Assembly (NCBI GenBank): GCA_913047775.1
Contig: CAJWUE010000003.1
Span: forward strand, 1-46,470
Reading direction: 5' to 3'
Length of the DNA: 46,470 nt
Source: an uncultured Rhodobiaceae bacterium
Lineage (GTDB): Bacteria; Pseudomonadota; Alphaproteobacteria; MED-G09
Shown: piece by piece, positions 1 through 46,470 of the stretch
Layout: every line of letters starts with the position of its first letter
Numbering within the stretch: the first letter of the stretch is position 1
Translations under genes and position numbers: made by a program
Notes under the pieces: model-generated
Seen by the model: the letters and a program-made list of their open reading frames with translations, nothing else
The model's database searches: none
What the model was told of the DNA's origin: nothing

Positions 1-1
1 A

Positions 2-640
2 GAATTTGGTTCTTGGCTATTTTTAGGAGAAATTTTTACAAATATAGAATTCTTAGAAAATAAAAAAGAAATGAATCATTGTGGCAGTTGTAATAAATGT
101 ATAAAAATCTGTCCAACTGATGCTTTTGATGATGAATATAAGATCAATCCAAGGAAATGTATTTCTTATCTAACAATTGAACATAAAAGTTCTATCCCTA
201 TAAAATATAGAAAACTTATGGGAAACAGAATCTACGGATGCGACGATTGTCTTGCGATTTGTCCATGGAACAAATTTGCTAAAGCTTCGAATGAACTTAA
301 ATTCCTACCAATGAATAGTTTAGATGATTTATATCTATCAAAATTATCTATGCTTGATGACAAAAAATTTAGAGAATTTTTTTCTAGAAGTCCAATCAAG
401 AGGGTAGGAAGGGATAGGTTTGTCAGGAATGTCATGATTGCCATAGGTAACTCTAAATCTAAGAAATTAGTAAAATATGCTTTAAAAAATTTATACGATG
501 AATCACCTCTTGTCAGGGGAGCGTCTGTCTGGGCAATAAAAGAAATACTAGATGGAAAAGAATTACAAAAAGTAAAAAATAGATCCTTAGATTGGGAAAA
601 AAATATGAATGTCATATACGAATGGGATACAGATTCTTAA
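2..640 (+). CDS. queG: tRNA epoxyqueuosine(34) reductase, 5'-truncated by the window edge
   Basis: Frame is open from nt 2 (EFGSWLFLGEIFT...). 4Fe-4S motifs CGSCNKCIKICPT and CISYLTIE, IYGCDDCLAICPWN, and a C-terminal HEAT-like RNVMIAIGN. Confidence 0.95.
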   Translation, partial: EFGSWLFLGEIFTNIEFLENKKEMNHCGSCNKCIKICPTDAFDDEYKINPRKCISYLTIEHKSSIPIKYRKLMGNRIYGCDDCLAICPWNKFAKASNELKFLPMNSLDDLYLSKLSMLDDKKFREFFSRSPIKRVGRDRFVRNVMIAIGNSKSKKLVKYALKNLYDESPLVRGASVWAIKEILDGKELQKVKNRSLDWEKNMNVIYEWDTDS

Positions 641-660
641 TACTAATAAAAACTTTCTTA

Positions 661-1419
661 TTAATTGTTGATTAAGTCTTCAATATTTGAAAAAAGTAAC
701 CTCATATCACTCTGTCTCGACAAACTGTGATCAGCATCCTTTATAAGTAATGTTTTAATGTTCTGGGATTTAATTCTGCGACCAATATCTAAAGATAACT
801 GCCAAGGGACCGCTTCGTCCAACATTCCATGAATTATTCTTACAGGAAAATTAACTTTTATTCTATCGTTAAGGAGTAAGTGATTTCTTCCGTCAATTAT
901 TAATTTTTCCGTTATAATATAGTTCGAATCATATTTTTTAGAATATCTTTTGACACTACCATGGCTTTCTAATTCAATTTTCTCAATAGAAGTGAATTCG
1001 TCCCACATTAGTCTTTCTGTCATGTCAACAGCCGGAGCTAGTAAAATTATTCCTTTAATTCTCTTCTTCCTTTGCAAAGAACAAAGTAGAGCCAGCCAAG
1101 CGCCCATAGAGGATCCCACTAATATGAGATGCCCATTGCATATATTGTCAATAACAGAGAGCCCATTTTCTAACCATTTCGATATTATGCCATCTTCAAT
1201 ATCTCCTGAAGATTTTCCGTGACCAAAATAATCAAATTTACAAAAATTAATATTATTTTGTTGGGCATAAGAAGATAATTTTGAGACTTTCGTACCATTC
1301 ATATCGGAATTTAGACCACTAAACCAAATTATCCCTAAGTTATTTTTAGGGTAAGAATGATTTATATAGGCTATAAAATCATCTTCAGAGTCATACAATT
1401 TGTTATAAGATATATTCAT
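661..1419 (-). CDS. Alpha/beta hydrolase (ABHD10-like serine hydrolase)
   Basis: FDYFGHGKS, nucleophile elbow GSSMG, IIHGMLD and DADH triad residues. Confidence 0.9.
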   Translation of the reverse strand: MNISYNKLYDSEDDFIAYINHSYPKNNLGIIWFSGLNSDMNGTKVSKLSSYAQQNNINFCKFDYFGHGKSSGDIEDGIISKWLENGLSVIDNICNGHLILVGSSMGAWLALLCSLQRKKRIKGIILLAPAVDMTERLMWDEFTSIEKIELESHGSVKRYSKKYDSNYIITEKLIIDGRNHLLLNDRIKVNFPVRIIHGMLDEAVPWQLSLDIGRRIKSQNIKTLLIKDADHSLSRQSDMRLLFSNIEDLINN

Positions 1420-1430
1420 GGGTTTTTTTA

Positions 1431-2606
1431 ATGTCAGACCAAAATATTAATAAAGAAAAAATTATTATACAAATTATTCCAAATATGGAAATAGGTGGGG
1501 CAGAAAATTCTGTAATTGAAACTTCCTCATATTTGAAAAAAAATAACTTTAGACCTCTCGTCTTAACTACTGGTGGAAAATTGATAGAAAAACTTAATTT
1601 ATTGGGTATAACAGTTATTAAGGAAAAGATTGATAAAAGGAATATATTTACTATTGTCAGAAATATTTTTCTATTCAAAAGAATCTTTAAGGAAAAACAA
1701 GTTGAATTGGTACACGCAAGATCCAGAGCACCTGCCTGGTCTGCATATTTTGCTGCAAAAAGTCTTGGCATACCTTTTATTGCTACATGGCATGGTCATG
1801 CCGAAACCAGATCATACTTAAAGAGAATATATAATTCGGTTCTTATTAGGGGAGATGCGGTGATTGCAAATTCACAATACACCACAAATAATATTAAAAA
1901 GAACTACAAAATAGATTCGGATAAAATTATTACTATACCTAGAGGAGTAGACTACAATGATTATAACCAAGAACTATTTTCTAAAAATTCAATAAAAAAA
2001 CAAAGAGATGATTGGCTAGCGGAAGATACGGATATAATTCTCTTATTGCCGGCAAGATTTTCTAAATGGAAAGGACATAAAATTGCTTTAAAAGCTTTAT
2101 CAGAACTAAAAAGAAGAGGGTTAGGAAATAATCTCTTATTAATTTTTATCGGAAATTCAAATAGAGCAAAGAAATATTTAAGCAATCTAGATAAAGCAGC
2201 TATAAAATTAGGCATAAAATCGCAAATTAAAATCTTCGGTTCGTCAAATAATATGCCACTTGCGTATCAAGCATGCGACATCGTTTTGTATCCATCTACA
2301 AGACCCGAACCTTTTGGAAGAGTGCCGATTGAAGCTCAAGCCGCTGGTAAACCAATAATAGCATCTAATCATGGGGGGGTAAAAGAAACAATTATAGATG
2401 GTGTTAACTCAACAGGTTTTAAGGTAAAAGCAAACGATCATCTTGACCTTGCCGAAAAAATAAACTTGATAGTAAACAGTGACAAAAAGAATAAAAACGA
2501 TTTGAAAGAAAGAGCTATCAACAACATTAAAGATAATTTTTCCTTAAACCATATGTGCAAAAAAACGCTTGATGTTTACAAAAGAATATTAAATGTTTCA
2601 AACTGA
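1431..2606 (+). CDS. Glycosyltransferase family 4 (probably LPS/surface glycan)
   Basis: GGAE, HARSRAPAWS, TWHG and the EPFGRVPIEAQAAG ExxxxxxxE motif. Confidence 0.9.
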   Translation: MSDQNINKEKIIIQIIPNMEIGGAENSVIETSSYLKKNNFRPLVLTTGGKLIEKLNLLGITVIKEKIDKRNIFTIVRNIFLFKRIFKEKQVELVHARSRAPAWSAYFAAKSLGIPFIATWHGHAETRSYLKRIYNSVLIRGDAVIANSQYTTNNIKKNYKIDSDKIITIPRGVDYNDYNQELFSKNSIKKQRDDWLAEDTDIILLLPARFSKWKGHKIALKALSELKRRGLGNNLLLIFIGNSNRAKKYLSNLDKAAIKLGIKSQIKIFGSSNNMPLAYQACDIVLYPSTRPEPFGRVPIEAQAAGKPIIASNHGGVKETIIDGVNSTGFKVKANDHLDLAEKINLIVNSDKKNKNDLKERAINNIKDNFSLNHMCKKTLDVYKRILNVSN

Positions 2607-2610
2607 AAAA

Positions 2611-2640
2611 CTTGACATCATAATCCTCACAAGCAATCTT
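2611..2640 (+). promoter_or_regulatory. Putative sigma70 promoter of infC
   Basis: CTTGACA at 2611-2617 with a weak -10 (CAATCT/AATCTT) 16-17 nt downstream, ahead of SD AGGAG at 2661-2665. Confidence 0.45.
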
Positions 2641-2673
2641 TAAAAAAGTGAATTTTAAAAAGGAGATAATTCT

Positions 2674-3210
2674 ATAATAAAACAAATAACTAGATCCTCG
2701 TCTTCGTCTAAAGGCCCAAGAGTCAATAATCAAATAGAGGCAAGTGAAGTATTGTTAATTGATGCTTCTGGCGAAAAAAAAGGAGTTGTTCCAATTGATA
2801 AAGCGATTTCAATAGCACTGGGTGAGGGGTTGGATTTGGTAGAAATTTCTCCAAAATCAAATCCACCAGTATGCAAGATTATCGATTACGGAAAATACAA
2901 ATATCAAAACCAGAAAAGGGCAAACGAAGCAAAGAAAAAACAGAAGAATATTGATGTTAAAGAAATAAAGTTTAGACCCAACATTGACACTCACGATTAT
3001 CAGGTAAAAATGCGGAGTGTTGAAAAATTCTTATCCGAAGGTGACAAAGTCAAAATAACCTTAAGATTTAGGGGGAGAGAAATGGTACATCAAGATAGAG
3101 GGGTATCATTGCTTGAAAAGGTTAGAGAAGAAATTGATACTATTGGTAAGGTTGAGCTTCTACCCAAAATGGAAGGCCGACAAATGGTAATGGTGCTAGC
3201 TCCTAAATAA
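2674..3210 (+). CDS. infC: Translation initiation factor IF-3, non-canonical ATA start
   Basis: IF3 motifs ([40 protein letters not shown]). The frame stays open upstream of the ORF-track TTG and includes the conserved PRVNNQI. SD AGGAG lies 8 nt before ATA 2674. Confidence 0.93.
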
Positions 3211-3246
3211 ATTACTTTTAGTTGAAAATATAACAAAAATATTATA

Positions 3247-3300
3247 AACCAACTCATTGGTTAGCCGGCGGGGTATGCCGTGTTAAATCAAAAAAGCTAA
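3247..3300 (+). promoter_or_regulatory. Candidate structured 5' leader of rpmI-rplT (possible L20 autoregulatory element)
   Basis: GC-rich island in an AT-rich spacer. Pairings: AACCAA/TTGGTT, TTAGC/GCTAA enclosing CGGC/GCCG. Confidence 0.45.
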
Positions 3301-3332
3301 AACTATTAAAAAAATATGAATAGGAGAGCAAA

Positions 3333-3530
3333 ATGCCCAAGATGAAAACTAAAAGTGGTGCAAAAAAACGTTTCAAGATAACCGGCTCTGGAAAAGTTAT
3401 TTCGGCAAAAACGGGAAAAAATCATGGAATGATTAAACGTACCCCAAAACAAAATCGCAATAATCGTGGTACTTCTGTTCTTTCAAAATCTGATAGCAGG
3501 ATAGTAAAGAAATTCCTGCCTTATTCATAA
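3333..3530 (+). CDS. rpmI: 50S ribosomal protein L35
   Basis: [21 protein letters not shown]; SD AGGAG upstream. Confidence 0.98.
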
Positions 3531-3542
3531 AAGGAGAGTGAA

Positions 3543-3899
3543 ATGGCACGAGTAAAAGGTGGTGCAGCAAGTCACGCTAGACATAGAAAGATTATTAAAA
3601 GTTCAAAAGGCTTCTTTGGTAGAAGGAAAAATACTTTTAGAGCCGCAAATCAAGCTGTGGAAAAAGCGGGTCAGTATGCCTACCGAGACAGAAAGGTTAA
3701 AAAAAGGAGCTTTCGTTCGCTTTGGATCCAAAGAATCAACGCTGCTGCAAGATTAAACGGTTTGAATTATGCCAAATTTATTGACGGATTAACTAAAGCA
3801 AATGTTGAGATAGATAGGAAACTCTTATCTGAAATAGCTGTGTCTGATCCTGATACCTTTAAAGATTTAGTTGATAAAGCCTCAGCGGCATTAAAATAA
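3543..3899 (+). CDS. rplT: 50S ribosomal protein L20
   Basis: MARVK..., [21 protein letters not shown]. Confidence 0.98.
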
Positions 3900-3954
3900 T
3901 AACTTATTTATGTTAGAATGTTAACTGATACAAGATTCGTATCTGGCGAGTAAT

Positions 3955-5040
3955 ATGGAAAATATTAAATCTATAGAAAATGAAATTATTTCAAAAATTG
4001 AAAAAGCTGATAATGAAAAAGCTCTTGAAGAAATTCGAATTTCTGAATTAGGGAAAAAGGGAAGAATCTCTAACATCCTTAAAAAGGTTGGTAGCTTAAG
4101 TCCTGATGAAAGAAAGGAAATTGGTTCATCTATCAACACTTTAAAAAAAATTATCACTGAAAAAATTCGTGAAAAAAGAGATTATCTTTTAAAAATTGAA
4201 ATAGACACGAAATTAATAAAAGAAAAAATTGATGTGACACTTCCGGCTCAAATAAAACAACAAAATAATGGAAGAATACACCCTGTATCTCAAGTTCTGG
4301 ATGAAATATCAGAAATCTTTGCATCCTTAGGATACGAAATTGCCGAAGGTCCGGATATAGAATATGAGTATTATAATTTTAATGCTCTTAATATTCCTGA
4401 CTGGCACCCGGCTAGACAAATGCATGATACCTTCTACCTTGATGAAAATGATAAGAAAAAGGGTCAATCAGTATTACGTACCCATACCAGCCCCGTTCAA
4501 GTAAGAACAATGGAAAAGGGGAAACCTCCTTTCAAATTTATATCACCTGGAAGAACTTATCGGTGTGATTCTGATCAAACACATACTCCTATGTTTCATC
4601 AAATTGAAGGGTTGGTCGTTAACGAAGAAATTAACCTTGGGCATCTTAAATGGACACTTGAGACTTTTCTATCGTCCTTCTTTGAAATTAATAATATAAA
4701 AATTCAATTAAGGCCGAGTTATTTCCCCTTTACCGAGCCTTCGTTGGAAGTGGACGTTTTATGTGACAGATCAGGATCAAAACTATTAATTGGAGAAGGC
4801 TCAGATTGGCTTGAAGTCGCTGGCGCTGGAATGGTTCACCCCAATGTGTTGAAAGCTTCCAATATAGATTCAAAGAAATATCAAGGATTTGCTTTTGGAT
4901 TTGGGCTAGATAGATTGGCCCAACTTAAATACGGCATTCCAGATTTACGAACATTTTTTAATGGCGATATTAGATGGTTAAAACATTATGGCTTTCTGGC
5001 TTTGGATATTCCAACATTGGCTAGAGGATTAAAGAAATGA
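3955..5040 (+). CDS. pheS: Phenylalanine-tRNA ligase alpha subunit
   Basis: HPARQMHDTF, LRTHTSPVQ, THTPMFHQIEG, YFPFTEPS, GFAFGFGLDR. Confidence 0.98.
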   Translation: MENIKSIENEIISKIEKADNEKALEEIRISELGKKGRISNILKKVGSLSPDERKEIGSSINTLKKIITEKIREKRDYLLKIEIDTKLIKEKIDVTLPAQIKQQNNGRIHPVSQVLDEISEIFASLGYEIAEGPDIEYEYYNFNALNIPDWHPARQMHDTFYLDENDKKKGQSVLRTHTSPVQVRTMEKGKPPFKFISPGRTYRCDSDQTHTPMFHQIEGLVVNEEINLGHLKWTLETFLSSFFEINNIKIQLRPSYFPFTEPSLEVDVLCDRSGSKLLIGEGSDWLEVAGAGMVHPNVLKASNIDSKKYQGFAFGFGLDRLAQLKYGIPDLRTFFNGDIRWLKHYGFLALDIPTLARGLKK

Positions 5041-7424
5041 AATTTACTTCTTCATGGTTGAAAGAACACTTAAATACGAATTCTTCGTTGGAAGAAATTT
5101 CTAATAATCTTACCAATATTGGACTTGAGGTAGAAAAAATATATGATCCCTCTTTAAAATTAAAAGATTTTATTGTTGCTAAGATCGTCTCAGTAGAAAG
5201 ACACCCTGACGCAGATAAATTAAGCTTATGCATGGTCGATATCGGAAAAGAAATTGTCCAAGTAGTTTGTGGTGCCCCCAATGCTAAGAAAAACTTAATC
5301 AGCATCTATGCGCCGATAGGGAGTGTAATCCCTGAAACAAAATTGAAAATCAAAAAAGTAAAAATAAGAGGTGTAGAGTCATTTGGTATGCTTTGTTCAG
5401 GAAAAGAACTAGGGCTCAATTCTCAAGAAGAAGGGATTATGGAGATAAATGAAAATCTTTCTCCGGGATCAAAAATTGTTAAAGCGCTAGATCTGAATGA
5501 TCCTGTCATAGAAATTGCCATTACTCCCAATAGATCCGATTGTTTAGGTGTATATGGAATTGCAAGAGATCTAGCTGCTAAGGGAGTTGGAAAATTAATT
5601 AAAAATGAAGTTCATGAAATTAAATCAACTAATGCTCAAATACCAGTATTTCTAGATTTCAAAAAAGAAAACGCATTTTGTTCAATTTTTTCTGGCCGAT
5701 TGATTGAAGGGATAGAAAATACAGAAAGTCCCATATGGCTAAAAAAGAAAATAGAAAAAATAGGACTTCGAAGTATTAATGCGATAGTCGACGTAACAAA
5801 TTTAATTACTATTGATATGTGCAGACCCTTACATGCCTATGATGCAGATAAAATTAAAGGGTCAATAGGCGCTAGACAGGCAAGAAAAGGGGAGAAAATT
5901 AAAACCCTAGATGGAAAAGAATACATTCTTGATGAAACAATTTGCGTGATTTCCGATACTGAAAAAGCGTTAGGGATTGGAGGAATTATCGGCGGTGATG
6001 AATCTGGATCCGAGGAAAACACTAAGAATATATTTTTAGAATCTGCTTATTTCGACCCAATAAATATTGCTGAAAGCGGTAGAAGATTAAATATTAATTC
6101 CGATGCAAGATACAGATTCGAGAGAGGAGTTGATCCTAACTTTGTAATAGAGGGACTTGAATTAGCTACAAAAATGATAGTGGAGATTTGTGGTGGAAAA
6201 CCAGGCAAGATTTCTTTAGAAAAGAATAAAAACTTTAAAAGCAAGTCGATTAAATTTAATAAAGATATGGTTAGAAAATTATCTGGTGTGAAAATTAATG
6301 AAAAAGAAATTAAAAGAATACTTTCGTCATTGGGTTTTTCTATAGACAAATCTTGGGTAGTTTCTGTTCCCACATGGAGGCATGATATAGATCAAGATGC
6401 CGACCTTGTTGAAGAAATTATAAGAATTTATGGCTTAGATAAAATTTCTTCAACCCCATTGTTGAATAACAATCAACCTTCAAAACCCATACTTACTAAA
6501 AGTCAAAAAGATACTAGAATGATAAGAAGAATACTAGCTTCCCGAGGGCTAATTGAAACAATTTCATATTCATTCGTCAATTCAGAATATCTGAGTTTTT
6601 TTGAGGGTTACAAAGACAAACTAACCCTAATAAATCCCATTTCAGAGGATTTGTCAGAAATGCGAACTACACCTTTGATATCCCTAATAGACTGCATCAA
6701 ACAAAATAATAACAGAGGTAATAATAATATAGGATTATTTGAAATTGGTCCTGGTTTCTATGGCGCTACTCCTGGAGAACAAAGCCTAATAGCATCAGGT
6801 GTAAGATCAGGAATTTATAAAACAAATGGAGTAGAAAAGCATTGGCAAGGCAATTCAAGTGTGGATGTATTTGACTCAAAAAGCGATTTAATGGCGGTTC
6901 TTGACCAAATAAATATATCTATCGATTCTGTTCGAATAGACACAAATACTCCAAATTGGTATCACCCGGGAAGATCTGGCAATATAATTTCTAAAGAAAA
7001 TAAGATTATTGGATCTTTTGGTGAGATTCACCCAATTATTATATCCAAATTTGAATTACCAATAATTTCTGCCTTTGAAATATTTATGGAAAATATCTTT
7101 ACAAAATCAAAAAAAGGACAAAAACTAAAGTCTGAATTTAAGCCAACAAATTTACCATCCGTCAAAAGAGATTTTTCATTTGATTTACCTCAATCAGTGA
7201 GTGCCGAAACACTCTTATCTGCGGTGAGATCTTGCGGTGAAGATATGATTGATGAAATAAAATTATTTGACCAATTTATAGAAAATGAAGAAAAAAAGTC
7301 TTTAGCTTTTGAAGTTACAATTAGACCTAAAATAAATACATTAACAGAAGATGAGATAGAAAAAATTTCTGTAAATATTATAAGCTCTGTTGAAAATGCT
7401 ACAGGCGGGAAATTACGTGGCTAA
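5037..7424 (+). CDS. pheT: Phenylalanine-tRNA ligase beta subunit
   Basis: MKFTSSWL, HPDADKL, VCGAPN, ITPNRSDC, RFERGVD, C-terminal RDFSF...LRG; ATGA overlap with pheS. Confidence 0.98.
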   Translation: MKFTSSWLKEHLNTNSSLEEISNNLTNIGLEVEKIYDPSLKLKDFIVAKIVSVERHPDADKLSLCMVDIGKEIVQVVCGAPNAKKNLISIYAPIGSVIPETKLKIKKVKIRGVESFGMLCSGKELGLNSQEEGIMEINENLSPGSKIVKALDLNDPVIEIAITPNRSDCLGVYGIARDLAAKGVGKLIKNEVHEIKSTNAQIPVFLDFKKENAFCSIFSGRLIEGIENTESPIWLKKKIEKIGLRSINAIVDVTNLITIDMCRPLHAYDADKIKGSIGARQARKGEKIKTLDGKEYILDETICVISDTEKALGIGGIIGGDESGSEENTKNIFLESAYFDPINIAESGRRLNINSDARYRFERGVDPNFVIEGLELATKMIVEICGGKPGKISLEKNKNFKSKSIKFNKDMVRKLSGVKINEKEIKRILSSLGFSIDKSWVVSVPTWRHDIDQDADLVEEIIRIYGLDKISSTPLLNNNQPSKPILTKSQKDTRMIRRILASRGLIETISYSFVNSEYLSFFEGYKDKLTLINPISEDLSEMRTTPLISLIDCIKQNNNRGNNNIGLFEIGPGFYGATPGEQSLIASGVRSGIYKTNGVEKHWQGNSSVDVFDSKSDLMAVLDQINISIDSVRIDTNTPNWYHPGRSGNIISKENKIIGSFGEIHPIIISKFELPIISAFEIFMENIFTKSKKGQKLKSEFKPTNLPSVKRDFSFDLPQSVSAETLLSAVRSCGEDMIDEIKLFDQFIENEEKKSLAFEVTIRPKINTLTEDEIEKISVNIISSVENATGGKLRG

Positions 7425-7437
7425 ATAATTAATTACT

Positions 7438-9252
7438 TTGAGTACAAAAGTGCAAGAAACTTCAAATATCCGCAATTTTGCAATTATAGCACATATCGAT
7501 CATGGCAAATCAACTTTGGCTGATAGACTGATTCAATTCTGTGGGGGTTTGGAAGAAAGAGAAATGAAAGAGCAGGTCCTTGATTCAATGGAAATAGAAA
7601 GGGAAAGAGGAATTACGATAAAAGCTCAAACAGTTAGACTCAATTTTAACAATAGAGATAATGAATTATTCCAATTAAACTTGATTGATACACCTGGACA
7701 CGTTGACTTTTCATATGAGGTTAGTAGATCACTTTCTGCATGTGAGGGTTCGATTCTAGTTGTTGACGCAACACAAGGAGTAGAAGCCCAAACCCTAGCG
7801 AACGTCTATCAAGCAATAAACCTCAATCACGAAATTATACCAATAATTAATAAAATCGATTTGCCAGCCGCCGATCCTGAAAAAATATGTAGGCAAATCG
7901 AGGACGTTATTGGGCTTGATGCTAGAGAGGCTTTAAAAGTCTCAGCTAAAACAGGAGAGGGAGTTGAAAAAATATTTGAAACAATTATTAATCGAATTCC
8001 AGCTCCCAAAGCAAAGAAGAATAATCCCGCCAAGGCACTTCTCGTAGATAGTTGGTATGATTCTTACCTTGGTGTTGTTGTTTTGGTAAGAGTTATTGAG
8101 GGGCAATTGTCAAAAGGACAGAAGATTAAAATGATGGGAACTAGAAGTTCTTACACAATAGATGAAGTTGGTATTTTCACTCCAAAAAAAATATCTGTTG
8201 CACAACTAAACCCTGGAGAAATTGGTTACATTATTGCAGGTATAAAAAATGTCTCTGATACTAAAGTTGGTGATACAATTACAGACAATCTGAAACCCTG
8301 TGAACAACCATTAAGAGGCTTTAAACCCTCTCAGCCTTCGGTTTTTTGCGGCCTTTTTCCAACCGACAGTAGTGAATTTGAGGATCTTAGAGATGCAATA
8401 GAAAAATTAAGCCTCAACGATTCAAGTTTTCATTATGAAACAGAAAACTCAGCTGCATTAGGTTTTGGTTTTAGATGTGGTTTTTTAGGTCTCTTGCATT
8501 TGGAAATTATTAGGGAAAGGATTGAAAGAGAGTTTGATATAGATTTAATTACTACCGCACCAAGTGTTATCTATAAAATACACTTAACAAATAACAAAAT
8601 TATTGATCTCCATAATCCTGCTGATTTGCCAGACGTTACAACTATCAAATATATCGAGGAGCCATGGATAAAAGCTACAATCTTAGTACCTGATGAATAT
8701 TTGGGCTCAATACTAAAATTATGCGAAGAAAGAAGAGGTAGCCAAACAGAACTAACCTATGTAGGCGGAAGGGCTATGGTTGAGTATAATCTTCCTTTAA
8801 ATGAAGTAGTTTTTGATTTTTATGATCGATTAAAATCCGTTTCAAGTGGATATGCTAGCTTCGATTGGCAATTTGAAAGTTATAAAAAAGAAAAATTGGT
8901 AAAAATTTCTGTACTTGTTAATCAGGAATCTGTGGATGCACTATCCATGATTGTTCATTCTGAACGATCAGCGTCGAGAGGAAGATCTATGTGCAAAAGA
9001 CTTAAAGATCTTATTCCACGTCATCAATTTAAAATTCCTATTCAAGCTGCTATAGGTGGGAAAATTATTGCAAGAGAAACAATTCCGCCCTTCAGAAAAG
9101 ATGTTACAGCTAAGCTTTATGGAGGAGATGTTACAAGAAAAATGAAGCTCTTAGAGAAACAAAAAAAGGGTAAAAAAAAGATGAGAGAATTTGGTCAAGT
9201 GAATATTCCTCAAGAAGCGTTTATTTCAGCTCTTAAATTCGATGATGATTAA
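7438..9252 (+). CDS. lepA: Elongation factor 4
   Basis: [50 protein letters not shown]; TTG start. Confidence 0.98.
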
Positions 9253-9269
9253 TTTAAAATTAAAAAAAT

Positions 9270-9359
9270 GGAGGGGTGGCCGAGTGGTCGAAGGCGCACG
9301 CTTGGAAAGCGTGTAGGCGGGCAACTGTCTCGCGGGTTCGAATCCCGCTCCCTCCGCCA
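9270..9359 (+). tRNA. tRNA-Ser (GGA)
   Basis: GGAGGGG acceptor stem, anticodon arm CACGC-TTGGAAA-GCGTG, long variable arm, GTTCGAATC T-loop, encoded CCA. Confidence 0.97.
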
Positions 9360-9360
9360 T

Positions 9361-10521
9361 TTATTCCAGCAAAATCTTCATTAATTCTTGGGCAAATGTT
9401 ATAGAGGATTGTTTAACTAATTCACGGTCAGTCTCATCACCAACCTCGTATGTTACTGCAGGCACTTTGAACTTTGTAAAAATATAATTTTTTGAAACAC
9501 CATTATTTTCACTTAGACGAGGATCTACCGAAAATTGGTAATCCTCTAATAACTCTTTTGATCTGGATAACCAGGTTTTCGTAAAATTGGGTAACTTAGA
9601 TATTTCACTTTCGTGTTGAATATAGAACCTGTTATAAAATGTAGAATGGAAATCCAAGAAAAGAATTAATTGATCAGTGCTATAAAATTTTTCTAACTCA
9701 ACTTCAACCGCCTTAGTTTCTGGTTGAGTAAAAAACCCCCAATCGCGATTAAGATCTTTTTTACCTTTATTATGTCTCCAGTGACCATTCTCCACTCCAT
9801 CCGGATTTAAAAACGGTAATATTAATATATTGTAATTGTCTAAAAATTTTTGCGAAAGTTCTCCTTGAGAAAAAATTGAAGAAACAAAACTCGTGAGAGC
9901 AATAGCACCACTCACTTCAGGAGGATGCTGGCGTCCAACCAACAGAATGTATGGGTTTTCCCTATATTTTATAGCCTCTAATTTAATTATCTCCCTACCT
10001 TGTAAAGAATGACCAATTACCGATTTTTTTAATTTGTATGAAGAATCGAGACTTTCAATCCAATTATTGTACCAATTATAGGCAATTACTTCTTGTGCCG
10101 AAACATATACGGGTAAATTTGATGGCTTGAAAGAGATGACAGCTTTTTTATTATCTTCAAATATTTTAATATTGCTTTCGGAAATTCTTTTCCAATCAAC
10201 TAAGTCAAAACTTTTTTTTGGATTATATCTATGTTTACTTTCAGTGTAGTACAATTCCACAAAAATTTTTTCTTTATGCGGGCTCTTCCTAAAAGCAAAC
10301 CAGGGGCTAGGATTTTTTACTTCTTCATCTTCGGGAGAAATATAGAGACGTATATAATCTTTATTTATTACTTCACATTTACTTTGGGATCCTGAAGAAA
10401 AATTTGAATCAATAGAGAATAAGGCTGTAGAACAATTATGAGATTCTTTACCCGATGAGAAAGTAGTAAAGAAAATAAAAAATAAAAAAAACGAAAAGAT
10501 AATTTTTATTAAATAATACAT
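9361..10521 (-). CDS. Exported M14-family zinc carboxypeptidase (CCP/Nna1-like)
   Basis: Hydrophobic N-terminal signal; RQHPPE (HxxE), NPDG, DLNRDW, DFHS and YEVG motifs. Confidence 0.88.
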
Positions 10522-10654
10522 TGTCTAAATTATAACGACAAAACTAGTGTTAATAAAATATTAATAATAAAGATTTTTTTGATTTAATCATTATCGTTAA
10601 AAACGATACTATCTTTATAATAGAAAAAATTAGAAAGGAAGAGTTTTATAAAAA

Positions 10655-11791
10655 ATGGAATTTGATCAATTTTTACAAAAGATAAGAACTCTAACGGAGG
10701 AAATCTTTATTCCGAACGAACATCTTTTAGAAGAAAATAAGAACGTTCCAGAAAGCATTATGGACGAAATTAAGAATTCGGGTCTTTTTGCCATTTCAAT
10801 TCCAGTCGAGTACGGAGGTCTTGATTATAATATGGAACAGCAGGTCCTCTTAACTTTTGAATTCACAAAAGCGTCTGCAGTTTATAGATCAAGATTCTCA
10901 ACAACAATAGGTTTGTGTTCACAAGCTTTACTTGACTTTGGAACTCACAAACAAAAAGAAATGTATCTTCCTGGAATGGCCGAAGGTAAAATTATAGGTT
11001 CTTTTGCATTAACAGAACCAGAAGCTGGAAGCGACGCTACATCTATAAAGACGATCGCAGTTAAAAAAAATGATTCTTACATATTAAATGGAACAAAAAA
11101 ATATATAACCAATGCACCGAATGCAGATCTTTTTTTAGTTATGGCAAGAACAGATCCTAAAGCAAAGGGAAGTAAAGGTATTTCTTCTTTTCTTGTCGAC
11201 GCAAAAAGTGAGGGAATTAAAGTTGGCAAGGTTCCAGAAATGTTAGGCCATAGAGGATCGGCTTCTCCAGAGGTCTATTTCAATAATTGTAAAGTTAACG
11301 CAGACAGTCTTCTAGGGGGTAAAGAAGGGGGCGGTCTAAAACCGGCCTTACGAGGAATTAATCACGCAAGGCTTCATGTTGCAGCTACTTGTGTTGGACA
11401 AGCAATAAGACTGATTGACGAATCTGTTAAATTTTCTAATTCACGAATTCAATTTGAAACACCAATTTCGGAAATGCCTGCAATTCAAAATATGATTGCC
11501 GATAGTTATTCAGAAATGTTAGCATCAAGAGCTATGACACTTGAAGCCGCGAGAAAATTTGATTCAGGCTCAATCCCAGAAACAGAAATTGCCGCAGCAA
11601 AATATTTTTCCTCTGAAATGGTCTCTCGTGTAGCTGATCGGTCCTTACAAATAATGGGGGGAGCAGGATATCTTGAAGGTAACCCTATTACTCGTCTTTT
11701 CCGCGATACAAGACTATTCAGACTTTATGAGGGAACTTCACAGATCCAACAAAGAAATATAGCTCGTAATATCATAAAAGAACTAAAGTAA
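10655..11791 (+). CDS. Acyl-CoA dehydrogenase
   Basis: FALTEPEAGSDA, LNGTKKYITNA, QIMGGAGY, RLYEGTSQIQ. Confidence 0.95.
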   Translation: MEFDQFLQKIRTLTEEIFIPNEHLLEENKNVPESIMDEIKNSGLFAISIPVEYGGLDYNMEQQVLLTFEFTKASAVYRSRFSTTIGLCSQALLDFGTHKQKEMYLPGMAEGKIIGSFALTEPEAGSDATSIKTIAVKKNDSYILNGTKKYITNAPNADLFLVMARTDPKAKGSKGISSFLVDAKSEGIKVGKVPEMLGHRGSASPEVYFNNCKVNADSLLGGKEGGGLKPALRGINHARLHVAATCVGQAIRLIDESVKFSNSRIQFETPISEMPAIQNMIADSYSEMLASRAMTLEAARKFDSGSIPETEIAAAKYFSSEMVSRVADRSLQIMGGAGYLEGNPITRLFRDTRLFRLYEGTSQIQQRNIARNIIKELK

Positions 11792-11800
11792 AGAAATCTT

Positions 11801-12808
11801 ATGAATGCTTTCAACAATATAATAGAAGCGATCGGTAATACTCCTTTGATAAAATTAATAGGACCTTCTCAAGAAACAGGTTGTGAAATTTATGGAAAAG
11901 CTGAATTTCTTAATCCTGGTCAATCCGTGAAAGATAGGGCGGCTCTTTACATAATTCGAGATGCAGAAAAAAAGGGATTACTAAAAAAAGGAGGGACTAT
12001 TGTAGAAGGAACAGCTGGTAACACGGGCATAGGTTTATCAATAATCGGTAATTCCTTGGGATACAAAACCGTTATCGTTATTCCTGAAACTCAAACCCAA
12101 GAGAAGAAAGATGCTATCAAGTTTACTGGGGCCGAACTTATTGAAGTGCCTGCAGTTCCTTATTCTGATGATAATAATTACATAAAATATTCGGGTCGCT
12201 TGGCCGAAGAATTGGATAAGAAACTTGAAAATGGCGCTTTTTGGGCTAATCAATTTGATAACACAGCCAACAAAAATGCTCATTTCGAATCTACAGGACC
12301 AGAAATTTGGGAACAAACCGATGGAAAGGTAGATGGCTTCATATGTGCTATAGGAACTGGAGGAACATTATCCGGCATTAGTACGTTTCTTAAATCAAAG
12401 AAAAAAAATATTCAGATTGGTTTAGCTGATCCATATGGGGCATCAATGTACAATTATTTCAAGAATGGAGAATTAAAAGCTGAAGGAGATTCAATTACTG
12501 AAGGAATTGGACAAGGCAGAATTACAAAAAATGTTGAGGGCTCAATAATAGACTATCCCTATTTAATAGAAGATGCTGCAGCCCTTAATATTTTATATGA
12601 TCTGATAGAAAAAGAAGGTTTATTCTTAGGCCTATCCTCAGGCATAAACATTTGTGGAGCTATGAGACTTGCAAAGGATATTGGTAAAGGAAAAATTATC
12701 ATAACAATTTTGTGTGATCTTGCAGACAGATATAAAGCTAAAATGTTTAATTACGATTTCCTCAAAACGAACAATCTTCCTATACCGAAGTGGTTAAAAA
12801 ATGTTTGA
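11801..12808 (+). CDS. cysK: Cysteine synthase (O-acetylserine sulfhydrylase)
   Basis: IGNTPLIKL, NPGQSVKDR (PLP Lys), TAGNTG, NQFDN, GTGGT, EGIG. Confidence 0.92.
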   Translation: MNAFNNIIEAIGNTPLIKLIGPSQETGCEIYGKAEFLNPGQSVKDRAALYIIRDAEKKGLLKKGGTIVEGTAGNTGIGLSIIGNSLGYKTVIVIPETQTQEKKDAIKFTGAELIEVPAVPYSDDNNYIKYSGRLAEELDKKLENGAFWANQFDNTANKNAHFESTGPEIWEQTDGKVDGFICAIGTGGTLSGISTFLKSKKKNIQIGLADPYGASMYNYFKNGELKAEGDSITEGIGQGRITKNVEGSIIDYPYLIEDAAALNILYDLIEKEGLFLGLSSGINICGAMRLAKDIGKGKIIITILCDLADRYKAKMFNYDFLKTNNLPIPKWLKNV

Positions 12809-12929
12809 AAAAATAAAAAATTTTTGTAAGCGCTATTTATGGCTTTGGATTTTTTATCAAGCTATTAAAGGGGCAATAACTACCTCACTGATATGGGTTC
12901 CTTTGATTTACTATTATTTCATTAAGTAG
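12801..12929 (+). CDS. Hypothetical 42-aa membrane microprotein (below the ORF-track cut-off)
   Basis: MFEKIKNFCKRYLWLWIFYQAIKGAITTSLIWVPLIYYYFIK*. Overlaps the cysK stop by 8 nt, ends 8 nt before the next ATG and fills the gap exactly. Confidence 0.75.
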   Translation: MFEKIKNFCKRYLWLWIFYQAIKGAITTSLIWVPLIYYYFIK

Positions 12930-12937
12930 GTGATAAA

Positions 12938-13741
12938 ATGTTACAACAAGCAATAGATTTTAAAGAAGAAAGCGATGCTCTTTTCAACCTCCTTAAGAAT
13001 CAAGAAGGGGAAATTTTTCAAAAAAAGACTCAATTTAAGGGTTGGACTATTGATAACGTGTTACATCATCTTCATGTTTGGAATGTTGCCGCTGATATGT
13101 CTTTAGTGAGTGACGAAAAAATCATGAAATTTTTAGAAGATTTTTTTAACGCAGTAAACAAAGGCTACAACCCCAGACAATACGAAAAAGAATTATCCAA
13201 CGATAAAACAGGTAAGGATTTATTGTGTCTTTGGAAAGAATCTTATGAAAAAATGACAGAAAATTTTAAAAATTCAGACCCAAAAAAAAGAGTGAAATGG
13301 GCTGGACCAGACATGAGTGTAATATCAAGTATTACAGCACGTTTGATGGAAACTTGGTCCCATGGACAAGAAGTTTATGACATGATTGGTGTTAAAAGAG
13401 TAGACACAGACAGAATAAAGAATGTTGTGATTATAGGAATAAATACCTTCGGTTGGACTTTTATTAACAGATCCCAAGATGTACCAGGGGAAGTTCCGAA
13501 TATAATCCTTAAATCCCCGTCGGGTGAAATATGGGAATGGAACCCAGAAAACAAAGAAAATAAAATTCTTGGAGATGCTACCGATTTTTGTCAGGTTGTT
13601 ACTCAGGTAAGGAATATTGATGATACAAATCTTTTAGTTGAAGGAGAAGTAGCACAACTTTGGATGTCTATAGCTCAATGTTTTGCAGGGCCGCCAGAGG
13701 ATCCTCCATTAAAAGGAACTAGATTTACTCATAATGGATAA
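12938..13741 (+). CDS. TIGR03084-like metal-binding protein (DinB/MDMPI superfamily)
   Basis: GWTIDNVLHHL, WAGPDMS, TARLMETWSHGQ, DFCQVVTQ.RN, W..IAQCFAGPP. Confidence 0.85.
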   Translation: MLQQAIDFKEESDALFNLLKNQEGEIFQKKTQFKGWTIDNVLHHLHVWNVAADMSLVSDEKIMKFLEDFFNAVNKGYNPRQYEKELSNDKTGKDLLCLWKESYEKMTENFKNSDPKKRVKWAGPDMSVISSITARLMETWSHGQEVYDMIGVKRVDTDRIKNVVIIGINTFGWTFINRSQDVPGEVPNIILKSPSGEIWEWNPENKENKILGDATDFCQVVTQVRNIDDTNLLVEGEVAQLWMSIAQCFAGPPEDPPLKGTRFTHNG

Positions 13742-14216
13742 ACTTAAAAATTTAGCTAAAAAAGCATCAGAAGTTCTAATAGAAAATAATCAAACAATTT
13801 CTGTTGCCGAATCTTCATCTGGTGGTTTAATATCCTCTGCTTTATTAGCTCAGCCAGGTGCCTCAAAATATTATTTAGGGGGTCAGGTTATTTATACTGC
13901 CGCATCAATCCGAGTATTATCCGGAATGAGAATTCGTGATCTTAAAGAAAAGAAAATTCGATCAAGTAGTGAGCCTTTTGCTCTTTTAATGGCAGAGAAA
14001 GTTTGTGAGATTTATGGGTCGGATTGGGGTATTGGTGAAACTGGTGCAGCTGGCCCTACAGGTAATGGTTATGGCGATCCACCCGGTTATTCTTGTTTAG
14101 CAGTTTATGGAGAAAGAGAAACATCTACTCACGTACTAACCAACTCAAATAACAGAAGAGAAAACATGGAGGCATTTGCCTTAGCTGCTTTGGATTTATT
14201 TATAAAAAATTTTTAA
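13734..14216 (+). CDS. CinA/PncC-family stand-alone domain protein
   Basis: ISVAESSSGGLIS, PGASKYY.GG, ETGAAGP. Confidence 0.88.
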   Translation: MDKLKNLAKKASEVLIENNQTISVAESSSGGLISSALLAQPGASKYYLGGQVIYTAASIRVLSGMRIRDLKEKKIRSSSEPFALLMAEKVCEIYGSDWGIGETGAAGPTGNGYGDPPGYSCLAVYGERETSTHVLTNSNNRRENMEAFALAALDLFIKNF

Positions 14217-14220
14217 ATTA

Positions 14221-14760
14221 TTATTTTGGAGCCCTTTTAGCTAGAATTCTTTGAAGAGTTCTTCTGTGCATTTTTAAACGACGAGCAGTTTCTGAAACAT
14301 TTTTGTTACATAATTCATATACCCTTAATATGTGTTCCCACCGAACTCTATTTGCGCTCATAGGCTCATCTGGGGGAGGTGTTTTCTTGTCTCCATAGGC
14401 AAACAAAGATGAGAAAATATCCTCAATTGTAGCAGGCTTTGAAAGATAATCTATTGCTCCAATTTTTATTGCAGAAACTGCATTAGCGATATTTCCAAAG
14501 CCTGTAAGTATAATAGATCTAGAATTTGGATTTACTTTTCGAAGCTCAAGGATAACTTCTAATCCATCGCCATCATCGAGACGAAGATCGATCACTCCAA
14601 AATCAAAACTCTCTCGTGAAAGAATATCAAAAGCTTCTGTGACCGATTTAGCTTCATGAACATCTAATCCTCGTCTAGACATTGCCCTGGAGAGTTGATT
14701 AAGCCATACGGTATCATCATCAACTATTAGTATTTTTTTATCCTTATATAATTTATTCAT
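14221..14760 (-). CDS. regA: Redox response regulator RegA/PrrA/ActR
   Basis: Receiver domain (VDDD, DLRL, LTGFGNIA.AV) and near-invariant PMSA.RVRWEHI.RVYELC..NVSETARRL.MHRRTLQRILAKR. Confidence 0.97.
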   Translation of the reverse strand: MNKLYKDKKILIVDDDTVWLNQLSRAMSRRGLDVHEAKSVTEAFDILSRESFDFGVIDLRLDDGDGLEVILELRKVNPNSRSIILTGFGNIANAVSAIKIGAIDYLSKPATIEDIFSSLFAYGDKKTPPPDEPMSANRVRWEHILRVYELCNKNVSETARRLKMHRRTLQRILAKRAPK

Positions 14761-14769
14761 TACTACTTC

Positions 14770-16083
14770 TCATGAAATATTTTTATGTTTTTCACTCCAC
14801 TCTTTTTTGGGAATTAACAAAGATACTACAGCTCCATTTTCCGGTTTTGCTTTATTATAAATCTCAACTCTTATACCCAATCTTTCAAAAAGGGTCTTGG
14901 AAATAAAAAAACCAAGACCTAAACCCTTTTCCTTTGAACTATCACTAGAGCGGGAGGAAATATAAGGATCTCCTAGCCTATTCATTATATCGTTGGGAAA
15001 ACCTTCGCCGTCATCTTCGATCTTTAAGTGAATCTGACCTTCTTTCTCATCAACGCTTAAAAGAACTAAATTTTTTGCAAATTCCGCTGCGTTTTCAATA
15101 ATATTAGAAAGACCGAGGAGCAACTCCGATCGTCTTTCCATTAGGTGAAAGCGTAAGTTGTCATTTTCACGGCTAAATACTATCTTCGGATTTATTCCCT
15201 TAACCTTGATTAACTCGCTTAACTCTTCTAATAGAGCGTGCAGTTCTATTTTGTTAACAATATCATCGTCTAAAGAAGATTTTTCTCCAAGAGAACTTAA
15301 AATATTTTTACATTTATTAATCTCTTGCAAAAGAACTTCCAAATCTTCTTTTCCTTCTTTACTAATCTTTTCGTTTTTCATCAATTCACTTGCAATTAAA
15401 TTAATGGTGCCTAAAGGGGTTCCTAACTGATGTGCCGCTGCAGCGGCTAATCCGTCTAAAGATGAAAGGTTTTGTTCATTTGAAAGAAGTTCTTCTGTAA
15501 CATTTAGGGCTCCAGCAACTTCACGTGATTCTCTTGTTAAACTGCCCATATATGCTGAAAGAAATAATATTGTTACCAGCAAAGAAATCCAAATTCCTAT
15601 GATCAATATTGGTGGATTCACTAGGTAAGTCATGTCTTCTTGTATAAGAGGATAATGAAAAAAACCCAATACAGATATTAACGCCAGAGTGAAAACTATT
15701 AAGATTGATGTAGATCTTAATGGAAGATTAGAAATAGAAATAGCTATAGGAACTATAAATAGCATAACGAAAGGATTTGATAGTCCGCCAGTAAAATAAA
15801 CGAGCAAAGCTAGCTGAAAAATATCAGCACATATAACAATCGTTGTTGCGGTCTCACTTAATCTATGGTGCCAGGGATACCTTGGATATAAAAGTATATT
15901 CGATGCTGCTAATGCAAAAATGGTTAAATAGACTTCAAACCACGGAAGGTTGAAATTTAGAATCCCACCTACCACTGAACAGGTTAAAATTTGTCCAAAA
16001 ACAGCTATCCATCGCAAGTAAACAATTGTCCGAACTCTAACTCCTAATTCTAAATTCGGAGAATATTTTCTTTCACTAGTCAT
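14770..16083 (-). CDS. regB: Redox sensor histidine kinase RegB/PrrB/ActS
   Basis: LRWIAVFGQ, GGLSNPF quinone motif, H-box AAAAAHQLGTPL, redox-box Cys, N/G1/G2 boxes. Confidence 0.95.
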   Translation of the reverse strand: MTSERKYSPNLELGVRVRTIVYLRWIAVFGQILTCSVVGGILNFNLPWFEVYLTIFALAASNILLYPRYPWHHRLSETATTIVICADIFQLALLVYFTGGLSNPFVMLFIVPIAISISNLPLRSTSILIVFTLALISVLGFFHYPLIQEDMTYLVNPPILIIGIWISLLVTILFLSAYMGSLTRESREVAGALNVTEELLSNEQNLSSLDGLAAAAAHQLGTPLGTINLIASELMKNEKISKEGKEDLEVLLQEINKCKNILSSLGEKSSLDDDIVNKIELHALLEELSELIKVKGINPKIVFSRENDNLRFHLMERRSELLLGLSNIIENAAEFAKNLVLLSVDEKEGQIHLKIEDDGEGFPNDIMNRLGDPYISSRSSDSSKEKGLGLGFFISKTLFERLGIRVEIYNKAKPENGAVVSLLIPKKEWSEKHKNIS

Positions 16084-16101
16084 TTCTCAATTAAAGAAAC
16101 A

Positions 16102-16743
16102 TTAATTAACATTATCTAATTCTAAAAGCTCCTTTACCGTCCTGATGGTTTCTTCGGGATCAATTACCTTAATAGTAGTCATTCCAAGTGATCTAGCAGG
16201 TTTTAAATTTATTCCTAGATCATCAAGATAAATACACTCCTCTGGATCAACTTTTAAAGCTCGATAAGATATTTTATAAATTTCAGGATTTGGTTTTCTT
16301 ATACCAACCTTCGAGGATTCAATTATATGATCAAACAAAAGCATAGCGTTCTTTGATTCATTGTTGTTTGAATTTTCTTCAAGATTTTTTTCTAAAGGTC
16401 TTATATTGTTGGTAATACATCCTAATTTATACCTTCCTTTTAACTCTTTTAGAAATTCAACCATATTTGGTCTTACAGATCCAGAAAGCAATTTTACCAC
16501 TTCTCTGCCTTTTACGTTGTATCCTTTTTTTTGTACCTCTTCTAAAAAGAGCTTATCAAACTCATCTAGACTTATTTGATTGCTTTCAAATTTTGCCCAG
16601 GCATTAGAATCGGAATTCTCGGAATTCACAGTTCTAATTAAATCCTTGGGCAAATTGTTTTGTTTTTCGAAAATATTAAATGATTCAAAAGGGCTAGAGG
16701 TAATCACGCCACCAAAATCCCAAATTATTGCTTTATATTTCAT
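16102..16743 (-). CDS. HAD-IA family hydrolase (ACAD10/epoxide hydrolase N-terminal-like)
   Basis: IIWDFGGVIT, CITNN, RKPNPEIY, YLDDLGINLKPA. Confidence 0.9.
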   Translation of the reverse strand: MKYKAIIWDFGGVITSSPFESFNIFEKQNNLPKDLIRTVNSENSDSNAWAKFESNQISLDEFDKLFLEEVQKKGYNVKGREVVKLLSGSVRPNMVEFLKELKGRYKLGCITNNIRPLEKNLEENSNNNESKNAMLLFDHIIESSKVGIRKPNPEIYKISYRALKVDPEECIYLDDLGINLKPARSLGMTTIKVIDPEETIRTVKELLELDNVN

Positions 16744-16821
16744 TATTATTTAATCCTTTGGAAACCATAGCTCTCATTGAAAAAACAAGCTAGAGTAGAA
16801 TATCAAAATATGGAGGAACAT

Positions 16822-17676
16822 ATGCAAGGGGAACCTATTACACCAGAAAATAATGAGATATTGTATATGGAGAAAGATAATATAGTAACTCTTACACTCA
16901 ACAGACCCGATAGACTTAACGCCTACACCGAAAGTATTTATATGGGTTTGCGGGAAGGCATAAATAGGGCCTCACAAAAACAAGACATAAACGCCATAGT
17001 TATAACAGGCGCAGGTAGAGGTTTTTGTGCTGGTGCGGATATGGATAACCTAAAAAAAACAAATTCTGGTAGCACTATAACCCCAAAAAGCAAGCAAGAA
17101 GATCAACTACCATCTGAAAATCTTGGCCCCTCTATTGCCGAACACTATAAAACCCGCTTTGGCTTTCTGGCTCTTTGTAGAAAACCAATAATAGCTGCAA
17201 TAAATGGTCCTTGCGCAGGAATAGGTCTTGTAATGACATTATTTTGTGATCTAAGATTTGCTGCAGCAGGTTCGAAGTTTACGACTGCTTTTGCTAAACG
17301 TGGCCTTGTAGCGGAACACGGAATAAGTTGGATATTACCGCGATTAGTTGGCCATGCTCATGCGATGGATATATTATTCACTGGCAGAGTCTTCCTTGCC
17401 GAGGAGGCTGAAAAAATAGGATTAATAAACAAGTGCTTCTCTGCAGAAAATTTTATTGAATCTACAATGGATTACGTAAAAATGCTTTCAGAAACTTCAT
17501 CACCTCGCTCCATATCAGTAATGAAGGCGCAAGTTTATAAAGCTTTCTTCCAGGATCTAAATAACGCTGCCAAAATTGGCGATGAAGAAATGCAAAAAAG
17601 TTTTAGTTCTGAAGATTTTAAAGAAGGAGTATCTCATTTTGTTGAAAAAAGAGCTCCTAAATTTTCTGGAAAATAA
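16822..17676 (+). CDS. Enoyl-CoA hydratase/isomerase (crotonase family)
   Basis: LNRPDRLNA, GRGFCAGAD, AAINGPCAG, DFKEGV.HF.EKR.P.F. Start placed at ATG 16822 because of SD GGAGG at 16812-16816. Confidence 0.92.
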   Translation: MQGEPITPENNEILYMEKDNIVTLTLNRPDRLNAYTESIYMGLREGINRASQKQDINAIVITGAGRGFCAGADMDNLKKTNSGSTITPKSKQEDQLPSENLGPSIAEHYKTRFGFLALCRKPIIAAINGPCAGIGLVMTLFCDLRFAAAGSKFTTAFAKRGLVAEHGISWILPRLVGHAHAMDILFTGRVFLAEEAEKIGLINKCFSAENFIESTMDYVKMLSETSSPRSISVMKAQVYKAFFQDLNNAAKIGDEEMQKSFSSEDFKEGVSHFVEKRAPKFSGK

Positions 17677-17700
17677 TTAAAGAATTTTATCAAATAAAAA

Positions 17701-18492
17701 ATGCTAAAATCTACTTTTAGACTCTTAATCCTCATATCTTTTTTAATCTCTGTACCGGCAGAGGCAGAGACGAAAGTATCGTATTATATAAATTTAGGGG
17801 GAATAAAAATATCTGATACAACTCTGTCAGTAAATTCTAATAATGAAGTTTGGAACATCAGATCCGAAATAAGTGCCGCAGGAATAGTTGATGTTATAAT
17901 TGAATTTAGAGCATTCTCGGAAAGCAGAGGATTCATCAAAGGAAATAAATTAATTCCTGAAACTTACAGTTTTTCTTACGAAACTGGAAAAGGTAGATCA
18001 CGAAAAGGAACTTTGAGCTATGACATGGGAATTCCATTTAAATTAATCACTCAACCCGAATATGATGTGGATGAAAAACCTGATTTTGATTTTCTCAAAG
18101 AATATGGCAAAGAAACTAATGATCCTTATAGTGCATTATTCGTTTCTGGAGAATTTGATGATCCCTGCACTTACACAGCACATGGTTTTGATGGAATTCG
18201 GGCGTTTAAAACAAAATTTATTCGTCCTGGAAAAAAAGAGGATATTGTTATAAATGATAAAAAATATGAGGTTTTAAAATGCATGGGTTATTTTGAACCA
18301 ATTATAGGCTATAAACCAAGCGAATTTCTAGATGAAACTTCCAAACCAGGATCTGTAAATTACTGGTATAATTATTCAAGTAGGGAAAATTTATGGATTC
18401 CTCTAAAGGTTATTATAGAAACTCCTTTAGGTGGTTTCGTTATGAAAGCTGTAGCAGTTGAAACAGAAAATTTAACAATAAATAAAAATTGA
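17701..18492 (+). CDS. Exported beta-rich protein, probably DUF3108 family
   Basis: Signal peptide ending AEA; Y...LGGI, DPYSAL, FDG.R and IP.K....T..G patterns. Confidence 0.6.
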   Translation: MLKSTFRLLILISFLISVPAEAETKVSYYINLGGIKISDTTLSVNSNNEVWNIRSEISAAGIVDVIIEFRAFSESRGFIKGNKLIPETYSFSYETGKGRSRKGTLSYDMGIPFKLITQPEYDVDEKPDFDFLKEYGKETNDPYSALFVSGEFDDPCTYTAHGFDGIRAFKTKFIRPGKKEDIVINDKKYEVLKCMGYFEPIIGYKPSEFLDETSKPGSVNYWYNYSSRENLWIPLKVIIETPLGGFVMKAVAVETENLTINKN

Positions 18493-19424
18493 TGAATATG
18501 ACAATACCAACAATATCACTAAAAAAGATTGATAATAAAAAAGAAAAATTAGCAATAGAAATCTTTGACGCGTGTATGAATGTAGGTTTTTTCTCCGTTA
18601 AGGATCATGAGGTAGATATTAGTCTAATTGAAAGTGTATTACATCTATCAAAGAATTTCTTCCAAAAACCTCTTCAGAAAAAAATGAATTACTACATCGA
18701 TGGTGGGGCCGGACAAAGAGGTTATACTCCTTTCGGAGTGGAAACTGCCAAGAACGCCCATCATCCCGATCAAAAAGAGTTTTGGCACCACGGTAGATCC
18801 AAATGGGACAAGGAATACGAAAATACAATGCCAGAGAATTTGGTTGTGCGTGAGTTAACGGGTTTTAATGAGTCTTTGAATGAATTGTATAATCAATTGG
18901 AAAAACTTGGTTACAAGATATTATCGCTGATTTCTTTGGGTCTGGAGCTTGAGGAAGATTGGTTTAAAGATAAAATTAATCAAGGGAACTCCATATTAAG
19001 GTTAATTCATTATCCTAAAATTGAAAAAAATAATATGGGTATAAGGGCCGAAGAACATGAAGACATTAATTTGGTAACTTTGCTGTTCGGAACGAAGCAA
19101 AAAGGTTTAGAAATCTTGAACAATGATGCAAAATGGATACCGCTCGCAGTCAGTCCTGAAACTATAGTTTGTAATGTTGGTGACATGTTAGAAAGATTGA
19201 CAAATGATAAATTAAAATCGACTACACATCGTGTAATTAACCCTAGGGGAGATGAGGCCCAACATTCGAGATACTCGATGCCTTTTTTTATTCATCTCAA
19301 TCCGGATCATATTATTTCAACTATCCCAAGTTGTATCAATAGGGAAAATAAAAATAAATACGAAGAGAGCATAACAGCAGATAATTTTCTTCATGAAAGA
19401 CTTAAGGAAATAAACTTAAAATAA
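18492..19424 (+). CDS. 2-oxoglutarate/Fe(II) dioxygenase (isopenicillin N synthase family)
   Basis: GFF.V.DH, GGAGQRGYTPFG.E, LRLIHYP, HED...H facial triad (EHEDIN, STTHRV), RYS. Confidence 0.92.
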   Translation: MNMTIPTISLKKIDNKKEKLAIEIFDACMNVGFFSVKDHEVDISLIESVLHLSKNFFQKPLQKKMNYYIDGGAGQRGYTPFGVETAKNAHHPDQKEFWHHGRSKWDKEYENTMPENLVVRELTGFNESLNELYNQLEKLGYKILSLISLGLELEEDWFKDKINQGNSILRLIHYPKIEKNNMGIRAEEHEDINLVTLLFGTKQKGLEILNNDAKWIPLAVSPETIVCNVGDMLERLTNDKLKSTTHRVINPRGDEAQHSRYSMPFFIHLNPDHIISTIPSCINRENKNKYEESITADNFLHERLKEINLK

Positions 19425-19516
19425 TCATATAACTTGCTAAAAACCCCTATAAATCTAATAAAAAATACTGGTGTAGTATTATTATCACATTCCTTTCTTG
19501 ATTTCGAAAAATTTTC

Positions 19517-19545
19517 TTGTCCTAACCCCCTCTAATATGTATTCT
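19517..19545 (+). promoter_or_regulatory. Putative sigma70 promoter of the TonB-dependent receptor
   Basis: TTGTCC-N17-TATTCT; SD GGAGG before ATG 19610. Confidence 0.55.
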
Positions 19546-19609
19546 AACTCTGCATAACTTTAGTTATTATGATTAACCAATCATAAAAATCACGTGGGAG
19601 GCAAACTAA

Positions 19610-22552
19610 ATGCTTAATAAAACTATTTATATAGCTATATCAGCTATAATCATGCCCGTGTTTTTGGTGGGTGTGGCTTTTTCTCAAGCTCTTGAAAGAC
19701 AGGGTATCGAAGAGATCATAGTTACAGCTCAGAAAACCGAGCAGAACATTCAAGATGTTCCGATTGCTGTTACTGCTTTCAATACAGAAAGCCTAGAATT
19801 ACAACAAATCGAAACATTTTCTGATCTTCAATTTAATGCACCAAATATTACCTTTACTAAAGGTAACTTTGCCGGTTCCAACTTTGTTATTCGTGGAGTT
19901 AACTCTTACACCGTAGCCGCTTCAGGTGACGGTGGTGTGGCCTTCCATATCAACGAGGTTCCGGTTGCTACAAGAATATTTGAGACCGAATATTATGATC
20001 TTGAGCGTGTGGAAATTCTAAGGGGTCCGCAAGGAACTCTATATGGTGCTAACTCTGTAGGGGGTACTGTAAATATGATGTTTGCTTCTCCTACCGATGA
20101 AGCAGAAAGCTCTGTTGAAGTAGAAGTTGGCGACTACGGTCATCGAAAGTTTAAAGCAATGGTAAATATGCCACTTGCAGATGGCTTAGCGTTGAGAGTC
20201 GCTGGTCTTTCTCTTCAAAGAGATGGTTTTTCTGATAATCTTTTCCCAGGAAGAGAAACTGATGTAGATGGACGTGACATCACTTCTTGGCGATTTACTC
20301 TTCAAGCTGATTTGAGTGAAAACACAACCGCAAAATTTACCTACTGGAATTTTGAGGAGGATGATAATCGAGCGCGTATTGGAAGACAAATGTGTAAAGC
20401 TACGGAAGTTCCTTCGTTTGGTTGTCACCCCACGGAGATAGCCTATCAAGGACCTGCAGGTAGTTCAACTTTTGGTGGAGATGTAGCGGCCATAGCCGGC
20501 TTAATGACTTGGTCACCTATGGATTATATAGGGCTTAACGCCAATAGAAGTAGCGACCCTCGTGCGACTTATCAAAATATGGATCCTGTCTACAAAGCTT
20601 CTGAAGATGGATATTTGTTGAGCGTTGAAAGTAACGCTTTTGAAAATATTACAATCAAGGCCAATGTTCTCTATCACGAAACTTCCGTTTTCTCACAACA
20701 GGATTACAACAACAATGATGGTTCTGCAAAATTCGCAACATATAATCCAAATAATACGAATCCGCTTGTTGCAGGGGGTAATGCTGCTTTCCCACAAGGC
20801 GTAGTTCCTGTTTCACAATATACTCCTACTGCTTGCGGTGTTTTCTGTGGTGCTATTCAGGGTTATTATGATTACTCATTTGCTTATGACACATCAATGG
20901 GAGGAGCAGAATCAAAATACGCGGAAATCTCTATTCAATCGTCTTTCGACGGACCGATCAACTTTATAGCGGGTTTAAACGTTTCTGAATATGAAAGCGC
21001 TGGTGTTTATGATGTGTATTTTTCTTCAGCCGATGCAGCTGCAATTGCCCCTATTTTAGCGGGATTAAAACTTTATCCTTCACATTATAGGAATGAAACA
21101 AACCCTTATGAATTGGAAAGAAAAGGATTGTTTGCTGAAGTCTATTATCAAGCTACGGATGACCTTAAAATTACCGTTGGTGCACGATGGAACGAATCCG
21201 AGAAGTCAGTAGCTGACAGACAACTTCTTTTTAATTCTGCTATACTTGGCGGCGGTACAGGTCCTGGAGATCCAGTGACCTTAGCTGTACAAACAGGCGA
21301 TCCGAAATTTGTTCCAATCCTAATTGGTCTTGCTGCACCTCCAGGTGCTTTAGAGCCTATTCCGGGATTGGCAGAACAGCGTAGACTTCAAGGTGTTAGT
21401 TCATCGTTTACTGAAGAAGAAGTAACCGGGAAAATTGGCATCGATTGGACGCCTGACTTAGAGGGAACAGATTCAACATTAGTATACTTCACGTATTCAA
21501 GAGGTTATCGTCCTGGTGCATTTAACCCGCCTGTCGACCCTACTTTGTTTGCAGGTGTAGCACAAACTACAGATCCAGAATTTATTGATGCTTTTGAGTT
21601 GGGAATGAAAAATGTTCTTCTTGATAACTCTTTGATAGCGAATCTAACAGCTTTCTATTACGATTATCAGGATCTTCAAGTTTCTAAAATTATCGCACGT
21701 ACTTCTGTGAATGAAAATATTGATGCTGAAATGCAAGGATTAGAAGCAGAATTATTCTGGAGTCCTTCTAGTGTTCCAGGTCTACGTATAGATGCCCAAG
21801 TATCGTTTCTTGAAACCGAAGTTGCCAATAACACCTACTCTCTTAACCCACTTGACAAGATTGGAAGAAATCTTGGAGATACATCCGGATGGTTGGTTAA
21901 AGACTTTGGTAATGGTGCAACATGTGGATTCAAAAAGGCATCAATTCTTGGAGGTATTGCAGGGGGAGTTCTTAATTTAAATCCTGCTGCCGGTGCGTTG
22001 GATATGATAGCGGCGGGGAAGACTTTATCAGTTAATAATATCGACTCAGCTGATCCTTCTGGTACTGTTGGTGCAATTGCTCAAATATTTGGAATGGGAG
22101 CATTACCAACTTTAGGTAACTGTGCAGTTATGAATTCCAAATTAACTGCTGCTGGTCTTGGTGGCTTCTATGAACCTGAGTATGACCTTAGCGGCAACGA
22201 GCTAGTTCAAGCTCCTGCAGTTACTGCTCATCTGGGCATAGAATATACTGCAGACCTTTCACAAGCGGACCTTATGATTACATCGCGTATTGATTATTAC
22301 TGGCAAGACGATTTCTGGACTCGCCTTTACAATGTGCCTAGAGATGTTGTTGACGCCTGGGATGTCATTAATGCTCAAATAATTTTCCAATCAACCTCTG
22401 CACCTTGGTATATAAGAATATGGGGTCAGAATCTTGCAGATGACGATAATATTACAGGTCATTACTTCACTGCTGAAGCCTCTGGTGGTTTTAGAAATGA
22501 CTTCTTGTTAGACCCAAGAATGATTGGTGTAACTTTTGGAGCTAAATTCTAA
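19610..22552 (+). CDS. TonB-dependent outer membrane receptor
   Basis: Signal peptide, TonB box EEIIVTAQK, plug motif ERVEILRGPQGTLYG, GYRPG.FN, C-terminal PR..GVTFGAKF. Confidence 0.96.
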   Translation: MLNKTIYIAISAIIMPVFLVGVAFSQALERQGIEEIIVTAQKTEQNIQDVPIAVTAFNTESLELQQIETFSDLQFNAPNITFTKGNFAGSNFVIRGVNSYTVAASGDGGVAFHINEVPVATRIFETEYYDLERVEILRGPQGTLYGANSVGGTVNMMFASPTDEAESSVEVEVGDYGHRKFKAMVNMPLADGLALRVAGLSLQRDGFSDNLFPGRETDVDGRDITSWRFTLQADLSENTTAKFTYWNFEEDDNRARIGRQMCKATEVPSFGCHPTEIAYQGPAGSSTFGGDVAAIAGLMTWSPMDYIGLNANRSSDPRATYQNMDPVYKASEDGYLLSVESNAFENITIKANVLYHETSVFSQQDYNNNDGSAKFATYNPNNTNPLVAGGNAAFPQGVVPVSQYTPTACGVFCGAIQGYYDYSFAYDTSMGGAESKYAEISIQSSFDGPINFIAGLNVSEYESAGVYDVYFSSADAAAIAPILAGLKLYPSHYRNETNPYELERKGLFAEVYYQATDDLKITVGARWNESEKSVADRQLLFNSAILGGGTGPGDPVTLAVQTGDPKFVPILIGLAAPPGALEPIPGLAEQRRLQGVSSSFTEEEVTGKIGIDWTPDLEGTDSTLVYFTYSRGYRPGAFNPPVDPTLFAGVAQTTDPEFIDAFELGMKNVLLDNSLIANLTAFYYDYQDLQVSKIIARTSVNENIDAEMQGLEAELFWSPSSVPGLRIDAQVSFLETEVANNTYSLNPLDKIGRNLGDTSGWLVKDFGNGATCGFKKASILGGIAGGVLNLNPAAGALDMIAAGKTLSVNNIDSADPSGTVGAIAQIFGMGALPTLGNCAVMNSKLTAAGLGGFYEPEYDLSGNELVQAPAVTAHLGIEYTADLSQADLMITSRIDYYWQDDFWTRLYNVPRDVVDAWDVINAQIIFQSTSAPWYIRIWGQNLADDDNITGHYFTAEASGGFRNDFLLDPRMIGVTFGAKF

Positions 22553-22570
22553 AAAAGTTATATTAAAATT

Positions 22571-22607
22571 AAAAATTAGGCGCGGTATTAGTATCGCGCC
22601 TTTTTTT
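22571..22607. terminator. Intrinsic terminator, probably bidirectional
   Basis: AGGCGCGGTA-TTAG-TATCGCGCCT stem followed by a T run and preceded by an A run, between convergent genes. Confidence 0.9.
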
Positions 22608-23553
22608 ATTTTCGTGAGGTAATCGACAGGAATACTGTTTCCAAAGAGGCGCCAACTACCTCAAAATCAACAACATTTACACCTGAATTCTCAACCATTT
22701 CGAGAATCTTTCTAGAATTATCAATTTTAGGATTATAGTTGATTTTAAGATTGTTATCAGCGTCAATACTTGCACCGAGTTGGGATATTGCAACATTTTT
22801 AGGATCAGTTTTTTCAGAAGTCTTTAGTATTATGGTTTTGGATTCTACATCCTCTAGAAGTTCTTTTGTTGATGCACATCTAACTATTTTTCCTTTATCC
22901 AATATAGCTATCGTCTCACATAATTCTTCTGCCTCTTCTAAATAATGTGTAGTAAGAATTATGGTCGTTCCATGTTCATTTAATTGCCTTACATAGCTCC
23001 ATAATTGCTTGCGTAGCTCTATGTCTACCCCCGCTGTTGGCTCGTCAAGAATAAGTATAGGGGGTCTATGTACCATAGCTTTTGCAATAAGTAGTCTTCT
23101 TCGCATCCCGCCCGATAATTCACGAGCGTAAGCATCAGCTTTATCTTCCAAATCAAGAACCCTAAGAATTTCTTGTGTGATCCTTTCCTTGGGCCAAATC
23201 CCATACATTCCAGCTTGTAGATTGAGAGTTTCTCTCGGTGTAAAGAATGGATCAATATTCAACTCTTGCGGTACTATTCCTAAATAAGATCTTATGGTTC
23301 TCGGATTTTTATCAATATCGTAACCCCAAACCATAGCCTTTCCAGATGTTTTTATAGTGAGACCCGCCAATATATTGATGAAGGTTGATTTACCAGCACC
23401 ATTGGGACCCAACAGACCAAAAATAGATCCTCTTGGAATATTAAGAGACACTGAATCAAGAGCAAAAAAAGAACTTTTGCCATCCGGAGATTTATACTGC
23501 TTACTAAGGTTCTTAATATCTATTGCGTTATCAGGAAGTTTTTTTTCAGTCAT
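22606..23553 (-). CDS. ABC transporter ATP-binding protein (YadG-like)
   Basis: GPNGAGKST, LSGGMRRR, ILDEPTAGVD, TTHYLEEAE. Confidence 0.93.
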   Translation of the reverse strand: MTEKKLPDNAIDIKNLSKQYKSPDGKSSFFALDSVSLNIPRGSIFGLLGPNGAGKSTFINILAGLTIKTSGKAMVWGYDIDKNPRTIRSYLGIVPQELNIDPFFTPRETLNLQAGMYGIWPKERITQEILRVLDLEDKADAYARELSGGMRRRLLIAKAMVHRPPILILDEPTAGVDIELRKQLWSYVRQLNEHGTTIILTTHYLEEAEELCETIAILDKGKIVRCASTKELLEDVESKTIILKTSEKTDPKNVAISQLGASIDADNNLKINYNPKIDNSRKILEMVENSGVNVVDFEVVGASLETVFLSITSRK

Positions 23554-23635
23554 AATTTATATATTTCAAATCAGAATATAATTGTTACTTTTACCACATT
23601 AAACTTAATGTCATAATGGAAAATAAAGAATCACA

Positions 23636-26437
23636 ATGAATGAAAAAAAAGAACATATCTATCTAGTCGACGGTTCAACTTATATTTTTAGAGCTTATCA
23701 TGCACTTCCGCCCTTAACTAGAAAATCAGATGGATTTCCAGTTGGTGCCATTTCTGGTTTCTGCAGCATGTTGGACAAGCTTGTTAAAGAGGAAAGAGAG
23801 CACAATGCATTAACTCACCTTCTTGTCGTTTTTGATGCTTCAGGAAAAACTTTTCGAAATGACATTTATCCTGAATACAAAGCTAATCGTTCAGAACCCC
23901 CTGAAGATCTGATCCCTCAATTTCCAGTAATCAGAAGTGCTACGGATGCATTTAATATCAAATATGTTGAAATGCTAGGATACGAAGCCGATGATCTCAT
24001 AGCTAGCTATGCAAAATCTGCCCATGCTGAAAATATGAAAGTTACTATCGTTTCTTCTGATAAGGACTTAATGCAATTGATTAATGATGACATCTCAATG
24101 CTGGATACTATGAAAAACCGACTTATTAATAAAGAAGAAGTTTACAAAAAATTCGGTGTGTATCCTGAAAAAGTAATCGATGTCCAATCGCTCGCAGGAG
24201 ATTCCGTAGACAATGTTCCTGGTGTTCCTGGTATTGGTGTAAAAACGGCAGCGCTCCTGATAAATGAATATGGCAATCTTGATAACTTGTTTAAAAAAAC
24301 TGATGAAATTACTCAAAAGAAAAGACGCGAAAATCTAGAAGATTTTGCAGATCAAGCCTATTTAAGCAAAAAACTTGTAACCTTGAAAGATGATGTTGAT
24401 CTGCCCATTCCCCTAAAAGATACTAAAATTCAAGAAATCAATCCGGAAAAATTATTAGGATTTTTAAGGGAAATGGAATTTAAAAGATTAACTGAGAAGA
24501 AATCTTCTGAATTAAATGTAGATATAGATTCAATTCTACCCACAAAAACGATCAAATTCTCTACAAATAAAGACGTTACTAAAAAAGACAGGGTCGAAAA
24601 GACAGAAAAGTTAGATTTTAATACTAAAAATTATAAGACAATTCAAAACAAAATAGAGCTCATGGAGTGGTACAAAAAAGCAGAAGAAGTAGGATATATT
24701 GCTTTTGATACTGAAACCGACTCTCTGAACGCAATTGATGCAAACCTAATAGGTTTCTCAATGTGTATTAGTCCTGGTGAGGCATGCTATGTACCTCTTA
24801 AGCATATTGAAACAGATGAAAAACAACTCGATTTTGAAGAGTCTTTAATTTTTCTTAAATTGTTATTAGAGGACGAGGGAATAATAAAGATTCTGCATAA
24901 TATGAAATATGACGGATTGGTTTTATCCAAATATAAAATAGATATCAAAAACTATGATGACACTATGCTGATTTCCTATTCTTTAGGATCTGGTGGCATT
25001 CGCCATAGCTTAGATAATTTAGTCAAGACATACTTTAATCATACGGCCATATCCTATAAAGAAATTGTGGGAACAGGAAAAAAGAAAAAAATATTTTCAG
25101 AAATTTCTATCCCTGATGCCACAGAGTATGCTGCTGAGGATGCAGATATGACTATGAAACTCTGGAAATTTCTGAAACCTAAATTATCTCAAAATAATCT
25201 CATGAAGGTTTATATTAATATTGAAAGACCTTTGGCTAGAACCCTAATTGAAATGGAAAAGGAGGGGGTGGCTATCGACAAAAACAAGTTAAAAAGACTG
25301 TCTAAAAATTTTGAAGAAAAAATAGTTGAAATAGAGAAGGTCTCTCATAAATTAATTGGAGAAGAATTTAACCTTGGATCGCCTAAACAGATAGGTGAAA
25401 TTTTATATGAAAAACTTTCAATACCTGGAGGGAAAAAGACTGCTTCAGGGGCATGGTCAACTGATGCAAATGTACTTGAAACACTGGTTAGCGAGGGTCA
25501 TGAGCTACCAAAACTCTTATTACAATGGCGTGGATTGTCGAAACTAAAAACAACATATACTGATGCTTTGCCTACATTTATTTCTAAATCTACAAACAGA
25601 GTTCATACTTCTTTTTCGATGGCAGCAACTTCGACAGGTAGATTAGCTTCATCGGATCCAAATTTACAGAATATTCCTATTCGCACAGAAGATGGGAGAA
25701 TGATAAGGAAAGCCTTTATTCCTGAAAAGGGTAATTTGTTGATTAGCGCAGATTATAGTCAGATTGAATTAAGGCTTATAGCCCATATTGCACAAGATAA
25801 GAATCTGAAAGAAGCCTTCAAAAACGGCCAGGATATTCATTCGTTAACTGCTTCAGAGGTATTTAATATCCCTATAAACGATGTTGATGAGAATATAAGA
25901 AGAAGTGCTAAAGCAATAAATTTTGGCATTATATATGGAATTTCAGCTTTTGGATTAGCTAAACAATTAAATATCTCTAGAACAGAGGCTTCCGAATATA
26001 TAAAATCCTATTTTGCAAAATTTTCGTCAATAAAAGAATATATGGCGGAAACTAAAGAATTTGCAAAAAAAAATGGTTATGTAAATACAATTTTCGGAAG
26101 AAAATGTATTGTCAGTGATATTGATACTAAAAACCCTGCCAAGAGGTCTTTTATGGAAAGGGCAGCTATAAACGCCCCCATTCAAGGATCAGCTGCGGAT
26201 ATTATAAAAAGAGCAATGATCCGAATGCATGATGAACTAAGAAATTCAGAATTAAAAACCACAATGCTATTACAAGTGCATGACGAGCTAATTTTTGAAT
26301 CTAATAAACTGGAAACCGATGACTCAATAAGAATTATTAAGAAAGTAATGGAAAACGCCCATAAACCATCTCAAGAATTATCAGTTCCTCTTATTGTTGA
26401 ACTTCGGTCAGGTCTCAACTGGAATGAAGCACATTGA
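23636..26437 (+). CDS. polA: DNA polymerase I
   Basis: 5'-3' exonuclease (LVDGS, EADD, GDSVDNVPG), 3'-5' exonuclease (FDTET, HNMKYD, YAAEDAD), polymerase motifs ADYSQIELR, AKAINFG, QVHDEL. Confidence 0.98.
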   Translation: MNEKKEHIYLVDGSTYIFRAYHALPPLTRKSDGFPVGAISGFCSMLDKLVKEEREHNALTHLLVVFDASGKTFRNDIYPEYKANRSEPPEDLIPQFPVIRSATDAFNIKYVEMLGYEADDLIASYAKSAHAENMKVTIVSSDKDLMQLINDDISMLDTMKNRLINKEEVYKKFGVYPEKVIDVQSLAGDSVDNVPGVPGIGVKTAALLINEYGNLDNLFKKTDEITQKKRRENLEDFADQAYLSKKLVTLKDDVDLPIPLKDTKIQEINPEKLLGFLREMEFKRLTEKKSSELNVDIDSILPTKTIKFSTNKDVTKKDRVEKTEKLDFNTKNYKTIQNKIELMEWYKKAEEVGYIAFDTETDSLNAIDANLIGFSMCISPGEACYVPLKHIETDEKQLDFEESLIFLKLLLEDEGIIKILHNMKYDGLVLSKYKIDIKNYDDTMLISYSLGSGGIRHSLDNLVKTYFNHTAISYKEIVGTGKKKKIFSEISIPDATEYAAEDADMTMKLWKFLKPKLSQNNLMKVYINIERPLARTLIEMEKEGVAIDKNKLKRLSKNFEEKIVEIEKVSHKLIGEEFNLGSPKQIGEILYEKLSIPGGKKTASGAWSTDANVLETLVSEGHELPKLLLQWRGLSKLKTTYTDALPTFISKSTNRVHTSFSMAATSTGRLASSDPNLQNIPIRTEDGRMIRKAFIPEKGNLLISADYSQIELRLIAHIAQDKNLKEAFKNGQDIHSLTASEVFNIPINDVDENIRRSAKAINFGIIYGISAFGLAKQLNISRTEASEYIKSYFAKFSSIKEYMAETKEFAKKNGYVNTIFGRKCIVSDIDTKNPAKRSFMERAAINAPIQGSAADIIKRAMIRMHDELRNSELKTTMLLQVHDELIFESNKLETDDSIRIIKKVMENAHKPSQELSVPLIVELRSGLNWNEAH

Positions 26438-26440
26438 AAA

Positions 26441-28051
26441 TTATTCTGCAGCCTGTAAGTCGGGCGCAGCATCTATAATTTCTATATCAACATGCTCTTT
26501 AAATGATTCAAAATTCTCTGAGAACATTTGTACAAGCTTAAATGCCTGCGTATCATAATTTTTTTTATCTTTCCAAGTCTCTCTAGGGTTTAAAATTTTC
26601 TTATCTACCCCTTCTACATTTAGAGGAACTTCAAATCCAAAGAATTTGTCTTTGATCATATCTTCCTTTAGAAGTGTTCCATCTAAGGCAGCAGATAGTA
26701 AATTCCGTGTTGCGCCAATTGGCATTCTTTTGCCTTCGCCATAAGGGCCTCCTGTCCAGCCAGTATTAACTAACCAACAATTAACCTTATACTTAGCTAT
26801 TAGTTTTTTTAATAGTTTTCCATAAACAATAGGATGGAGGGGCATAAATGGAGCCCCATAACAAGAAGAAAAAGTAGCTTCAGGCTCGTCGACACCTTTC
26901 TCTGTACCAGCTACTCTTGCAGTATAACCAGACAAGAAATGATACATTGTCTGTGAGGCTGAAAGTTTTGCAATGGGGGGTAAAATTCCGAAAGAATCAC
27001 ATGTTAACAAAATAATATTGCTAGGAATTTTTGTTATGCCTGTTTTACTCGAATTTGGAATAAAAGTTAAAGGATAGGCGCCACGGGTATTTTCAGTAAG
27101 ACTATCATCATCTAGATCTATTTCTCCAGTTTCCTCATTTAGTACAACATTTTCAAGTATAGTGCCTTCACGTTTTGTGGTCTGATATATCTCAGGTTCA
27201 GCCTCTTTCGAAAGTCTTATCATTTTTGCATAACAACCACCTTCAAAATTAAAAATTCCATCGTCGGACCAACCATGCTCATCATCACCAATAAGAATCC
27301 GATTGGGATCAGCTGATAAGGTTGTTTTTCCTGTACCAGAAAGACCAAAAAATATTGCTGGACCGGAATCAACTCCTACATTCACAGAACAATGCATTGG
27401 CATAACATTTTTTTGCGGTAATAAATAATTCAACATTGTAAAAACAGATTTCTTAATTTCTCCTGCATAAGAAGTGCCAGTAATAATAATCATTTTCTTA
27501 TCAAGATTGACTGCTATTAAGGTTTCAGAGTTACTGCCATGTCTGTCAGGTTTGGCCTTAAAACTCGGTATATCAATAATAACAAACTCAGGTATAAAAT
27601 CTTTTTTTTCTACATCCTCAACTTCAATCAGTAAATTTTGTATAAAAAGAGAATGCCAAGCATATTCTGTATAAATTCTCGTTGATAATCGGTGAGAAGG
27701 GTCTGCTCCTCCAAATAAATCCTGTACAAAAATTTCTTTACCTTCACAATATTCAATAACATCTTCATAAAGAAAATCAAAATTCTCTTCTGTTATTGCT
27801 TTGTTATTATCCCACCAAATAGTTTCTTCATTATTATTAGATTTAACAATATACTTATCATTGGCTGATCTTCCAGTGTGAACTCCTGTTTTAACAACAA
27901 GAACGCCGTCTTTAGATAATTTACCTTCATTCTTATCCAGAGATATTTTATATATATCCCTTTGATTCATATTCCAGTAAAGTTTTCTTATATTTCGAAA
28001 ACCGTGATCACTAGCATTTATAGCTGAGAAATTTTTACCTATTTTGCCCAA
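26441..28051 (-). CDS. pckA: Phosphoenolpyruvate carboxykinase (ATP)
   Basis: [44 protein letters not shown]; TTG start. Confidence 0.97.
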
Positions 28052-28183
28052 TTACTTATCTTCCCAAATAGAATTTAATAAATATTTATAACAGAATATT
28101 ATCAACTTTCAATGAAACCTATTATATACTCTTAGTATAAATTTTATTAAATTAATTAGAGTTTTAAGAAATAGAAAAGATTA

Positions 28184-28876
28184 ATGGTTAAGATTTGTTT
28201 AATCGATGATGATCAAAATATTCTTGCATCTTTGAGCCTCGCTCTGAAGGCCGAAAGATACGAGGTTGTCAACTTTTCGGATGGAAAATCGGGCTTAGAA
28301 TCATTAACTAAGGAGGATTATGATATAGCAATCTTGGATATTAAGATGCCAAGACTTGACGGCTTAGAAGTTCTTCAAAAACTAAGGCTTAGTTCAGATA
28401 TACCAGTAATATTCCTAACTTCTAAGGACGACGAAATTGATCAGTTATTAGGTCTTAAAATGGGTGCAGATGATTATATTACTAAACCCTTCTCACAAAA
28501 ATTATTAATAGAACGAGTTAAAACGATTCTTAAACGTGTTTCAAAAATTTCAGATCCCGATGCACTTAGCGAAGATAATTTTTTAAAAAGAGGAGATCTT
28601 AATCTTAATATAAGTCGACACGAATGCAGTTGGAGGGAAATACAAATTAAACTTACGGTTACTGAATTTCTAATTTTAGAAAACCTAGTTAATAGGCCAG
28701 GCTACGTAAAAAGTAGAGACCAACTGATGTCTGCAGCATACGATGATAATATTTATGTTGATGACAGAACAATCGACAGCCATATAAAAAGAATTAGAAG
28801 GAAATTTAAGTCTAAAGATAAAAATTTTGACTCTATAGAAACATTGTATGGTGTAGGATATCGTTTTAACCAATAA
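28184..28876 (+). CDS. chvI: Response regulator ChvI/BvrR
   Basis: [50 protein letters not shown]; divergent from pckA. Confidence 0.95.
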
Positions 28877-28882
28877 AAAAAT

Positions 28883-30406
28883 ATGTTTAATTTTTTAAAA
28901 CCCTCTTCTCTTGCTACAAGAATAATAGTTATAAATTCTTTGGGCTTAATACTTCTCGCTTTTGGATTCATATATGTAGATAAATCTGAAGATAATTTGA
29001 TAGAAGCCAGAAAGGAGGCTCTTCTAGTACAAGCAAATCTTTTCGCTTTTTCCTTTTATTTAGATCCTGAAATTTCTATTTCATTTAGAGAAAACATAAA
29101 CAAGTTTGTCCTAAAACGACAAGAAAATGTCATTGTAAAAACCCGTACAAGAATTTTTGACAATCAAAAAGAGAATTACTATGACACACAGGATTTTGAG
29201 GAACCTAATAAATCACTAAATAATAATGAAGAGAACAAAATTTCTCTATTTGATAAAATTTTAGATATTATGGAAAATTATTTTGATAGGAATGCTCCTT
29301 TGCTACCTAAAGAAGGGTATTCATTTGAAGATCTAGAAAAAGCCTTAAGTGGGAAGATCACAGCGAAAGAATATAAACTTGCGAACGGAGGCATAACTGT
29401 TCATGTGACTGTCCCTGTTATAAACAATTCTAAGATAGTAAGTGCACTCTTGTTGACGACCGAAGAAGAAGATATTGGACAAATATTACAGGAGGGTCGA
29501 GAAGGACTTGTTCGAGTCTTCATAATTGCACTATCTGTTAGTTTATTTTTATCGGCTGTTCTCACCAGTAATATAGCAAGGCCATTAAATAGATTATCTA
29601 AAGCCGCCGAAGGCGTTTCTAATGCTGGTGTTGGTGAAACTCCAATTATGGATAGTAGAAGGGATGAGATAGGAGCTTTATCAAGATCCATAAGAAGAAT
29701 GACAAAAGCATTACAGGATAGAGTTAACGCCGTTGAAGCTTTTGCGGCAGATGTTGCACACGAAGTAAAAAATCCTCTAACATCTTTGCGAAGTGCAATT
29801 GAAACCTTAAATATTTCCAGCAATGAAGATGAGAGAAAACAACTCATAAATATAGCTTTTAAGGACCTAAAAAGGTTAGATAGACTAATCTCAGATATTT
29901 CATCCTCTTCTCGATTAGAAATAGAGCTAGCTAAGGGTGAATTTAAAATTATTGATCTAAGAGATATTTTGCATTCTATAATTGAGGTTGCAGAATCAGC
30001 TTTGTCAAAAAAGTTAGGGGTAACTATTAATTATAAAATATCGGAAGACGAAATTAGAATAGAGGGAATACCGGATAGAATTGCCCAAGTTTTTCATAAT
30101 CTTGTTGATAATGCCCTTTCTTTTTCCAATAAAGGATCTCACATTGAAATATCATTGTGGTCGGGAAAAAGAGGTGCAATTATTGAAGTTAAAGATAATG
30201 GACCAGGTATACCAAAAGAGAGCCTTAATAAGGTATTTGAGAGATTCTATACTTACAGACCCCATGATAAAAACTTCGGAAATAATTCAGGTTTGGGCCT
30301 ATCAATATGTAAACAAATAGTAAAAGCCCACGGAGGTTCAATTGTGGCTGCAAATAGGGAAAATGGGGGAGCAATTTTTACTGTTGTTTTTCCCTTAACT
30401 AATTAA
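28883..30406 (+). CDS. chvG: Sensor histidine kinase ChvG/BvrS/ExoS
   Basis: Two TM segments, HAMP (RRDEIGAL), ADVAHEVKNPLTSLRSA, FERFYT.RP...FGNNSGLGL; follows chvI. Confidence 0.93.
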   Translation: MFNFLKPSSLATRIIVINSLGLILLAFGFIYVDKSEDNLIEARKEALLVQANLFAFSFYLDPEISISFRENINKFVLKRQENVIVKTRTRIFDNQKENYYDTQDFEEPNKSLNNNEENKISLFDKILDIMENYFDRNAPLLPKEGYSFEDLEKALSGKITAKEYKLANGGITVHVTVPVINNSKIVSALLLTTEEEDIGQILQEGREGLVRVFIIALSVSLFLSAVLTSNIARPLNRLSKAAEGVSNAGVGETPIMDSRRDEIGALSRSIRRMTKALQDRVNAVEAFAADVAHEVKNPLTSLRSAIETLNISSNEDERKQLINIAFKDLKRLDRLISDISSSSRLEIELAKGEFKIIDLRDILHSIIEVAESALSKKLGVTINYKISEDEIRIEGIPDRIAQVFHNLVDNALSFSNKGSHIEISLWSGKRGAIIEVKDNGPGIPKESLNKVFERFYTYRPHDKNFGNNSGLGLSICKQIVKAHGGSIVAANRENGGAIFTVVFPLTN

Positions 30407-30419
30407 AAAGGAATACTCA

Positions 30420-30839
30420 ATGATAGGAATAATAATTGTTACACATGGAAATCTTGCTTTGGAGCTAAGAAACGCTATGGAACATATTATTGGGCCCCAA
30501 AGAAAGATTGGAATTATTTGTATAGGTCCCGATGACAATATGGATAAGAGAAGAATAGAAATTGAGGAATTGATTTCAATGGTGGATGGTGGGAAGGGTG
30601 TAATAATCTTAACAGATATGTTTGGGGGAACTCCATCTAATCTAGCTATTTCATTTCTAGATCCTAAAAAAATTGAAGTTATGGCCGGAGTTAATTTACC
30701 AATGTTAATTAAGTTGGGATCTTTGAGAGAAAATTCTTCTTTAGAAAAGGCTGTTAAATCCAGTGAAGAAGCAGCACACAAGTATATTTCGATAGCAAGT
30801 GAGATACTCTCAGAAAGAATGCATGAAGATAATGAATGA
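30420..30839 (+). CDS. manX: PTS EIIA(Man)-like stand-alone protein
   Basis: MIGIIIVTHG, LTDMFGGTPSN, GVNLPML. Confidence 0.92.
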   Translation: MIGIIIVTHGNLALELRNAMEHIIGPQRKIGIICIGPDDNMDKRRIEIEELISMVDGGKGVIILTDMFGGTPSNLAISFLDPKKIEVMAGVNLPMLIKLGSLRENSSLEKAVKSSEEAAHKYISIASEILSERMHEDNE

Positions 30840-31116
30840 GAAGATCCTAACAGAACTAGAAATTATTAATGAGAAGGGGCTACATGCTCGCGCTTCAAAA
30901 AAACTTGTAGAGTGTGCAAATTTATTTGAATCTGATATTAAAATAGGAATGATATACAATAATGAGGATCAAGATGTCTCATGTAGGGAAATTATGGATT
31001 TGATGATGTTAGGAGCTAATTACGGAAAAAAAGTTAGGTTATCAATAGTTGGTCCTGATGCTCGTAGAGCTTTTAAAGCTATAAAAGAATTATTTAACAA
31101 TCAATTTTACGAATAG
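30832..31116 (+). CDS. Phosphocarrier protein HPr/NPr with Glu at the Ser46-equivalent position
   Basis: INEKGLHARAS (His15 motif), VSCREIMDLMMLGA, GPDA; follows manX. The exact start is uncertain. Confidence 0.9.
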   Translation: MNEKILTELEIINEKGLHARASKKLVECANLFESDIKIGMIYNNEDQDVSCREIMDLMMLGANYGKKVRLSIVGPDARRAFKAIKELFNNQFYE

Positions 31117-31145
31117 AATATTATAATTTTTAATTTAGGAAAGAA

Positions 31146-32438
31146 ATGAAATTTCAAGATTATAAAGTGACTGATATTAACCTGGCTGATTGGGGCCAAA
31201 AAGAAATAAACATAGCAGAAACAGAAATGCCCGGTTTGATGGCATTAAGAAAAGAGTATTCTTCTTCCCAGCCGTTGAAAGGTGCAAATATTGTTGGATG
31301 TCTTCATATGACAATCCAAACAGCAGTACTAATTGAAACATTGATTGCATTGGGGGCTTCTGTAAGATGGTCTTCATGTAATATTTTTTCCACTCAAGAC
31401 CATGCGGCGGCGGCAATAGCAAGTAAAAATATACCCGTTTTTGCTTGGAAAGGAGAAACTGAAGAGGAATATAATTGGTGTATAGAAAAAACTCTCTCTG
31501 GATCAGATACATGGGCTCCTAATCTGATTTTGGATGATGGAGGAGATCTAACTAAAATTGTCCATGAAAAATATCCTGGACTATTAAAAAATATTAGAGG
31601 TCTATCTGAAGAAACGACTACAGGAGTCTTAAGACTATATGAAATGGAGAAAAATAACACTCTAAGAGTACCTGCTATAAACGTTAATGACTCAGTCACT
31701 AAATCTAAATTTGATAATTTATATGGATGTAGAGAAAGTTTAGTTGATGGTTTAAAGAGAGCTACAGACGTCATGTTAGGAGGAAAGGTTGCAGTAGTTT
31801 GTGGTTTCGGTGATGTAGGGAAAGGTTCAGCCGAATCTTTAAAGTCTCAAGGAGCAAGGGTGGTAATAACCGAAATAGATCCCATCTGTGCTCTTCAGGC
31901 CTCAATGCAAGGTTATGAAGTTTCTACAATGGAAGATTATGCAAAAAAAGCAGATATTTTTGTAACCGCCACAGGTAATAAAGACGTTATAACACTAGAC
32001 CACATGCGGGAAATGAAAGACCGAGCTATTGTTGCTAATATCGGCCATTTTGATAGCGAAATACAAGTTGATAAGCTTAGAAATTTTAAATGGCATAATG
32101 TTAAACCTCAAGTCGATGAAATCGAATTTTCAGATAAAAAAAGAATTATACTTCTAGCAGAGGGAAGATTAGTAAATTTGGGATGTGCTACTGGTCATCC
32201 GAGTTTTGTTATGAGCGCATCTTTTTCTAACCAAGTTTTAGCTCAAATTGAAATTTGGAATAATCACAAAGAATACCAAAATAATGTTTATGTCTTACCA
32301 AAGCATCTTGACGAAAAAGTAGCATATTTGCATCTTGATAAATTAGGGGCAAAACTTACCAAATTAAGTGATGATCAGGCTGACTATTTAAATATTAATA
32401 AAAAGGGCCCCTTTAAACCAGATCACTACAGATATTAG
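31146..32438 (+). CDS. ahcY: Adenosylhomocysteinase
   Basis: [46 protein letters not shown]-terminal HYRY. Confidence 0.98.
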
Positions 32439-32449
32439 GAAATGAATAA

Positions 32450-32770
32450 TTATTGTTGAGAGGGAGGCATCTTAACAACGATACCGTCTAATTCCTGAGT
32501 TATTGGGATCTGACAAGCTAATCTAGATTCTTCTGTTCGGTATTCATGAAAATCCAACATACTTTCTTCTTCTTCTTCCATTGTATTAAGTTTTTTTTGC
32601 CACTCTGCATTTACTAAAATCATACAGGTAGCACAAGCACATCCGCCCCCACAATCAGCATCTATGCCTGGTATTGAATTTGAGACCGCACCTTCCATTA
32701 GAGATATTCCTTCTTCAACATCTACCTTATGCTCTTCTCCACTATCTTCCATGTAAGTTATATTGACCAA
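32450..32770 (-). CDS. 2Fe-2S ferredoxin (putidaredoxin/adrenodoxin type)
   Basis: GIDADCGGGCACATC...SRLACQI, C-terminal P..QQ; TTG start. Confidence 0.93.
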   Translation of the reverse strand: MVNITYMEDSGEEHKVDVEEGISLMEGAVSNSIPGIDADCGGGCACATCMILVNAEWQKKLNTMEEEEESMLDFHEYRTEESRLACQIPITQELDGIVVKMPPSQQ

Positions 32771-32838
32771 ATCATTTCCCTAAAGAATAGTTATTAAATT
32801 AGATTGCTCTTATAACTGAATTTTACACTAAATTACAA

Positions 32839-34056
32839 TTAGTTTAATAAATCTTTAATTGGTCGCAATTCATCAACTAATTTTTCAGGCTCAAGAGAAA
32901 TTCCTTCAGAAATTATTTTCCTAGATACCATATGCTCAGCCGCTCGGTTAATGCAATCTGAAGCGCAAATCTTTCCATCTTTGAGATAAAAAACTGCAAA
33001 AGAATCTTCATCTCTTTCTCCTCTAATAATATAATCGTCATAGTCTGAAATTAAACCGGCTATTTGTAATTTTAGATTATACTGATCAGACCAAAACCAG
33101 GGTACTTGATCATAAGGAATTTTTTTTCCTAAAATAGTTGAAGCTACAGTTTTCCCTTGTTCAATTGCATTATGAACAGATTCCAATCTGATGCTCTTTT
33201 TATAATAAAAATTAGGATGTAAGGTACAATCTCCAGCAGATAAAATTTCTTTGTCGGAGGTCCTACAATATTCATCAACATTAATACCATTGCTTACTTC
33301 AATTCCACAAGATTTAGCTAATTCTTGAGATGGTATGACTCCAATACCGACAATCACTATATCAGCTTTAATTGCACCTGAAGAAGTAACTACTGATCTG
33401 ACCGAATCATTTCCTTCAATTCCCTCAACTCTAGTCTTAGTCATAATATTAACTCCCTGTCTCTCATGATAGGAAGAAAAATAATCTGAAACTACAGGAC
33501 TTGTAACTCTTTCTAAAATTCTGTCAGCCATTTCAACAATTGTTACGTTCAAACCCATAGTCCTTGAAACGGCAGCGACTTCGAGACCAATGTACCCTCC
33601 GCCAATTACCACCATATTTTTAGAATTTTTAATGGAGTTTCTTATTTTTTTTACGTCATCTATTGTTCTTAGATAATGCAGGCCCTTAAGATCTTCTTTT
33701 TCTATCTGAATCTCTCTAGGAATGGCACCTGTTGCAAGAACTAAACTGTCATATTGCATCTTATGTTTATCGTTGTAGATTATGGTCTTATTTTCCCGAT
33801 CAATCTCTTGAACATATGAATTTAACAAAATATTAATATTTTCATTTTTATAATATTTATCAGGCTTAAGAAATAATCGATCGGAATCTATTTTTCCAGA
33901 AAGAAATTTTTTTGAAAGTGGGGGTCTTTGATAAGGAATATAATTTTCAGCGCAGAAAATTGAAATACTTCCATCATATTCTTGCTGTCTGAGACTATTA
34001 GCAACCTGACAGGCTGCTTGTCCTCCCCCAACAATTACAATTTTTTTGTTTTTCAT
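32839..34056 (-). CDS. NAD(P)H-ferredoxin reductase (putidaredoxin reductase-like)
   Basis: VGGGQA, PYQRPPLSK, IGGGYIGLE, SAGDC, RLESVHNA, VPWFWSDQY. Confidence 0.93.
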   Translation of the reverse strand: MKNKKIVIVGGGQAACQVANSLRQQEYDGSISIFCAENYIPYQRPPLSKKFLSGKIDSDRLFLKPDKYYKNENINILLNSYVQEIDRENKTIIYNDKHKMQYDSLVLATGAIPREIQIEKEDLKGLHYLRTIDDVKKIRNSIKNSKNMVVIGGGYIGLEVAAVSRTMGLNVTIVEMADRILERVTSPVVSDYFSSYHERQGVNIMTKTRVEGIEGNDSVRSVVTSSGAIKADIVIVGIGVIPSQELAKSCGIEVSNGINVDEYCRTSDKEILSAGDCTLHPNFYYKKSIRLESVHNAIEQGKTVASTILGKKIPYDQVPWFWSDQYNLKLQIAGLISDYDDYIIRGERDEDSFAVFYLKDGKICASDCINRAAEHMVSRKIISEGISLEPEKLVDELRPIKDLLN

Positions 34057-34127
34057 AGCCAGTACAAAAATTAGAAATAAAAGTATTTATTTATTTAAGC
34101 TTTATATCAAAATGATATTATTAAGTA

Positions 34128-34601
34128 ATGCACGAAATAACAATAAATTCCCCAAATGTTCAAAAAACAGAAAAACTGGGAAAAATTTTATCTAAAATTT
34201 TAAAGAAAAATGATTTAATAGCGTTACAGGGTGAATTGGGAAGTGGTAAAACTACTTTGGCTAGATCCATCATTCTGTCAAGCATGGGCACTAAGAAAGG
34301 TAATATGCCAATACCTTCACCAACCTTCAACCTTGTCCAATTGTATGACTGTAAAAAAATTATTATCGGGCATGCGGACTTATATAGAATTAATAACTCC
34401 GAAGAGATAGAAGCATTGAATCTAGAAGAAATAATAGATAACGGTGTTCTAATTGTTGAATGGGCCGAAAAATTGAGTCCAATTAAGGAAACAAACATTC
34501 TAAGGATCCAATTTACAAATACTAATAATGGCCTCGATATTAATATTTTAGATGTATCTGGTTGGTCAGATAGAATCATAGCAATATCAAAATATTTTTA
34601 A
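34128..34601 (+). CDS. tsaE: t6A biosynthesis ATPase TsaE
   Basis: GELGSGKTT, PSPTFNLVQ.Y, HADLYR, IVEW. Confidence 0.95.
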   Translation: MHEITINSPNVQKTEKLGKILSKILKKNDLIALQGELGSGKTTLARSIILSSMGTKKGNMPIPSPTFNLVQLYDCKKIIIGHADLYRINNSEEIEALNLEEIIDNGVLIVEWAEKLSPIKETNILRIQFTNTNNGLDINILDVSGWSDRIIAISKYF

Positions 34602-34618
34602 TCTTGGATATTTAAATT

Positions 34619-35938
34619 ATGGAAACTGAAGGAATTTTTGATTTTGAAACTAATGGGATTGAAAAAGGTTTTTCCTATCCCCATCAGTTAGCTATTGGTG
34701 AAATAGACTCAAAACATGTGAAAGTCTTTAATAATCGTATATTGACCTATGATCTTCCTAATCCCAGAGCGTTATTCGCAACAAATATGAAATGGGAAAA
34801 ACTTTTAAAAGGACCTAGTCTATACGAAGTTATGCCAGAAATGTTTTCGGCTCTGGATTTTGACATCTTATGGGGTTGGAATGTTAAATATGATAGTGGA
34901 GTCTTAGAGGATGGTTTATTCAGTATAGGATATAATCCATATATCAAAAAAACAGATGGAACTGTAATTTGTGATGCAATGTCATTTACCTCCCTTTCCT
35001 CATTCCTTGAACCAGAAAAAATGAAAATACCTATTAACGAAAAAGGAAAACCGACCCTCAAGCTTGAGAAAGTGTATATAGAAAATTTTGGAGAAGACTC
35101 TAATATGAACTGGCATCAAGCCGATTTTGATGTAGAAGGCACAAGAAAATTATTAAAGAAGATAGAAAAAGAAATTCCTAATTTATGGAATATCCGAACG
35201 CAATTTTTTAATAAATACTCTCGACAGAGAATCCTATCCGAGCCAAAAATTTATGCTTACTATCTTCATTTTAGTAGGAATATAAACTTTATGAAGCCCA
35301 TTTTACAAAGGGAAGACGGTACGGGAACATTTTCAGTAAACCTAAATAAATTTGGTAACAAAAATAGTCTTACCGCAAACGATAAGAAGAAATTAAAAGA
35401 AGGGAAAAAACCTTCTTGGTTAGCAGAACATTTTAAAAATATGGATTATATAATATTTGATCCTGATAGTTTAAAATTAGATGTTGATACATACGAACCT
35501 AATGATGAAATCTTAGAAGAAATTTCTGATTTAATCTCATTAAAGCTTGCTAAACCCAAAGTTTGGAAAGAACCTAAATTATTAGAACATCAAAAATTTA
35601 ATTTTCCTATTAAAGAAGATAAACAATCCTGGGATTTATTTCACAAAACCCAAGACTGGGATGAAAAGGTACAAATTAAATTTAAAGATATGCGTTCAAA
35701 AAGGATAGCACAAAGATTAATTTATGATAATGCACCTGGTTCCTTAGATACACAACCATATAAAGTGATTGAAGATTACATAAAAGAAAGATGGCTAAGT
35801 GAAGATCCAGATGTTCCTTGGGTGACAATACCTAAGGCCCTTAAAGAATTGGGAAATATAGAAAGGGAAACTGAAGGGGAAGCTCTTCCAGGATATAAGG
35901 ATTATTTAATTAATATTTCTAATGAACTAAAAAAATGA
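34619..35938 (+). CDS. DEDDh 3'-5' exonuclease, divergent exodeoxyribonuclease I (SbcB)-like
   Basis: ExoI FDFETNG, LPNPRAL..T, ExoII GWNVKYD, LKLE, ExoIII HQADFDV; long helical C-terminus. Confidence 0.75.
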   Translation: METEGIFDFETNGIEKGFSYPHQLAIGEIDSKHVKVFNNRILTYDLPNPRALFATNMKWEKLLKGPSLYEVMPEMFSALDFDILWGWNVKYDSGVLEDGLFSIGYNPYIKKTDGTVICDAMSFTSLSSFLEPEKMKIPINEKGKPTLKLEKVYIENFGEDSNMNWHQADFDVEGTRKLLKKIEKEIPNLWNIRTQFFNKYSRQRILSEPKIYAYYLHFSRNINFMKPILQREDGTGTFSVNLNKFGNKNSLTANDKKKLKEGKKPSWLAEHFKNMDYIIFDPDSLKLDVDTYEPNDEILEEISDLISLKLAKPKVWKEPKLLEHQKFNFPIKEDKQSWDLFHKTQDWDEKVQIKFKDMRSKRIAQRLIYDNAPGSLDTQPYKVIEDYIKERWLSEDPDVPWVTIPKALKELGNIERETEGEALPGYKDYLINISNELKK

Positions 35939-35972
35939 GTCACAATAAAATTTAATAAAAATGGAGAAAAAA

Positions 35973-36293
35973 ATGTCTCTTATTAATATAAAAGATGATG
36001 AATTCAAGAAGACGGTGCTTGATCAAGACGGATTAGTTTTGGTTGACTTCTGGGCAGAGTGGTGTGGTCCTTGCAAACAAATAGGGCCCTTGCTTGAAGA
36101 GATGGCAAATAATGAAGAATTATCTTTAAGGGTCGCAAAAATAAATATTGATGAAAATCCTATAGTGGCCACAGATTATGGAATTCGGAGTATACCTACC
36201 ATGTTATTATTTAGTAATGGAGAACTTAAGGATACCAAAATAGGCGCTTTACCTAAGAGTGAATTAGAGGATTGGATAAGAGATAACTCCTAG
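35973..36293 (+). CDS. trxA: Thioredoxin
   Basis: VDFWAEWCGPCK, IRSIPT. Start placed at ATG 35973 after SD GGAG. Confidence 0.96.
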   Translation: MSLINIKDDEFKKTVLDQDGLVLVDFWAEWCGPCKQIGPLLEEMANNEELSLRVAKINIDENPIVATDYGIRSIPTMLLFSNGELKDTKIGALPKSELEDWIRDNS

Positions 36294-37576
36294 TTTATTT
36301 TTTTAGCCTCTGCCACTAAAGATAAAGAACCACATATCAAAACTCTCAAATCCTGACTTTTATCGATTGAATTTAATCCTTCTTGTAGACTAGGTTCAAA
36401 AATAATATCCAATTCAAGCTCTTTACCATTCTTTATAATTTCTTCCGGTCTTACATATTTTCTGTTTTGTAAGGGAACATATATAGTGGCATCAAACATG
36501 CCTTTAAAAGGCTCCATAAATTCCTTAATTTTTTTTTCGTGGGCAAGACCAAAGATCAAAATCATTTTTTTTGTATCTTTGCTATTAATACTCTTCATTG
36601 CCTTTGCAATAGCATTCGCCCCGGACGGATTGTGGCATCCGTCGATCCATATTTCACTATTATTTAATTTCTTAGAAATCCTACCTTTTAAAATTTCTAA
36701 ACGACCTAACAATTTAGCATTCATTATCCCCTTCTTAATAATTTGGTCCTCGATTCTTAAATCATTATTTTTTTTAAGAAATCTTAATGTTGCAATTGAT
36801 AATCCAGCATTCATTATTTGATGACTTCCTATCATATGAGGAGCGCGTATTTCTATGGAATCTTTCTCATCTTCATAAATAAATTTTCCTTGAGATTCTT
36901 TAACAACCCAATGTTTGTCATACATAAAAATTTTATTTTTTTTAAAAAATTTATTTTTTGAAATATATTCTACAATTTCTTTTTTTTGCTTTCCAATCAC
37001 TACTGGCGTTGCTTTATTGACTATCCCAAATTTTTCTTTAGCTATAGACAATATATCTTCTCCTAAATAATTTTCATGATCAAAAGAGATAGGTGTAATA
37101 ACTGCAACATTTTTTTTTGGAATTACATTAGTAGAATCATATCTTCCCCCTAAACCTACTTCCAAAATATTCCAATCCGCAGGAAATTGAGAAAATAAAT
37201 CAAAACCACATGCCGTTATTACTTCAAAAAAAGTTATTTCATTTCTATTAAGCTGATTATCACATCTATTAAGCGCATCAATTAATATCTTATCCTTCAC
37301 AAAATTATTTTTAATTACTATTCTTTCATTAATCCTTAATAAATGTGGAGAAATAAGAGCATTCACAGTTAAATTATTATGAAAAAGACAAGACTTCAAA
37401 AAAGTCAGAACAGATCCTTTGCCGTTTGTGCCAGCAATATGAATAATTTTTTCTAAACGAAAGTGCGGTTTACCAAGTAACTTTAGTAATTTATTTATTC
37501 TTGAAAGAGATTTAGGAAGAGCAGGCTCATAGTAATTAAATATTTTCTGAATATCTTTCTTTATCAGATTAGCCAT
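36290..37576 (-). CDS. folC: Dihydrofolate/folylpolyglutamate synthase
   Basis: HIAGTNGKGS, SPHL...NERI, EVGLGGRYDSTN, DGCHN, CGSL. Confidence 0.96.
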   Translation of the reverse strand: MANLIKKDIQKIFNYYEPALPKSLSRINKLLKLLGKPHFRLEKIIHIAGTNGKGSVLTFLKSCLFHNNLTVNALISPHLLRINERIVIKNNFVKDKILIDALNRCDNQLNRNEITFFEVITACGFDLFSQFPADWNILEVGLGGRYDSTNVIPKKNVAVITPISFDHENYLGEDILSIAKEKFGIVNKATPVVIGKQKKEIVEYISKNKFFKKNKIFMYDKHWVVKESQGKFIYEDEKDSIEIRAPHMIGSHQIMNAGLSIATLRFLKKNNDLRIEDQIIKKGIMNAKLLGRLEILKGRISKKLNNSEIWIDGCHNPSGANAIAKAMKSINSKDTKKMILIFGLAHEKKIKEFMEPFKGMFDATIYVPLQNRKYVRPEEIIKNGKELELDIIFEPSLQEGLNSIDKSQDLRVLICGSLSLVAEAKKIN

Positions 37577-38444
37577 TTTGTGAAGATTTTTCTTTAATAT
37601 TCTTAGTTAGAAGATCTAATAAATTGCTAATAGTTCCTTTTAAATCTTTTCTGTGGACTACAGTGTCAACCATTCCATGATCTAGAAGATATTCTGATCT
37701 CTGGAATCCTTCGGGCAGACTTTGCTTGATAGTATTTTCTATAACTCTAGGACCTGCAAAACCTATTAATGCATCTGGTTCGGCAATGTGAATATCGCCT
37801 AGCATCGCATAGGAAGCTGTCACTCCTCCAGTAGTTGGATTTGTCAAAATTACGAGATATGGTATTTTCTTTTCCCGCAGAGATTGTACCATAATAGTTG
37901 TTCTAGGCATTTGCATTAGAGATAATATGCCTTCCTGCATTCTTGCTCCTCCGGACGATGAACATAATATAAATGGATAATTATTCTTGAGGGAATTTTC
38001 TATGGCTCTAATTATACTTTCTCCAGCTGCCATTCCCAAGGATCCACCCATAAAGTTAAAATCATGCACCGCTAAAGTGACATTAAAAGAATCTATTTTC
38101 CCCTGACCTATTACAACCGAGTCTGAGTTCTTCGTTTTATTCCTGGATTCCTTGATTCTGTCGGTGTAGCGTTTCTGGTCTTTAAATTTTAAAGGATCTA
38201 ATGGTGTCTCAGGATTATCAAGATATTTAATTGTGCCTTCATCTAAGAGTTGTCTAAATCTTTCTTTAGCCGAGATTTTCATATGATAATCACATTCAGT
38301 ACACACAAATAGATTATCTGAAGCATCTTTATGAAAAATCATGGCCTCACAAGATTCACATTTTAACCATAAATCCTTTTTATCAGCAGGTTTTATAGTG
38401 AAAATCTTTTTAAGACCTGGTGCTATTCTCTTAAACCAATTCAA
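37569..38444 (-). CDS. accD: Acetyl-CoA carboxylase carboxyltransferase beta
   Basis: WLKCESC..C..C zinc finger, FMGGS, SGGARMQEG, PTTGGVTAS, FAGPRVIE. Confidence 0.97.
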   Translation of the reverse strand: MNWFKRIAPGLKKIFTIKPADKKDLWLKCESCEAMIFHKDASDNLFVCTECDYHMKISAKERFRQLLDEGTIKYLDNPETPLDPLKFKDQKRYTDRIKESRNKTKNSDSVVIGQGKIDSFNVTLAVHDFNFMGGSLGMAAGESIIRAIENSLKNNYPFILCSSSGGARMQEGILSLMQMPRTTIMVQSLREKKIPYLVILTNPTTGGVTASYAMLGDIHIAEPDALIGFAGPRVIENTIKQSLPEGFQRSEYLLDHGMVDTVVHRKDLKGTISNLLDLLTKNIKEKSSQNG

Positions 38445-38462
38445 TTTTAAGTCCTTAACTAA

Positions 38463-39266
38463 TTAGTTTGTTTTCATATTTGAAATGAACCCTAAAGCTT
38501 CATTAATTATAAATTCATCGCTTTCATCGTTTTCTAGCCCATTTAATATTGTGTTAACTAGTGCCGACCCAACCACTACTGCATCAGAAAACTCATTTAT
38601 TAAATTCACTTGTTTAGGTGTTTTTATCCCAAAACCAACGGCTATTGGGAGATGTGTAAACTCCCTTACAAAATCTAAACTTTCTTTTAAGGGGCCAATT
38701 TCAGGTTTTTTTGTGCCTGTTATACCGGTTATAGAGACATAATATAGAAAACCTGAACTATTATTTAAGATGATCTTTAATCTGTCTTGATTTGTTGTAG
38801 GAGTCACTAGTCGTACAAAGTCAATACCTAGTTCTTTTGCATTAATACATAACTCATCATCATGTTCAGGGGGTAAATCAACAATTATTAATCCATCCAC
38901 CCCTAATTCTCTACAATTTTGTAGAAACTTATCCCTTCCAAATCTGTAAATCGGATTGTAGTACCCCATTAAAACTATTGGAGTATTAGTATCTATTCTC
39001 CTAAAATCTTTGACTATCTCAAAAGTCTTCATCATTGTATGACCCATATCTATCGATAATTTAGATGATGTCTGGATTATAGGACCTTCAGCCATTGGAT
39101 CGGAAAATGGCATACCTATCTCAATAATGTCGGCCCCCATAGAGGGGAGTTTGTTAATTATTGACTGACATATATTGTTATTAGGAAATCCAGCAGTAAT
39201 AAAAGGGATTAGAGCTTTTTTATTTTCTAATTTAAGGTTGTCGAATTTTTTTTTGATCTTTGACAT
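38463..39266 (-). CDS. trpA: Tryptophan synthase alpha
   Basis: IEIGMPFSDPMAEGP, LMGYYNP, VDLPPE, GFGI, VVVGSA. Confidence 0.97.
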   Translation of the reverse strand: MSKIKKKFDNLKLENKKALIPFITAGFPNNNICQSIINKLPSMGADIIEIGMPFSDPMAEGPIIQTSSKLSIDMGHTMMKTFEIVKDFRRIDTNTPIVLMGYYNPIYRFGRDKFLQNCRELGVDGLIIVDLPPEHDDELCINAKELGIDFVRLVTPTTNQDRLKIILNNSSGFLYYVSITGITGTKKPEIGPLKESLDFVREFTHLPIAVGFGIKTPKQVNLINEFSDAVVVGSALVNTILNGLENDESDEFIINEALGFISNMKTN

Positions 39267-40474
39267 TATGAAGCCTCAATACCCATTATCTTTGAAACAG
39301 TTTCAACGTCTTTATCTCCTCTGCCACACATATTCATAATTATGATCTTTTTTTTGTCCAATTCTTTTGCGATCCTTATAACGAATGAAAGGGCGTGTGA
39401 GGGCTCAAGGGCAGGGATAATACCTTCGTATCTAGAACATAATTCAAATGCTTCTAAAGCTTCGTTGTCTGTCGCAGAAACATATTTGACTCTTTCTTGC
39501 TCTTTAAGCCAAGAATGCTCTGGACCAATACCTGGATAATCTAAACCTGCAGAAATAGAATGGCCCTCTTTAATTTGCCCTTCATTATCCTGTAATAGAT
39601 AAGTCCTATTTCCATGTAAGATTCCAGGTAAACCTTTTGATAATGATGCAGCATGTTCCTCTCCATCTAAACCTAATCCAGCTGCTTCTACACCAAACAT
39701 TTCAACATCATCATCTAGGAAAGGATAAAACAAGCCTAGGGCATTTGAACCTCCACCGACACAAGCAACCAGAATATCTGGAAGTCTGCCTTCCTTTTCA
39801 AGAATTTGTTTTTTAGCCTCTCTGCCTATAATTGATTGGAAGTCCCTAACCATAGACGGATAAGGGTGAGGGCCAGCTACTGTTCCAATTAAATAAAAAG
39901 TGTCTTTTACATTTGCAACCCAGTCTCTCAAAGCTTCATTCATAGCATCTTTCAGAGTACCACTACCTGAATGAACAGGAATTACACTACCTCCAAGCAA
40001 TTTTATTTTAAAAACATTAGATTTTTGTCTCTCTATATCTTTGTTTCCCATATAAATAATGCATTCAAGGTTAAATCTAGCACATACTGTAGCAACAGCT
40101 ACACCGTGTTGACCAGCGCCAGTTTCAGCTATAATTCTAGATTTATTCATTCTCTTTGCTAAAAGGATCTGACCTAAACAATTATTTATTTTATGGCTTC
40201 CTGTATGATTCAACTCATCTCTTTTAAAATATATTTTTGCTCCACCGATAAGATCTGTCAGTCTCTCAGCAAAATATAGTGGGCTTTCTCTACCCACATA
40301 GTTACGAGCAAAGAATTGAATTTCATCTAAAAACTTTTTGTCCTTTTTTGCCTGTTCATATTCATTCTCAAGATCTGTAATTAGTGGCATTAAGGTTTCT
40401 GGTACATATTTTCCACCAAATATACCAAAATTTCCTTCTTTATCAGGTCCATCTTTATATGAGTTTTTATTCAT
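39266..40474 (-). CDS. trpB: Tryptophan synthase beta
   Basis: [41 protein letters not shown]. Confidence 0.98.
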
Positions 40475-41129
40475 AATTCTCCTTATAAAATGATTGGGCT
40501 GTTTTTATAAAATCTTTAATTAACTTTTCATCTTTGACTCCTGGTTGTTTTTCTACGCCAGAAGAAACATCTATACCCATTGGCTTTGTTTGAGTGATAG
40601 CATCTATCACATTATCAATATTTAAACCCCCGCTGATAAAGAAATTTTTTAAATTACAATCTTCTAATAAATCCCACTCAAAAACCTTGTTTAATCCTCC
40701 CTTTTGCGCATTAGGCTTGTTAGAAGGTACTGAATCAAATAAAAAATAGTCAACAGAACTTAAGTAATTATTGGTTTTTTCAAGATCATTTTTCGATCCT
40801 ACACCAAAAGCCTTTATGATTGGCAGACCTGAGATTTCTTTAATTTCAGAACATCGTTTTGGAGTCTCATAACCATGTAACTGAATCATAGTAGCATTTA
40901 TAGCCTTAATAGATTTTAACAAATGGTTGTTTTCAGGATCAACAAATACACCAATTCTTTCTGCATTCCTTGCTAAATCAGAAAAATTATTCTCTCTAGC
41001 AAAACAAGGATTTAGTGTTCTTGGGCTCGGACTGGCAAATATAAAGCCCAACATGTCTGCTCCACTCCGCAAAGACATTGTTATATGTTCGGGTTTAGAT
41101 AATCCGCATATTTTAATTTTAAGACTCAT
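40467..41129 (-). CDS. trpF: Phosphoribosylanthranilate isomerase
   Basis: [26 protein letters not shown]...GVKD. Confidence 0.96.
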
Positions 41130-41827
41130 GAAATGCTCAAAATAATTTCTTTAGTCGTTTCTAATGGATTTTTTGCTTGCGTTATGGGTCTACCTATCAC
41201 AAGGAAATTTGCCCCAAGATCAAGAGCCTCCCTTGGTGTCATAACTCTCTTCTGGTCATCCCTATCCACACCTATTGGCCTGATACCAGGTACAATAATG
41301 GTAAAATTATCGCCACAAGATTCCCTTATAGTTGATATTTCTTTTGATGAACATACGACTCCATTTAACCCAGATTTCTTAGCTAATAATGATAATCTTT
41401 TTACTCCTTCATTAACTCCATCAGTTATTCCAATATCATTTAGATCAGAATTGTCCATACTTGTAAGAATAGTCACGGCTAGCAACTTTGTAGAACAATT
41501 ATTGTCTAGGATTACTTGAGCTGCTACTTTCATCATTTCTTCTCCCCCCAATGCATGAACATTCAGTATTGTAGGTTCGAGATCAATTAATGTTTCTATA
41601 CTCTTCTTTACTGTTATTGGTATATCGTGAAGTTTTAAATCTAAAAAAATAGGGATATTAAGATTTTTTATTTTTCTTACTCCTTCGGGGCCATAAGAAT
41701 GAAAGTACTCTAGGCCCAATTTAACTGCGCCTATATTTTCCTTTAACTCATTAACTAAATCAAATGCCTCGTTCTCTGAATTTGTATCAATTGCGAGAAT
41801 AATGGGGTTTGAAAACACCTGTGTCAT
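41126..41827 (-). CDS. pyrF: Orotidine-5'-phosphate decarboxylase
   Basis: LAID, VKLGLE, FLDLKLHDIP.T, VPGIR, DDQKR, VIGRPI. Confidence 0.97.
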   Translation of the reverse strand: MTQVFSNPIILAIDTNSENEAFDLVNELKENIGAVKLGLEYFHSYGPEGVRKIKNLNIPIFLDLKLHDIPITVKKSIETLIDLEPTILNVHALGGEEMMKVAAQVILDNNCSTKLLAVTILTSMDNSDLNDIGITDGVNEGVKRLSLLAKKSGLNGVVCSSKEISTIRESCGDNFTIIVPGIRPIGVDRDDQKRVMTPREALDLGANFLVIGRPITQAKNPLETTKEIILSIS

Positions 41828-41846
41828 AGTATCTTTAAGAATACCT

Positions 41847-42131
41847 TCAAGGTTTGAAATTTAATCTGTCTCTTAATCCTTTACCAGACTTAAACATTGC
41901 TACTTTTTTTGCAGGGACATGTACACTCTCACCTGTTTTTGGATTGCGACCATTTTTTGACTTCCTGTGTCGGACAGAAAAAGAGCCAAAACCCCTTATT
42001 TCAACTCTATCTTCTGATGCCAAAGATGCTTTAATATTCTCTATTATTAACGATGTTATTTTCTCGATATCTCTTTGAATAAGATGAGGATTTTTTTGTA
42101 AAAGTCTTTTGACAAGTTGAGATTTAATCAT
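41847..42131 (-). CDS. ihfB: Integration host factor beta
   Basis: MIKSQL, RVEIRGFGSF, GRNPKTGE; downstream of rpsA. Confidence 0.95.
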   Translation of the reverse strand: MIKSQLVKRLLQKNPHLIQRDIEKITSLIIENIKASLASEDRVEIRGFGSFSVRHRKSKNGRNPKTGESVHVPAKKVAMFKSGKGLRDRLNFKP

Positions 42132-43875
42132 TTAGATCTTCCGAATCTTTGCTCTCACTATCATCTACCAAAGAATCACTTTTATCAAGAGCTTCTCCGA
42201 GAATATCCCCTAAAGAGGCACCTGAATCTTTTGATCCGTATTGTTCAATAGCTTCTTTCTCGTCAGATATCTGCAAGGCCTTAATAGACAGGTTTATTTT
42301 ACGCGATTTTTTATCAAATCTAATTACTTTTGCATCAACTTTCTGTCCAATTTCAAATCTCTCAGGATTCTGTTCTGATTTATCCATTGAAAGATCGGAT
42401 CTTTTTATAAAAGCAGGAAAATCTGTCCCTATATTCACTTCAATTCCACTCTTGAGGGCATTGGAAACTGTACAAGTTAAAACATCGCCCTTCTTTGTTC
42501 TGTCCAAAGAAGACAAGGGATCATCCGACAACTGTTTTATACCAAGAGATATTCTTTCTTTTTCTATATCAAAATCCAATATCTTTGCTTCGATCTCCTG
42601 ACCGACTTTATATTCTTTTATTGCTATATTTCCTTCAACCTTCCAATCAATATCCGACAAGTGCACTAATCCGTCCAAACCTTCATCAACTTGAACAAAA
42701 ATTCCGAAATCAGCTATGTTTTGAATCTGGCCTTTCACCAAATTACCAACAGGATTTTTTTGGGCAAAATTCTCCCAAGGATTATCAAAACATTGTTTAA
42801 TTCCCAAAGAAAGTCTCTTTTTTTCTGAATCAATTTCTAATACCATAACTTGAACTTCATCACCAATATTTACATATTTACTAGGTTTTTCTATTTTGGA
42901 AACCCAACTCATTTCTGAAACATGAACAAGCCCTTCTAATCCACCCTCTAACTCTACAAAGGCTCCATAATCAGCCATGTTGGTCACTTGTCCATTATAT
43001 TTCTTACCAACCTCATACTTTTTATTAACATCAACCCATGGATCATCTTGCAATTGCTTCATGCCTAAGGATACCCTTTGATCCTCTCTAGAAAGCTTTG
43101 TAATTAAAACCTTTACCTTTTCTCCTATACTTATAATCTCGGCAGGATTGTTTATCCTCTTCCAAGAAATATCTGTTACATGAAGAAGGCCATCTATTCC
43201 GCCTAAATCTATAAAAGCACCATAATCTGTTATATTTTTTACTATCCCCTCAATCTCTTGACCCTCTGAAAGGCTTTCTAATACTTCAGATTTACTAACG
43301 TTTGAACTATCGGTTAGAACAGATTTTCTTGAGACCACAATGTTTCCACGCCTCTTATCCATTTTCAATATATGGAAAGATTGAGACATATACATTAATG
43401 GTCTTATATCCCTTATAGGTTTAACATCAACTTGGCTTCCTGGAAGAAAAGCCTGGGTTCCATCAATATCTACAGTGAATCCGCCTCTTACTTTTCCAGT
43501 AATTTCTCCTTGGACAACAACATTTTCTTTTTGACATTCCTGAAGTTTAAACCAATTCTCTTCTTTCTTAGCCTTATCTCTTGATAGAACAGCATCCCCA
43601 AGTGCATTTTCTATTCTTTCTAAATATACCTCTACCTGATCTCCAATTTTAAGACTCGAATCCCTAATCTCTGATTTGAACTCATCAATAGAAACTCGAC
43701 CTTCCGTCTTCATACCAAAATCAATAATAACTAAATCTGACTCAATCGAAACTATTGTCCCTAAGATAACCTTTCCTTCTTGAATGAAACTATTAGAAAG
43801 ACTTTCTTCTAAAAGCTCAGAAAACCTTTCCGATGAAATCTCTGGAGATTTTTCAGTTAAATTCGACAACACCAA
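42124..43875 (-). CDS. rpsA: 30S ribosomal protein S1
   Basis: Six S1 repeats (AFLPGSQVD, DYGAFIDLGGIDGLLH, EGLVHVSEMSW), C-terminal GASLGDIL. Start is TTG or GTG, uncertain by a few codons. Confidence 0.97.
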   Translation of the reverse strand: MVLSNLTEKSPEISSERFSELLEESLSNSFIQEGKVILGTIVSIESDLVIIDFGMKTEGRVSIDEFKSEIRDSSLKIGDQVEVYLERIENALGDAVLSRDKAKKEENWFKLQECQKENVVVQGEITGKVRGGFTVDIDGTQAFLPGSQVDVKPIRDIRPLMYMSQSFHILKMDKRRGNIVVSRKSVLTDSSNVSKSEVLESLSEGQEIEGIVKNITDYGAFIDLGGIDGLLHVTDISWKRINNPAEIISIGEKVKVLITKLSREDQRVSLGMKQLQDDPWVDVNKKYEVGKKYNGQVTNMADYGAFVELEGGLEGLVHVSEMSWVSKIEKPSKYVNIGDEVQVMVLEIDSEKKRLSLGIKQCFDNPWENFAQKNPVGNLVKGQIQNIADFGIFVQVDEGLDGLVHLSDIDWKVEGNIAIKEYKVGQEIEAKILDFDIEKERISLGIKQLSDDPLSSLDRTKKGDVLTCTVSNALKSGIEVNIGTDFPAFIKRSDLSMDKSEQNPERFEIGQKVDAKVIRFDKKSRKINLSIKALQISDEKEAIEQYGSKDSGASLGDILGEALDKSDSLVDDSESKDSEDLND

Positions 43876-43879
43876 CCCT

Positions 43880-44530
43880 TTACTTTCTTAAATTTTCAAT
43901 AACCTTATCAATTTCTAAACAAACTTTTTCCATCACCCTATCAATACTCATATTAGATGTATCCAAAATTAAGGCTCCCTTAGCTATCTTTAAAGGAGCA
44001 ATGCTCCTTTCCTTATCTCTTTGATCCCTTTTTTGCAATTCTTTTATTATAAGTTTTTTATCTATTTTTAATTCTTTCTCTATAAATTCATTATGCCTTC
44101 GACTAGCCCTCTCATCTAATGAAGCTGTTACAAATAATTTAATCTCTGCATTTGGAAAAATTACTGTCCCTATATCTCTTCCATCAACCACTATTCCGTT
44201 CTTTTTTTCATTAATTTTTTTAAAATCTCTTTGTAATTTCTTAAGAGATTGTCTCACCCCTGAAATTGAAGACACTATAGACGCAGCCTCATCAACTTCT
44301 CTATTTCTAATTTTTTTTTCGTCAATTGCTTGTGGGATTAGGTTTTTTGCAACTTCTAAAGCTACCTTCTCATCTATTTTTTTCTTTCCAATCTCCAATA
44401 CACTTGCTGCAACTCCTCTATATAAAGAACCAGAATCTAAGTGTGGAAAATCATATTTTTTTGAAATATTTCTCGCTATAGTGCCTTTCCCTGAACCTGC
44501 AGGCCCATCAATTGCCACTACAATGGTCAT
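43880..44530 (-). CDS. cmk: Cytidylate kinase
   Basis: AIDGPAGSGKGT, LDSGSLYR, DGRDIGTV, RD.RD..R...PL. Confidence 0.96.
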   Translation of the reverse strand: MTIVVAIDGPAGSGKGTIARNISKKYDFPHLDSGSLYRGVAASVLEIGKKKIDEKVALEVAKNLIPQAIDEKKIRNREVDEAASIVSSISGVRQSLKKLQRDFKKINEKKNGIVVDGRDIGTVIFPNAEIKLFVTASLDERASRRHNEFIEKELKIDKKLIIKELQKRDQRDKERSIAPLKIAKGALILDTSNMSIDRVMEKVCLEIDKVIENLRK

Positions 44531-45843
44531 GAAGACGATCCAATTTTTGCCCCTATTTTTTGCATTATTTTAATAAAGTTAGGGAAGCTTGTATTGATTA
44601 TTTCAGGATTGTCTATTTCTATAGGATTTTTACAAACTAGCCCCATAATAAGAGAAGACATCGCCATTCTATGGTCTAAATTAGTTTCGATAAATGACCC
44701 ACCTTTTTTTTCTGAGTCTTGACCAAAAATAATTAAATCATCACCCTCCAAATTGAAATCCACTTTGCATTTAGAAAGTAGATCAATGATACCATCCAAT
44801 CTATTGCTTTCTTTAAATCGCAATTCTGATAATCCATTCATCCTTGTTTTCCCTTGGGCTTGAGATGCTGCAACTGCAAGGATAGGATAATCATCTATCA
44901 AAATCGGAGCAACTTCTTCGGAAATTTCAATACCTACCAGTTTGCTAGTTTCTACTTTAATATCATAAACCTCCTCTCCACAAAGAGACTTTTTGTTTAA
45001 GAAAGAAATTTTTGCTCCCATTTGCTTTAGGATATTAAATATTGCATCGCGAGTTGGATTTATTAATACACTTTTGACAACTAAACTTGAATTATCGCAA
45101 ATAATACTTGCAACAATAGGGTAAGCGGCAGAAGAAGGATCTCCTGGTACTTCTAATTTAGTTGATATTAAATCTGTTTCGCCATTAATAAGAATTTTTT
45201 TTCCTTGGCTTGTTTCTTTTATATCAACGGAACAGCCAAAAATTTCCAATAATCTTTCTGTGTGATCTCTTGTATTAAATTTATCAATTACTTCAGTTGT
45301 CCCTGGAGTATTTAGTCCAGCCAGTAAAATGGCCGACTTAACCTGTGCGGAAGGTAATTCTAGTTTATAGCTAATTGGTATGGGTAATTTACTTCCCTTA
45401 ATAATAACCGGCAAATAATTATCTTCGCGACTGGATACTTCGGAGCCAAAAAGCTTAAGAGGCTCTAAAATCCTCTGCATCGGCCTTTTAGAGAGTGATT
45501 CATCGCCAGTAAAAATAGCAGAAATTGGATGAGTAGCAACCAGACCCATTATTAATCTAGCGGATGTACCAGAATTACCAAAATCTAAAGGTTGTGAAGG
45601 TTCTAGAATTCCTCCTACCCCGACACCATTTATCTTACAGGTTTCATTACCTTTAAAATTTATTTCGGCGCCAAATAATCTCATGGCCTCAATGGTCTTC
45701 ATAACGTCATCGCTTTTGAGCAAACCTTTGATAACAGTTTGGCCTAAAGCTAAAGATGCCAGTATTACACTCCTATGGGAAATAGATTTATCCCCTGGTA
45801 TAGTTATTTCGCCTTTTAAATTTTTACTTTTCATAGATTGCAT
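44527..45843 (-). CDS. aroA: EPSP synthase (class II)
   Basis: PGDKSISHR, DFGNSGT, SAQVKSA, RDHTE, ELRFKESNR, DHRMAMS. Confidence 0.97.
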   Translation of the reverse strand: MQSMKSKNLKGEITIPGDKSISHRSVILASLALGQTVIKGLLKSDDVMKTIEAMRLFGAEINFKGNETCKINGVGVGGILEPSQPLDFGNSGTSARLIMGLVATHPISAIFTGDESLSKRPMQRILEPLKLFGSEVSSREDNYLPVIIKGSKLPIPISYKLELPSAQVKSAILLAGLNTPGTTEVIDKFNTRDHTERLLEIFGCSVDIKETSQGKKILINGETDLISTKLEVPGDPSSAAYPIVASIICDNSSLVVKSVLINPTRDAIFNILKQMGAKISFLNKKSLCGEEVYDIKVETSKLVGIEISEEVAPILIDDYPILAVAASQAQGKTRMNGLSELRFKESNRLDGIIDLLSKCKVDFNLEGDDLIIFGQDSEKKGGSFIETNLDHRMAMSSLIMGLVCKNPIEIDNPEIINTSFPNFIKIMQKIGAKIGSSS

Positions 45844-45974
45844 TTGTAAAACCTACTTCATAAAATATTATAATATTATTTCTATAACGTTTATCAGACC
45901 CGAAACTAATAAAAAAGATTTTTTGGTTTTGACAGTAACGTTTCTTCATGCAATTGAGAATTTATTATTTTTTA

Positions 45975-46412
45975 ATGGGGAAGAAGTTGAATAAAGAAGA
46001 ACTCGGTAATAAGGTACTTTGTCCAGAGTGTGAAACAAAATTTTATGACTTAGGCAAGACTCCTATTGTTTGTCCAAGTTGTGAATTCAGTTTTAGCATA
46101 AACAATAAACCTGAAGAAAAAACTGATGAAGACCAAACTGCAGTTATAGAAGCAGTTAAATCAGAAGAAGTCGTATCTAAAGAAGAAATCGTATCTCAAG
46201 AAGAAGTCGAAAAGGATTCTGAAAAAACTAATGAAGATGAAACTTTTGTTGAAGATGAGGTCTTACCAGAAATTGATGGAGAAGATTTAGGTGCCTCCAA
46301 AGATGATGACGAAACAGAGGAAGAGAACATTGAGGGTCTGGAAGAATTTGATCTTGAAGACGATATTGACGAAAGCATTGATGACAACATTGATGGTGAA
46401 GAGACATTTTAA
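45975..46412 (+). CDS. TIGR02300 / FYDLN-acid family protein
   Basis: ELG.K..CPECETKFYDL.K.PIVCPSC zinc ribbon with an acidic tail; typical position between aroA and tRNA-Ala. Start placed at ATG 45975. Confidence 0.88.
   Translation: MGKKLNKEELGNKVLCPECETKFYDLGKTPIVCPSCEFSFSINNKPEEKTDEDQTAVIEAVKSEEVVSKEEIVSQEEVEKDSEKTNEDETFVEDEVLPEIDGEDLGASKDDDETEEENIEGLEEFDLEDDIDESIDDNIDGEETF
46164..46209 (+). repeat. In-frame 18-nt tandem repeat (about 2.5 copies)
   Basis: gaagaagtcgtatctaaa / gaagaaatcgtatctcaa / gaagaagtcg, encoding EEVVSK EEIVSQ EEV. Confidence 0.8.
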
Positions 46413-46415
46413 AAG

Positions 46416-46470
<55 letters not shown>

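Follow-up and report, generated by a model that had tools for sequence, protein, structure and literature searches.

In a genus of uncultured marine Rhodobiaceae, the phosphocarrier protein HPr (NPr) carries a glutamate in place of Ser46, the residue phosphorylated by HPr kinase (HPrK), and the gene of this kinase, hprK, is found neither at the locus nor in any of the family genomes searched. We consider this HPr a real feature of the genus and a known system, the alphaproteobacterial PTS-Ntr, in a new variant; the interpretation given in the initial annotation is partly supported. A search of the literature in open-access full texts found no description of a natural acidic residue at position 46 of HPr or NPr.

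The genes lie in the window (the whole stretch of DNA that was analysed, 46,470 nucleotides), where pckA marks the left edge and ahcY the right edge of a locus conserved in Alphaproteobacteria (Table 1). Passages of two reports give the hprK-containing order as the usual arrangement (PMC2937029, PMC13104625), and in 8 of 11 HPrK-positive relatives hprK and hpr share a contig, no more than about 2 kb apart. Here the chvG stop codon (TAA, 30404-30406) is followed by the manX ATG at 30420, and the initial annotation was right that no gene fits between them: the junction holds no open reading frame, its sole content being a Shine-Dalgarno-like AAGGA. The 13-nucleotide spacing is identical in all three genomes of the genus (the window's and two same-genus MAGs), and chvG is present in 25/25 family genomes. 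Directly upstream of ptsO, manX encodes a phospho-acceptor His (His9, codon at 30444-30446, in an aligned VTHG motif). The start of hpr overlaps the manX stop by 8 nucleotides (an alternative ATG lies at 30823), an arrangement that suggests translational coupling.

Table 1. Genes and key codons of the pckA-ahcY locus in the window
Feature	Position	Strand	Basis or remark
pckA (PEP carboxykinase)	26441..28051	-	Pfam PEPCK_ATP 694.6 bits; divergent from chvI
chvI-type response regulator	28184..28876	+	Response_reg + Trans_reg_C; sister genera 74-82% identical
chvG-type sensor histidine kinase	28883..30406	+	Sensor_TM1, HAMP, HisKA, HATPase_c
chvG-manX junction, 13 nt	30407..30419	+	usual place of hprK in most Alphaproteobacteria
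manX, EIIA-Man-like terminal phospho-acceptor	30420..30839	+	Pfam EIIA-man 100 bits
hpr/ptsO (HPr/NPr), 94 aa	30832..31116	+	Pfam PTS-HPr 80.8 bits
CAT, catalytic His (His15 equivalent, residue 18) in GLHAR	30883..30885	+	alignments
GAA, Glu53, Ser46 column, helix B N-cap	30988..30990	+	alignments, AF2 model
GAT, Asp56, Gly49 column, N3 of helix B	30997..30999	+	alignment comparison
ahcY (S-adenosylhomocysteine hydrolase)	31146..32438	+	Pfam AdoHcyase 465 bits

The HPr assignment is secure, with a PF00381 score far above the cut-off of 23 bits (80.8 bits, and 80.1 bits in the genome search). Both the GLHAR sequence (G-x-H-x-R motif) and the GAA codon reported earlier were confirmed; catalytic His18 lies where helix A begins (the model gives residues 19-29 for this helix). 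With the ATG at 30832 as the first codon the glutamate is residue 53, and MAFFT and several hmmalign alignments all align it with the serine that relatives have in S-I-M-G-L-M-M-L. The serine within VSCRE is excluded as the position 46 residue, as it lies three columns upstream, within a beta strand of the AF2 model. In the MAFFT alignment a 4-residue insertion precedes the Glu site in the HPr of this genus. The model (pLDDT 95.4) has the element order E-H-E-E-H-E-H of an open-faced beta-sandwich, and a PDB fold search with it gave 36 matches at E<=0.001, of which the best are without exception HPr structures (TM 0.85-0.93). Retention of the catalytic His and of a confidently predicted HPr fold is thus well supported. 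Helix B spans residues 54-60 in the model, which puts Glu53 at its N-cap and Asp56 at N3.

GAA, an intact frame and GLHAR recur in 5/5 independent sequences (the window, two same-genus MAGs and two metagenome contigs), and a protein cluster of 61 members is 96% identical to the window HPr; the glutamate is therefore not an error, and the earlier view that a single sequencing error is unlikely stands. It is also correct that a change from Ser to Glu takes no fewer than two base substitutions; the Ser46 codons tallied were TCN (106) or AGY (14; n=120). Scans for HPr of the window's type found two loci among genome contigs and two among metagenome contigs. The protein sits on a long branch: among 1.84 billion representative proteins the nearest others are at most 49% identical, with no HPr relatives between 90% and 49% identity in a full HMMER search, and a word-based protein search returned five proteins, the next-nearest at 41% identity. 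Omega for HPr is 0.23-0.40, compared with 0.03-0.18 for neighbour genes, from only 4-7 non-synonymous differences. We rejected conservation of the glutamate within the genus as a sign of selection; dS there is just 0.08-0.23, so such conservation is uninformative.

Loss of the kinase, which the initial annotation had proposed from the locus, extends to whole genomes. A search for HPrK (PF07475) left the window's genome (82.6% complete, 128 contigs) without a match at E<=10 and the 24 other family genomes without one at E<=0.01, giving 0/25 in total. Each of the three genus genomes has one HPr, and neither same-genus MAG (90% and 95% complete) has a second; thus, neither an hprK elsewhere nor a second, Ser-containing HPr was found in the genus. 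The other PTS components that had been named for a search gave a divided outcome, with a PtsP-type enzyme I in the two same-genus MAGs (G001 and G002) and PtsN (PTS_EIIA_2, PF00359) in 0/3 genus genomes; PtsN is present in the comparison genomes G242, G180 and G038. Permeases of the EIIC families were likewise found in 0/3 genus genomes. The enzyme I frames are 591 amino acids from stop to stop, have the N, mobile and C domains of PEP-utilisers and no GAF domain, score best against PtsP-type enzymes of 760-850 amino acids, and are encoded next to an aspartokinase gene. In the window's genome enzyme I goes unseen because this neighbourhood (release factor, GcpE, aspartokinase) is unassembled. 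The GAF-less enzyme I, the missing ptsN and the deletion of hpr in sister genera were all absent from the initial annotation.

With an omega of 0.098 and its active-site His present, enzyme I is under strong purifying selection, which indicates that the His relay has not been switched off. HPr very probably remains the phosphate carrier between this GAF-less enzyme I of PtsP type and EIIA-Man. It is well supported that the genus has lost every regulatory input (HPrK, GAF) as well as one output, PtsN. Passages of PMC3724859 describe a hydrogen bond between HPr Ser46 and enzyme I Glu84 in Escherichia coli. A compensatory change in enzyme I facing HPr residue 46 was considered and rejected, as the column equivalent to Glu84 is Gly in 17/17 PtsP-type enzymes, including those of the genus. 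The residue preceding that column is Glu solely in the genus; the other 15 enzymes have Arg (9), Lys (3), Gln, Ala or Pro (1 each).

In the Alphaproteobacteria surveyed, variation at position 46 is confined to genomes without the kinase. The survey covered 81+7 HPrK-positive and 42+11 HPrK-negative genomes, with 88 and 57 HPr sequences, respectively. Ser46 is present in 88/88 sequences from HPrK-positive genomes, and the 57 from HPrK-negative genomes have Ser (48), Glu (4), Asp (4) or Asn (1). In a first comparison non-Ser residues occurred in 5/42 HPrK-negative versus 0/81 HPrK-positive cases (Fisher p=0.004); after a second sample the counts were 9/57 versus 0/88 sequences, which bears out the proposed co-occurrence with hprK loss. 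The contrast at position 49, one helical turn from 46, is sharper: Gly49 is found in 86/88 HPrK-positive but only 5/57 HPrK-negative sequences, where Asp (25) and Glu (12) together account for 37/57 and the remainder have Ser (8), Ala (6) or Lys (1). We take these contrasts to mean that kinase loss frees the site and that the replacements are not random. The pair Ser46 and Gly49 may, as a sequence marker, predict kinase-regulated HPr.

Acidic residues at 46 are spread over four families, in four or five lineages that are independent of one another: Glu in the window genus and in G242 (two independent lineages), and Asp in G237 and in two divergent genera of family f157 (g159 and g318), across which it is retained. 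The family of G242 consists of three genomes, all within the survey, and offers no closer contrast. In G180 the chvG-manX junction likewise has no hprK, and Asp46 is present. In f157 HPrK is found in 0/8 genomes, with Asp or Glu at 49 in 8/8 HPr sequences and Asp46 in three, a pattern indicating that position 49 changed first. In the genome sample 4/5 of the lineages without Ser have an acidic residue (p=0.0006 in a binomial test with a flat expectation), and the replacements seen in hprK-less relatives (E, D and N) are non-random. A wider sample, the 160 nearest domain rows in the 1.84-billion-protein library, has Asn (13), Asp (5), Glu (5, two of them from the window genus), Lys (2) and Arg (2) among its non-Ser rows. 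Asn is the commonest at 13/27, and acidity is therefore not the rule at position 46. From TCN serine codons Asp, Glu and Asn each need two changes, while the one-step replacements Ala, Thr and Pro were never seen, which implies some selection on residue identity.

Decay has gone further in the two sister genera (g2 and g3). They have in common with the window genus the locus, the loss of hprK and the retention of ManX, but in them hpr and enzyme I are deleted as well and ManX is left as an orphan. HPr was found in 0/22 of their genomes, and enzyme I in 0/10 in one genus, with only partial matches of about 22 bits in the other. The order pckA-chvI-chvG-manX-ahcY without hpr holds in 5/5 loci examined; the manX-ahcY spacers are AT-rich, measure from 36 to about 130 nucleotides, and contain no hpr remnants by tblastn (E<=1e-5). 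AhcY and ChvI trees place the window genus as sister to one of the two (support 100/99 and 92/99), so that hpr was lost twice. In one sister genome the phospho-His of ManX is replaced by Asn.

The closest known system is the PTS-Ntr with HprK of Brucella melitensis, Sinorhizobium meliloti and Rhizobium leguminosarum, with its pckA / chvI-chvG-hprK-manX-ptsO-ahcY locus and a relay from PtsP (with GAF) through NPr to PtsN and ManX. Its HprK arm controls carbon routing, and its outputs are poorly defined. The window genus shares the gene order and locus frame, an NPr-type HPr with the catalytic His, an EIIA-Man-like acceptor with its His, a PtsP-type enzyme I encoded next to aspartokinase, and the lack of permeases. 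It differs in the deletion of hprK, Ser46 to Glu, Gly49 to Asp, a PtsP without GAF and no PtsN; what results is a relay that has a single output and for which no regulatory input is known. The HPr of bacteria that never use HPrK (e.g., enteric HPr and NPr) keeps Ser46, which the genus has lost. Enteric HPr and NPr have no kinase, and their position 49 is not Gly; in the HPrK-negative genomes surveyed, the genus included, there is no kinase and position 49 is rarely Gly. Laboratory S46D mutants of Bacillus subtilis, E. coli and Vibrio cholerae HPr (PDB 1sph, 1opd) are similarly acidic at the HPrK phospho-site with an unchanged fold. They were made as P-Ser mimics, whereas the variant described here is natural, has Glu rather than Asp together with Asp at 49, and occurs in a kinase-free genome.

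We lean towards the view that this HPr/NPr belongs to a PTS with purely regulatory duties, one that a streamlined marine alphaproteobacterial family is in the course of dismantling, with the choice of residue limited by structure and surface; this seems to us somewhat more probable than otherwise. In this scenario, the ancestor of the family would have lost hprK from the chvG-manX interval by deletion, freeing Ser46 and Gly49, the two HPr residues constrained by the kinase. In the window genus these positions would then have become Glu and Asp, within limits set by the N-cap and N3 of helix B and by the face that contacts enzyme I, and imitation of P-Ser would not be required to explain them. 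The serine switch could no longer be thrown. Permanent negative charge would probably damp rather than block transfer from enzyme I to HPr, so that more of the ManX would be unphosphorylated, a state that the sister genera would have reached outright by deleting hpr and ptsP and keeping manX. At a helix N-cap, Ser, Asp and Asn can stand in for one another structurally. Glu does not count among the classic residues of this position, yet it appears in two independent lineages; this, the acidity of most non-Ser lineages in the genome sample and the selection on residue identity implied by two-step replacements speak against a purely structural choice. Glu46 may be a switch locked by selection, or it may be a remnant that the protein tolerates.

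A possible but doubtful alternative is that Glu46, with Asp49, was fixed after hprK loss as an imitation of P-Ser-HPr. The relay from enzyme I through HPr to ManX would be held low, ManX would be unphosphorylated and TCA-activating, and the output of the kinase would be hard-wired. The restriction of non-Ser46 to HPrK-negative genomes, the recurrence of acidic residues at 46 and 49, the Asp46 of G180 beside an hprK-free junction and the persistence of Asp46 across f157 genera all fit such a lock, as does the arrival of the sister genera at an equal output state through deletion of the relay. Experimental work points the same way in part. Passages of PMC13689476 report that in R. leguminosarum Ser phosphorylation of NPr lowers its His phosphorylation and that unphosphorylated ManX is enough for full TCA dehydrogenase activity; in Brucella P-Ser-NPr slows transfer, according to parts of PMC2937029. 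The effects published for S46D differ by system: the title of PDB entry 1sph calls the mutant 'impaired', and passages of PMC2788870 have B. subtilis S46D acting like P-Ser-HPr towards YesS, but V. cholerae S46D retains phosphotransfer in vivo in the relevant part of PMC10287919. The earlier statement that acidic substitutions hinder His phosphorylation thus finds support in some systems and not in others. Against the lock, Ser is kept in 48/57 HPr sequences from HPrK-negative genomes, uncharged Asn is commonest in the wider sample and Lys and Arg occur too, and the glutamate has met no compensating or reinforcing change at the Glu84 equivalent of enzyme I. Strong purifying selection on enzyme I would make little sense if the relay were meant to be held off, and loss of GAF, which mediates glutamine inhibition of PtsP (passages of PMC13689476), should push the relay the opposite way. 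Of the original proposal that kinase output was fixed as a phosphomimic, the acidic residue at the phospho-site and the absent kinase stand, and selection for phosphomimicry is no more than a possibility. A P-Ser-like effect, with less phosphorylated ManX, would point in the direction in which the sister genera have ended up, and fits a selected lock and decay equally.

A broader reading, that kinase loss in Alphaproteobacteria was repeatedly followed by selected hard-wiring, is in our view unlikely though worth keeping in sight. Negative charge at the N-terminus of helix B (position 49 is Asp or Glu in roughly two thirds of the lineages without the kinase, and position 46 in four or more of them) would hold the relay low; with ManX unphosphorylated and the TCA cycle fully on, HPr and enzyme I would become dispensable, as their deletion in the sister genera would illustrate. 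That HPr is already functionless in the window genus and heading for deletion, with Glu46 a product of neutral decay, is improbable. Its raised omega (few differences as there are), its long branch, the insertion before the Glu site and the double loss of hpr in sister genera are in keeping with such decay, but the intact frames, conserved GLHAR, confident fold (pLDDT 95.4, TM up to 0.93), a start overlapping manX that suggests translational coupling, the constraint on enzyme I and an HPr omega still well below 1 argue otherwise. An artefact is hardly credible, whether it lay in the sequencing, the assembly or the alignment, or whether the 17% of the window's genome that is not assembled concealed an hprK together with another HPr that has the serine. 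That genome is in 128 contigs and its enzyme I region is indeed unassembled, but GAA recurs in every independent sequence, the more complete same-genus MAGs also have no HPrK and no second HPr, and the column of the glutamate is the same by three alignment methods and in the model.

From the perspective of the family, these genomes show that hprK loss is possible in nature; in rhizobia, hprK deletions are described as very sick in passages of PMC13689476. The changes that accompany the loss affect Ser46, above all Gly49, the GAF domain of PtsP, PtsN and finally hpr and ptsP, and ManX always stays. The natural alleles Glu46/Asp49, Asp46/Asp49 and Asn46 provide material on whether a fixed charge can replace a kinase. 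Should the acidic changes turn out to be mimics favoured by selection, they would give a clear example from bacteria of how a phospho-switch can evolve into a constant. If hard-wiring is true, the family would present a natural series in which a switchable phospho-signal became a constant and was then discarded during genome streamlining.

The window belongs to a 1.6-Mb metagenome-assembled genome (MAG) of 128 contigs, 82.6% completeness and 33% G+C. Gene order at its hpr locus was taken from the ORF listing, sequence reading and Pfam (see table). chvG and manX lie only 13 nt apart, and this chvG-13 nt-manX-hpr-ahcY layout is repeated in two same-genus MAGs that are 90% and 95% complete (NCBI: Rhodobiaceae bacterium NP1070 and Pseudomonadota bacterium XB_MAG1037), so the initial annotation was right that no gene for the HPr kinase (hprK) lies there. 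It had also reported Glu in place of Ser46, the residue phosphorylated by this kinase, and that observation is confirmed. MAFFT and profile alignment concur in placing GAA (30988-30990) in the Ser column of the relatives' S-I-M-G-L-M-M-L motif, and GAA recurs in five of five independent sequences (the window, both same-genus MAGs, with Glu at the same site, and two metagenome contigs). The catalytic motif GLHAR is present, with the His codon at 30883-30885. The ATG of hpr overlaps the manX stop codon (30832-30839, ATGAATGA), which suggests that the two genes are translationally coupled.

Coordinates of the hpr locus in the window and of related genes elsewhere in the family
Feature	Location	Strand	Basis or remark
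pckA	window 26441-28051	minus	ORF + Pfam
chvI	window 28184-28876		ORF + Pfam
chvG	window 28883-30406		ORF + Pfam
manX	window 30420-30839		ORF + Pfam
hpr	window 30832-31116		ORF + Pfam
Gly49 column of HPr	window 30997-30999		
ahcY	window 31146-32438		ORF + Pfam
enzyme I	L157:2653-4425	minus	same-genus MAG G001; 591-aa stop-to-stop frame
enzyme I	L158:5018-6790	minus	same-genus MAG G002; 591-aa stop-to-stop frame
manX of G008	L194 (G008:C9), about 3576-4004	minus	Asn at phospho-His

An AlphaFold2 model of this HPr, built from 62 sequences (pLDDT 95.4), has HPr structures as its top PDB matches (TM 0.85-0.93). Given that helix B spans residues 54-60 in the model, Glu53 (column 46) is its N-cap and Asp56 (column 49) its N3 residue. 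The nearby Ser of VSCRE is modelled in the strand that precedes helix B, and the alignments put Glu at position 46. Compared with all other alphaproteobacterial HPr aligned, the protein has four extra residues inserted into the hairpin ahead of the Ser46 column (window 30946-30966, HPr residues about 39-45), and its identity to proteins beyond its own genus does not exceed 49%.

The loss of the kinase extends across the family, as ChvG was found in 25/25 genomes and HPrK in 0/25; a search of the window's genome with the HPrK C-terminal domain family gave no match at a cut-off as loose as E<=10. That genome has a single HPr, and neither enzyme I domains nor EIIA-Ntr were found in its 82.6% complete assembly. 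Both same-genus MAGs encode an enzyme I, and searches of them for HPrK, EIIA-Ntr and EIIC families found none. Since the neighbours of enzyme I in these MAGs (release factor, GcpE and aspartokinase genes, a region of ~10 kb) are also missing from the window's assembly, where the only match is a 40% paralogue, the absence of enzyme I there is an assembly gap and no loss; gene absences in this genome need corresponding caution. The enzyme I frame begins 30 nt from the adjoining aspartokinase gene and encodes the N-terminal, mobile and PEP-binding domains and lacks a GAF domain. Its scores are 424-648 bits with PtsP-type enzymes of 760-850 aa and just 182-279 bits with the six enzymes that are short or fused (frames of 544-685 aa), and between the two MAGs omega is 0.098, with the active-site His kept. 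The protein is a PtsP orthologue minus the N-terminal, glutamine-sensing GAF domain, so the relay has lost its nitrogen input besides that of the kinase. The PTS of the genus is a permease-less three-protein relay of sensor-less enzyme I, HPr (Glu46, Asp49) and EIIA-Man.

In E. coli, Glu84 of enzyme I forms a hydrogen bond with HPr Ser46 and is paired with Lys49 (PMC3724859, excerpt). We aligned the genus enzyme I to the E. coli protein and to 21 further enzymes from Alphaproteobacteria. All 17 PtsP-type enzymes, this genus included, have Gly in the Glu84 column, so no compensating change is present at this column. Of the PtsP-type enzymes, those of this genus alone have Glu at the residue before it (enzyme I ~100-105, D-E-G-W; L157 and L158); the other 15 carry Arg, Lys, Gln, Ala or Pro.

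Within the family, HPr was found only in the three genomes of this genus (0/22 in genera g2 and g3), and a genuine enzyme I in no other genus. All five loci fetched from g2 and g3 read pckA-chvI-chvG-manX-ahcY, with a manX-ahcY spacer of 36 to about 130 nt. Their ManX proteins are conserved at 56-61% identity and retain the phospho-His in 4/5 loci. The exception, in G008 of genus g3, has Asn for the phospho-acceptor His (IITNGNLA vs I-[IV]-THGNLA in the other aligned family genomes) and seems to work unphosphorylated, in a genus with neither HPr nor enzyme I. Trees of AhcY (three outgroups) and ChvI pair this genus with g2 and place g3 outside (support 100/99 and 92/99), and branching in the ChvG tree is unresolved. 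Given this pairing, hpr and ptsP were lost twice in the family, assuming no regain.

For the class, we sampled 401 species genomes of Alphaproteobacteria, the window's and 400 others with completeness of 90% or more. HPrK was matched in 254 and HPr in 295, tallies that include the unpublished G058 and G231, each positive for both families and used in no other claim. The set difference, made by hand, gave 42 HPr-positive, HPrK-negative genomes including the window's; together with the two same-genus MAGs and two second copies they yielded 46 sequences, with Ser at position 46 in 39, Glu in four (three from this genus), Asp in two and Asn in one. Non-Ser46 thus occurs in 5/42 genomes of five families: this genus and G242 (Glu), G180 and G237 (Asp), and G038 (Asn). 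From HPrK-positive genomes 81 HPr were read, and all 81 have Ser46. A first sample supplied 11 of them; the class sample supplied the other 70, from the 30 genomes that scored lowest with the HPr profile and from 40 that headed the list, with 174/253 left unread. A test of co-occurrence with hprK loss was suggested in the initial annotation; for non-Ser46 it gives 5/42 vs 0/81 (Fisher's test, p=0.004), with the significance inflated by kinship among genomes and the comparison limited by MAG incompleteness and the non-independence of related genomes.

A second sample covered the order of G180 (41 genomes), where seven HPrK-positive HPr are all Ser46/Gly49 and 11 HPrK-negative ones comprise nine Ser and two Asp. 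The family of G180, f157, has HPrK in 0/8 genomes and Asp46 in 3/8, spread over two genera. In G180, a small-genome alphaproteobacterium unrelated to that of the window, the order is chvI-chvG-manX-hpr-EI (L160, G180:C29:1-8000) with no hprK at the chvG-manX junction; its HPr is Asp46/Asp49, and a short 560-aa enzyme I is encoded immediately downstream. This arrangement is an independent copy of the window's. Two HPrK-negative genomes of family f136 encode HPr homologues with Asp for the catalytic His15 (R-G-I-D-L-A-A; L074 in G159:C14, L075 in G281:C6), and the protein P0042 has Asp in both the His15 and Ser46 columns. Such proteins may represent another type of HPr with a fixed charge.

Position 49 discriminates the two groups better than Ser46, with Gly in 86/88 HPr from HPrK-positive genomes vs 5/57 from HPrK-negative ones (Asp 25, Glu 12, Ser 8, Ala 6, Gly 5, Lys 1), and Gly49 could serve as a sequence marker of kinase-regulated HPr. 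Two of the five HPrK-negative Gly49 cases (G350 and G252) have a complete S-I-M-G-L motif and fragmented assemblies, in which hprK may merely be unassembled. Every non-Ser46 HPr lacks Gly49. In f157, Asp or Glu49 is found in 8/8 HPr and Asp46 in just three, so position 49 changed before 46. The classic capping box is Ser-x-x-Asp/Glu at the beginning of a helix, and N-cap positions favour Ser, Asp and Asn; these preferences would account, by structure alone, for G49D/E and S46D/N once the kinase's need for Ser and Gly ends. A wider sample of 160 HPr domain rows from 153 proteins (151 from a search of 1.84 billion proteins, the rest from a word-based protein search) also points that way: position 46 is Ser in 132, Asn in 13, Asp in five, Glu in five (two from this genus), Lys in two, Arg in two and a gap in one, and Gly49 is missing in nearly all non-Ser rows.

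Excerpts of published work describe kinase-regulated counterparts. In Brucella, an hprK-ptsM-ptsO cluster lies with bvrR/bvrS at a locus that also has SAH-hydrolase and PEP-carboxykinase genes, and HprK, which has scant dephosphorylation activity, phosphorylates NPr Ser61 and slows transfer to EIIA-Ntr (PMC2937029); a review gives the same gene order (PMC13104625). In R. leguminosarum, the PtsP GAF domain mediates the glutamine effect, Ser48 phosphorylation by HprK lowers His phosphorylation, hprK mutants grow poorly, and full TCA dehydrogenase activity needs no more than unphosphorylated ManX (PMC13689476). HPr S46D mimics P-Ser-HPr towards YesS in B. subtilis (PMC2788870) and still supports PTS growth in V. 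cholerae (PMC10287919); PDB titles include an 'impaired S46D' HPr. Open-access full text, the scope of our search (subscription journals lay outside it), held no account of natural acidic residues in the Ser46 column of HPr/NPr, of Gly49 marking HPrK-coupled HPr, or of the PTS decay series described here.

The kinase is gone, the constrained Ser and Gly of HPr are altered, and among the genomes read such changes are confined to those lacking the kinase. We consider relaxation within the bounds set by structure, as the PTS decays, somewhat more likely than not to be the cause, in keeping with the capping preferences and the change at position 49 ahead of 46 in f157. Pure drift fails to fit as well. 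Ser46 codons are TCN in 106/120, so that Asp, Glu and Asn are each two steps away; these were found, Ala, Thr and Pro, at one step, were not, and Glu is an atypical N-cap. A selected phosphomimic lock at Glu46, as proposed in the initial annotation, we hold to be possible and clearly the less probable cause. S46D is reported to lower enzyme I kinetics in E. coli and B. subtilis. Relaxation and lock differ in cause and are alike in chemistry, the serine switch being fixed in a charged state under both.

The relay has also lost its GAF sensor and PtsN. That HPr is dead we think improbable, as purifying selection still acts on enzyme I and GLHAR persists. An artefact could be imagined in incomplete MAGs; the five concordant GAA codons make it very improbable. 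HPr would still shuttle phosphate, and the charge of Glu would damp its transfer to some degree. The sister genera dropped HPr and enzyme I and retained ManX, and unphosphorylated ManX may be the output that the family needs.
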